Origin: Calcarisporiella thermophila CBS 279.70
Taxonomy: Eukaryota > Fungi > Calcarisporiellomycota
DNA length: 64,000 nt
Assembly (NCBI RefSeq): GCF_041956535.1
Contig: NW_027192201.1
Location: 160,060-224,059 of the forward strand
Reading direction: 5' to 3'
Below the pieces are notes generated by a model that did no database searches, was not told where the DNA came from, and saw only the letters and a program-made list of their open reading frames with translations. The position numbers and the translations under genes were made by a program. Positions 1-64,000 of the stretch are shown one piece after another (the stretch's first letter is position 1; each line of letters opens with the position of its first letter).

Positions 1-1950
1 CTCGATCTGACCATATATCTTCACCTGCGCTTGCGGACTCCGATTGTTCCATTTTAATAAAATCGCCGCTCCCAGAGTTCGATGAAAACCGGCCATCGAG
101 AAAGCAATCAGCACAAATCCAAAGCCCATCAGCCCATACGCTCTGATAACGCGTCGAGGTACAGTCGGAAGAGCAAGTGGAGCAGCGATACTGCCGAATG
201 TTGCTGTTTTGAGAATGGTCATTATTAGAAAGTGGAACGCGCGTTTTTGCATCGTAGACTTGCTGGTAAAGCCTCTCCTCATCGGTTGAATGTGAATTTG
301 ATTTAGGTAGTGGGGAGTCAATCTCCACTTCAGCCTATAAATCAATTTGCAAGTTATAACAGATGAGAACACTCAATTCCTGTCAGCTCAATATTACGGT
401 CTAGCCCACCTGGAAATTTATTAACCCCCATTGCTCTAGAAATGCATGTACCCTCGAAATATTAAAGAGGTCCCCCTGGAGGTGTTTTCGACAGGTAGTA
501 AGTGTCAGGTATTGTAAAGGATCATTACGATATGTTTCAATCATATAATCGCGCCATTGTTTGTATACATCCGGGGTAAGGAATGGGGAGCGACCATTAA
601 AAAACTGTGGCAATGCGATTTTTTCCACCTCGTGCACAGCGTCCGAGCTAAACCAAGAGGCACTTGAGGGCACCACTAATTCCTGCGATATCTTGTTTTT
701 GTCACCGTTTGGCAGTTTTTCGCTCTCTGTATCAATATCCATCCGATTGACTACATTAGCACTGTCTGTTATCCTTTCAGCCTTGTTCCGTGCGTTCCAA
801 TTCTCAGAAGGCAAATTGGAAATAACCCCGTACAGAATAGGTTCATATTCATAGCGCCTGAGCCGGCTACCAGGTTTCGGGGCATCTTTTATAAGATCGA
901 CGAGCTTTACATTCTCGTGCTGGATGAGCAAAATTGCACCCTCCTCTGGTGGCGCCATCTCAGGATCCATTGCCATAGCAGGTGATACTTCAGAATCATC
1001 AAGTTGCTGCAGTTGCCATCCGATTTGATGCGATACTTGGGTTTGCTGCTCAGGTAAATCCTCTGGTCGATCCACTTCGTAGTCCTCCTCATTCATCCAC
1101 TCGTTGAAACGATAACTGTCACGGACCCAGCGCAAACCGACGTACCATGCACCCTGGTGGTCTGGCGGGGGCTCCGGATCGGCAAAGCTGCCGGACTCTG
1201 GAAGCCACTCATCGTAGGAATCTGGATAGTACCACCAATGCACAAGCACCTTCCCGTCCTTCTTCTCTAATGTGCGTAACCATTCTTCGTCGTTTTGCGC
1301 ACTCTCTTCGTCATCAGGGCAAATTACATGGGTTGCTCGGTCATAATTTCTTGTTACATGTGCTAAAAATTAAGAATCTTAGTACCTCACAGATACCTCA
1401 AAGCCTTTATCTTATGAAACAAACCTCCCATCCTTTCCAAATATTCTATGAGAGTTTGCTGCTCATCTTCAGCAATCCAAGAAGTCAAGAACACCTTCGG
1501 TACTCGTATTAGACCGATATCCACAAGTGCCTCATGAATGTATAGAATAAGCTCAACATTTTTCTCGCGCTTCGATCCCTCCGTGCTTAAATCGAATCGC
1601 CGCCACTTGTTGAGTATCCGAAATTGATAAGCTGCTTTTAGTATATGAAAGAGTGCGCTGTTCGTCACATTTTCATTCTCCTCGTCCTCAAGTTTGAACA
1701 ACTTGGCAGGGATACGAACCGGATGCAGATCAGAAGATAAGGATCGTGACACATTAATTCCGAGGGCATCCTCCTGAAATTGTTGCAAGGCAGCACTAAG
1801 AGCAGCTAGATCTCGCGCCGTAATATTAAAATCGGCCTCCCGCGTGAACTCTTGCTGTAGAGCCTCGCGAAGTGGCTCGAATTTTGCGATGACCGATGGG
1901 CGCTCGTAGTACTTGGCGTCAACCCCACCAGTTTTGCGCCTGGTTGCCAT
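1..1950 (-). CDS. SMARCC: SWI/SNF-RSC core subunit, SMARCC1/2 (BAF155/170)/SWI3 family; 3' part continues beyond window start
   Basis: ATG 1950. Exons ~1950-1425, 1362-410 and 334-<1, joined by GT-AG introns. N-terminal SMARCC module and chromo-like segment (EEWLRTLEKKDGKVLVHWWYYPDSYDEW, WVRDSYRFNEWMNEEDYE). SWIRM domain (VPSSASWF...LPQFF...RVHAFLEQWGLINFQ). ZZ-type finger (CSTC..C..RY...ICADCF..GRF). Confidence 0.92.
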
Positions 1951-2248
1951 GAACAACCCCGCAGGACTACGTGTATCTTAATTTATATGAGTGATTGGCA
2001 GAAAAGAAGAAAGGGATTTACAAAATGTATCGATAGATCTGCCCTTTCTACTTCCTCCAATTCACAAAATATATAACTTTGGAATTGAAAGCATGATGGG
2101 TGGCTTAGGGCATCCCTTTTTAATAAGGAACTAAAATCTTCTCTGACCAGTAACTATCCCGGTTAGATCCCTTCGCTCCTCCTTCATCATTGTTATGTGA
2201 CAAGGAAGAGACTGCTAAGAGCACGCGTTTTTTCACCACCTTCTCATC

Positions 2249-5200
2249 ATGTTCTTAGATCACCTGTCGGGACTCCTCCAGCATGATCCCGGTAATTAGA
2301 CGGATTCGGTATATAAATAGAATTGCCACCTAACGTGTCATACATTCAATCAAGATTCCAATATCCTTGCCATTCTCCCACATTCTGTGAGGCGCACGTT
2401 GGTTGCGGAGATAACTGGCTTTCTTTGCCCGAGCTCGGGCCCACCCCCTTCCTCTCTTCTCTCCTCGCCGGCTCACGTGTCATGGTTTTTCGAGATCATT
2501 GCGCAGGGTTTAAATCTTCCTCTTGAGGATATGAACATCACCTCCGATGACGTTACTATCTATTCAACTTGGCTGCTTGATGCTCAAAGCCGACCTCTGG
2601 CTGTACAAAAGCAGGCTGGAACTGAAGGCGAGCAAATTTTTTTACGGGCAAGCCATTCCAATAATAGCTCCTTTCCAAGTGTTAATACTTATCTCTTCTT
2701 TTTTTTTCAAACAAAAGACAATTTTCAGACATTTGTCGCTTCTTTTCCAGCCACGATTTGATTATGCCTCTAGAAACCCCGCCCTACGTGACGGGACTGG
2801 TGCGCTTATCCAAAGGCATATAGAACTCTGCAAGAAGGTATTATCGGTTTTAGCCATGGCCAGCCGTACCATCAGCTCAAATTTTTCAGAGGAAACGTGG
2901 CTTGTCCTGCTAAAAGTGGTTATGGGAACTACCGATTACCTGCTGAAGGCTCCTGTTTCCCTAGATTCGACGAAGCAACCACCAATACCTCTTGGAATGG
3001 GAGATCAGCTGTGTGAACATTTATTAAGGGTGAGTTGACCCAGAAGAGAGTTGGCGGATACGCCGAGATTATAATTTCCCAACCAATTAATTTAATAGGT
3101 CTTGTTTGAACTCTGGCTTCGCTCGAAAGTAACTTGTAACGAACTCTGGGATACCCTCAAGGTAAATATACGCTTAGCCCGAATGCTTCCTCGTCGTCTA
3201 AATTAAAAATATACTTTAGCAATGCTTTAGTAGATGGGTTCATCGCCCCCAAGTTATCCAGCAATGGGTTGCAACATGTCTGGCGTTGACACAACGCGTA
3301 ATCCGGCTTCTCTATGGTAGCCCTGAAGGAACTGAGAGCATCAACATTGTAACGAGTGGTTTGAACGTAGGCCTAGATCTCCCTAATGACTTTATTTTCT
3401 TTGCATGGCACCGTATTATCTATCTCGTGGACGACCCTTGTCAGCTCCCTAATAATTTTAGCCTTGCAATCTTGGGAATAAGCCAGCTTGTCGATGCTTT
3501 TCACGCAATTGGACACAATGGTTCCTCCGGGTCTGTCGGGGGGAGAAAGAACAAGGCAACTGTTCCCGACGGGAACACTATCTTGGACATGTTTGGAGAT
3601 TGGCTTTTTAACGCATGCACAATGCCTTGTAATGAAAACACTCGCGAGGGTATTGCTGAGGCATATGGCTGCCTATGTCGGATATTTTCACGGCCACAGC
3701 ATCGACAACCATTCCACCGAGAATACCTGGAGCGTTTTTATAGCATTTTGATCCCAGGCCTCCGCCTTGACGTCGCTCTCCCCACCATCTTAACAAATAC
3801 CTCGGATTTATTTGCCACAGAACTTGCAGGAGTAAGGATGTTAGTGCCGGACTTTGTCGTCGGCCTGAAACACGTCCTGCCCCGGCTAGCCCCTAAATTC
3901 CAATGCTCTCCAAGAATAAACCTGGATGATCTGCATCTGGCTGCGTTACGAGTGTGTTCAACTCTTATTTCGCTTCCAAACCATTTTAGCCAAGTAAATT
4001 TGAGAGAAGAGTGGAACCAAGGGCTAACATCGACGAGCAACGAGGACGCTGAAGAGATCGCCATTACTCAGGTACCATACCACTTTCACATATACATTAT
4101 TTTAGCCATCATTAACCCCCTTTTCTCCCTGTTTGTAGATTAGAGTGCTATACTCAGAAGTCAGCAACACCTCCAGATCCTTTTCACAAGTAAGTTAACA
4201 AACCTTCTAATATTCATTCTCCACGCTAATGACCCCACACATCCTGTACTCTAGTTAAAATACCATTTAATTGAAATGCTATTGACGTCGCTAAAGACTG
4301 AAACCTCTGCCTCCAATTTGCAGTTTCTGCTGAAACTGATTAATGTTTATGTGATCGAGGATATTGATTTCTGTCCCGGTTTGGTGGGTCCTGTGGTGAA
4401 ATTAGTACAAGAAAAGGTAAGATAAATAAAAAATAAAAAGAGCCTATGTATTCAAGATAGCTGACTAGAATCCAATCTAATAGATTTTGATGATGCATTG
4501 GCCAAACAATGTCACTCTTACTGCCTTTGATATGTTAATAGCTTTTGTATGTTTATATGACCATGTAAAGGAGGAAAGCAAGGTAAAAAAATTTATACAC
4601 TTTACTATTGGTGAAAATTTCCAATATCCATCCACTTGACTTTTTCCTTTTCAATTATAAAGAATTGCCCTCGTGAATTAGTTTTATCGCTTTGTCGCTA
4701 TGTCGACAATTTAATGTCTGCCGGAAACTTTGTAAGGAATATGACTATATAGCTTAAACTGCGATCTATTCGGCCCGACTTAATATCATCGTTTTCATAC
4801 TTGATAGGGCCAGACTTACAAACTCATTATTCGCGCATATGAGTGTGTAATTCGATGGATACTTATTGGCCAATGGATTGTCGACGATAATGATTGTCTT
4901 CAGACGGTGGTCTCAAGCTTATGCCGCGGAATTACTTTGTATGAACGTGAAGTAGCAAGTGCACAGAGCGAAGCTTCCTCTGACCGAGGCAAAAAGCCGC
5001 GAAATCAGCCTGCCTTCCTACCCGCCAATAAGCTATTCATTCGTGCTCAACGGAATCCTCCCCCCGAATCATCCTCAAAGCCAGCCGCCTCCGCCTCTAC
5101 TCGATACAAAAAAGAACTCCTTGCGATTAAATCCGCAGCCGAGATATGCCTTGCACGGTTTGCGAATCAACTAGGAAAATCCCCACTATTGCACGAGAAA

Positions 5201-6880
5201 TGGAACGATTTGGAGGTGGCGCGACGAATATGTGAAAAACGGCAAAAGGAGCGAGAGAAAGAGGCCAGGGAGATGATACACTATTTCCTGCTGGATGATC
5301 GGATCATTGTTGGCCTTGCGGAAACGCACCACTCGGAAACCCCCGAGGTTGTGATGGTGGTGAGGGACATATTGGGCCGATATTCCTGGCGAATTCAAAT
5401 GCAGTACTTTGATTATTCAACCTCCTCCTCAATCGCTTCAACTGCCAATGCATCCATTGCCCATTTCCCTTCTCCTCTACAGCCCTCGTTACCGTCGACG
5501 TCCTCCTCGTCCATGCACGATATCCCGCATCTGATTACAAAAGCCCTTGCCAAGGTTGTAGCGGTCAACGAGGATTCGATCCCGGATATCTGGCAGATTT
5601 TGGCCGTGGATAAGGAGACAACCGAAAATAGGCAACCATCTCAACCCAAGATATCCTTTAGTGAGGCAAAGATCATGACCGAAAAACAGCGACTCGCAGA
5701 AGAAGAACGCGTAGCAGAGTTGAAGAAAAACCCGCAAGATATCAAATATCATGCTGTACCCTACTTTCCCCCTCCGGACACGAATAGGTAATTTAGACAG
5801 ATCCTTTGGCATAACTGCGGTGAAGCTGAGCTGAGTACCCTGTGTTTTTCATTAGTCCCCATGCATTCCGACTTTTTATGTCGCAGATGGGATTTTTCTC
5901 GTTAGAAAACTGGAAGCATGTCCTACCCTTACCCCTAACAGAAACTTTAATCGGCGACCTAGATGCGCTGGATAGTATTTCAGAGTAAGCACTCAATTCT
6001 CATTTCTGGACACTCTAGACCGATGCTCAATCCTCTCTTTACTCCATATTTGATCAGACGCGAACGAATGATGATTCCGATTTATTTCGCCATCTCTGGA
6101 GACGCGACACTCGAAGATATGCTTTCTGAGAAAATGAGCTTGAGTGAAGAATTCATCCAATTTGTATTTAGTCTTGGTTGGCCTGTAAGTTTTGCCCTCT
6201 CTCCAGTTTCATTTCTAAAAACCACTCAAAATACGACTTGATGCCTGGATAGATTGACGTTGCTAAGCATTTTGGTGCCTCCTCTTCTGCCGTTGCACCC
6301 TATTACGCCGATCGGGATGTTGAGGTCATCTTTCGGGTACCCTACCTGGACGACCATTTCCGAAAGCCGTATGAAGCGGAGCACGTCAGCGTGATTTGGG
6401 TAGAAGATTTACGAGGTTATTCTCAATTGGTCAAGCAAGTTGGCACCGATATAGGTCTGGTAGTGAACCCTCTGAGAGGATGCGCCAAAAACCTCTACCG
6501 TATAAAGGTGATGACCCAAAGGATGGAGGAAAATCAAGTAAGAACCCTTGTCTTTGTTGATCAGAGAATACAGTGATTCATATTAGATGTGTTTAGGCTT
6601 TTGGCCCTCTGATGGACGGCATGATCGTTAGCATGCATGTGTTGAGTATGCTGATCCGAATCACGTCGATTTCTGCTCACCAACACTGCGCAGATGGCCC
6701 TCGCCCCTTCGAGCAACGACAAAAGCAGATTTTGCAGATCTTGGAGAAGTATAAAAATCGGAACATGCGTGTATCTGAGTAAGCTATTTTTTTCGGTCCC
6801 TCTCTGTCCCCCCACCGAGCTAACCACGTTTGATCAACTTTGCTAGGTTTTATACACACCTATTTACTAATGACAAGTAA
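2249..6880 (+). CDS. RALGAPB: Ral GTPase-activating protein beta subunit homolog (multi-exon)
   Basis: ATG 2249 (MFLDHLSGLLQHDP), stop TAA 6878-6880 after EFYTHLFTNDK. Ordered motifs recalled from RALGAPB: WFFEIIAQGLNLPLE, HLSLLFQPR, LFELWL, HRPQVIQQW...LTQRVIRLLYG, NTILDMFGDWLFNAC, AEAYGCLCRIF, FGPLMDGMIVS. Many short GT-AG introns. Confidence 0.85.
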
Positions 6881-7087
6881 TGCAATCTCTTTGTTTCCAT
6901 TGTGTTATATACCACTCTTATTTTATTGTAATAATAGTAGTAAGTGAAAATAAAGAGATGTCTTGTATTTAAAGTTATGAAGGAAAACAAACAAATGAAA
7001 AAAGTTAAACCATGTACATATTAAAACATCGTAAAAAAATAGTAGTTTTTTTCCTCTAAGCAAAAACAGTACCCCGATCCCCGCGCG

Positions 7088-9321
7088 CTAGTCCGCGCTT
7101 GCAATTGCCTCTCTCCCGACATAGGTGTTGACGATGGGCCCGCCAAATCCTGCGTCATTGACCCGCGTATTCCCGAGCAGAGAGGAGCGACGGTAGGTTC
7201 GCTCTCGTTCTCTCTCCTGCACCATTCTATCGTAGCTTGTGGCGGGGGGCCGAACATCCATGTCCTCGTCCTCCTCAACCTCCTCCTCCTCGTCATCGTG
7301 AGGCACTTCATGCATTTGAACGGAGGGGGCAAAAGGCATATGGCGCAGATTCTCGGTGATTTTCTCCCTAGAAACCAGGAAAATCCAGAAACCTATGTAT
7401 ACTAAGATGCAAATGCTGGATACTTACACAAGCTGTTCAATGTAAGCTCGGCTGTTCTGATTTTCCATGTTATTTGATCGAACATCTAACTTAAACTCGG
7501 GGCCGTAGTATTCAAAATAGCTATTGAAAGGTATATCTAACATAGCAATCAAACAAAAAAAAAATCGGCTAGTTAGCAAGGATGCCTCAATTTGACCCTC
7601 GGCTAAGCTCTCTACCTGCAGACAACCGCTCTCCCACAAGCAGCCCCGTCTCATACGTCCAAGCTCTCGCTACATTCCTAACTGTGTAGCCGCCGCCGCC
7701 CACGACCAGCAAAGGAATGTTAAAACTCTTGACAAACTCTATACAAGCAGCATGGCCTATCCCAACGAAAATTATACAGATGTGTATCGTTAGTGGAAGG
7801 TGGAGGCTAGAGCTATCCCAGGGCTACCTTTCATAGAAAGATTGAAGCACCCTAATCTATCGCCTGCCAACGAATCCGCACCACACTGCAATACAATCGC
7901 ACCTGGTCTGTACCACTCCATAATCCGTGATATCACCTGGCAGAGAAAGAAATAAAGGTGAACCATTGCACTCGAATCCTAAACACTGTCAAAGATAAAC
8001 ACACCGGCTGAAATACGGTCTTATAGGTATCATCGTCAATGCCATCTCGCAGTGGCACATTCACCGCATAATATTTGCCCTTCTTTATACCCACATCCTA
8101 CCAGGATAAAGATCATATAAGAACCAAAAACTCGGCCCAATAGTTAGAGTCAGCTCTCCATACCGGCAGGTCACCTGTACCGGGGAAAAACATGCCGAAC
8201 TTATGAAAAGAGCAAGTGAGCACGCGATCGGTCGAATAAAAAGCTTCTTCCACACCATCTCCATGGTGGATATCAATGTCAATATAGAGAACCCGTTGGT
8301 GGTATCTGAAACATGTAAAGGAAAACAGAAACGATATTTTCAATGTGTAGAGTTAGCGTTGCACCAATGTCTCGATGCACTCTAAGTCGAGCTTACCTTA
8401 ATAGCTCGAGAATGGCTAGAACAATGTCATTTACATAGCAAAATCCGGAAGCCTCCATTTTCTTTGCATGATGCAGCCCACCTCCCCAGTTAATTGCAAT
8501 GTCTGTACTGCCCTGATTTAATCTCTTGGCTCCACCTAATAAAGCGATCACTAGTGAGATTCTTCTCCGCTAAATACAAACATCATCCACACTTACAAAT
8601 GGAACCACCGCTATAAATGGTGCAAAATTCAAATAACCCATCAAATACTGGACAATCTTCTCCAACATTAACTATAGCGACAATGTGCGGGGAAAAAAAA
8701 TGAAAATGAGAAATTTCCCAATAAGCATGGCTAAGTAATGAAGACATTACAGTATTGAGATGCTTGCAACCAGGTATCCTGCTTTTTTGAGTCGGGTGTA
8801 ATTCTCTGAAGGAAATTGATATATTCATCGGTGTGGAATTTGGTCATTTGCTGCTTTGTTGTTCGAGTGGGTGTCTATGAGAATAGGTCAGGCCATGGGT
8901 CAAAATGTTTTCAACCAGTGAAAATCGCAAAAAACCAATAATACCAGAACTTCCATCTTGTTGTGTAGCTGATAGGTCACCACCAAGTCGTGTACCATAC
9001 GAATCCGAAATGGTTTCATTGGATGTCCTACATTACAAGAGAAATGCAAGTTAATATTCATCGGAGAACTTTTAAGAATCAAGATGGATTAACCTGGTGA
9101 ATACTGGAAATCGCCAATGTCATCTTCGCGGTGCATTGTTGGAAACAGGTAAATTAATTGGAAAATAGATCATTAGTATCTGATGCAGGAGGATTCAAAA
9201 TGGCCAAATCTGGGCCGCCGCTTTGGCTGAAACGAGGGCGAAGATACTTACTATCGTAGTAGTAGCACACCCTCCTGTTAGTACTGTTGAAAAGACTGAT
9301 AGAGTTGGAATCTTCGTTCAT
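7088..9321 (-). CDS. RPD3: Class I histone deacetylase, Rpd3/HDAC1 type (many introns)
   Basis: ATG 9321 ([23 protein letters not shown]). Motifs [87 protein letters not shown]. Acidic C-terminal tail ending at 7088. Confidence 0.95.
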
Positions 9322-9717
9322 ATTGGGTGATTGATCTCCCTAGGAAGTATTAACGTGTACTGGAGTAGCTAAAGTAAAGAAAGAGCGGTGTTTGAAAATC
9401 ATGACGTTACAGTTGTGACTATCCCACCGAATGCAGTCACACAAGTCAAACATTGATAAGCTTCACATGTCGTTTGTGTACGGAAACGTGAAAATACAGC
9501 CTCGAAGAAATTGGCGGCCGCTCTTCCCTCTACGACCCCCTCCCCCTCTCCCTCCTTGGAGACATTGGGGCGAGGGCGAGATCCGACTGCGCGGGGGATG
9601 CGGGGGCGCGGTGCAAGCGATGCGTTGGGGAATGCTGCGCAGAGAACGCGGCATTTTGGAGGAGGCAGGCGCTGAGGGAATGCTTTGAGTCATTTTATAC
9701 GAGCTCCGTCTACGGCC

Positions 9718-9802
9718 GAAGGGCCATGTAAAAATCTGGTGTCGGCCCTCGACTTCTGGCCCATGGCAGTGAAGGGCCACGAAAAAATTTGGTGTCGGCC
9801 CT
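9718..9802. repeat. Imperfect 32-bp direct repeat (2 copies) in the RPD3/ACO1 divergent promoter
   Basis: 9718-9749 GAAGGGCCATGTAAAAATCTGGTGTCGGCCCT and 9771-9802 GAAGGGCCACGAAAAAATTTGGTGTCGGCCCT (29/32 identical). Each copy is bounded by inverted AGGGCC/GGCCCT. Confidence 0.85.
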
Positions 9803-9876
9803 TTTTTTAAGCGCTCAACTGGTCCGCAGTCAAATTTTTTCGCGGGCTGCAATTTTTCTTCACATAAACATCTCCG

Positions 9877-9886
9877 TATATATAAA
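9877..9886 (+). promoter_or_regulatory. TATA box of ACO1
   Basis: TATATATAAA about 120 nt upstream of ATG 10005, followed by a pyrimidine-rich tract typical of fungal initiation regions. Confidence 0.6.
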
Positions 9887-10004
9887 TTGACGCGCACTTT
9901 CAAACGCCTCTTTCTCCCCCCCGTCGTATTTTCCTACTCTTTTCTTCCTCTCCTCCTAATACATTCCTCCCCACTCTGGAACGACATAACTCCCGCTGCT
10001 AATC

Positions 10005-12657
10005 ATGATGCCCACTACTTTCACGAGGGTAGCTAAGGTTGGTGTGCCCCCCCTCCTCCCAAACAATGGCTCTGTGCAATGGTAACCTTTTATTTACCCC
10101 CTCTCTTCAACAGACCCTTGGCCCTGCGGTCTACAGCCGTATCTCCTCCCGCACGTTCGCTCAGACGGTGGGTGGTTCAGCACAGGTTCCCATGTCTAAT
10201 TTCGAGAAAGACAAGTACATTAACTACAAGCGCATTGAGGACAACCTTGCCATTGTCAAGAAGAGGTGAGGCATTCGAGGGTGATTTTTTTCCATTGCAG
10301 CATGAATTGAATTCTCCTTCCACGAAATTCATAGGTTAAACCGCCCCCTCACACTTTCAGAGAAGATTGTGTACGGACATTTGGATGACGCCCACAACCA
10401 AGACATTGAACGCGGAAAGTCCTACCTCAAGCTTCGTCCCGACCGAGTTGCATGCCAGGACGCTACGGCCCAGATGGCCCTTCTCCAATTCATGTCTGCA
10501 GGACTCCCCTCGGTTGCCGTCCCCACCACTGTGCACTGCGACCACTTGATTGAGGCCCAGGTTGGAAGCAGCCGCGATCTTGCGCGTGCTATCGATATCA
10601 ACAAGGAGGTGTACGATTTCCTGGCGACCTCGTGCGCCAAGTATGGAATCGGCTTCTGGAAGCCTGGATCGGGTATTATCCACCAGATCATCCTTGAGAA
10701 CTATGCCTTCCCCGGTGGTCTCATGATTGGTACCGACTCCCACACCCCCAATGCCGGTGGCCTTGGTATGGTGGCGGTGGGTGTTGGTGGTGCTGACGCG
10801 GTCGACGTGATGGCAGACATTCCTTGGGAGCTCAAGTGCCCTAAGGCCATTGGCGTCAAGTTGACCGGAAAGCTCTCCGGCTGGACTGCTCCTAAGGGTA
10901 AGTGATTTGGCCATGGCTAGCGTCGTCATGGAGGATGCTGATGGGCGCTTTTTATTAGACGTTATCCTGAAGGTGGCCGGTATTCTTACTGTCAAGGGTG
11001 GCACGGGTGCCATCGTTGAATACTTCGGTCCGGGTGTCGATTCGATCTCCTGCACCGGTATGGCTACCATCTGTAACATGGGTGCTGAGATCGGAGCCAC
11101 CACCTCGCTCTTCCCCTACAACAAGCGCATGGGCGACTACCTTCGCGCCACGAAGCGCCCCGAGATTGCTGCGTTCTCGGAGACCTTTGCCCACAACCTT
11201 CGCGCGGATGAGGGTGCCGAATACGATCAATTGATCGAGATCAATCTCTCGGAGCTCGAGCCCCACATCAACGGCCCATTCACCCCCGATCTGGCGACCC
11301 CTCTCAGCAAGTTCAAGAGTGCCGTGGAGAAGAACGACTGGCCAGCCGAGCTCAAGGTTGGACTGATCGGCTCGTGCACGGTGAGTGGCTATTGACCACG
11401 GAGTTCCCCCCAAGGTCCCTTTGGTCACTAACGTTAGGAAACTTGCCCCCCCCCCCCCTCCACCTGTAGAACTCGTCCTATGAGGATCTCTCCCGCTCCG
11501 CCAACATTGTCAGGCAGGCCCTCGACCGCGGACTCAAGGTCAAGTCGCAGTTCACCGTCACTCCCGGATCGGAGCAGGTGCGTGCCACGATCGAGCGCGA
11601 CGGCCAGCTCGAGACCTTCGAGAAGGCCGGCGGCATTGTGCTCGCAAACGCATGCGGCCCCTGCATCGGACAGTGGGACCGCCGCGACGTGAAGAAGGGC
11701 GAGAAGAACTCCATCATCACCTCCTACAACCGCAACTTCACTGGCCGTAATGACGCTAACCCCGCCACCCATGCCTTTGTCGCATCGCCCGACATCGTCA
11801 CCGCAATGGCCTTCTCGGGTGACCTCCGCTTCAATCCCCTGACGGACACCCTCATCGGCGCCGATGGCAAGCCATTCCGGTTCGAGGAGCCCACCGGAGA
11901 GGAACTTCCTCCCCGTGGCTTCGACCCCGGCCAGGACACCTACCAAGCGCCCCCCCAGGACCGCTCGTCGGTGCAGGTGGCCGTGTCCCCCACCTCCAAC
12001 CGTCTCCAGCTGCTCCAGCCCTTCGCCAAGTGGGACGGCAAGGACCCCAGCGACCTGCCTGTCCTGATCAAGGTCAAGGGCAAGTGCACCACCGACCACA
12101 TCTCCATGGCCGGCCCGTGGCTTAAGTACCGTGGCCATCTGGACAACATCAGCAACAATATGCTCATCGGTGCGGTGAACATCGAGAACGACGAGGCCAA
12201 CAAGATCAGGAACGTGTTCACGGGCGAGTATGGCGCCGTTCCCGCCGTGGCCCGTGACTACAAGAAGCGCGGGGTGCAGTGGGTCGTGATCGGCGACGAC
12301 AACTACGGTGAGGGCTCCTCTCGCGAGCATGCCGCCCTTGAGGTCCGTCACCTTGGCGGCATTGCCGTGGTCACCAAGTCATTTGCCCGTATCCACGAGA
12401 CCAACCTGAAGAAGCAGGGTGTGCTCCCGCTGACCTTTGCCAACCCGGCCGACTACGACAAGGTGGACCCCACCGACCGCGTGTCCGTGGTGGGACTGAA
12501 CGAGTTCGCCGAGGGCAAGCCGCTCACCCTCCGACTCAAGAAGCAGGATGGCCGCACCGTGGACATCCCCGTCAACCACACCATCAACAAGGGGCAGTTT
12601 GAGTGGTTCAAGGCCGGCAGCGCGCTCAACGCCATGGCCGAGAAGAACAAGGCATAA
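10005..12657 (+). CDS. ACO1: Mitochondrial aconitate hydratase
   Basis: Exons ~10005-10037, 10114-10265, 10335-10897, 10959-11380, 11470-12657. Basic/hydroxylated presequence. Motifs [71 protein letters not shown]. Confidence 0.98.
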
Positions 12658-13023
12658 ATATAGAGGGATTGAGAGTGGGAAGCAAGAAGGAAGGAAAGAA
12701 AGAAGAAAAAAAAGATATAATGTTTCATTTTTATATTATTCAGTGATATAGTTGTTGTATTATTTTCTCTTTAATTGTGAGTAGTTTGCATTCATTCGAT
12801 TCTCCTTTTTCTTTTTTTTTCTTTCGTATGGTAATAATATATAGGTTGAGGTATGATGTAATGTAGAGCGAGGGTTTCGGGAAGAAGGCTGATTGATATT
12901 GGGCAAAAAGATACATTTACTCTCATTCCGTAATATACATCGAACACTAAAAGAACAAGTCCGGGAATGACACTAGAAAGACAAACAAATCTACTCGGCA
13001 CCGAAAGCGCGCGCGCCCATCCT

Positions 13024-13848
13024 CTAGCTGAATGACCACGAGATGGGGACCCGGCCTTGGGCGGCATCGGCGATCTTGTTGAAGGCAGCCGGAGAGAGAT
13101 CCAGGTCTCCGGATTTGCATCCCGGACACTTGTCGACAATCGTCACGGTGACGGAGCCCTTGGGGCCTTTGACGGTGGCGCGCTTACCGCACACGGGCGA
13201 GTTGTTGTTGCCGCCTCCGAACTGAGGAGCGTTGAGAGCCGCAACCAATTCCTTGTCGTTGTTGGTTTTTCCGCAAGCCCCGAGACCGACGTTATAGAAA
13301 GTACCGTCGCCGCTGAACTGGCCGCCGCTGGGCTTGCCGTTGGCCTTGTTTTTGCCCTTGCCGGCCGCGTTGTCCTCGGCGCCATCCTTGGGCTTCTGCT
13401 TGTTCCCCTTTGCCTGCTCTTTGCCGGTCTGGGGATCAGAATTGCCCTTATTCTTGCCGCCGTTGGTAGCGTTATTGCCCTTGTTTTTCTTCTTGGTTTC
13501 GGCATTCTGGGCCTTGTTCTTCTGCTTTTCGTTCTTGGGCTTCTTCTGCTGCTTCTCCTGGGCGTTAGGATTCTTCTCATCGTCGGCCTTCTTAGCGCGC
13601 TTTTCCAAGAAGAGAGCCTCCTCCTGAGGCGCGGCAGGGATGCCGTTCACATCAGAAACAAGATTCTTTTCCAATTCCCGTCGAACAATGGCCGCGATGG
13701 CTTGTCGGACCTGCCGACGCACAATCTCAGCGAAAGCTTCGCGCTCGGAGAGCGCGAGGTCTTGGGCGACGGGACGGATGGGAGCGGCCTGGACGGCGAA
13801 GAGCGAGAGAGCAAGAAGCAAGAAGAGAGAGAAAAGGTTGGAGTTCAT
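13024..13848 (-). CDS. Secreted RlpA-like double-psi beta-barrel (expansin/loosenin-like) protein
   Basis: ATG 13848 gives a signal peptide (MNSNLFSLFLLLALSLFAVQA). Propeptide with dibasic sites (RR, LEKR) and a K/N/Q/G-rich linker. C-terminal DPBB: GDGTFYNVGLGACG...VAALN...CGK...VTIVDKCPGC...DLDLSPAAF...GRVPISW. TATA-like at ~14109-14118. Confidence 0.9.
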   Translation of the reverse strand: MNSNLFSLFLLLALSLFAVQAAPIRPVAQDLALSEREAFAEIVRRQVRQAIAAIVRRELEKNLVSDVNGIPAAPQEEALFLEKRAKKADDEKNPNAQEKQQKKPKNEKQKNKAQNAETKKKNKGNNATNGGKNKGNSDPQTGKEQAKGNKQKPKDGAEDNAAGKGKNKANGKPSGGQFSGDGTFYNVGLGACGKTNNDKELVAALNAPQFGGGNNNSPVCGKRATVKGPKGSVTVTIVDKCPGCKSGDLDLSPAAFNKIADAAQGRVPISWSFS

Positions 13849-14890
13849 ATTCAAGATGGATTTTGTGTATGAAAGAGGGGAATGGTGATGGAAATAATCG
13901 GATGAGAATTCTAGAAAGCTCTTGCCAGAAGAGTGAGAGAGTAGTAGAGGATAGGGGAGCAGACGCGGGTGTAGAGAAGCGGGATTCTTAGCCAGAAGAA
14001 CCGTAGGAGTAACCGTAGCCAGACGGGATGAGGCGAGAGAAAGCTGGGAAAGAGAGGGAGGGAGGGTAGGTCTTGGGTGCAAGCGGGCGGGACTGGGCGG
14101 CCCGGCAGATATATATAACCTGGCGTTGCAGCTGCGAGCACAACTCTAATTTCCAAGCAAGCGGTGGAACCTTAAGCTGGCGAATCAGCGCCGCGTTTCA
14201 TATCAATACTTCAGATTGTCTCGTTTTCATCGCCGCTTTTTCTCACCCCTTGGCCGAATGAGGCCGGCCGGCCGCGCTTCGAGAAAAATCGGCTTTCTAT
14301 TTCGCGCGGCCGCTCCATTGGTGCCGGGATTTGATACTCCGTGCGCTGGCGAATCAGCGTGGCGGCACACGCCGGGAACCTCTACAGCGGGGACTGAGCT
14401 CGTGCGAAAAAGTCCTCCAAGCTCTAAATTAAGGGGGCGTGAATTCATCCTTAAGGAAGGGCGGCTTAGACGCAGTGACATGGCTCACCGAAATCTCCCT
14501 ATTCGCTGCTGGGCCCCTTGCCACACTCTTACTGCATCGCGTAAGGAGAATGGCTGAGCTCGAATGCATCACGAAATCGAAGATGCAGCTCGGCTCTGAT
14601 GGCAGCTCAATAACCAACTGAGAATGCACTCCCGCGTGAAGACTGGATACCGCACAGTCACTTTCACGGCCCAGTATAATGACCAAGTTAAGACGAAGTT
14701 AGATTCAGAAACTTGGCTTCAGAGTTCCAACCCTCCAATCAATTAGAAGAAATCAGAGCCTATCCCCTAAATTTCACCCAGCAATCTCCCTTTTCTCCAT
14801 TATGAAAACGTGACGTCTTTTCAGAGGTATCGGAATTAATACTCACCTTTCGCGTTCCCAATTTATCAAAAGGAGCAGATATTTAGTAGA

Positions 14891-16833
14891 ATGGCTCAAG
14901 ACCCCTCGCTGAACACAGACGCTTCCGAGACGGGCGTCGACTCCTCCGAAATTTTGCACAAAGGCGATGAGCGAAATCGGCTAAAGCGACCCAATGTTGC
15001 AAATGAAGAACAAAGTAGTACTAAGGTGTCCTCGGATGTAGTGGCGGTTTTTGTGTCGAAATTTGACACGAACAAGGGCAACATCGTCGAATGGCAATAC
15101 CCTGCTGGTAAGCACCAGAAACAGCCACATTGAGATGGGATGCTTTCAGGCTGATTGAGATTCTTGCGCCTGATATTAGATGTGGATTTAAGTGGCATTG
15201 AATTCAAGTCCCTACCTAGTGGATTACATGCTATCGACACTGATATCATGTAAGCAACTTAGCCCAATGTCCTGTAGCTGAATCATGGATGTAATCTTTC
15301 ATTCATAGCTACTTCATCCAGGCACCGTACGTCGGCATCTGTGCATTTCAAAACCAGCCCATCCAAGAGGAGCGTGGCGCACGGATGCGCTCTGTCGGTT
15401 TGCTGGTTCAGCCCACCTCTGCATCTGCCTGTGGAGATGTGTGGAGACATTTAGATTTCTTAAAGGCTCAAATACCTAAACTTGTCAAGGTTGATAAGCT
15501 CGACTCGCGACCTTTAGAGGAGTATTACACGAGGCATCGATTGAATATTGCGGAGGAATCATCATTCAATAAGGAACCACAAGAGGACACGGTGGATAAA
15601 CAAAGCATCGCCTCGGAAATAAAAAACTTTTTCACGATGGTAAGAGCAGCTCTCTTTTCTCCACTCAATAACCTGAGCTATATTCCTGTACTTTCGTCCA
15701 GCCCTCCCATCCTGCACACCAGTTCAGCAAGCTGGTCCACGCGATGGGTCCCTCCATTTTTTCTCTGTGGAAAGCGGTCTTGCTGCAAAAAAAAATCATA
15801 TTCTACACGACACCTCCTCTCGAAGATGCTTGCCATTACGGTATGATACTTGACCTTTTTTTTTATTGTTCATCCTCTTCGTCGCATCCATGCCAACCTT
15901 CCGTTTTGCATTCTAGTATATGGCACGTCCCTCCTGGCTACTGAATCCCATAACGATCGCCTGATATCCAATATTCGAGAGAAAATCAAACTCATCTTTA
16001 CCGTCACCGTCAATGAAATCGAATTCCTGTCCGCTACGGAGCACGGATATGCCGCCTGTATGTACAGTATTGCATCTTTTCCCTCTAACTCACTCCACAA
16101 CTCTTGATTCCGTCTTTAATTAGGCACCAGTGACAAAATTTATCACCTCAAATCTCAGATCTATGACTTATGTGTGAATCTCCCCACATCACCCGCCTCT
16201 GGCCCCGAGCTGGTGTTCAGCCCCAGCATGCACCATCTAAATCTTAACTGGCTTAATGTAGGCGACATTCAGCGCTACAACGAGCTACGTGAAATACTCG
16301 AAGAAACTCGCTCTAACCCCGGAATTCAAAAGAAGGGGCTTGCGCCCAAATTGCAGAGAGCCTTGATGAAGGGGTGGCGGTGGTGGTGGGGGATAGAAGA
16401 GACTTCCCAAGGTAGCGAAAATAATAAGAAGGAAGAACGACAACCACTGTTGGAGCAAGATGGAGAATCCTCCCCCGATAAAGCCAAAGGAGAAACTCTA
16501 GACAGAACGATGGAAGAAAATCTTATCCACTTCTTCCTGGATCTGAATACCCAGCTTCTCACCAAGCTACAAAATTGGGTGGATGAAACTCTGGAGTCTG
16601 AGCCGAACGAGTCCATTCTCTATCTACGATCCGACCAGGTTCGAGACCTAGGCCTTGACCCTTGGCATGATCGCACCTTCCTCACCGAGTTGTCTCAAAC
16701 CTACTTTAAGAAGAAAATCATGGTAACGGATCAGAGCTGGTGGTCTCGTTTGAGGGATGAGTGCATAGTCGCACTATGGTGGATGCTCGAATACATGCAC
16801 AGCTACTTTGGAACCGGTGCTATACAAATTTAG
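14891..16833 (+). CDS. DENND11: DENN-domain protein, DENND11 (LCHN)/Anr2 family (multi-exon)
   Basis: Spliced product [39 protein letters not shown]...YF...EERGARMRSVGLL; later GPSIFSLWKAVLLQKKIIFY and GYAACTSDKIY. Matches the recalled LCHN/Anr2 uDENN-DENN pattern. Confidence 0.82.
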
Positions 16834-17107
16834 AAAAAAAGGGATTTGCCTTTTTGAGATAAGGGCCATTTCCATTTGACTGTTCTTTATTTTTGATGTC
16901 ACTTAGTGTAAAGCCAAGATATATATATAAATCACTCTAAAATATACAAACAAAACTAAGGTAAAGAAGAGGGTAAGCCCTGAGGTTATAGAAATGGTAG
17001 AGTCCGAGAGCGCTTCGAGTATCTTTCAAAATATATAAATAGTCTTTACGAGGGTGGGAGGAGGGGGGGGTACAGATCCCTATACAAAATCTTGCACTAC
17101 ATCAAGT

Positions 17108-18004
17108 TTACAGGCGTTGGGCAACTACAACCGAATTCACGACATTGGTGTGAGGATGCACGACAAGCAGAGTTCGAAAATGGGTTTCTAGATCTTCCGG
17201 TTCTACGACCGGGTAGAGAAGAGTTCTCAGCCCGTGCGCGCTCCTAAGCAATACATAGGTTCCAGAACGTGTACACTGCGACAAATGCTCCACAAATCGC
17301 CGCTTTTCTTCTCGCGTCTTCCCGACTAGTGCCGCCAAAATCACCAAATCGGCGTCGCGTAAATCCTCGTAATCCAATGCATCTGCATTGTGGAAGTTCA
17401 TTTCCTGGACCCCTATGCTCTGCGCAACCCCAGCTCCCAGTTTGCAGGCCTCCGAATCCAGATCCACGTTATCGACACGGATATCTGGAAAATGTTTCTG
17501 CAGCAGGATGGACGTGAGTGGCAGTGGCCCTGAGCCAATGAACACGGCCCGCCTCCAGCGTGTGACTCTGTCCCCTGCTACGGCTTCAAGGGCATGGACC
17601 TCCATGCGCGTTAAATCGACGTAGTTACCATAGTACGGAAACTCCTCCACCCCACTCCCATCGCATATCCTCCGTGCCCAGTGCCGTTCCAGGCGGAACT
17701 CACCTTCCGAACAGAGAGGCTGCAGTTTTTTGGTCAGGACATGAAAGAGCGGCTCCTTGATGAGCTGACGCGTGAGAGGGTACGGGCGGATACAAAATGT
17801 GACCAGCTGAGTAAACAGCGCGTTGACAACCTCGCAGGGCTCAAGCGATGACTGTCGCGCTAGTTCACTATGCACATGTTCAATCTCATGGAGAAGAGCG
17901 GCAACCTGTTTCTGCTGCTCATCATGGGCTGTGGGCGCATCTTTTTGGAGGGGTGGGAAGGAGAAGATGGAGGTGGGAACATCGAGGATGGTGGGGTGAG
18001 TCAT
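17108..18004 (-). CDS. NAS: Nicotianamine synthase (intronless)
   Basis: 298 aa. NAS motifs VNALFTQLV, LCSEGEFRLERHWA, FPYYGNYVDL (YxxN/Y), FIGSGPLPLTS (SAM binding), ILAALVG..EK, RSAHGLRTLLYPVV, VHP...VVNSVVVA. Confidence 0.93.
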   Translation of the reverse strand: MTHPTILDVPTSIFSFPPLQKDAPTAHDEQQKQVAALLHEIEHVHSELARQSSLEPCEVVNALFTQLVTFCIRPYPLTRQLIKEPLFHVLTKKLQPLCSEGEFRLERHWARRICDGSGVEEFPYYGNYVDLTRMEVHALEAVAGDRVTRWRRAVFIGSGPLPLTSILLQKHFPDIRVDNVDLDSEACKLGAGVAQSIGVQEMNFHNADALDYEDLRDADLVILAALVGKTREEKRRFVEHLSQCTRSGTYVLLRSAHGLRTLLYPVVEPEDLETHFRTLLVVHPHTNVVNSVVVAQRL

Positions 18005-20176
18005 AGTGTATAATTCGGGATCTTGTCCCTTTTCTACTAGCCGCGGAGTAGAGGATGAATTAGAGAAGGGGGAATGGGAATACTCTTTTTATAGAATTAA
18101 TAGAAAAAAAAATCAAGAAAAATCAAAATTAAACAATTAGAGGTCCGAAATTGGTCAGTGACAAGCGCAGGGTTGCGGAATTTCCTAAGGAAATAATCTT
18201 CTAATGACTAGCAAAGATGAAAGATTGCCTTAGCAAGGGAAAGGGGGAGAACTCAAATGGGCAGTTTGCATGGGCGGAACAAATAGATCGATGAAGATGA
18301 TGGCGGGTGGAGATGCTGAATAAAAAAAGTGGAATGATTTTATTTTTTAGCACGCACCGAGCCATATGAATCAAACTTATTCTCCATTATCAAATCCCCA
18401 TCAGCATCAAGTCATCGGAACCCAAATAGGGCCGATTTTCATTCCCCCGCGTATTACAAGCAAGATCCACACCTGACCCTCCACCATGCTTCCAATCTCA
18501 AATCTTCAAAGCACACTGAGAAAGCAATTTCACTTCTCGTGGTGTTTTCCCCGGCCGCAGAAAAAGAAAACAAAGCCATGATGAGCCGATTGTGGGCGAG
18601 CATTGCCAATGCAAGTCATGGATCGTTTATTTCGTTGTTTTGAATTCATCATGGTAGGGGAGGGAAAGCAGCACGCCTACGCTGCTTTTTATTATCACCA
18701 AGCCATGCCACAGCTCATTTTCCCCCTCATCATGCGGGAAGGCACTCAGATCAGAGACAGCTGCACCACCTCTGTTTTCCTAGCGAGTTTTTTCAAGGAA
18801 GAGCCACATCTCTCCTCAAGTTTTGTGCAAGTTTTCCGCGCAGATTGCTCCAATGTAGGCTCGGTTCCACTAATGCGCGGCTGAACTTGGCTTGTTCTAG
18901 TCCGATCGGAAGCACCTTTGATCTCTTCGAACCCAAAAACATTAAAATAGGAGATGCAGATGTAGGTTGTGTATTCATAATATACACCCAATAGGATGAC
19001 TCGAGCTTGTACCATCCATCTCGCCTCTCTATGCTTCGATATGGCATTTATTATCGACTTTTTTGTAGACGTGGTGTAGCATCACTGCGTATTGTGCTTA
19101 TGGTGAAGCTTTACGATCCGAGATAACCTTCGTGGTCCTCATTACTAGCACCCTTCCATCAAGATTTTCAATGTGCAATTTTCCGAAAATAGAAAATTCT
19201 CGGCAGATCGTTTAGCTCCCTCAGGAGAGTATGGACCGCCCATCGGAGATAGCCATGGTATGCACGCCCCATAAACTAACGCGTATAGCAAGCGCTCTAG
19301 ATGTAGGCCGACACAAGGGTCCGTTTGTAAGTGGTAATACTTTGGATCCGTGGTAGAACAATCATTTGGAGAATGTAGAGTATATCCTAAGAATTATTAA
19401 TCGAGATGAGTTAAAAAAAACTTGGATAAAGCAAAGTATCTAGTGGCAGAATTGCATGAGACACTTCAATTAGGATCTAATGTGGTTAGTAAATACGGAT
19501 CTACTAGTTTGACAATTTCACTGATGGCCATCAAGGCCATCCAATTTAAAATTCCGAGAAGAAGTCATCGAACAAAGATAACCACAATTAGTATCCCAAG
19601 AGAAAAATGTAATAAACTACAGCGGCTGGGATGTGAAAATTGGCTCCACACTCAAAGATCCACTCAAACTTATCCCTCCAGCTAATATCTATGTAGCTAG
19701 GTCCTCTATATAGACTGGGGTAGGATGATAGACCTAAATTTTGGTATTGTTGCCATTAGATCCACGGGAATAATATTCAGAGAGACATTCAGGTAAACTA
19801 GTGGGTTAATTTTATATTATCTCTGCCATTATATTCTGTACTGTATACCATCAAATGTTTGTTTAGGGCAATATTCGATTCAAAGCACGAATATAAGGGA
19901 AAATGATGAAAGACATGCGAAACCCCCTCTCATTATCGCGTGTATACTGTGAGAGGAAGCTCATTTTCATAAGGTTTCTAGTGTGGTCGAAAACGCAAGC
20001 TTTTTTGGATACCCATTATCTCAATATATGTTTTTTCCAAAGTGCACATGGTTAGGCACGTCCAATCAGAATTCAACATCATGGGAAAAAATTTTGGTGT
20101 ATTGTTTCCTCAGGTACTTTCATTTTCAACTCTACCAAGAAATAGTAGCATCCTTGAAGGGCATCCTATCGCTCCA

Positions 20177-20857
20177 ATGTCCATTTCAGCCCATGATACC
20201 AATGCTCTTGTAATCTCATATATATACGCTACATCACTTCTCATCACAGGGGAGCTGCTCTACCGATTTCTTCGCTGGCCGCGGTGGATCACGCGCAAGT
20301 TTGTGCATATCTTTGCGGGTCTATGGGTCTGGTTCTGCATCATGGCCTTTGAATCCAAGCTCATCGGCCTAATTCCCTTCATAACATTTATACCCATGAA
20401 TCTCTTTCTGGTTTACGTGTCGATATTCCGCAGTATTGGCTCCAAAGATCGAAATTTTGGCACTGTTTATTTCGCAATCTCAATTGCATCTCTGCTCTAC
20501 TTCTTCCAGGACCGACAACATCTGGCCATGGTTGGAATTATGGATATGACCTTGGGCGATGCGGTAGCTTGCTTGGTCGGGACCAGTGTGAAAGCTTGGA
20601 GAGCGAAGAAATATGAGAAAAAGGAGACGAAGGGAAAAACTCTGGTTGGATCCTTGGCGTGTGCGGTGGCGTGTTTTTGGGCGAGCATGTTCACGCTCTG
20701 GGCAATGCACTATCCGGGCGGTGCGTGGTCATATCTTTTGCTGAGCGTGGTGAGCATGCTGGTAGGAACAATTGTAGAAGCTTGCTCCCCTCCCGGGATG
20801 GATAATTTGTTCATGCCTATCCTGGTAACCACCAGCTTATGGCTACTCGGTTTTTGA
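20177..20857 (+). CDS. CTP-dependent polyprenol/phytol/diacylglycerol kinase family membrane protein, bacterial-like (intronless)
   Basis: First in-frame ATG with a sensible N-terminus is 20177 (226 aa). Multi-pass hydrophobic protein with TRKFVHI.AG, GTVYFA, MTLGDAVACLVG, KTLVGS and EACSPPGMDNLFMP, the CTP_transf_1/dolichol-phytol kinase signature. Confidence 0.85.
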   Translation: MSISAHDTNALVISYIYATSLLITGELLYRFLRWPRWITRKFVHIFAGLWVWFCIMAFESKLIGLIPFITFIPMNLFLVYVSIFRSIGSKDRNFGTVYFAISIASLLYFFQDRQHLAMVGIMDMTLGDAVACLVGTSVKAWRAKKYEKKETKGKTLVGSLACAVACFWASMFTLWAMHYPGGAWSYLLLSVVSMLVGTIVEACSPPGMDNLFMPILVTTSLWLLGF

Positions 20858-21120
20858 AGAAATAAACAGGCCCTTTCTGGTGTTGGTTATCCCTTGTCCT
20901 CTCGCGGAAATGCCGTTTAGAGGATAGAAGAAATCGCGACCCGATTTTATGGTAGTTTTTTCATTATTCACTTCTTAGATTGAAACATTTGTGACGGGTA
21001 TGTGTTGATTGGCTTTTTGAAGTAAACAAACGTGACCGTCTATCGGACCCAAAGGACAAGCGAAACCCTCGAACTCATACCTAGTTGCTTTTGCTTCATT
21101 CTTCCATACACACTCCAACC

Positions 21121-22621
21121 ATGGCGAGCAAACTTGATCTTAAACAAGTCGAAACTGCCGCCTCCGCCCTCCTTAAATTTGTGAACGATCGTAAGAGTAG
21201 TTCAAATGACATTTTACAGGATGAGGAGGAGTTCGTTTTCCTTACCGTGTCTACCCACCGCTTTATCCCCAAGAAAAAGGCGAAGCCTATTGCCATGTAA
21301 TTCCGACCTTGTTGAGGGTGGTGGGTTTGTACTTATGTTTTTTTTTATTAGTCCGTTAAGGCATCCGATTTATGTTCCTGAGAGGACGGAAGTATGTCTC
21401 ATCACCAAAGACCCGAGCAGTGAATATGAGCAAAAGTTGGAGGACCAAGGAGCTAGCAAACGAGTGAGCAAGGTATTTTAGTTCAGAATGAAATCTTATT
21501 TTCTGGGCCCATTTCTAAATGCCATCATTTTGCCCGATTCAGGTTCTTGGCCTGGAGACTTTGCGTAAAGAATACAAGCCCCATGAAGCGAAGCGGAATC
21601 TATTCAAGTCCTATGGCCTTTTCCTTGCAGACAGAAGAGTGCTACCGCTATTGCCCAAGCTGTTGGGAAAGAAATTTTTTGAGAGCAACGCGTAAGTATC
21701 CTTTTGCACGCCGCTGGCTTTCATTATCTTGCAGCCAATTTTTCGCCTAACTGATTATCTTCGCTCTAGGCTTCCAGGCACCGTGAAGCTGACAAAAACA
21801 GATGTCAAATCCGAAATCGAGCGTGCCATGAACAGCACTTACCTCCACATGTCAACGGGAACCACTCTGTAAGTTTAGTGTCTTTTAATGGAAAATAGCC
21901 AACACCACACGAATTTTAATCAATCTCGTCTGTTTCTTCTATTCTCCCATAAAGCTCCATCAAAGTCGGTACCACCAACTTTACTCCGGCCCAAATTCGC
22001 GAGAACGTCGACAAAATTCTCCCTCGTCTAACCGCCAGTATTCCTAAGCAATGGGCAGGAATCCAGCGACTTTCGTTGAAGACAGGCAAATCGCCAGCTC
22101 TGCCAATCTACAAAGCTTTGCCCGCTAATCCAAAAGCGAATGGATCCGGAGAGGAAGAGAAGGGAAGTGAAGAGTCAAAATCGGTTGAAGAAAAAAAGGA
22201 GAGTAAAGAGGAAAATTCAAAGAAGGCAAAGGAAGGAACTTTGAACGAGAAAAAGACTACAGCGAAGGTGGAGACCAAGAAAGCAGAGAATAAGAAAACG
22301 GAAAAGGCACCGACTAAGAAAGAGGAGAAGCCATCTGCTAAGCAGGAGGAGAAACCCAAGAAGAGAGAAGAAGCGGCTCCTGAAAAGAAAGAGACAAAAC
22401 CGACTGAGGCTAAGGAGGAGAAGATGCAGCCTAAAGCAGGGAAAAAGACGCCCGCCAAGAAAGACCAAGTCACACCTGCAAAGGTCTCCGAGAAGAGCAC
22501 ATCGAAAACCCCCGAAAAGCGAAAGGCACCCGTCGCTGAAAAGACCTCCAAGAGTGAAGGAAAGCAGACAGCTAAAAAGGGAGCAGAAGAATCAGAGAGA
22601 AAAAAGCGAAAGAAGGCATAA
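21121..22621 (+). CDS. RSL1D1: Ribosomal L1 domain-containing protein (RSL1D1/Cic1/Utp30 family)
   Basis: Five exons. Motifs PLRHPIY...EVCLITKDP, KVLGLETLRKEYKPHEAKRNL, FLADRRVLPLLPKLLGKKFF, IKVG, KTGKSPALPIY. Long K/E-rich tail ending in an NLS-like RKKRKKA. Confidence 0.88.
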
Positions 22622-22773
22622 TTGGACGTTATTTTTTCCTACTGTTATTTTGTAATAAATTTTTTTCTTTGCAAATCCGTACTCTTACGTTTCTCAAGTA
22701 GTGCTATATGTGACTGTCTGAAACTAGAGAACGAGGACAGTATTCTCTCGATGAAATTTCGGATCAATAGATC

Positions 22774-25700
22774 ATGGAGGACACGCTGTCGCGATTGCCA
22801 CCGGGGCTAGTGAGTCAACGCAAGCAGGCATTTGCAACAGTAAATATTCTATCCCTTCTATTCGCCCTAAGTGCTCTATTGAGAACAGCTTTGCGTGAAT
22901 GGCGAAAGATTAGTCTCATTAACTTTCTCTCTCAACTCCTTCATAGCTTCGACCCTCTTGCGTTGAGCTGACCGGATTCACCGCCGTGACTCGCGCCAAT
23001 TCAAAAGAAGTCCTGAAATGTTTGAAAGAACTCTACGCTGCACTCCAATCCATCCCCGATCCCTCCAACACTATTACAAAGTCACTTATCGACTATGTTG
23101 TGCTTCCCTTGACACATATCATTCGGCTTATGAACCCACCGCTCGACCACGTCACGGAAGGTCTCCTGCGCTGTTTTGCATTGCTACTCGAACAGACTGA
23201 ATGGAGCACAGAGTACATAGAGCCCGATATGTTCAAGCAATTGGCTTTTTTCTTCGCACTTTCCGCAGGAGGGAGAAAATTCATTGCCAAAAAGGACGAG
23301 AGCTTGGAGCCTCCAAGCGAGGAGACAAAACTACTAGGGGTGCAATGTCTCAAATTCCTCTTGCCTTCCACACCGCCTGACAGCCAACAAGAAATGAATG
23401 AGCGGGATATGACGCGCGAGTTCATGCGCTCCTTTCTTGTAGAGATGCTGCAGCAGCAGGGGATGTATTCTACCATCACGTTGTGCGTCACTGTGCTTGT
23501 TGAAATTCTCCAAAAGGATGAGTTGACTGAACTCCGTCTCGCAGCCATCGAAACACTCTCCAAACTCATTGTTGGGAATTTGGAAGTCGAAGTGGCGATA
23601 AAAGTGTTCCCAGGAGTGGTGACTACTCTCACGAAGGCAGTTGTCTTGAAGCGCACTGAAACACAGCATGTCATTGCAGCTGCTTTGGGGTTACTGGCAG
23701 ATCTCATTATAAAGGTCATGAATGATGAAGCGAACAAGGAGTTTGTCGTTCCCCTGTCTACATTTGAAGACTTGGCGGCCTGGAGTAAAAGCAAAAATGA
23801 AGAATTAATAGAAGTAGAACGCATTGGAACCCGAGTTGCGGAGGGAACAAACGAGACCCTTGAGGATGCTTTGGAAGAAATCTCAGAGGCCAAAACTGCA
23901 CCTGGACTTCGTCGGACACCCGGATGGTTTAACGCGACGAGAGAGCACCTGTTTGCTTTAATAGCTGAGATGCTAACTCGCAGAAACCATGATTCATGGA
24001 GAGTTCGACTTGCTTTTGTCCGTGCTGCTCATCTCATTCTCGTGCACTGTTCACTATCCCTCAGCAAGTGTGTGCCGATGCTTGTCGAGACCCTTGTGCT
24101 CTTTCACGGTGATGAATATTCCGAAGTATCCTCTCTGGCGCGCACTTACCTCTCCGATATCGCGAAGCACCCTCAAATTGCTGCCGAGTTAGTACCCATG
24201 TTAAAGGAGCGTTTTCATACCTGGCTCGTTGCTCTCCCACGTCATCTCATGTCCGCCGACGAGACGGAAAAATTCAATGCCATAAATTTATTGACCGGGT
24301 TTGCTTGCCTACTTGGCGGGGGCATCCGGACAGTCCTACGCACAAATATGGAGAAACTGGTGTTTCCTCTGTTGTCAGCCCTTTCATTTGATGAATCGAA
24401 TCTGAATTTAGTTGAGGATATCCCTCTGGCTGTTGAAAGTGGTGAAGTTGGAACTATCACTGATACAAGCAAATCAAGCAAGTCGACATTGCCTTCTAGA
24501 CCACGCGCGTTTCCTAGACCCAATTTTTTATATATTGTGGAAGAGCGGAATAAAACGAGTCTATCTCGTATGCTGCAAACTCTAGGACGATTCGGCGACA
24601 CAGAGACTCTTGTTAACTACTTCTTCGATTTTTTACACGCGAGGGATTACGCCAACGTCCACGTTCAATGTGCATTTATCATAAATGAATTGTTTGCGGG
24701 TATAGTTTCTTTCACTAACGAAGAGGTCTACGGCAATGAGAATCAACTGGCTGCATTCACACAAGAGACTCAGAGAAATGACCCACCACCGGTACGACGA
24801 ATCGCGAAGTTCCTCGTTCGACAATACCTCTCACTTGAAGCTCTTGAGCTCCCCACCACCGTTCAAGCAGGTATAAAGCCAATATGGGCCCTAGATGAAC
24901 TCCAAAAGACAACCGCACGGCTTTTGCCCCGCTCTCTTCCTGAGGCTCCTCTCAGTACCCAAACGCCAAATGCGGTTGCTCTCACCCAATGCTGCATCCT
25001 TGAGGGAGTAGCCCGCGCAGCCGATGCGTTGGGAAAAGACTTCTCAATCGAACTCGTCGACGTGCTCTATCCCCTTCTTGAAAAACTCGGCTCCTCACAT
25101 CCGCGTGTTCGCGCTGTCGCACTTATTGCACTAGAACATATCGCGTCCGCATGTGCTTATTCGTCTGTGCGAACGCTCGTCATTGAAAACATGGATTATG
25201 TGGTGAATTCAACTTCTCGGCGCCTCGTTTTTATCCAAATGCACCCAAATACTCCCCGTGTCCTCGCCGCTCTTGTAGGTGTGTCGGGCGCTGCAGCTGT
25301 ACCCTATCTCGATGAACCTGTGGAGGCCATTTTGGAGGCCCTGGATGAATGCCATTTAGAAGAGGATATTTGCGTCGAACTTTGTGGTGCATTGGGGGTC
25401 ATAGTGCGTGCATTAGCGGATTCAGTTGAAGAGGAAAGAGATGGCGACGATATACCCGGTGCGGAGGCCGTTTCAGCCGTGAATGAGGGGGAGAGCGGTA
25501 CTGTGTCTCTGGAAATTCGCGATTTCATTACCAGCCACAAGGCCAGGATAGCAAAAGAAGCCATAGGGGGGAAGGCGACGATCGAGGAGATTGAAGAGTA
25601 TTTCCTCCAAAATCAAGCCAAATCCAAGCTAGAGGATGTGGGAGGTAATGAGGAAGAGGGCATTTGTGGACAAAACGATACGAATGAGGACCCCCAGACC

Positions 25701-26444
25701 CTGGGGCATGCCTACACCACCACCATCCATATTATTGATAAAGTGCATCATCTTCTCGCGGCTCCCTCTCCTCAGCTCCGCGCTCAGATTTTGCGTACTA
25801 TTTCGGAGGCGCTGCGCGTGCTGAAAAACAAACCACGGGAATTACATCCTCTAGTGCATCGAATATGGCCCTCAATTGTACACCGTCTCTCTGAAACAGA
25901 GGAAGGGTTTGTTATGGTTGCAGCTGTGTATCTAGTGGGCAATCTGGCGAGAATGTGTGGTGACTTTATGATACGCAGAATCAGTGACGATGCGTGGCCT
26001 GCATTCGTACGTGTGCTACGAACTGCTGTCCCCGACTCACGCTTTACCCGCACCCACCGTCTACTTCGAGCGGTTCTTCATGCATTGAGAGACATTGTTG
26101 AGCATGTGCCTCTATCCTTTACGCAAAATCAGGATGTGGTCAGCGCATCGTGGCCTCTTTTATGCACCACGGATGACGAAATTCGTAGAGAGACCGCTGA
26201 GCTGTTTTTGAAGATTGCACGTCGGGAGCCGGATATGGTGTGGACAGCGTGTTGCCAGCTACTGCCAGAGAAAAGGAGAATGAATCCTGATCCAGGTATG
26301 GCAGAGAAAGGGTTCAGAAGCTTGACATTACCTGACTATCTATGGAAGGGCGATGGAATATTGGAGATAGCGGCAGAGGGTGTACGCGAGATTTTAGCAT
26401 GCATTAACCTGGATTTTTTGACAATGAATATTTATCGATCCTAA
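22774..26444 (+). CDS. TTI1: TEL2-interacting protein 1 (TTT complex), HEAT-repeat protein
   Basis: Exon 1 22774-22839, intron 22840-22946, exon 2 22947-26444 (QAFAT|LRPSCVEL). Motifs IDYVVLPL, VFPGVVTTL, RTPGWFNAT, WRVR, VLYPLLEKLG, ENMDYVVN, PLVHRIWP. Confidence 0.88.
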
Positions 26445-27007
26445 GATCGGATGGCAACTATTTGTTCCCTTTAAAATAAAATACCCAAATTTTTTTGTTA
26501 AAAATTTTTAGTTTCTATTTCTCTTTCTTTTATTGTGAGATTTCCAACTATAAATAAGAATTGAGCTTCGAAGTGAATATAGAATTATCGAAAGCTATTT
26601 GATTAGATTTTCTAAGGGAGATAGATATTGTTTGTTTCCGCTATATCCTCCAGACCACATACTATGGTGCACTCTATATGAATTCTTTTATATTTGGTAC
26701 TGATAATATATTCACCAGCAAGGTTAGCGTTGAGCATAATAGATACAATATTATTGTACTCTTACTGAATTTCCGCATTAAGAAAATTAGAATCGGAGCA
26801 TAATAATACTCTTTAACCAACACTGTTGAAAATTATAATGGCATTTAGTCGAGGGCAGCTTTATGACGTTGTCAAATTGGGACTTGAAAAATTTGTTTGC
26901 GGTTTAGAGCAGGGGGCATCTATTCTGTCTTCGAGCTGCAACCCTTTACACTTCACCAGCTGAACGGGGACGTAAAGGAGAGATTTATTTCTCTATATAC
27001 ACAAAAG

Positions 27008-27142
27008 GTACGGGCACAACTCCATCAAAACCGGTGATACATTCACTGGTTTCTTGTGTTTTATGGGGGATTCCTCTTCCTCTGTATACCATATTTTTAA
27101 TCGCATTCTCTTCTCTAATGCGATGCACCTTCTCTCTTACAG
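27008..27142 (+). other. Probable 5'-UTR intron of QCR1
   Basis: AAAG|GTACGG donor, CTAAT branch point at 27115-27119, pyrimidine tract, TTACAG acceptor 19 nt before ATG 27162. Confidence 0.55.
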
Positions 27143-27161
27143 ATTAAATATCACAAACCTT

Positions 27162-28701
27162 ATGGCATTGCGTCTTCTCTCTAACGCCAAACTCGGCGGT
27201 ATTGCCAAGCAGGTACTTGATGCCCCTCTTACTTTACGCATCCACCTGGAATTGGATTAGATGAAGTCCATTTTTCATTTATTAACTTATTTCCGATCCT
27301 AGGCTGTCCGCCCGTTTGCATCCGTTGCCTCGCCCTCGACGCGCATCACTACCCTCGAGAACGGTCTCACCGTCGCGTCCGAACACAACCCCAACTCTGA
27401 GGCAGCAACTGTGGGCGTGTGGATTGAGGCTGGCTCTCGCGCAGATCCTGCTGGAAAGAGTGGTGCTGCATATTTCTTGGAACATGTTGCTTTCAAGGTG
27501 AGTGCATTGAACACAAGTAAAAAATACAGATTATTTTGTGCTAACTGCTTTCCTGTCAAAGGGCTCCAAGTCGCGAAGTGAGCAAGAGATTCTCTCTTTG
27601 GTCGGAGGTAAGGGTGCCAAGCTCTCCGCCCGCGCTACTCGTGAGCACTCCATCTACACTGGCAGTGCCCTTGGCCAGGATGTCCCAGCCGTGGTAGAGC
27701 TCCTTGCCGAGGCTGTCCAGCAACCCGCTCTGGATCAGCAGACGATTGAGAAAGAACGCGCTGCTGTACTCCGCCTTCAAGATGAGTCTGCCACTCGCCT
27801 AGATGAGGTTGCCTTTGAGAACGCACACTCAGTTGCATTCCAAGGCTATGCCCTTGCCAACCCAATCACTGGCACCTACGAAGGCGTGAAGAGTTTAACC
27901 GCCGAAGACCTCTCGGCATATATCAAACAGAACCACACAGCGGACCGCATGGTTTTGGTTGGCGCCGGCAACGTAGAGCACGAGCGCCTAGTAGATTTGG
28001 CGCGAAAGCACTTTGGCTCCCTCTCCGCCGGCTCTCGTGCAAAGCAGTCCCAGACTCTGTTCACTGGTTCTGAGGTGCGTGTGCGAAATGATCTCCTTCC
28101 CGTGGCACACATTGTCCTCGGACTGGAGGGACCAAGCTGGACATCGCCCGACTTCCTGCCCATGCAGGTGATCCAGCACGTTGTCGGCTCCTGGACCAAG
28201 ACACTCGGCTCTGCGGGCAATGTGTCGGCACGCATTGCTCACACTGCTCAACCCAACCACCTCGCTGAGTCATTCAGCGCATTCCACCTCCCATACTCGG
28301 ACACCGGCCTCTTCGGCGTTCATCTTGCCACCACTGCGCGTGAAAACATAGATGATTTGGTGTATTTCACCACGAAGGAGCTCGTGCGCTTGGCAACCTC
28401 GCTTACGGAGGCTGATGTATACCGCGCCAAGAACCAGCTGCGTGCCTCGATCGGATCGGCCCTCGCCGAGAGCACTGAGCTGGTCGCCGCAGACATTGGC
28501 ACCCAGGTGAGCGTGACGGGTGAGCGTCTTACTCCTCAGCAAATTGCCGACAAAATCTCTCAGCTCACTCTCAAGGATATCCGTCGGGTGGCCGAGAAGT
28601 ATATCTGGGACCAAGAGTTGGCAGTGGCCGGCGTTGGACCAGTAGAGGCTATGCCCGACTACTCACGCGTGCGTGCCTGCATGACCTCTAGCAAGTTCTA
28701 A
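27162..28701 (+). CDS. QCR1: Cytochrome bc1 core protein 1 (M16B family; non-catalytic MPP-beta paralog)
   Basis: Exons 27162-27212, 27303-27498, 27562-28701. Mitochondrial presequence; TTLENGLTVASE, TVGVWIEAGSR, AYFLEHVAFKG (HxxEH changed to YxxEH), YSDTGLFG, RAKNQL, YIWDQE..VAGVGPVE.MPDY. Confidence 0.88.
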
Positions 28702-29100
28702 ACTGGATCCTTATTTTTTTATAAATAAACCTCTTGTTTTTCTCTCGCTTTATATAAACTGAAACTTGCCAGGAAAATGAATTGATGCTTATTAATTTGT
28801 TTTCTCTCACTTTTTCTTCTTCTTCTTCTTCTTCTTTTTCTTTACAACCTCTTCCCCTACCCCTTTTACTTTTTTCTTTCACTTGTTGGATTAATAAATA
28901 TAGAAAAAAGATTTTTTTTAAATCAGCTTAATCATTTTTTTTGATTTTGGGGATGATTTGGTGGAGCTGAATGCTAAACGTAGTATAAAGGATGAAATTT
29001 TGAAAATTGGCTCAGTGGCTTGGCCCAGCGTTCATATCAGCGAAGAGAGGTGAAGGATGTTCCCTCTCTTGGTTCTCAACACGTCGGGGAGATAGATAAA

Positions 29101-29900
29101 ATGGTGAGTGATCAATGCATTCGATGGAGGACTAGTGGAGAGAAGATAGGGATGGATGGATGAGTGCGTCCCTTAGGCGCAAAGCACGGGCGTCTACTTG
29201 GATGGAAGAAGATATGGATGCGAATTTGTTTAATGGTTGACCCATGGCTAATCCCGATGATCTCATTCCTGCTTTATTAATAGCCAACCAGACTTCACAA
29301 GAATAGGAAGAAGCGTGGTCACGTCTCTGCCGGACATGGTCGTATCGGTAAGTGCTGCCACAGCTCCGGATTTGCTCTCTCTTTACGCTCTCGCTAATCT
29401 CACGCACCGGAAATTGTTTGAACAGGCAAGCACCGCAAACATCCTGGAGGTCGCGGTCTTGCTGGTGGTCAGCACCATCACCGTACCAATTTCGACAAGT
29501 TCCATCCGGGTTACTTCGGTAAGGTCGGTATGCGCCATTTCCATCTTACCAAGAACAAGTACCATCGCCCGGTTGTCAACATCGATAAACTGTGGACAAT
29601 GGTCTCAGAGGAGACACGGAAGAAATATGAGGGCAAGACCGATATTGTGCCCGTGATTGACACGATCCGCGCTGTAAGTGTTCTCTGATATTAGTACTAC
29701 TGGGCTTGCATAAAGAATCTAATGCAATATGAATCTCGGATCGTCATGTCCATTAGGGTTATGGCAAAGTTCTCGGCAAAGGTCGCCTGCCCTCTCAGCC
29801 TCTTATTGTCAAAGCACGCTTCGTTTCAAAACGCGCCGAAGAGAAGATCAAGGCCGCTGGTGGTATTGTTGACATCGTCCAGAAATCCGTTGTTGCTTAA
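29101..29900 (+). CDS. RPL28: 60S ribosomal protein uL15 (yeast L28/CYH2, human L27a)
   Basis: Exons: ATG only (29101-29103), 29284-29347, 29425-29673, 29757-29900. [59 protein letters not shown]. Not captured by the ORF track because of the introns. Confidence 0.97.
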
Positions 29901-30262
29901 AATACCTAATACACTCTTCGATTTACTGCCATCTCCATCACCCAACGAAAAAAACAAAAAAAATTAGCATCAAAACAACAGAATTTGGTATCTTTATGGA
30001 ATTTATTGTAGGAAAGCAAAAGAACGAAAAAAAAATAGGATATCAAAGTTCAGGGTAGCATACAGGAAAACAAGCACTTAAACACAGGAAATAAAATCAT
30101 TCAATTCATATCCAACAGAAACGAAAGTCAAAAAAGAAAGGGAGAGAAATGAAGAAGCTTGTAGGAAAGGATGCAGAGGAGGAAAAGGAAATAAGAAAGG
30201 AGGGAGCAAGGTGTACACATTAAATAAATGTAGTTGGAACGAAAAAAAAAAAAAGCAAATAA

Positions 30263-33200
30263 TTAAAAGTTTGAATAGTTTCTAGGTCCTCGACCTTCAT
30301 GATAATGTTCATTTTCCCACCTATTCCGACCATCATCCTGACCCGGCTGCCATCCTCCACCGCCATTGCCATATTCCTCTGGATGACGTGTGTATTGTTC
30401 TTGTGGCCTGACTCGCATAGGGGGCGGATCTCTCAACCTCGGTACGGGGTGCCCTCCATAAACGGGTGCGCTTCTGTCATGTCCTCCTGGTGAATAACCA
30501 TTTGGTGAGGGAATGGTGGCATACTCTCCGAACTCGGGGCAGGTAAGCGGTGTAGTCGGGCTCTTCGGCATATGACGAGTGTGTGACCTCGCGCTAGTAG
30601 GAGTCCGCGGATAAAGAGTGTTCAAAGATGCCGGGGTGGGCGATCTTGTCATATCCGGTATCGTCGGGTTGTTAATATCTCGCATGTAATCCGGTTCTGG
30701 TTCCAAGAGATTCCTCTCACTTCTCATTCCATCCCCACCACTCTTACTTGAGGTCATATTCAGGTAACCTCCAGGTGCAAATGGCTTCATTCTTTTTTTA
30801 GAACGATAGCACATACGGAAGACACAACATCCTAGTCCCAGCAGTAATAACAGCCCTATTCCGATTGCAGCTGGGATGGAGATATTTTTGTTTTCGTTTA
30901 TCCAAGCGAGAACGGTGCTTGCCACTCCACCTGACTGACAAGATCCACGTTGACAGGTAGCTCCATAACCACAAGGGGTGCCATCAATATAATTGCCATT
31001 GAAGGAAATGCACAGAGCAGAATTGGTAGGATCGACACAAGATATCGAACATGAATTTGCAAAGCTGGGGCATGACTTTGTGACGTTCGTACGAAGTCCT
31101 CCTCGCAAGGAACATTGTTGATCGCGACTGGTACATTGTCCTGAAGCGCATTTTAATCCATCGCCACAGTCCTTGCCGTCGGGAAGACGCTGATCCTCTG
31201 GACAAAAGGGACTTGTTCCGTTACAGTACTCAGGAATATCGCAAGATGACTGTGCAGCACGGCAAACAGACGCTGCCGGTTTTATCTGGCAGTCTTTGCA
31301 ACACTCGCTGTTAACATCGCTGCATACTGCGCCGGGTTTCAGTTTACATGTGGCAGCAATGCAGCACGGGTCATCCTGTTTATTTCCCACGTCACACTCC
31401 TCGCCATGCTCCAAGATCCCATTGCCGCACATGCCGAGTTTTTCAATCCGTCGAATGGCGCTCGGAGGTTGGAGGCAACTGCCAATGGATGGAAGTGCAC
31501 TACAGATGTAATTAATAGCACACGGTGAAAATTCCGTCGACGTGACATTATTTGTGGGGTGCATGAGGTATTTTCCTTTTGCATCACACTGCAGTGGACT
31601 AAGAGGACAGCAGCCACATCGGTCATTACCCTTTGGACAGGGGCAATCCGCCGCCGTGCAATCATGAATAGCGCCAAATCTATGAGAGGGTATAATAAGC
31701 ATTTACAATTAGCGGGTGAAGAGACAATAAACCGAATTGTCATCATTACCCATGACCAACTTCGTGGGCAACCACCTTCCACTCGTCCCGTGTAATCGAG
31801 GACACCCCTGTACCGGACACCCACTCCATCCCGTTTTCTGTTTTCTGCTGGGTAGCCGTAGTATTGCAGAGCTGGCCCAACCATGCAATTCCCACACGCG
31901 CCCCACTACCACATTTTGTCATCAAATGCCACAAGGCCGCTCCATCTTGGCCGCGAGTGTCACGCCATTTACTGAAATCATTCAAACGTTGGTTGATATC
32001 GTACATATCGATACAATCACGATTCCACGGGACGGTTGCATTCGTTAAACCATTACAGGGTGGTGGGTTTATCTCCAAGACAGTAATCCCAAGAGCGACG
32101 TTAAACGTGCGCTCATACACTATAGAGGCGGAATTGAAATCCGTGATAATTTGAGTGCGAGCCTTTTCTGGGTTCGTGTAGGTCTGTACATATGTACAAT
32201 CCGCCGCAACGCCAAGGTATGCGACTAACCGTGACAAAGGGCATGTGCTCGTCGCAGAATTGGGCGGAAGCATGGGTTGGGGATCACGGGGAAAGAGTTT
32301 GTGAGAGCTATACACTTCCTCATCCCATGGAGAATACGGAAAATTCTTTGAATATTGTATTGGGGCTGCCCACAAAGCCTGGGTTCGCGAACGTTGCATT
32401 GCATGTATAATGTTATCTTCTGCCATGTTGTAGCTAAGGTCTTGCATCCCACACGTTGAATCGTGCGCACTGATCAAACCACGTTTGTGAGCACCTCCAA
32501 ATGCACTTGCCACCGGTTCCATCGCCATATCCGAATCCCGATATACTACCATCTTCGAATGCTGATATTTAGGATCCCTGGCTGCTAAATGCGGAATTGA
32601 TGGGTCACCGCTCCTACGCGTAAGCATGTAAGATTCAGCTGTCTTGATGTGATAGATATCACCATAATGACTAAAAGCGCCTTCAAACGTAGGTGCGCTC
32701 TCCTCCCCCCGTCCGTCGTTATGCACCACTATTCTTGCCCATCCGACCTCCCCCTTCTCCCATCCCCCAGATTTGCGCGACATGCCGATAGTATCTCGTT
32801 CCCACCAATGGTCCGAGTGTTCCTCTTCAACGACCCATCCACGGTACACTAAGTGGTCCTTTGGACTGAGTGGCTTAGTAGTTACTTCCCCTGTGAGTGG
32901 ATCATGAATGTTCATAACCGCATCCTGGTGGAAAAAGTCGGTATTTGGTTCGAGATGAAGAAAAAATTTTTGGTTATAGGCTCGGAAATGAATTCGAAGC
33001 TGGTCATCATGTTGAAGGCGTGAACTGTCTTCAAGAGCACGCTTGGAAAAGAAGGGTGAAAACTCGCGAGGAAGGATATCGAGTGTAGGAACAGAAACAA
33101 ATTCCAGACGGGATAGAGGGCGATTGTGGCTGTTATGAGCTAGTGGTAAAAAATTATCAATAATCAGATTATAAAAGGAAGAGGAGCCACATGTGAAAAA

Positions 33201-33275
33201 GTTACCATGTATTACAGCAAATAAGCATGGGAAGGCGAATATATACAATAGACTCAAGGCCATGGATATTGCCAT
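30263..33275 (-). CDS. ADAM-family metalloprotease (ADM-B/Mde10-like)
   Basis: Signal peptide from ATG 33275 (or 33263); introns 33205-33140 and 31749-31680. Prodomain; reprolysin domain with HEVGHG|FGAIHD spanning the intron and Met-turn YLMHP; disintegrin domain (CGNGILEHGEECD...CDIPEYC); Cys-rich domain; TM helix; Pro-rich tail. Confidence 0.93.
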
Positions 33276-34076
33276 CTCCACATCCACCGAAGGGAATAAT
33301 TATGGTATTCTATTACAAGAATTTGTGTTGGGTAAAAAATTTCTTCAATTTCTCTCAAGGACACCTGAGTGTAGCCCTCTCGCGGTAAAATGCGTAAAAA
33401 TTACGGAGATGTGAAGAGAGATAGAAAAAAAAAGGATTGGAATTAAGGGTTTCAACAGCAACAAAAAAGGAACGGGTAAGAATACGGAATATGCTCATAA
33501 ATCCCAAAGAACTGCGTAAAAGAGTGAAATTGACGAGTATCCGATTTTCCAGAAATCAGTAGGAGTATTAAGGGCATATGGTGATGAAATGAGATGAGAT
33601 GATGGATGGGAAATTTAAAAAATTACGAACAGATATATATATAGAATAAAAAGTGCTTTTAATATTAGTTAAATCCTTACCCGACGCGCGCACATCCTCC
33701 CCTCTTCAAATTAGTGACGTTACACTGCCAATAAAACCGTTGTCGCTCAGACAAGCCTCGGTGGGATAATTTTTGGGATAGCTCGCATAAATAAACAAAA
33801 GGAGGTGTACAAGCTTTTGCACTGTCTTCATCTCTTCTCTTCGATAAACAGTGTATAAAAGTTCTGTAACTGTGAAATATCAAATTCTTTTATAAAGGTA
33901 AGGCTTGTTTGAGAGTCTATAGGCTGTGTTTCTGCTATATAAAACATTCTCACCGAATTTAACCTCTTTTTCTTTTATTAAATCTAGATACCTCAAGGCA
34001 ATTGTATATATCCATTATCCATTTCTATTGCAAATTGTTTGTGTAAGTTTCAACTGACCATTATTATACATTTTCT

Positions 34077-34148
34077 ATGATGATATTAATACTAATTTGA
34101 CACGAAACACCTATGTGTGTATCAAATATACAAATCACTCCATTCTGA
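34077..34148 (+). ncRNA. Intronic box C/D snoRNA, predicted guide for 18S rRNA 2'-O-methylation
   Basis: Box C ATGATGA 34077-34083; D'-like TTGA 34097-34100; box D CTGA 34145-34148. ACAAATCACTCCA(TT) just upstream of box D is complementary to conserved 18S (GG)UGGAGUGAUUUGU. Lies in the GTAAGT(34043)...TAG(34224) intron upstream of the C9orf85-like ATG. Confidence 0.75.
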
Positions 34149-34228
34149 TCTTTTACAACTTTACTATCATATTTATGCTTTGATATTATCAATGAGACCA
34201 TTATTAATGTATCTGCTTCTATAGAATC

Positions 34229-34879
34229 ATGTCAGAATCGAAACGTGTCTCCACCAGCAGTGGGAAGAAACCGGGCCAAAAGTACCAGAATACTTTCTCA
34301 TATAAGCATAATCGAAACAGCAAAAAAACTAAAAAGATTGCAGCCTCTCCGATTCAAGGTTTATGCGCGCGGTGTACTGAAGTTATTGAATGGCGTAAGA
34401 AGTTTCGCAAATACAAGCCTCTCACCACCCCGAAGCGATGTGTCGGCTGTCAGGAAAAAGCCATCAAAGATGCCTATCATATCTTATGTGATCCATGCGC
34501 ACGAACACGAGGAGTATGTGCAAAGTGTCAAGAGAAGAAGGAGATTGTTCCGGCGAAAAAGACTGCAGAGGATGAGCGAGAGGAACAATTGCGCATAGAG
34601 CGTGTTTTGGGGAATATGAGGGAACGAGAGAGGCGAGCATTTTTAAGAAAAATGGAAAAAGGCGAGGCACCGCCACTGTCAGAGTTGCCAGAGGATGACG
34701 ATAGCGACGGGTTTGATTTGGGATCATCAGACGAAGACAGTGAGAGTGCCGAAGAGGAGGAAGATGAGGAGAAGGTGGAGGAGGAGGATGATGAGGATTC
34801 AGGCCAGGTTAAGAAAATCCATACTATTAAGTTAGAGAAGGAGACTGAAATTGTTCGTCAGAAGATCAAAAATTTATAA
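34229..34879 (+). CDS. C9orf85 / DUF2039 family Cys-rich protein
   Basis: QKYQNTFSYKHNRNSKKT, CARC.EVIEWRKKFRKYKPL, CVGC...AYHILC.PCA...VCAKC, acidic tail. Preceded by probable non-coding exons and introns (donors 33898 and 34043, acceptor 34224). Confidence 0.87.
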   Translation: MSESKRVSTSSGKKPGQKYQNTFSYKHNRNSKKTKKIAASPIQGLCARCTEVIEWRKKFRKYKPLTTPKRCVGCQEKAIKDAYHILCDPCARTRGVCAKCQEKKEIVPAKKTAEDEREEQLRIERVLGNMRERERRAFLRKMEKGEAPPLSELPEDDDSDGFDLGSSDEDSESAEEEEDEEKVEEEDDEDSGQVKKIHTIKLEKETEIVRQKIKNL

Positions 34880-35236
34880 CGCAATAACTCCTATGTATAT
34901 TTTATAACGAGTTAATAGACCTAATGTTGCTTAACCTAAAATTAATTTCAATATAACAAATATATCACATATTCTTTTTTTACATTTTCTTTCATTTGCA
35001 GTTGGGTGTATGTGTTCATACACAGAAGTTAATTCAGTTTCATTAAGAAAAGAGTAGACCTCAAGCATGCTTGTGTTTAAGAAAAATGTACGAATTAGGT
35101 ATCCTGTCGCGATTAAGTTGACAAACTTGCTTTGGAGTGCCATGATATAGCTTGCTTACTAGCTATTGAGGGCAGTTGTGTGCTTAATGGAAATACTGTA
35201 TAGATGTTATTTTTGTATTGATTGCCAACAATTTTG

Positions 35237-35273
35237 CTTTTTTACATTTGGTCAAATGCCAAATGTAAAAAAG
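35237..35273. repeat. Perfect 15-bp inverted repeat (hairpin)
   Basis: CTTTTTTACATTTGG (35237-35251), 7-nt loop, CCAAATGTAAAAAAG (35259-35273). Confidence 0.85.
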
Positions 35274-36274
35274 GGCATGCTAAATTAGTTGATATAGTTA
35301 ATAAGAAGGGCTCCAAGACAAAACCTCGCTCCCCTGACTTCACAAGAAGCCCTCTCTGCAGCCCATGGGATTATTAACTTTCTCGATAGGGTTTTTCGGT
35401 TCTCGGGTGTTTCCATATTGAGAAATTGGATGGAACGAATATTTTTCCTAAGCAATAATTAGTTTTTATTGAAAATTCCTGTTTTTGCCTGGCGGCAACC
35501 TCATAACAATTGTGTAGCTTAGCCAGTTTGCCATTACGGAAGGCAGACCGGCTCTGAATCTGGGTAAAGAAAATGATTTCATAAAGCTGAAACTCGCAGT
35601 GCAGGTGAATATTACCATTTAAATATCTGGACCTGGTGAAGAATTTGGCAATCCTGGCTAAGTTAGCTGTCCAACGAACATAATTTTGCAGAACTAGAAC
35701 ATTTTAGCTGTGATAACTCTTGCCACAGCATCTGTCCTTTTTTGTTTGCTTTGATACAAGGTCGGGTAGTGTCGTCAGTGTTTTCTAAGGTTCTCCCGGT
35801 TTAATTTATAGACTAGCGATTCGATCCAAAGAATCTATCTAGGCAGTATTCGTGTATGCTCACATAAAGCATGATAGAATATCTATATTGAGTGGAATTT
35901 TTGAGTTGCTACAAGCTACATCTTTCGCGTAAGGCGGAGAAAGACAAAATAGTTCGCCATCAATTCAATATAAAATTAGGCTTGTCGCGAATTTTTGGTC
36001 AAGTATGTGACAGAATCGAGTGGCTGATGTTCCAAGGTAATAAATTTTAAGAACGATGAAGGCGGGCTTGAACGCAACTTTTTTTAGCACTTCACCATCA
36101 TCTGGCTCGAGATATTTACTACAAGGATTTGTCATATAATAATTCTTTTCATCTTTCAAAAGAAGTGCTTCTTGTCGGTTTTCTTGCCTTTCATCACCAC
36201 TTCCTACTTCATCCATTTTTCTTCTCTCCACACTTGAATTACAAGATCATCTTCAACATAAAACGCAGCCCAAG

Positions 36275-38494
36275 ATGAACATGACTTGGTTAAAAAGTAA
36301 GTTATTCTTCTTAATTTTCACATTTTTCTTCTAGCAACTCAAATAGCTGCAATTTCTGTTCGTCTACGTTGAAGATTTGCTTTTATTGTTTATTCTCAGA
36401 ACCTCTTTGATTACTCTCTTTATTCTCATTGCTTTCTAATCCAAATACATCTCGGACGCTCAACTAATAAACTATTCGCTGCTTTTTTTCCCTCCATTTT
36501 CTAGAGAGTAAGGAGGGCACATCATCTCCATCGGGCACTGGTAGCCCCCTTAACTCGTCTACAGCATCTCCATCCGCCACCAACAGCGTTTCATCTCTCC
36601 AGCAGCAGCAACAGGTAAAGCCGGCTGTGCGCTCTGGAATGTTGCTTGTGCGTGTGCTTGAGGGTCGTGGACTCTCTGTACCACCCGGAGTGCGTCTTCC
36701 GCCCGTACCTTCATCCGTTCATCAGCAGCAACAGTCCTTTTCTTCGCAGCATCAGACCGGTAGAGTGAATAGAGATTCGTGGGCTCGAAAGCAGTGCTGG
36801 TGGTTGCCGTACATTATTGTTGAATTCGATAAAGTAATAGGTCATTCTCAGAAGGAAATATGGAGAGCCATGCTAACCTATGCTCTCTAATCAGAACGAA
36901 ATTATGATCGACCCTCTGGGAGGTGATATGATAAATCCTGTATGGCAATATCGTGCAAGTTTGTAAGTTTTATTGCCTTATTACCTGCATTATAACCACT
37001 CTAAAGCTGTGATTCATTTTGACAGCGACGTGTCGAGGGATTCAGATGTCACATTTACTGTCTACCTACGCTCACCGCCAGGCACCCAACAAGGGAATGA
37101 TATATTCCTGGGCACCTTAAAGCTTCAACCAAGCTTCAATGAACAGAAATTGCAAGATGAGTGGTATCCCTTGCAAGGTGGCACTGGTCATCTTCATGTT
37201 CAACTATGTTATCGCCGAGACCAAGTATGAGTTTAACACCTTAGCATGAGAACATGAATTATGAAATCCTTAGTGATGTTTTGTCTTGTTGGGTTAGAAA
37301 AATGAGCCGTTGACGATCGATTCGTTTGATTTGTTGAAAGTGATTGGGAAAGGAAGCTTCGGCAAGGTATATATCATATATGGGTTCGATACCTCTTGAT
37401 CATACTCATTATAAATACCCTTGCACCAGGTTATGCAGGTTCGCAAGCGAGATACAAACCGTATTTATGCAATGAAAATTATCAAAAAGGCTCATATCGT
37501 CTCGCGCTCAGAGGTCACTCACACACTAGCAGAGCGCACAGTGCTAGCGCAGATCAACAACCCCTTCATTATCCCGCTTAAATTCTCTTTCCAAAGCCCC
37601 GAAAAACTCTACCTAGTCCTTGCCTTTATTAATGGAGGAGAGTTGTTCCATCACTTGCAAATGGAGGGCAAATTTTCGGAGGAGCGCGCTCGATTCTACA
37701 CAGCAGAACTTCTTTGCGCTTTGGAGTGCCTGCATGTATACAACGTTATCTACCGGTATGTAAAGTTTAAATTTCCGCTGATAGCGGTGTAACTAACTTA
37801 CATTTTGTGCTAATTAACTCTTCACCCTTCCAGCGACTTGAAACCCGAGAACATTCTCATCGATTACAATGGGCATATTGCACTATGCGATTTCGGTCTC
37901 TGTAAGTTGAATATGGCGGAAAATGACACAACAAATACTTTCTGCGGCACACCGGAGTATCTTGCACCCGAGCTGCTTCTTGGCCAAGGCTACACCAAGG
38001 CGGTGGACTGGTGGACTCTTGGCATTCTCCTCTATGAGATGTTAACTGGCCTCCCGCCTTTCTATGACGAAAACACCAATGAGATGTATCGTAAAATCTT
38101 GCATGACGAGCTAACCTTCCCTAGCGATGTTTCTCCTGAGGCCCGCAGCCTGCTCACCGGTTTGCTGACCCGTGACCCTAATCAGCGACTTGGCAGTAAC
38201 GGTGGACAGGACATCAAGAGGCACCCCTTCTTCGCCTCCGTTGACTGGCGCAAACTGATGGAGAAGAAGGTACAGCCTCCATTCAAACCCTCCGTTCAGA
38301 ATCCTTTGGATACCTCCAACTTCGACGACGAATTTACAAGTGAGCCCCCGCTTGATTCGATTGTTGCAGACAGCCATTTGAGCGAGACAGTACAGGAGCA
38401 ATTTAAAGGGTTTACATACAATCCATCAGAGCTTGGCTCGCTCTCCGGAGTGAGTGTGGGTCATGGCAGTGGACGCCAGGAACGCTACATTTGA
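36275..38494 (+). CDS. YPK1: AGC kinase Ypk1/Gad8 (SGK-like)
   Basis: ATG 36275 with a short exon 1, then a C2-like region. FDLLKVIGKGSFGKVMQVRKRDT..IYAMK, HTLAERTVL, YRDLKPENIL, ALCDFGLCK, TFCGTPEYLAPE; turn motif and hydrophobic motif FKGFTY. Confidence 0.95.
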
Positions 38495-39183
38495 AATTTT
38501 TTCGATATTTTTTTTATTCCTAAAGATTTTAGAGGGAATATTTTTACCTTTTTTCTCTCTTCTTATTGTTTTTGGTATTAAAATTGGTTTGTCTTTTTTT
38601 ATCCTTCCCCTTTTTTTTTCCTCTTTTTACCATTTTCTCTTATTTTTTTTTTATACAATAAACATATTTTATTACTTTTTTTACTAATTTTTACTCATAT
38701 TATGGAGTCAGATTGCGATCATCTGAAATGTCTCTCGTGAATTTTAGCTAGGTTTACTCTGATCATATATGACGAGCCACAGTCGACGTAAACGAGATGT
38801 TTCGGAGTCCCAGCTCTCGTTTATCTCTTGATAAAAGACTTTTGTTTTTTTTTTTCTTACTTTTGCAAAACCATTCTCCAAGTAATTACAAGAAGAGAAG
38901 AAATAAAAAACCAGGTAAATTTTCCAAGTTATGACAATGGGGGACAATGAAATGGGATGTTTATATAAAATATTTGAGAGAAAATATATATATAATATTA
39001 TAAGTAATGCTTATCTATCCATTCTATATGGAATTGGAAATGATGAGGATGGTTTTACTCATCTATTAGATAAAGCAATTAGTATTTTTTTTTTTATTGG
39101 AGTATTCATTATTTTATGCTGGACCCACCGATTACTAACCTTTTGTTATCTATATTTTTGTATGAAGCCAATTATCTACCCCA

Positions 39184-41091
39184 ATGACAACTCTCACCAA
39201 GCACTTGGGTACTAAACCCACCTCTGTGTGCATTGGAATTGCTGATCACACTGGACTTCCGCCATCTCCTCATGACTCGCACGGATCCCCATCTGGCACC
39301 CCTACTCCCATGCACGCACTGCTACCCTCACCCCCCATTGTGACCGCGCTTCTGTCGGAAGATTTATTCCCCCCGCGCCCTGCTAAGAAATCAATCCCTA
39401 TGAAGAAACACGATGAGGAGCAAGAGGATTTTAACTGCTCTTCTCCCGAAGATGAAGACAGCGAGGGAGAGGAGAGCGAAAGGGACAAGGATCCTCTTGC
39501 CGCCCAGATATGGCGCCTATACACCAAAGCTAAAGATAATTTACCGCATGGTGCGAGACTGGAAAATTTGACTTGGCGTATGATGGCGATGAAATTGTCG
39601 AAGAGAAGAAACGAGAATGAGAAAAATAACTCTCTCAAGAAAAGAGCTGGTTCCGCCCCAACCATTATAAATGCCAATAGAGACACAGCCGCCAAAGTAT
39701 CTGCTTCAACAAGTGCCGCTGTCAAGGTTGATATGGCTCCGGAACCCTGCAGTAATGCTGCCAAGGCAAACCCAGATAGCTTGCGTTCCTCCTACATGCT
39801 ACCTCGCCATTCCGCACCCAGCATCACGATTCCACATGATTTGTCTTCGGATGACGAGTCCGAAACGGAACAAGGCTACCATGAGATCAAAGTATCAGGC
39901 AAAAATACCTACACTTCAGTCAGCTGTTCTAGTGCCATTTCCTCTGCTATGTCGAAGCCGCAACTTGGCTCTCGCTCGAACTCTACCCCTATCGCCACAA
40001 TCAACTCGGGAGCACGCAACCCCCTAGTGACGGCCATTCCGATTACCATGGCGGCAATGAATCGCAACCCAGTTGGCCGCTCCACCCTCATGACCCCTCC
40101 AGAGAGCGAGGGCGAATTTTTCGATCATCACTTTGCTGCTATGAATACTCCTTCTACCACCCTTGGCAACCCTACCGATGCGATTCTTGCCAATCTGAGC
40201 TTTGAGCAACTTGTCGATCTCTATGCGACAAGCGAAGGCAACGAGGGTGCCACTGTTGCTCCCAGCTCCACGATGGCCGATGGCTCTGACAGTGGCGCAA
40301 TGGCAATGCTTCCCAAGCGCGACAATAAAATGAAGGCTGGTACCACTGCCCTATTGCGATTTGAGGAACTACACGCGCGTCATGGTCGTGGGGGGTTACC
40401 AGGTGACGGCGGGGGTGGCGATGACGTGGGAGGACTACACGCCCTGGGTGGCTCCGAAGAATCCGCTTCTCCCTCTGCCTCAACCTCCACCGCCACCAAG
40501 AAATCCTCCCTCAAACAACGCACGCTCGAGACCGAACAGCGCTCGGGCGTCAGTTGTTCAAATTGCGCAACCCGCACCACACCCTTGTGGCGCCGTAGTC
40601 CTGACGGCCAGACACTGTGCAACGCCTGCGGGCTCTTCCTGAAACTTCACGGCGTGGTGAGACCCCTGAGTCTGAAGACCGATGTCATTCGGAAGCGCAA
40701 CCGCAAGGAGAAATCCGGAAAGGAGGCGGACGGAGCGCCGGGGCTTGGCGTGAAGAGGCCCAAGATAGAGAAAGATTCCAACCCAGGAAACGTTCCTACT
40801 ATCCCAGTTTCTGCAGCGGGAGGGGAGGGTCCCCGCGGCCCATCTGCCATGAACAAGACGGGCCCCCACTTGCCCTCCGTTAATACCAGCTCGGCCACAG
40901 CGAATGTTGACCCTCGGATGATGCAGCTTGCGTGGATGGCGGCGATGGCGCGTATGAACGGAATGGTTGGAGACATGAATGTCCCCGGAGGCGGAGGAAA
41001 TGTAAGCGGAGGCGAGGATGAGTGGAAGCAATTGCTTTTTGCTAGGGCGACGGCTGCTGCCATGCTTGCTATGCAACGACTATCTTCTTAA
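39184..41091 (+). CDS. AreA/Gat1-type GATA zinc-finger transcription factor (intronless)
   Basis: DUF1752 ([17 protein letters not shown]...[10 protein letters not shown]) and GATA finger [14 protein letters not shown]...[30 protein letters not shown]. Confidence 0.92.
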
Positions 41092-41781
41092 CTTATAAAG
41101 AGAACCGCTGTTTTGTCCGTACTATTAGTTTTGTTTTAACAGTGTGCTAGTATCTTTCCCTCCCTTTTTTTAATATGATGTTACACTACTTTTTCTTTGG
41201 TTAAAGATGTATTGGTTTATTTTTACATTCATGCTCGAATAGCGCTGAACAATGTCTATTATGATATTATCGCTGAAAGAGGAAAAATTGACAAGCGTTT
41301 CTTCGATACTATGGATGGCAAAGACTTGAGATCATCTGTAAAAGTGACCCGTTTTTACGGGAGATGCCGGTGTCGCCCTTCTCTAAATGTTCTAGCCGGG
41401 AAGCAATTTTCCATAGTAGGGTTTTGCCCTGCAAGGTATTCCCATTCCACATGTTCCAAGAGAACCTCTATTTTAATTCTGAGTTCTTTTTTTTTTTCTC
41501 TCCTCCATATAAACAAGAGCTCAGGCCAGTCTCGATGGCAATTAAGCAGTGTTCAGGGAGCCCTATTTGTGACATGAGGGGGTGAAGAGAAATTGGGTGG
41601 GATTCCAGACTCGATCTGTCAAGGAGAAATCTCGATTCATTACGCTGCGCCTCGAAAGAGGATATGTGGCTTGGCAACATTCATAGACCTTCATAAGTCT
41701 TCTCCACAAAATTCTGAAGGCGGGGAGGGACCGTTTTTCTCACCAAGCAATCCATAACCTGCCTGAAAGTCTCAGAGGGAA

Positions 41782-43036
<1,255 letters not shown>

Positions 43037-43195
43037 TTACCAATCTCCTATATCCCATCCCCCATGTATTACCATTGCTCATCCTCTCTACTTGGAATAA
43101 ATAAGTGAAAATGAGAGTGTTGTGATCATCAAATACACAGGCTGAAATATTTATTGTTATTATTATAATTATTAATGTTGTTATGGACACTATGG

Positions 43196-44220
43196 TTAGA
43201 ACTTGACGATTTTTTTTGCCTTTGCCTGGCGCTTCTCCACGGCCTTCTCCAATTTCACCTCCTTCTGCAATTTATTCTTCTCGGAGACAAAAATATGGAA
43301 GTCGTCGTCATCTGCGCCGTGCTCCAAATCAATCTTCCCAACCACGCTCGTCCCAACCTCTATGTTCAAAAGCAGCCAACACTGTTTAGCGAAGTGCAAA
43401 TGGAGACATGGGGCGAGAGTTTGGTTACCTTCTTTTGTGAGTGCGCAATCCTTTGCCAAGTGGTCCACCTTTCCGCAGAACCTACATGACCCGCCATTCG
43501 GATAGAGCCCCTTTGAATTCTGTGGACACTGGCTCGCCAAATGCCCTTGTCCATTGCAAACGAAGCATGAAGCGAACTTGTAAGGATTTTCTGTGGCAAA
43601 AAGAAGGCGTCCGTTAGACACACAGAAAATGCTAAAAAAGAGAGAACTAGAAGAGTACTGTTTCTTGGCTTTGTGCAAGTTTTTGTCGTGTGCTCGGATG
43701 ACCCACAGTTATAACAGATACCAACGCCGGTCTCTGCAGCCTTTGGGCAAATCTGGGCGCTATGTCCCTTCTCACGACACACATAGCATATCTATGGAAA
43801 GAAGGAGACAGGATTCAATAAGCTTAATGTAATTAAATAGGGGGAAGAGAGATGAGGAGGAAGACGGGGCCGTGGGTATCACGGCATGGTATCAACACTT
43901 ACTGTATTTTGGTGCTTTAGTTTTTGTCTCTGTAATCTTCTGGCTTCCGATCGCTTTGCCTTCCATTCTTGTAATTTTTTTTCGTTTCTTATCCGCTTTG
44001 GTTTACTCTCGGATGTTTTTCTGTCTTTAGCTGCGGATTCATCTCGATTTGCAGCTCTCTTCTTCCCTCTTGGCCCTTCATGCGTCGATGTGGCATTGGG
44101 TTGAGCATCGGAATGGTTGACGGAGGAATTGGACTCAGTTTGAGCAGGCTTGAGAGGAGAAACCTGAAAGCCACCAGCTTCCACATGGGTCTTTTTAAAT
44201 GCTCTTGTGTAGCGTGTCAT
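43196..44220 (-). CDS. ZCCHC9: ZCCHC9-like zinc-knuckle (CCHC) nucleolar protein
   Basis: MTRY start, basic N-terminus, and four CX2CX4HX4C knuckles across exons (C..CREKGH...C, CYNCGSSEH...C, CFVCNGQGHLASQC..N.KGLYPNGGSCRFCGKVDHLAKDC). Ends KIVKF. Confidence 0.85.
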
Positions 44221-45117
44221 GATGATGAAGGCAATATGGAACTGGCACGAGAATTAGTTAGTAAATGAATAGGGACCGTTCATCAAATACAAAATAAAAG
44301 TAGTCACAACCAAACAATTCGAGAGCAGTCTCATTATTATTGTTCTTTTTCGCGTTTCTTATCCTTGATCCTTAGAGAAGCTCATTTTTGCAGCGAATGG
44401 AATAGTCAATTCTACATCCTCATCCTGAGACGTTCACTCTACCTCTTTCTTGGACATCTACTTCCGTCATTCCTCATTTGAATCATAGATCCATAAGGAT
44501 CTCTGAGCTTTAGTTAACTCTTCTACACGTCCTCTCCTCCCCCCAAAGGTCTTTGTGGTCTGTTTCGAATATTGCCTTGTAGAGTACGTATATTTATCTT
44601 CTGAGGTATCATGTTTGTGTTTGTACTACTTTAGCCTGTCTTTATGAAATGAGATGAGGCTACTCGAAATTGACTCGAGTTGAATTGAGATAATACATTT
44701 GTGCTTTTCCTTGTTCAATTATCGATTGGTACAAATCGTTACTTGAGCTCCGCATTCTCATTGATCTCTGCATCATTGATTGGGGTAGACAACCCACGTA
44801 ATAGTGGAATGGTAGACATCAAGAGTGATGCCCATATCCAACAACCGATCTTTGGCGGTGGGCATCTCGTTTCCTGAGCTATGGACGTAGATTGCTTTCT
44901 CACCGCCCCAATACGGGATCGAAAAGCAACTTCCGCTTAAGGAAGATTTCATTGGTTGACCAGGCGCCAAAGTTTAGCGACCTGGACAGATATGTGATGT
45001 ACAGCCCATTTTATCTTATGTTTTGGATATTCATCAGGAACAAGACGCGAGATTCGCCCATTCTATTTCGAAACAAATATTTTACAGAAAAGAAAATGGG
45101 GATCTCTAGGTAGTGAT

Positions 45118-46666
45118 CTATTGATCCGAGAATATGGGCCATCCCCCCTCCCCGTCTCTTTCAGCTCCAAACTGTAGCTCTGAGGCATACAGAGCAATAC
45201 ACACAAAGACATTCACCCATCGCCATAGCGGGCTGCTCTCGGCAAGGTGACCAAAATGAACTAACAAAAGATGGGTATATACGGCAATCAGGAGAGGTTT
45301 GACGAAGGCACGCGCAACTTCAAATGGGCTCAGCTTCTAGCGATTTGAGGGATCAGAAAATCAGAGGATCCTCCCCACAGTAACCAGGAAGACAAGTGTA
45401 AATTACCTCTGAAGTATCACGGTTGGATCGTTCTGCCTCATCGGATGAAGCGTCCTGCTGTCGAATGGTGGGCAAGAGCTGCAAAATCGCTGCAAGTATG
45501 GTGAGACGGTAGAGTAGGGCCGCGAGGAGTTGCCATGAGGTTAAAGTGTATAGTGCAGTGATTGTCGGTTGAATCAGTTTAAGTTGGGATGAAAATTGAC
45601 TGAGATATTCTTTGAGAGGGGTTTCATAAAAGCTACAAGATAAAAGCAAGCATTTTAGTGGAGGCCAAGGTGGCCATTCAAATGAAAATCAATTACGTAA
45701 AAGAAAGATAGCTCAAGGAAGAGGAGAGCTCGAGGTTGATCTGATTTCGTGTGATTCTCTCCTCCAAGTCTGGAGCAGTGCTCGAGGCGACATTAAACCA
45801 TAGGGAGACGGCGATATATGCAAACTAAAGTAAAGAATATATTTGAGTGAAATGAGGTACTTTTCAACATATTAGAGCAATATACTATTAGAGCAGTCTC
45901 TGTAATGATGCCTCGTCCAATGTAAAAAGCTGCAATGGTAAGCCCAGCAACGAGCACGAGTGCGGCGATTATTCCAGCTGCCGAATAAATGCTCAATGAT
46001 GGCGAATGCAGTGAATCGTAGATGAATACACCTGACACCGCGTATACAACTGCAGATGCTACTAGAAAACTCACCTTATATTCACACAATAAAGCAACGT
46101 GCTATTGTAAGACTAGTAGAACCCAGAGAGCCAGAAATTGTCTCACCTGGTAAAATAGAGGATCGTCTTTCGATTCGATGAATTGTTTTGTTAGCTGGCC
46201 GATAAGCTGTGACAAAAGTATGGAGCCTACACCCTCAAGGAGGAGAAATGCGGGAGCGGAAAACCAGAGCACATGCTCCCATCCCCATACAGAGAGCGTC
46301 GTAATGGCGCTCTTCGTAGCGCCCTGTCCAGTTGGGGTGAAAATAGCGCGGATTGCTGCGGTGAGCACAGCGGCCTCAGTCGCTTTAAAAGCATAAAACT
46401 TCACTCAAGGAAACACAGTAGGAAGTAGTTGGATTATTGTGCTCTAAGGTATTCAAGAGATCCATCCTTACCACCCATCTAGCATCCTTTCTACGACATG
46501 CCAATCTCACTATTCCTACAAGAAATGAATATGCAAACAGAATCAGTGACAGCTGGAGGCCCGCATGCTTCCCGTAAGCACCAAAAGCGAGTGGTAGCGA
46601 GGCAGCAATCAGGCTGTATGTGATGCCATTGTAGAGTGGAATTAACATCCACGCGAGAAAAAACAT
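45118..46666 (-). CDS. ICE2: ER membrane protein Ice2 (multi-exon)
   Basis: LPLAFGAYG..AGL.LSL, WEHVLWFSAPAFLLLEG...LLSQLIG, GRGIITETALI, LLYRL, LIAVYTHLLL, WRWVNVF..ALYA.EL. Stop TAG 45120-45118. Confidence 0.85.
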
Positions 46667-47173
46667 TCTTGACGCGTGTATTTTAGGAAAATTGAACCAA
46701 GTCTGTTGTTTCTTTTATTGGATATTGGAAATTAGTTGACCAAAAGGAGATTCTCGCGTAAAAAAAAAGGCCCACATTGCAATAAAATAACTGTCCTGCG
46801 AGCTTGGTCCCATGTATCTTATAAGTGTGCCTTAAAATATGTCTTTGTGAGCACAACTAGCCTAAAGGTGGGCTAAGCCTTCTTGCCTTTATAGCAAGCA
46901 CTCAACAAACTCAGAACGGTCTATGTTTTTACAAATGCTATCGCTTTTTGTGCTTTCTCTCCGTTTCGCTCCATCCAGCCAGAGTTTCGCAACAACCCAT
47001 GTAAGCGTCGTTGACACCAGCGATTTTTTTTTTACTGGCACTAAATAGCATATTTCCCCTACATCGTTCCTGTTAGCAAACCTCCCACTCAATGCCCGTT
47101 TTTACAGGAGCGGGGGTGATAATGATATACAAAACCCACTTCTTTAAGGCTAATTTTGATGTCCCTGCCCAGC

Positions 47174-47637
47174 NNNNNNNNNNNNNNNNNNNNNNNNNNN
47201 NNNNNNNNNNNNNNNNNNNNNNNNNNNNNNNNNNNNNNNNNNNNNNNNNNNNNNNNNNNNNNNNNNNNNNNNNNNNNNNNNNNNNNNNNNNNNNNNNNNN
47301 NNNNNNNNNNNNNNNNNNNNNNNNNNNNNNNNNNNNNNNNNNNNNNNNNNNNNNNNNNNNNNNNNNNNNNNNNNNNNNNNNNNNNNNNNNNNNNNNNNNN
47401 NNNNNNNNNNNNNNNNNNNNNNNNNNNNNNNNNNNNNNNNNNNNNNNNNNNNNNNNNNNNNNNNNNNNNNNNNNNNNNNNNNNNNNNNNNNNNNNNNNNN
47501 NNNNNNNNNNNNNNNNNNNNNNNNNNNNNNNNNNNNNNNNNNNNNNNNNNNNNNNNNNNNNNNNNNNNNNNNNNNNNNNNNNNNNNNNNNNNNNNNNNNN
47601 NNNNNNNNNNNNNNNNNNNNNNNNNNNNNNNNNNNNN
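47174..47637. other. Assembly gap (N run, 464 nt)
   Basis: Run of n characters. Confidence 1.
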
Positions 47638-47901
47638 GTGTGCCTTGATGGCCTCCCATGTTCATATAAATCCATTTTGTTAGAAGGAGATAATAGGATA
47701 AAAGGTGAAGCCATTGCAAAAACTGATATAAATTAGATGATGTTATGGAATCACATTCAGGTAAAATAGAAAATAATAAATATAGATAAAGAGGTAAATC
47801 AAAGAAAAGGATATAAAATGATATAGTGGGGGGGGGGGTGATTGAATCTATCAATTGATGAGGGAAGCTAAACAAGAATGAGGTGAGGCGCTGAACTCTC
47901 T

Positions 47902-50682
47902 CTAGCCGCTGCCATCTTCTCCGGGTCGCTCGTTGTTGTAGTATTCACGTTCCTCGTTCCGGCGAGTTCTTGCGCGAGTCAGATTCGGAGGGGATGGGGT
48001 GGTAGAGGAAGAGAGTGGGGGATAAGAAGGAGGGCCGGACAGGTTCGAGTCGGAGAGCATAAACGCCGGCTGTGGGGGCATCGAGTATGCGATGCCAAGC
48101 TCTTGCATCATCCCCTTGACGGCCAGTGCAAACTAGTGTGAAAAGCAATGGTTAGAGGGGTTATCGTTTGCGCCTGGTATGCGCTCGCAAGAGTGAAAAT
48201 GATGGGTGAACACATACTTTGGTTCGGTTCGCAAATCGTCTCCCCATGTCCTGCCAATTCCAGCGGTGCTGGATGCACATGCTCAAGTACAATTTGTTCA
48301 TGTTGTCTATCTGGGTCACCTGGATATCGAACCCGGGCGAGAAGTCGCGCGCACCCTCATTTTCAAGCCAATCTCGAATGCGGTCGCGCAGCTCTACAAT
48401 CAACTCGTGCGGCGTGGTGAAATTCACTTGCGCCGTCACGGTCTCGCTCATGTTGCCAGAGCGTCGCACATTCTTAATGTCTTTGGTGCACAAGACCTTG
48501 TTAGGCATATAGACAACCGTACCATCCCACCGGCTAGAGGGTGGTCAGGGGCGTGTTTAGCTATTGAAGTAACCACTTTCTCAACTAGAGGATATGATGC
48601 TTACATAAAGGTGGTTGTGAGCAGGCCCATGCTATGCACAATATAGTGCACATCGCCAATGTAGCAGCGGTCTCCGACGTCGTAAGGATGCTAGAAAAGT
48701 GCGCAACCCACATGTATTAGACTCAAAAGAGAAGGTGGTGAGACACTCCCAGTATCCCCGAGCTTACCGTCACAAAGAGGAAAATGATGCTTTGGAAAAG
48801 ATCGCGTGCACTCCCTCCAAATACAAAACTAAGAGCAACGATGGCCGACGAGAACGGAAGCAGACTCGAGAGGATGTCTTTGTCGAAAATGGCTATGAAG
48901 ATCAGTAGCACGAAGATAAACGCAATGATCATGAATATTGTGTCCAATTTGCCAACCGCGTTTCCCAAATCGCGCATAGAAGCCACCAGATCCCGATGCT
49001 CTTGGTAGATAAACAGCACGTTGTCTTTCTGCGTTGTGCGAAAATAAAAAATAGGAAAATTAAGGCCTACATAGACCAGTCGGCACCCTTTTAAAACCCA
49101 GGTTTACCATTTCCGACTTCGAAACATCGCCATTGCCGTCCTTGTCAAAGATCGCAAAGGCCTTTTCCGCCTCGCTCCGCTCGAAATCAAAATACGGGAG
49201 AAAATCCTCCACCGACAGATGGTTTCTATTTGCTTGAAGACCTTCAAAGAGCTTCCGGGCAAGCTTGCTTGCTTTCCCTGCCGAATGCATGTCATTGTGG
49301 CCATTGACGGGATCCTGCATCGCAATGTTGGCGAGCTTCTTGTTGAGCGTGTTCAGCAGCAGCGGGGTTTGTTTGGCGGTATTAGGCGGACTAGCGCGGC
49401 TTTGGGATTGGCTTTGTACGGTGCTCGTGCTTGTGCGTGGCTGGAGATTGGAGAGAGGGATCTCATCGTTCTGGTATGATATTCCTGTGTCGGAAGTGTT
49501 ATTGCGACTATGGTATGGTCGTCGGTAGCGGACTTTCTCTTCTTGCTTGGGAGCCTTCTTTTTCGCCTTCATGAGTTTGTCGAGCACTTTTCGATGCAAA
49601 CCAAATGAGTTGAGGTATGGGTTAAGTTCGGTGTATACTAAAACATACCCGACATAGCATATTTGTTTTCCTGGATACGCTCCTTGTATGCAGAGCGGTG
49701 GAACTTGACGGCTGAGTAGAAGAGAGCGGGTTTGGGGGGGGGGGGGAGGAGGGGGAAGGGTGAGTGGGCATATCCCAATTCGAAATGCATGCAATGGGCA
49801 CCTACCGATCATTTGAACAAGGAACTTCTCGAACAGAAGGATGACTGCCGTTCCAAACAACGCCCGGAACGTGTCGTGGACAATCCTGTAGCTAATGGAG
49901 AGCTCGGGGATCTGAACCACAACATTAGCGTCCGGCTGCTTCACTTCTCTGATGGTATAGGTGGCGGCCGAATAGAGGAATCCCATGAAAAACTCGAAAG
50001 CTCCCCAAAGCCAGGCGGCGATGAAAAGAGTGACCACATAGGGCCTGACACCAATGAAATACTATGATAGAGTTAGCAATGGCTCCACGCAGTCAAAAGA
50101 TCGATTCTCTGTTGAGCATACCTCGAGCCGCGTTTTGATCGACTCGGAGCACCCGCCCGTGAGAAGTTTGGTTAGCGTCACGACAAGTTTCGGGAGAACC
50201 TCAACGCAAAAGTAGGCAATGGCTCCCATAATCCACACCCATGCGGCCCAGAACGACCACATTTGTACCTGCTGGAGGGTGGTATTTCCTCTTCGAGTGG
50301 GATTGTATATCTGCTCGGGAAAGACGTTATACACAAACAATAAGATCACGGCCGGCGCCACGAGCGCTGCACCACCCAGCGCTCCCACGATGAGCGCGCG
50401 GACAAACGGTGAAAGTCTGGCCCAGAAGTGGGTGGCAGCCTGGCGTCGCTTTTTCCGAAAATCCGGATCGTCAAGTTCGGACTCTGCCTCAGCCTCCCAG
50501 TCGAAATCATCCTCGTCATCAAGGGGGTCCTGCTCACCAGGAAGCACGGGATTAGTTTCATTAAAAAAGGGCGTGGTTCGGCTCTCCGTCAATGGGGAAT
50601 CCTTGTTAATTTCCGCACTCTCTCGGAGAGGGGGAAGATATTGTTGTGAAAATGGAGCGGAAGGCGGCGGCAATTGGCTCAT
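47902..50682 (-). CDS. MscS-like mechanosensitive channel with EF-hand (Msy1/Msy2 type; multi-exon)
   Basis: Several TM helices; EK..VQ.IAVKFH..AY.ERI; EF-hand FDKDGNGDVSKSE; AVGKLD; SFVFGGSA..LFQSIIFLFVTHPYDVGDR; PN.VL..K.I.NVRRS; NWQD...R..NR. Confidence 0.9.
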
Positions 50683-51881
50683 GGTGTAATCTATTCCTAG
50701 ACAGCGGGGAGAATGGGTTAGAGAGGGCGCATTTTCATGAAATCCAGGAAATCAAAATAAAGAGAAGGGCTTTTTTCTCACAGGGGGAGGAGGCATGCAG
50801 GGTTCGCTGCGACGCGTAGAATACAGTACCTTTTGCGAAGATCCCAGGATGTCAGCGGGGGGCCATGCAGCCGGGAGTCCAAGAATGCAGGGGAAAGGAA
50901 TGAAAGGGGCAGCAAGATGGAGGCTCTTGGTGAACGGCACCCGCTTCTTAAAGACGAGAACCTTATTTACCTCCGTTACACCCACTTGTATTTTGATTTT
51001 CGCTTCAGCTCTTCCCTCCAAATCGGTGCTTGGCTGCACACCCGCCCCATCAAGCCGACACGATTGGAGCTGCCCGGGAGCCCTGAAGCCTCCCTGCGGC
51101 CAAGATTGCCCAGCCCGGCCCGCCTTCTCTCTCCTCAGCCCAGCCATAATAATTAATGGGCCGCCCGCGCTCTGATGAGCGAGGCAGCTGCTCTTCCTCA
51201 GGGACTGCATGCCTCCTCTGCAGTGGTTTAAACCGTCGACATTCTAGAAGATAAGCGCGTTTCATTTTGGAAAACAAAGCCCTGGAAACTCAGTGTGTTG
51301 CCGTGGACAGTCCAGGCCATCGAGTGGACCATAGGGGTGCATGGAGAAGCCCTGCGCTGCGCCAGCGCTGGTGTCGCATTCTCGAAGCGGTGGTCGAATC
51401 CCAAGCGAAGTGCTCGTTATCTGTGGAGGTGCGATCTATTTACATATTTGTTGATAAGTCTTCAAATAGCAAATGGTTGGTGGCTGCCATACTAAACTCA
51501 TCCAAGCATAGTCTTTGGCTACTCCCGTAGATTCCTTGTATCACTGAAAACCTGCCCTTATTCACGCTTTTTAAATTACGCACCTCTTTGGGCGAAAGGG
51601 CTCGGAAAGACCGACCTTCAGAATAAGAAATGGTCAAGTTTGCAAAATACACAGATCATACAATAAGCTAGTCCTTCATCTGAAATGGATGCAGCCAGGC
51701 CCGACAACACGTTTTGACGGAGTGTCGTCAGCCGATCCTTCCAGCTGGATTTCAGGTACATTTGGCCACAAGCGAAATTAGTATTACAGATCCTGCCGCC
51801 TGGCCCAATCAAAATCCGATTGATGAGCTTGAGGGCCAGAGGCTGGAAGTGGTAGATGCCCATCTGAAGCATTGCTGCAAA

Positions 51882-52804
51882 ATGGCATCTAGAATCAAAC
51901 TAAAAAAGTCATCCACTATTCACATCACATCCTCCACCTCGCTTCCACCAAAGAGCACTGGCGATCTAACTTGCTATCTTCGCCTCTTCATTGGCGAGCT
52001 TCGGCTCTCATCGACTTCATTGGCTCTCTTGCCCAATCCCCTAAAGGTTCGCGTCGTATGGCCTGAAACCGACGAGGGAGGGCTCCTCTATTCGCCCAGC
52101 TCTATTCGGGCCAAATCGAGTGTTTATACTGGCCATGGACCCGTCTACCCTTCCTCTAGGCGATACCCTGTGCGGGAGGATAATCATGCATTACGCGCCT
52201 ATCTCAAGCGAGTCCGCCTGAATATGGATCTCCTATCTGGCCGTAAGCCGGTGGGGCGAATCGTGGTCGAAGATATCGAAGATGTATTAGGCGGGGAGGT
52301 GAATAGATGGTGGTTTGTGATAGGGATCGCTAATGGGCGTGTGACAGGGGAGGTCATTGGCGAGATAAGCATCGGTATGCAAATAGAGCCGGTAACTCCG
52401 AAGAAAGGACTCGACTTGCTGCTGGAGGAGGTGAAACTAGACCAAGGCTGGGAAGAACTTAGCGATGCGGAAGAGAGGGAAGACCGGGAGGCAAGGTGGT
52501 CGCCGAAGCACGAGGATAATAAGTCAAAAGCAAGATGCGCCGAGAAGCGACCCCTATCTAGAAAACCGAAATCGGAGGGCACGCCAACTAGAAAGTTGGA
52601 GAGAGAGACCAGTGGCTCTATGTCAGAAGTGTTACGAATCTATGCAAACGCAAGAAGGCTTCATGATGGTAGATGATATGAGCTCTGTTTATTTTTGCAA
52701 CTTGACGAAATATCCTAATCACATGAAACTCTCGTTTCTTTATAGCCATGACCAGCAGCCTACATAGGCATATAGACGAATTTACTTCCAATGACTCCAC
52801 ATAA
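51882..52804 (+). CDS. Short protein homologous to the N-terminal C2 domain region of centriolar C2CD3
   Basis: ATG 51882. The ORF runs to 52676, or is spliced (intron 52669-52745, CCTAATC branch point) to stop at 52804. Segments STSLPP..G.L.CYLRL, VRVVWPE..EGG.LY.P, RYPVR.....AYL, PVGRIVV and IGEISIGMQIEP align in order with the recalled human C2CD3 N-terminus. Confidence 0.7.
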
Positions 52805-53309
52805 TCTTGAATGATAGCTACAAAGGATTTATGTTTGTATATGTTGTACTATATAATAGTAATAGTGGTCTTTGCATGGATCTTGTGGAATCATCCATTT
52901 GAATCGGAAAAAAAAAACTATTCCCACACTGGCTTGTAAAAAAAAAAAAAAAACTGAGTGGTAATTCTTCTACGAATACATCACGGCAATAAATCCTATC
53001 TTCCATTGACTGAAAATGGGTCAGCACTGACCCCTAGCATCGCCCCGTTGCTCTACTCGTGCTCAGCAGAAAAGTCTCAATAAGTAAGCTTAGAGTTTAG
53101 GCGAAGGTAATGCGACGACTCGCTCTGGGGTTGAGGGTGAGTGTCGCAAGGCCATTCAAACTGGATGAGCCCAATTGAATACGAAGTCAAGATGGGCCCA
53201 CAGAAATAACAGCACACGTGGTCGCAAATATACTTGCTCTAATGGTTCCCACCCTTTCTCCGTCCATGAGCCACGATCCTCGATATCCACAAGAATCTCT
53301 AGAGGCACT

Positions 53310-56176
53310 TTATTGCTGGCACTGAGGCTCGTCTGTCTGCTCTCCTCCAATTTCGGCCTCAAGGGTCGTAGAGACAAATTGGGAATGAGGGCTTGCGGAG
53401 AAACTCGGTAGTGAGCTAGCTCTCGAGAAGAGGGAGGGGGTGAGCAGGGACTCTGAAAGTGCTTCCAAATAGCCACCCTGCAACAGCTGATCATCAAATA
53501 TCAGATTTTCGTGATCGACAGCGCCGCCCTCAACCGCCTGGGCTGCCGCAGCGGAGGTATACATCGGCGATGTGGGGGGGGGCTGGTTGAATATCGTGCA
53601 TTTGCTCAGGAGCCGTGCTGCTTGGCATGGATTCAATCGTCGTCGTGGTAGTGAATAGATTGGCCAGGGTATTTTCCATGGGATTTCCATGCTCCTCGTG
53701 AAGTGTATCAATGGCCCCGCCGAATTCCCTGCTCTTCATCGGCACTGTGGAGGGGGTTGGACCAGGATTCGATGCTGTCGTAGCTACCGAGTTGCTCTTC
53801 CTCAGACCAGAGCAATACACGGGACAAGGACTCCGCTCGTCGGACATCGGGAAGAGCGTCATTCTGGCCACACTGCTGGATCCATTTTCAACTTGCTGGC
53901 TGGGTGCTTCACTCGTTGCCCACCGCTCCTCGCTCTTTCCGTGCGAAACCTCGAGTGTGCGATGGAGCCCATACGAATCTCTAAGCAATGCAAGGGCATT
54001 GCCCGCCATCCCCCAGAACGTCTGCATGCGCTCCAACAAGACGACGCCCCGCTCCACGGATTCGCGACATTTGGCCGCCAGGGCTCGGTCGGGGGCATTC
54101 AGGTACCGCAGGTGGATAGAGCATGCAATGTACACACAGCCGGGGGCGTAGTAAGCAATTCCATACAGTTGCTTCATCTCCAAGTTCCAGAGGAGGTCGA
54201 CCAGGATATTGGCAGAGCAAATGCAGTATTTGGCCGACGTCTCCGAAAGCGAATCCAGCACCTGCTTTTCCTCCGGCTTGGCAAACAAATAGTTGCGATG
54301 CAGCATAATAATGGCCGTATTGTAGATGATATGCATCAGTAAAAAACATCGATTGCTTTGCGCCAGCTCCGCCTTGAGATTCTGCTCCTTCAGCCGGAGG
54401 TGGTCCGGGAGAGAAAGCTTCCAGGACAAGATCGATGCATTCAGCTTCATCAATTCGTTGAGATAGGTGGATGTGGTGATGGGGATGTCCCGGCTGTTGA
54501 ATCGCACCACCCGGCCCAGCAGCGCGACAATCCGGACCAAATATCCTAGGCGACTTAGAGTGACCGTGCCCCATCGCTTCGAGCGCGTCACATCATCCTC
54601 TCTCGCCGTCGTCGCCCACTCTTCGCCCTCATTGAGCCGCTCCGTGACCACCATTCGCTCCAACTCATAGTCCTCGTCCTCGGTCGGAAGAAACACCTCG
54701 CAGTCCAGTTCGTGGATCGTTTGGGTCCGACCAATGGCGGCGGAGCACAGCCGATCGATCAGAAAGCACACCCAAAAACACCGCCGACGCGTCTCTTGTT
54801 CAGACCAATCCAGCTTGCGGGGGATGAAGCCGCTCTCCGTAGGCACCATGACCAGCCCATCAGGTATTTCGTGGTGCATGCCGAGTTCTTGAGCCATTCT
54901 ATCCACGAAGGACAAATGGACGTCAACGGCAGAGTCAACCTTTTCCAGAGAGAAGTGCAAAATTTACCTTGTTGCCATGCCTAGCAACATCCCCGCTCGA
55001 CTGCCTCTCGCACAGCCAATCTCGTGCACTCCTAATATTAACATTGCCTGTACCGTGGCGACCGAGGGTTGATCCCAGGATTGCGAGATTAGATCCAGCG
55101 CACGATTGGTAAATAGCTCACCTGCTAGGCATGGGGGGTCGTGTTGTAACTCGCGACGTTTCGAAAATCTAGGCATAAAGATGGGTTAGAGGATCGAACT
55201 ACAAGGGCGAGAAAATTCAACCACAGCTCATCGCTATGTACCGAGAAGACACGGCCAGAACACTATAGAGCAACATAGGCGGGACTTGGTTGTTCTGCAG
55301 CTGCTTCATGAACGTGGGTTTGTGGATCACGGGCAAGGTGGTCCACATGTGCTGGAAAAAACCCATCACCAAATCGGCGAGTAGGTCGGCCGGTAGCTGT
55401 CCCTTGTTCGACGGCGAGCGAGGGATACTCTCTGGCAAGGAGAGGTTAACAGAGAGGTGGGATGGCGACTGGTCAGCCTCCTTTTTGGAGAGTATTTCAA
55501 AGAGCAGCGGCTTCGCGGAAAACAGGTCAAGTAGCGACTTCGACAGCCGATCCGCATCGGGGATATCGGAAGCGGAGTCGAAGTAGAGTCTCAGCCCTCC
55601 CTCTACCCTTCTTCTCCAGCTCTCCTGCTCACTTTGGTGTTTTTCCATAGGCATAGAGGATTTCATCTTTTGTGCGTCGATGCCTAAGCGCACGTCCTCA
55701 GAACCCAGCTCACGGGGATTACTATCGACCGAGAACGGCATGCAATGCTGAGAGTTCGTATCCGCAAGCTCGATGGTGACCGGGCTGCAGCATGGAGACT
55801 GAGAGTGCGATTTGGTTGCCTCGCGCATCGCGCCTGCCTCCCATTGCTGTTTCAGCAGTTTTTGCTGAAAATCAACTTGCGGATTCTCGCCCGACGGTTG
55901 GCCCTCTTGAAACGACTGCAGTAGCTTTTCCATTCGCACCAGGCGCTTCTCAAGCTGATCAACATAGTCTTTATTCGGGCCGCGCTTCTTCTTGGATGGG
56001 TTATAGACACATTTCATATTGGCATTCACACAATTGCCGCATTGAGGTCTCGCACCATCACATTTTGTTTTCTTCTTGCGACATGCCTCACAGGCCAAGG
56101 AAAGCCGTTTGCGTTTCGGGGCGCTGACTTTTGCCTCTTCCCCACGTGTGCTCTTTGCGGAGATGGCCCTTTCCAT
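53310..56176 (-). CDS. Zn(II)2Cys6 fungal transcription factor with Fungal_trans domain (C-terminus uncertain: stop at 53530 as assembled, or 53310 if a homopolymer frameshift is corrected)
   Basis: ACEACRKKKTKCDGARPQCGNC....MKCVY cluster, coiled coil, FFQH....PVIHKPTF, QAMLIL, A.RMAQELGMH, ETRRRCFWVCFLIDR. Two introns near 55240-55170 and 54966-54899. Confidence 0.9.
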
Positions 56177-57087
56177 GAGCGTAGCGTGTCTTTACTTCCC
56201 TAGGCAGCTGATGGGATGATGGCTGGGTGAGAAAGCTTCTACTAGGTAGAAATAATCTTGACAAAAAAGTAAGAAAATAAACAAAAGAGAGAGACAATTG
56301 GGGCAATGCAACTGAAAATCCAACTCTCGCTTAGCGTTTTCAAGAGTCAAGGGCACATTCTTACTCAGCAAAATAGTTGCCTTTATAGGATCTCTTTTAT
56401 CAATTGAAATCCGCAAAATGATCTGATAATTTTTTGCAACAGGGCTCTTGGCGAGGCTATCCTTATTGGATTGTCCAAAAAGGAAATTTTTTAACGTAAC
56501 AGCATCCTTTTTCATACTACTCAGAACATTATTTTTAGGATTCCGGAGAAAACAGCTTGGAAACCCTCGCTTGCGTCAAGTGGAGTAATCCTACCTTAAT
56601 AGCACCTGATCCACCGTTCGCAAAGTGAAAGGGTCGGTCTGGACATCATCGCTCCAGCTATGCTTCCTACCACTCTGAAAGGCAACAATTGCATATCCTC
56701 TTTCGCCAGGTGGAGTTAGAGCTGGTAATCGACGTTAACTCGAAGGGGATCTAGGAAATTGCCAACGGTGGGCCATTTCTCCTTCACAAGAGGATCAAAC
56801 TATTCAAACGGAGGGCTTGGCGTGACTTTTGAATAAGATTTCCACACAAAAAAAGAGACATTGTACTTCTCCACATTTTTGTTGCATCATCCGTGATGTA
56901 ACCATGCTATTTTGTCTAGAAGAAGGGGTTTCCTAGCTGGTACCAGGAGGATTCGTTCATGATTCTCGTTGTTGAATTTAGAGTTCGAATCGGAATCGTC
57001 AAAAAACCAACATTTGGATAATCACACCACAAAAAAAAAACAAATGAAAACTAGCATCATTAAATTATCCCCAAATGTATATAAAGT

Positions 57088-59212
57088 TTACAATTTCGCG
57101 TTCAAAATGTCTTCTTTTTCTGCCTCTTCCTTCAACACACGCCGCAGGATTTTTCCGGCAACACTCTTTGGAATCTGATCAATGAATCGGACACCGCCAC
57201 GTAGCTGCTTGTAGTGAGCTACACGCGACTTGACAAATTCAAGAATCTCCTTCTCGAGTTGAGCCTTATCATCGGTGATATTTGGGCGAAGGACCACATA
57301 GGCTCTGGGGAGTTCTGTCGCCTGCTGCGAGGAGTAGACGCCAATAACGCAGCAGTCGGCAATCTTTGGATGGGTAAGGAGAAGCCCTTCCAATTCTAAT
57401 GAAAAACAAGAAAATAGTACGTATTTATATAGGCGTCTCAGGGGTTGTTGCTATGAACGGAATCGAATAGCTAAGAGCTTACCGGCGGGTGGAACTTGGA
57501 AGCCTTTGTATTTGATGAGCTCCTTTACACGGTCAACAATATAGAAGAATCTATAGTGCAATAGTATGAGAAGATGAGCGCCCGGTCCCTCAGAACCAAG
57601 TGGACAAGCCCTAAGTGCTAAACATTTACCCCCTCTCGTCATATCGGCACACATCACCTGTGCGCAAAAAGCCATCCGGCTCAATGGTAGCGCGGGTGGC
57701 CTCAGGGTTGTTCAAATAGCCCTTCATGATATTTGGACCGCGAACCAACAGCTCACCCTCTTCGCCCACCTTGACTTCCCTTCCATTGGCATCCAAGACC
57801 TTCGCCTCCACATTAGGAAGTAGCGTACCCACCGTCCCATAGTCCTCTTCCTCCATGTCAAGGGGGGCCATGTGGGTGACTGGGCTCGCCTCCGTCATTC
57901 CATATCCCTGTCTCAATCGAACGTTCGTAAGCCGCTGTTTGAACTCAAGTCCCAGTGTGTGTGGGAGTGGAGCTGCCCCGGAAATGATCAGCCGGAGCGA
58001 GCTGAGATCATATTTGGAAACGAGGGGGTGTTTAGCGAGGAGAAGGATGATGGGGGGGACGAGATGAGCATAGGAAATGCGAAATTTCTGGACAGCTGCC
58101 AGGAAAGGCTCAAAGTCGAACTTGGGGAACACCACCACGGTTCTTCCCTGGAAGAATTCAAGGTTTAAGACATCTCTCTGGTTTCTGGTCGAATAGCCAG
58201 TAAAGGACACTTACGCTAAAAGGAGCAATTAACACCAAGTTGGTCAGGCCATAGATGTGGAAGAAGGGCAATACACCTGCCAGAACATCACGGTCCCGGT
58301 GAATAAAGGCTGTTTGTAGGTCAAGCAATAAGGAGGTGAGGTACAGTTTGGTGGGTTGAGGTAATGTGTGTGTTTACCAGAGTCCAAGGTCAAGACTTGT
58401 GAAATGTTGGCCACGAGGTTCTTCTGTGTGAGCATCACGCCTTTGCTTTTCCCTAACGAAATGCATGACCAGTGAGGACCAGATCAATGAATGCCACGGG
58501 GGGGAAGAAAACCAGAACAAACCCGTAGTTCCAGAGCTGAAGTTCAAAAAGGCCAAGTCATCAGGGTCGACACGCGTAAGTTCCGCCTCTCGCTGCGAGA
58601 AAAGCGCTTGGTACGGGAGGATACCATTGACCTCTTTTCCACCAAACAGAAGGATTCGCTCCTTTGGAATACCTCGGGCCGCAGCAGCCTTAAGTGCCAC
58701 CTCCATGAAGATGGGATGAATGATCATGGCTTTAGCCTTGCAAATTTCAAGCTGGTGGACCAGCTCATCCACAGTATAAGCTGGGTTAGCAGGACTCACG
58801 ATGCCACCTGAGTCAGGGTAGAGGATGATAAGCCAAGATGAATGGAGCCCATTTTCGGCCGCTCACTTACCCACTGCTAGCGCGCCCAATATCGGGATGG
58901 CATAATCGTACTAATGACACAAGTGGTTAGGGCAGGAACTCGATAATGCGCATTGCGCTTGAACTTTATCCGTACCTGATTAGGCGAAAAGATCAACAAA
59001 ACATCGCCTTTTGCAAACCTGAAACGCTCCTGCAAACCCGCCCCGAAGCGCAGCGATTCGCTCCGCAATTGCTGATGGGTCAAGGATGCGCCGGTAACAG
59101 CATCGATAAAAATGGGTTTCTGGGAATAGATAAGATCCTTGCTGCTGAACAGGAACTCGTAGAGCCCGATATTCGGTATGGCAATGGATGGGCGGTGCGA
59201 TTTGATAACCAT
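57088..59212 (-). CDS. Peroxisomal 4-coumarate:CoA ligase-like acyl-CoA synthetase (luciferase-like ANL family)
   Basis: [87 protein letters not shown]. C-terminal PTS1 -AKL. Confidence 0.93.
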
Positions 59213-59800
59213 GATGGGGAGTTTTCTGCGGTTTGGTGAAGCAGGAAAGAAAATAGAACACGGTGGGCTTTTCGCTTAAAACTTGGTGAAGTAGAGAACG
59301 ATTCAAGCACGTGAATGGCCGCTAGAGCCACTTTCTCCAAAGCCCCATGGAAACTAGCCGTTAGTCCGTTCAAACTCACTCAAATTACAGGAGTTTAATT
59401 AAATTGCTCTTACGAGTAAATAAAGGCTAAAAAACCGGAAAAAAGTAAATTACCCAGAACTCTCTCCATCCTGATGCTGTATCAGGCGGAATGCCTAACA
59501 CTAGGCAACTTCCTCCCTTTCCCATGGGATACGGTGAATTCATTGAACTATTCAAGGCAGATTACCAGCACGCATGGGCCCATAAACTGCTTAGTAACGC
59601 ATAATCTCCCCCAAACTTTAGATACTTTTCCCGAAAACCTCCCAGTGGCCGATTTTGTGTAAGGGGATCGTTCCTGTGCGAGGTGTCGGCCGGATTAAGT
59701 TCGGTATAGCAATTAAACATTGATAATGCAATATCCATTTTGGGACGTATACTATTTGTTTTGGAGAGATGTTCTCCTAATACACATTTATTGCAGAAAC

Positions 59801-62800
59801 TCATACACCTTTCCAAAGATTCTCGATCATGACGCGACCATCAAGCCCGGGCGCATGATCCTCGTCCCCATACCCCGTGCTCAACACCGAAAGCAAAGCA
59901 CTCTGCGAAAAGGACTCGGAGGGAGGGTCACTCTTCTCGGCCAATACCAGCTGTCGTACTTCGCGCTGCAGAAAAGCCAACACCCTATCAGGCCGCGTTT
60001 CCGTTAGGTCGCAGGGGATGTGGGTATCAGGCTGAGTTTGGGTGACAGGCGTGCCGGTGGCGGAGGAGGGTGTGGGTAGAGTGCTTGGGGTAGAGCCGGG
60101 CATTAAGGCGACAAGTTTGGAGAGAAGATCGCGGAAATCGGATTCATCATAGCGGGGAATTTTCGAGGTTATTGCAGTTATCTGTACGACAATACCATTC
60201 GATTCTTGATCTGTGGGTAGATGATTTAGCGGGGGGCGATGAAAAACGCGTCAAGGGAGGCCTACCTTCTATCCACTGTGTGCCAAATCCATTCCAGCAT
60301 AGGCGGCGGTCGGTGACGACATTCCACCCCCAAGAAACCTCATCCTCTCCTTTTGCATTCGGTTGAAATGCGAGGTTCTGGCGAAGCAGTGTTACAAAGT
60401 CTTCCTCTTCATCGGCACTAAATTCGATTGTGATTGGCTCATGTAAGGATTGGTTGGCCGCTAGCTCATAGGAGGCCAGCATTTCTTTGAAGCGAGCCAT
60501 TTCCACCGCTCTAGATCAGTAGAAGGTGGTTAGTTGTATTCCAACAGTGTGAACTACTATGTGCTAAACAGTGCGAATTTACCGCTCCTCATCCACTGCA
60601 AGTATCCTACGCACCCGCCCTTCAACTACGAACGCGGTCGTCCATAGCCCATTCCCAACACTACCCACTACAGACCACATTCCCGCTCCCTCTCTCTCCT
60701 TTCCACGACTGCGGTCGCTCATCATGTACTCGTGTAAGCCCTTTCGCCACTTCTTCTGCACCCAACTTTGTCGTATATGTACAAATCGATGTGGCAATCG
60801 ATCAACATGGGGGATTGTCAAAGTTCCGGACTCGTTCAAAGTCGATTTCAGTGCTATCTCACGATGCGCCTCCGCCCCCGATCGTCGAGTGGCAGGCTCT
60901 TTGCCCGGTGCGAAAGCTGAGCGCTTGAAGAGGTCTAGGATGGACTGATCTTGGGGGGAAGTGGAGGATGGTTTTCTAGGCGTCTGGTGAGAGGAAGACT
61001 TTGCCTGATTTTGAGAAGAGTTTCGGAGGCGATCAAATGCAGAGGGTAGAGGAGGAGAGTCGTCGTTTGCCTTCTTCTCGATTGAAGCGATATTAGTTTT
61101 AGACAACCTCGGAGGCTCTTCTTCCATTTCCTGTTCGACACTGGGAGCTTTTCCTACCGGTTCTTCATCGTCTTCGACTTCCACATTTTTGCTCCTCGCT
61201 CTTCCAGCATCTTCTTCCTGATTCAACAGTTTTTCTGGAGAACTGACTCTCGGTCGCTTAAATGATGGTTGCTCTGCATCTCCAATATGTTCATCTATGT
61301 CTTCCTCCACATTCAGATCCCGTCGCTCTCTAGCTGCACTGTTCTCTGGAAATAGCCTAGAGGATTTTCTCCGGCTCGAAGTTATCTCCTGAGAAGATAT
61401 TGAACGGCCTTTGGCAGATGGGTGCAGAGCATTCTCACTATCATATACAAGTCTCAGCTCTCCATTGCGGGCAATCTGCGTGGAGGGAGCCAAGCCAGGA
61501 ACTTTTCCTCGACTCCATTGATCCAGATGTACTTCAAATGGATTAATGGGTTCCAGCTCAGCAGTAGATTCATCTAGCTTTCTAGGAGCAGCATTTTTAG
61601 CAAAATCTTTGTTAACCGAATCAGCTTCCGGCCGTCCACGCGAATATACGTGGGCAGTTTCAAGATCTGGCGATAATTCTAAAAGTGGAGCATGGGTAGG
61701 AACGACACTAGATTGATGTGAAGGCTGAATACTGTTGTCTTCATCTGACAATGTATTATTGGGCACTATCAGGGCAGGTTCATTTGGTCCAGGTGGCTGA
61801 TGTGTGTCCTCAGTGTTTTCTTTCGTCATTGCGACCGCTGGCTTTACGTGGGTGTCACATGGTGGAGGAGATTGGGGCTTTCCCCATGCTTTTTCCAAAA
61901 GTTGCTCGAGCGCGTCAAAAATCGTTTGCGGACGATGGAAGAGAACCGCATTTTTGCTGGGTTCAATATTAACTGATATAATGAAGAGCATAAGTACCCG
62001 GCTCTGCAAACAAAACCAAAATAAAGCCACTTTACCATCATACTGGCTTGGAGACAATTTGAAGTTGAGCATCATAAATGGGGTCTTTTTTGATCCTGAA
62101 AATATATTTGAAAAGTTTCAATGGCTCCATACAGTAAATATTTCATTCAATATAAATGCTACCTTCCATCGCAGCATCATTCATTTTAAAAAACGTTTCC
62201 CGTACCGTCGTTACCACGGTTTTCATCTCTCCGCGAGTCGCAGCGACTGGCCTGCCGTTAATATACAAATATACACGCTCTCCTTTGCAAAATTTGATAT
62301 AATCTAGTGATGCAAGAATAAGAAAGTCATATATTCATGGAGCGCATCAAAGAAAAAAAGTAGGCTATACCTCGATCTCGCTCGGGTAACCACGCATTAA
62401 TAATTACGCTCAATGATTCCTGTGAAGCCTGATCAAGAGTATCGTCCTCATATTGTAACTCGTGTTCTATATATTGTAATCTAGATGCCAGCGCGCCACC
62501 GAAGAGAAATTTTATCACCTCCTGGGTAGTATTTGAGGCCGGCTTGATCCAATTCTGATCGAGGGTAGCGTTTGCACCGCGTTTCTTCGATCCTGCGCCG
62601 TCAGCGACGTGCTTGAGAGAGAAACGTATATCAGGATGGATCAGAGAATATGTGATTAATGTTTCTTGAATGCGCCGATTTGATATTGAGGCGGATTTTT
62701 GAGCCAGCTGATTATAAGAGAAGAGAAGAAAAGAAAAGAAAAAACAAAGATCTTAAGAAACATCTCGCCTAATGGGATTCGGATAATACCCACCTTTCTT

Positions 62801-63402
62801 CTGACGGGAAAATTAATAAAAATTTTATTCGCTACCACGGTAGTTCCTGGAGATGAACTTGGGCCAACCGTCTTTGAACTAAACAAGGGAACCATTAATG
62901 TCATCTGTCACATGCATATGTGTTCTTCACAATAGCCTCTCACTTAATCAAATTCCCGTTTCGATCCAGCTCGCACAATGTTGCTACCGCCTCTTTAGCA
63001 GTGCGAGTGGTAACATTCACAGAGAGAGAAACAGAACACACCGAGTTAAGTGCTTCGCCCCGGAAGCCATAGCTCATGACCCGCTCAAGATCCTCAAAGC
63101 GCTCGATCTTGGAGGTATAATAACGCTGGCCTACGTGGGCATAGTCTTCGAGAGCAATACCCGTCCCATTGTCCTTGACCGCAATGGAGGTTAAACCATC
63201 ACCAACTAATTTAACTTCGATGGAAGTCGCTCCTGCATCAATAGAATTTCTATCCATCGTTGAAAAAGCAATCAGTCCATGATCACTTAAGATTTGCGAA
63301 CGGAGACACCTACTCTACGAGCTCCTTCACCACGCTGTCTATGCTCGTTATTACTTGCGCTGAATTAAGTCGTCGAACGGTATCTTCGCCTAATTTCCTC
63401 AT
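59801..63402 (-). CDS. PMS1: MutL homolog of the human PMS1 (MutL-beta) type (multi-exon; 3' end approximate)
   Basis: ATG 63402, [37 protein letters not shown]. GHKL motifs DNGTGI, TSKI, YGFRGEAL, GTTV; NIEPSK. C-terminal blocks (ERALEMARFKEML, DRRLCWNGF, IPRYDESDFRDLL, RPDRVLAFL..E) resemble human PMS1. No DQHA endonuclease motif seen. Confidence 0.85.
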
Positions 63403-64000
63403 TTAGCCGACACAGTAAGTAATCGAGGTAGCGTAAGAGGGAATACCCTTCGCGATCTACTTGATCAATTCGCGAAGGAGCTTCGAGATAAATTCGTAGC
63501 CGTTGAAAAGATATTCTAGGTGGCAAAAAAAAGTGACGACACGTGGATTGACACTTAAAGACTCGATATATCAGTCACGTTTCCTAATTAAGCCATCATC
63601 CATATCGAGCAATGAACAGGTAACTGCACACTCCAAGTGTATCATAGATATGGTTTTCTTAAAGCTACCCTGGATTCTCTGGCACGGTGCCGCGTGTACT
63701 CAATAGAGCTTAATTGGATCTTAGTTGGATTAGCCCCCGTCAACTCCATCCAGGTTTGGTTCTAGCAGAAATGCAGATGCACACCAGGTAACTAGGCAAC
63801 TTAAGTTAATTAAAATCATAAGAATATGCGTGTTCAGCACAGTATCCAAGCACAATACCTATTTGTGTATATAATTGACCTTGTGCTATCCCGGGATAGA
63901 CTAGATACTTTATTTTTTTGACAAAAGACAAACAAACAACAATAACTAATAAAATCAACAAAAAAGTTTTTCACACATCTTGATAATATCAGTTTTAGAC

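What the first reader, a model, noticed from the sequence alone, without database searches (positions are those of the whole stretch)
51882..52804. Miniature C2CD3: a centriole distal-end protein relic in a fungus
Seen: a ~265-285-aa protein whose blocks (ITSSTSLPPKSTGDLTCYLRL / LKVRVVWPETDEGGLLYSP / RRYPVR...LRAYL / PVGRIVV / VIGEISIGMQIEP) align in order with my recollection of the human C2CD3 N-terminus ([21 protein letters not shown] / VLVRVRWWGETSDGTLFCP / TRYAIR...FTSYL / PIGRVQI / KLGELQVSLALEP). Splicing 52669-52745 yields ARRLHDAMTSS, echoing C2CD3 GNKLRNAMVIS. The gene then ends, with a convergent gene just downstream. Known: C2CD3 is a >2000-aa multi-C2 protein needed for centriole elongation and ciliogenesis, typical of ciliated lineages; some non-flagellated zygomycete-grade fungi have centriole-like spindle pole bodies. 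Inference: a reduced centriolar module retained for a vestigial centriole/SPB, or repurposed. This would mark an intermediate in the centriole-to-SPB transition.
Basis: partly seen in the sequence, partly recalled or inferred. Interest (0 to 1): 0.85.

Follow-up and report, generated by a model that had tools for sequence, protein, structure and literature searches.

The report
Miniature centriole protein in non-flagellated fungus
A soil mould with no sign of flagella carries a tiny version of the centriole protein C2CD3 along with most core centriole-building genes, so it may still build a stripped-down centriole, a structure land fungi are thought to have lost.

Summary
The homology is confirmed. 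The ORF at 51882-52676 (+) matches the whole Pfam C2_C2CD3_N model (53 bits, cut-off 27), and it is the only copy in the genome. The gene is VTP21DRAFT_1204 of Calcarisporiella thermophila (Mucoromycota). Every gene model gives 264-346 aa, against 2353 aa in human, and no further C2 domain follows. The proposed 3' intron is plausible but has no RNA support. The genome also encodes PLK4, SAS-6, SAS-4/CPAP, centrin-2, CFAP20, a CEP120-like and a weak STIL-like protein. It has one dynein heavy chain (cytoplasmic-1) and only alpha, beta and gamma tubulins. IFT54/57, B9, RPGRIP1L, RSP3 and PACRG were not found, though these searches lack a positive control. Best reading (about 0.6): a working minimal part of a cilium-free centriole-like MTOC, built like worm SAS-1 (basic tail plus first C2 domain binding microtubules), rather than a lone relic. 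A 2026 atlas of 184 fungi lists C2CD3, CPAP, CEP135 and STIL as specific to flagellated fungi, but SAS-6, CEP120 and PLK4 as not specific. Other readers in this scan had already noted the partner genes elsewhere in this genome. Localisation, ultrastructure, selection and fungal ortholog lengths are untested.

The parts
51882..51932 (+). Probable start codon and short basic N-terminal tail (aa 1-17; 4 K/R, no D/E)
   Evidence: ATG has A at -3 and G at +4; lies 17 codons before the Pfam domain
51933..52394 (+). C2CD3 N-terminal C2 domain (aa 18-171), full-length match to PF25339
   Evidence: E 3.4e-14, 53.3 bits, model 1-144/145; only copy in the genome, no stop inside
52395..52613 (+). Charged, low-hydrophobicity linker (aa 172-244; 18 K/R, 18 D/E), probably disordered
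   Evidence: no Pfam match; disorder is inferred
52614..52668 (+). Predicted amphipathic helix near the C-terminus (aa 245-262); candidate partner-binding helix
   Evidence: among the highest hydrophobic moments of the C-terminal part, 0.54, about equal to an acidic stretch at aa 186; role inferred
52669..52745 (+). Putative 77-nt intron (GTAGAT donor, CTAAT branch at 52715, pyrimidine tract, TAG). If retained, the ORF stops at 52674-52676 (264 aa)
   Evidence: absent from the public model; no RNA support
52746..52804 (+). Putative last exon extending the helix; stop TAA at 52802-52804 (281 aa in all)
51630..51881 (+). Upstream extension of the public gene model: ATG at 51630, inferred intron 51638-51694 with an atypical GTTTGC donor, 65 extra residues with no domain
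   Evidence: P0001 compared with the DNA; domain at 83-236 of P0001
52805..53309 (.). About 0.5 kb A/T-rich 3' region with long A runs and AATAAA at 52988, shared with the convergent gene
53310..56176 (-). Convergent Zn2Cys6 / Fungal_trans transcription factor that bounds the gene at its 3' side (neighbour, not part of the module)
   Evidence: 3' end at 53310 taken from ORF list and note s1-594700
49060..50682 (-). 5' part of the divergent upstream neighbour, an EF-hand membrane protein that looks like an MscS channel (neighbour only)
   Evidence: EF-hand; MscS call is from own knowledge

Best explanation
The gene encodes a minimal C2CD3/SAS-1-type protein that works in a reduced, cilium-free centriole (or centriole-like cylinder) at this fungus's microtubule-organising centre. 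Shown: a complete C2CD3 first C2 domain with a basic N-tail, a charged linker and a short terminal helix; loss of all later C2 domains; and co-retention of PLK4, SAS-6, SAS-4/CPAP, centrin-2 and CEP120-like and STIL-like genes with no detected IFT, transition-zone, axonemal or delta/epsilon-tubulin genes. Inferred: PLK4, STIL and SAS-6 template a small cartwheel; SAS-4 and CEP120 add microtubules, probably singlets because delta/epsilon tubulin are missing; the mini-C2CD3 clamps the microtubule wall through its tail and C2 domain, as SAS-1 residues 2-184 do, and stabilises the cylinder or sets its length; its end helix binds a luminal partner. The long middle and C-terminal part of C2CD3 became dispensable once distal appendages and the cilium were lost.
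For: Full-model Pfam hit, single copy, no stop inside. GC and GC3 lie within the range of neighbouring genes. PLK4 has kinase, PB1 and PB2 domains. SAS-6_N scores 73 bits. The SAS-4 G-box matches CPAP structures at E 2.5e-18. DUF3668 is over its cut-off. STIL_N is below cut-off, E 3e-4. The centrin is closer to centrin-2 (E 4e-41) than to Cdc31 (2e-28). The single dynein heavy chain is cytoplasmic-1. Nine tubulin loci are 3 alpha, 5 beta, 1 gamma. No IFT57, IFT54, B9, C2-C2_1, RSP3, PACRG, FOP, FAM161, RTTN, CEP76 or MNR match. In SAS-1, residues 2-31 and C2-1 (32-184) are each needed for microtubule localisation (10.64898/2026.02.27.708307), the end helix recruits SSNA-1, and worm centrioles have singlets (PMC12599939). 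The human C2CD3 N-terminus lies at the A-microtubule hook (PMC12707624). A nine-microtubule cylinder is described in the SPB of Coemansia (PMC6070874).
Against: No ultrastructure, localisation or expression data for this species. No homolog by single-sequence search, so the protein is highly diverged and selection could not be measured. Expected partners were not found: SSNA1 (weak pattern search only), OFD1, MNR, Sfi1. Overexpressed human C2CD3 alone did not bind microtubules in one study. The absence searches have no eukaryotic positive control. SAS-6, CEP120 and PLK4 also occur in other non-flagellated fungi, where no centriole is reported in the papers read, so retention alone does not prove a centriole.
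Confidence: 0.58

Rival explanations
1. Repurposed: the C2 domain and the other centriole genes now act on an acentriolar SPB or on cytoplasmic microtubules, with no nine-fold cylinder. The mini-C2CD3 is a general microtubule stabiliser or adaptor.
For: SAS-1 bundles ordinary microtubules in HeLa cells. SAS-6, CEP120, PLK4 and centrin-1/2 persist in other non-flagellated fungi. Animal SAS-6 can dock on the yeast SPB through pericentrin (PMC6559791). Distal partners were not found.
Against: It needs parallel repurposing of PLK4, SAS-6, SAS-4, STIL and CEP120, whose main known joint task is centriole assembly (own knowledge). The PLK4 cryptic polo box and the SAS-4 G-box, which serve centriole-specific contacts, are retained.
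Confidence: 0.2
2. Decaying relic: a truncated remnant that is no longer under selection, left from slow piecemeal loss of the centriole toolkit.
For: About 85-90% of the human length is missing. No single-sequence homolog was found. The CEP120-like and STIL-like genes are also short and weakly matching. No RNA run was listed.
Against: The ORF is open over the whole domain, and the cut falls after the domain and a helix. Flagellum loss is dated to about 660-680 Ma (PMC7865070), far too long for an unselected ORF to stay open and recognisable (inference).
Confidence: 0.07
3. Not a special reduction: short C2CD3 proteins are normal in many fungi, or widespread in Mucoromycota and Zoopagomycota but missed by earlier surveys. 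This gene would then be an ordinary member.
For: In the 2026 atlas only 4 of 19 C2CD3-group proteins carry a canonical C2 hit. PF25339 is a new model, and phmmer cannot link this protein to any other, so similar proteins would have been missed.
Against: The atlas calls C2CD3 flagellated-specific in 184 proteomes. The ESM Atlas C2CD3_N cluster shown is 1681 aa, and no C2CD3_N cluster appeared once clusters with canonical C2 were skipped (only clusters of 50 or more members are searched).
Confidence: 0.1
4. Split or mis-modelled gene: the ORF is the 5' part of a longer C2CD3, or the rest is encoded elsewhere.
For: No transcript data. The gene models disagree at both ends.
Against: A convergent gene begins about 0.5 kb downstream. 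No plus-strand frame of 120 or more codons up to 64000 has any Pfam match. The nearest canonical C2 on this contig is about 127 kb away. All nearby acceptors end the frame within 45 residues.
Confidence: 0.03
5. Cryptic flagellated stage, or contamination by a zoosporic fungus.
For: The gene set is otherwise typical of chytrids. Another reader noted a TCTEX1D2-like light chain (s1-606288, unchecked).
Against: One dynein heavy chain, cytoplasmic-1. No IFT, radial spoke or transition-zone matches. The centriole genes lie on seven different contigs (C6, C7, C8, C9, C11, C19, C32), four of which (C6, C8, C9, C19) also hold tubulin or housekeeping genes.
Confidence: 0.02

Closest known systems
Vertebrate C2CD3 (2353 aa; PMC12707624)
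   Same: Same N-terminal C2 domain family (PF25339, whole model), preceded by a short basic tail. The genome shares centrin-2, CEP120-like and SAS-4 context.
   Different: About one eighth of the length; no further C2 domains; no OFD1, MNR or FOP partner found; no cilium or appendage genes found.
C. elegans SAS-1 (570 aa; PMC12599939, 10.64898/2026.02.27.708307)
   Same: A shortened C2CD3 homolog: unstructured N-tail, C2-1, disordered linker, C-terminal helix. It works in singlet-microtubule centrioles.
   Different: SAS-1 has a second C2 domain, binds SSNA-1 (not found here) and also acts at cilia. The reduction here is independent (inference) and goes further. No direct sequence comparison could be run.
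Chytrid and blastoclad C2CD3 orthologs (PMC13358043)
   Same: Fungal C2CD3 family, found with CPAP, SAS-6, STIL and CEP135.
   Different: Those species have zoospores with IFT and axonemal dyneins. The orthogroup is listed as flagellated-fungi-specific. Their lengths were not obtained.
Centriole-like SPB cylinder of Coemansia reversa (PMC6070874)
   Same: Non-flagellated zygomycete with a nine-microtubule cylinder, proposed as an intermediate from centriole to SPB.
   Different: There the structure is seen but SAS-6, CPAP and CEP135 were not detected. Here the genes are present and the structure is unexamined. Different phylum.

Membership tests
C2CD3 / SAS-1 family | N-terminal C2CD3-type C2 domain above the curated cut-off | tested here: met
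   PF25339 53.3 bits vs 27, model 1-144/145, sole family hit
C2CD3 / SAS-1 family | Domain sits at the N-terminus behind a short basic tail | tested here: inconclusive
   True if the start is 51882; the public model adds 65 aa; no transcript data
C2CD3 / SAS-1 family | C2 beta-sandwich fold by structure | tested here: inconclusive
   Single-sequence AlphaFold failed, pLDDT 31-33, so no fold search was run; Atlas feature neighbours are C2-type families, including C2CD3_N at 0.91
Canonical full-length C2CD3 | Several further C2 domains, length above 1500-2000 aa | tested here: not met
   264-346 aa under any model; no C2 downstream
C2CD3 / SAS-1 family | One-to-one orthology by phylogeny with chytrid and animal C2CD3 | not testable with these tools
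   No homolog retrieved; single copy in the genome
C2CD3 / SAS-1 family | SSNA1-binding helix and an SSNA1 gene in the genome | tested here: inconclusive
C2CD3 / SAS-1 family | Localises to the centriole wall or lumen and binds microtubules | not testable with these tools
   Needs experiment
Centriole assembly module | PLK4 with kinase and cryptic polo box | tested here: met
Centriole assembly module | SAS-6 | tested here: met
   (head domain plus coiled-coil exons)
Centriole assembly module | SAS-4/CPAP with G-box | tested here: met
Centriole assembly module | STIL/Ana2/SAS-5 | tested here: inconclusive
   STIL_N 20.1 bits, below cut-off 27, E 3e-4
Centriole assembly module | CEP135/Bld10 | not tested
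   Only an unchecked note from another reader (s1-618964)
Triplet-microtubule centriole | Delta and epsilon tubulin | tested here: not met
   Nine tubulin loci: alpha, beta, gamma only
Flagellated (zoosporic) fungus | Axonemal dyneins, dynein-2, IFT, radial spokes, transition zone | tested here: not met
   the family searches lack a eukaryotic positive control, while the dynein count is self-controlled

The most novel reading that the evidence does not exclude
Calcarisporiella thermophila, a culturable terrestrial Mucoromycota fungus, still assembles a true PLK4/SAS-6-templated, cilium-free, probably singlet centriole at its spindle pole, braced by a one-domain C2CD3. Centriole loss would then be uncoupled from flagellum loss in fungi, and this gene set would outline a minimal centriole.
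Probability: 0.45. Interest if true: 0.9.

Novelty: new variant of a known kind. Interest (0 to 1): 0.74.

Why it matters
The papers read state that centrioles were lost with the flagellum at the base of terrestrial fungi (PMC1599754) and that centriole-assembly proteins occur only in chytrids among fungi (PMC6070874, PMC6559791, PMC12659703). The one zygomycete with a centriole-like SPB cylinder lacked detectable genes. This genome shows the opposite: a near-complete duplication kit and a distal-end protein, with no cilium genes found, in a species that grows in culture. It makes the centriole-to-SPB transition directly testable by EM and tagging. It is also a natural deletion experiment on C2CD3, a human ciliopathy gene, pointing to the tail, first C2 domain and one helix as the cilium-independent core.

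Tried and rejected
Single-sequence searches found only the protein itself: 1.84 billion representatives, 5.8 billion clusters, metagenome contigs, PDB, NCBIfam. Two AlphaFold runs without an alignment gave unusable models, so no fold search was made. No sequencing run was listed, so read laying was not used and neither splice nor start could be checked. Searches meant to map PLK4 and CEP120 across fungi found only self and one unnamed metagenome fragment, or nothing. The SSNA1 pattern was at chance level, and its best hit lies in an unrelated, thiamine-biosynthesis-like gene. The weak second CFAP20-domain hit is not WDR90. Other C2 families that the Atlas ranked by features (MAP10_N, DUF1005, CTSRT, NT-C2) were rejected because Pfam gives only PF25339.

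Full report
Observation. The plus-strand ORF from the ATG at 51882 to the TGA at 52674-52676 encodes 264 aa. Pfam gives one family only: PF25339 C2_C2CD3_N, residues 18-171, model positions 1-144 of 145, E 3.4e-14, 53.3 bits against a curated cut-off of 27. The same model finds this one locus in the 28.2-Mb genome, with no stop inside. The recalled resemblance is therefore real at family level. Structure could not be tested: AlphaFold without an alignment failed twice. ESM Atlas feature neighbours are C2-type families, among them a 1681-aa C2CD3_N cluster.

Gene model. The protein is in the public collection as VTP21DRAFT_1204 of Calcarisporiella thermophila, 329 aa. That model starts at 51630, uses an inferred intron 51638-51694 with an atypical GTTTGC donor, and ends at the unspliced stop. 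Its GTA donor and 77-nt length fit the five annotated PLK4 introns mapped. The genome paper says that some of its genomes were annotated with transcriptomes where available (PMC11393059); whether this model has RNA support is unknown, and no run was listed. Neither end is settled, but every combination gives 264-346 aa. The gene cannot plausibly continue: a convergent Zn2Cys6 gene starts about 0.5 kb downstream, long plus-strand frames up to 64000 have no domain, and the nearest canonical C2 on the contig is about 127 kb away.

Anatomy. A basic 17-aa tail, the C2 domain, a 73-aa charged linker and an amphipathic helix at about 245-262, which the putative last exon would extend. No tool returned a C2CD3 sequence, and single-sequence searches found no relative at all.

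Organism and gene inventory. Calcarisporiella is a saprobic lineage sister to Mucoromycotina, described with sporangiophores and no zoospores mentioned (PMC6899921). Found in its genome: PLK4 with kinase, PB1 and PB2; SAS-6; SAS-4/CPAP, whose G-box matches solved CPAP structures at E 2.5e-18; a CEP120-like protein over cut-off; a STIL-like ORF below cut-off; a centrin-2-type centrin beside CFAP20. Other readers noted CEP135, CEP162-like, TBC1D31 and CCDC77, which I did not check. Not found: IFT57, IFT54, B9, RPGRIP1L-type C2, RSP3, PACRG, FOP, FAM161, RTTN, CEP76, MNR, Sfi1 and a convincing OFD1. These blanks have no eukaryotic positive control, and intron-split or diverged genes could be missed. 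Sfi1, common in fungi from my own knowledge, was also blank, which shows the limit. Two counts are self-controlled and stronger. There is one dynein heavy chain, and it is cytoplasmic dynein-1 (581 bits vs 232 for dynein-2). The nine tubulin loci are three alpha, five beta and one gamma. A motile flagellum is thus very unlikely, and triplet microtubules are unlikely. The genes lie on seven contigs, several with tubulin or housekeeping genes, which argues against contamination.

How it most likely works. Human C2CD3 (2353 aa) spans from the luminal ring (C-terminus) to a hook on the A-microtubule (N-terminus), recruits the appendage platform, and its loss shortens centrioles (PMC12707624). C. 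elegans SAS-1 (570 aa) keeps singlet-microtubule centrioles intact. Its first 31 residues and first C2 domain are each needed for microtubule localisation (10.64898/2026.02.27.708307), and its last helix recruits SSNA-1 (PMC12599939). The fungal protein has kept the wall-side part and one helix. I infer that it braces a small cilium-free centriole built by PLK4, STIL, SAS-6 and SAS-4 at the spindle pole, and that the rest of C2CD3 was shed with appendages and cilium (about 0.58). Rivals: repurposing on an acentriolar SPB or other microtubules (0.2), short forms being common in fungi (0.1; this lowers novelty, not the mechanism), a decaying remnant (0.07), a split gene (0.03), hidden flagella or contamination (0.02). 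All functional steps are inferred; none was shown.

Comparison with what is known. Reviews and surveys state that centriole-assembly proteins are confined to chytrids among fungi, and that none was detected in Coemansia reversa despite its nine-microtubule SPB cylinder (PMC6070874, PMC6559791, PMC12659703). The 2026 atlas of 184 fungal proteomes classes C2CD3, CPAP, CEP135 and STIL as flagellated-fungi-specific, allowing one residual case. It classes SAS-6, CEP120, PLK4 and centrin-1/2 as not specific (PMC13358043). Calcarisporiella does not appear in its text or the stored part of its supplement. Scattered retention of SAS-6 and CEP120 in non-flagellated fungi is therefore already on record, and the PLK4 group there may include other kinases. 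I found no paper reporting C2CD3, or the set with CPAP and PLK4, in a non-flagellated fungus (subscription journals are not covered). The protein is a member of the C2CD3 family by its defining domain. It is not a canonical full-length C2CD3, and by architecture it resembles SAS-1.

Verdict. The more important point is the context: a near-complete centriole kit with no cilium genes found, in a culturable terrestrial fungus. This is a new variant of a known kind, with interest 0.74. It would merit about 0.9 if EM shows a centriole. It would fall to about 0.4 if short C2CD3 proteins prove common in zygomycetes and no structure is found.

Noticed in passing
G000:C4:1332000-1341999 (L030 3053-3403, 4417-4776, 7425-7775, 9510-9866): Cluster of four paralogous 116-119 aa proteins with signal-peptide-like starts and many cysteines, beside a 202-aa secreted-looking ORF (L030 1052-1660) that resembles bacterial peptidoglycan peptidases of the M15 type (resemblance from memory).
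   Followed up: no
G000 C1, C2, C5, C6, C8, C16, C19 (L003-L011): Expanded tubulin set: three alpha and five beta loci, the beta genes falling into two visibly different sequence types.
   Followed up: partly
G000:C9:296300-297800 (L031 about 3400-4800): Centrin-2-type gene tail to tail with CFAP20, next to a mitochondrial RNA polymerase-like gene; CFAP20 is kept although its junction partner PACRG was not found.
   Followed up: partly
G000:C8:296260-297750 (L017 694-2181, minus): CEP120-like ORF of 495 aa with a diverged DUF3668 domain and no homolog by single-sequence search; it may be reduced in the same way as the C2CD3 gene.
   Followed up: partly
G000:C7:895280-895965 (L019 1105-1788, minus): Short STIL_N-like ORF (227 aa), below the Pfam cut-off, beside a ribosomal protein S6-like gene.
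   Followed up: partly
window 17108-18004 (+): 298-aa ORF that looks like a nicotianamine synthase (recognised from memory, not searched).
   Followed up: no
window about 47170-47650: A stretch of about 480 bases reads N, inside or beside the MscS-like and ICE2-like genes.
   Followed up: no
window 53310-53530 (-): The Zn2Cys6 gene's last ORF stops at 53530 while another frame runs on to 53310 across a homopolymer run, a possible assembly frameshift (also note s1-594700).
   Followed up: no
window 52906-52954: Two long A runs in the 3' region shared by the convergent genes.
   Followed up: no
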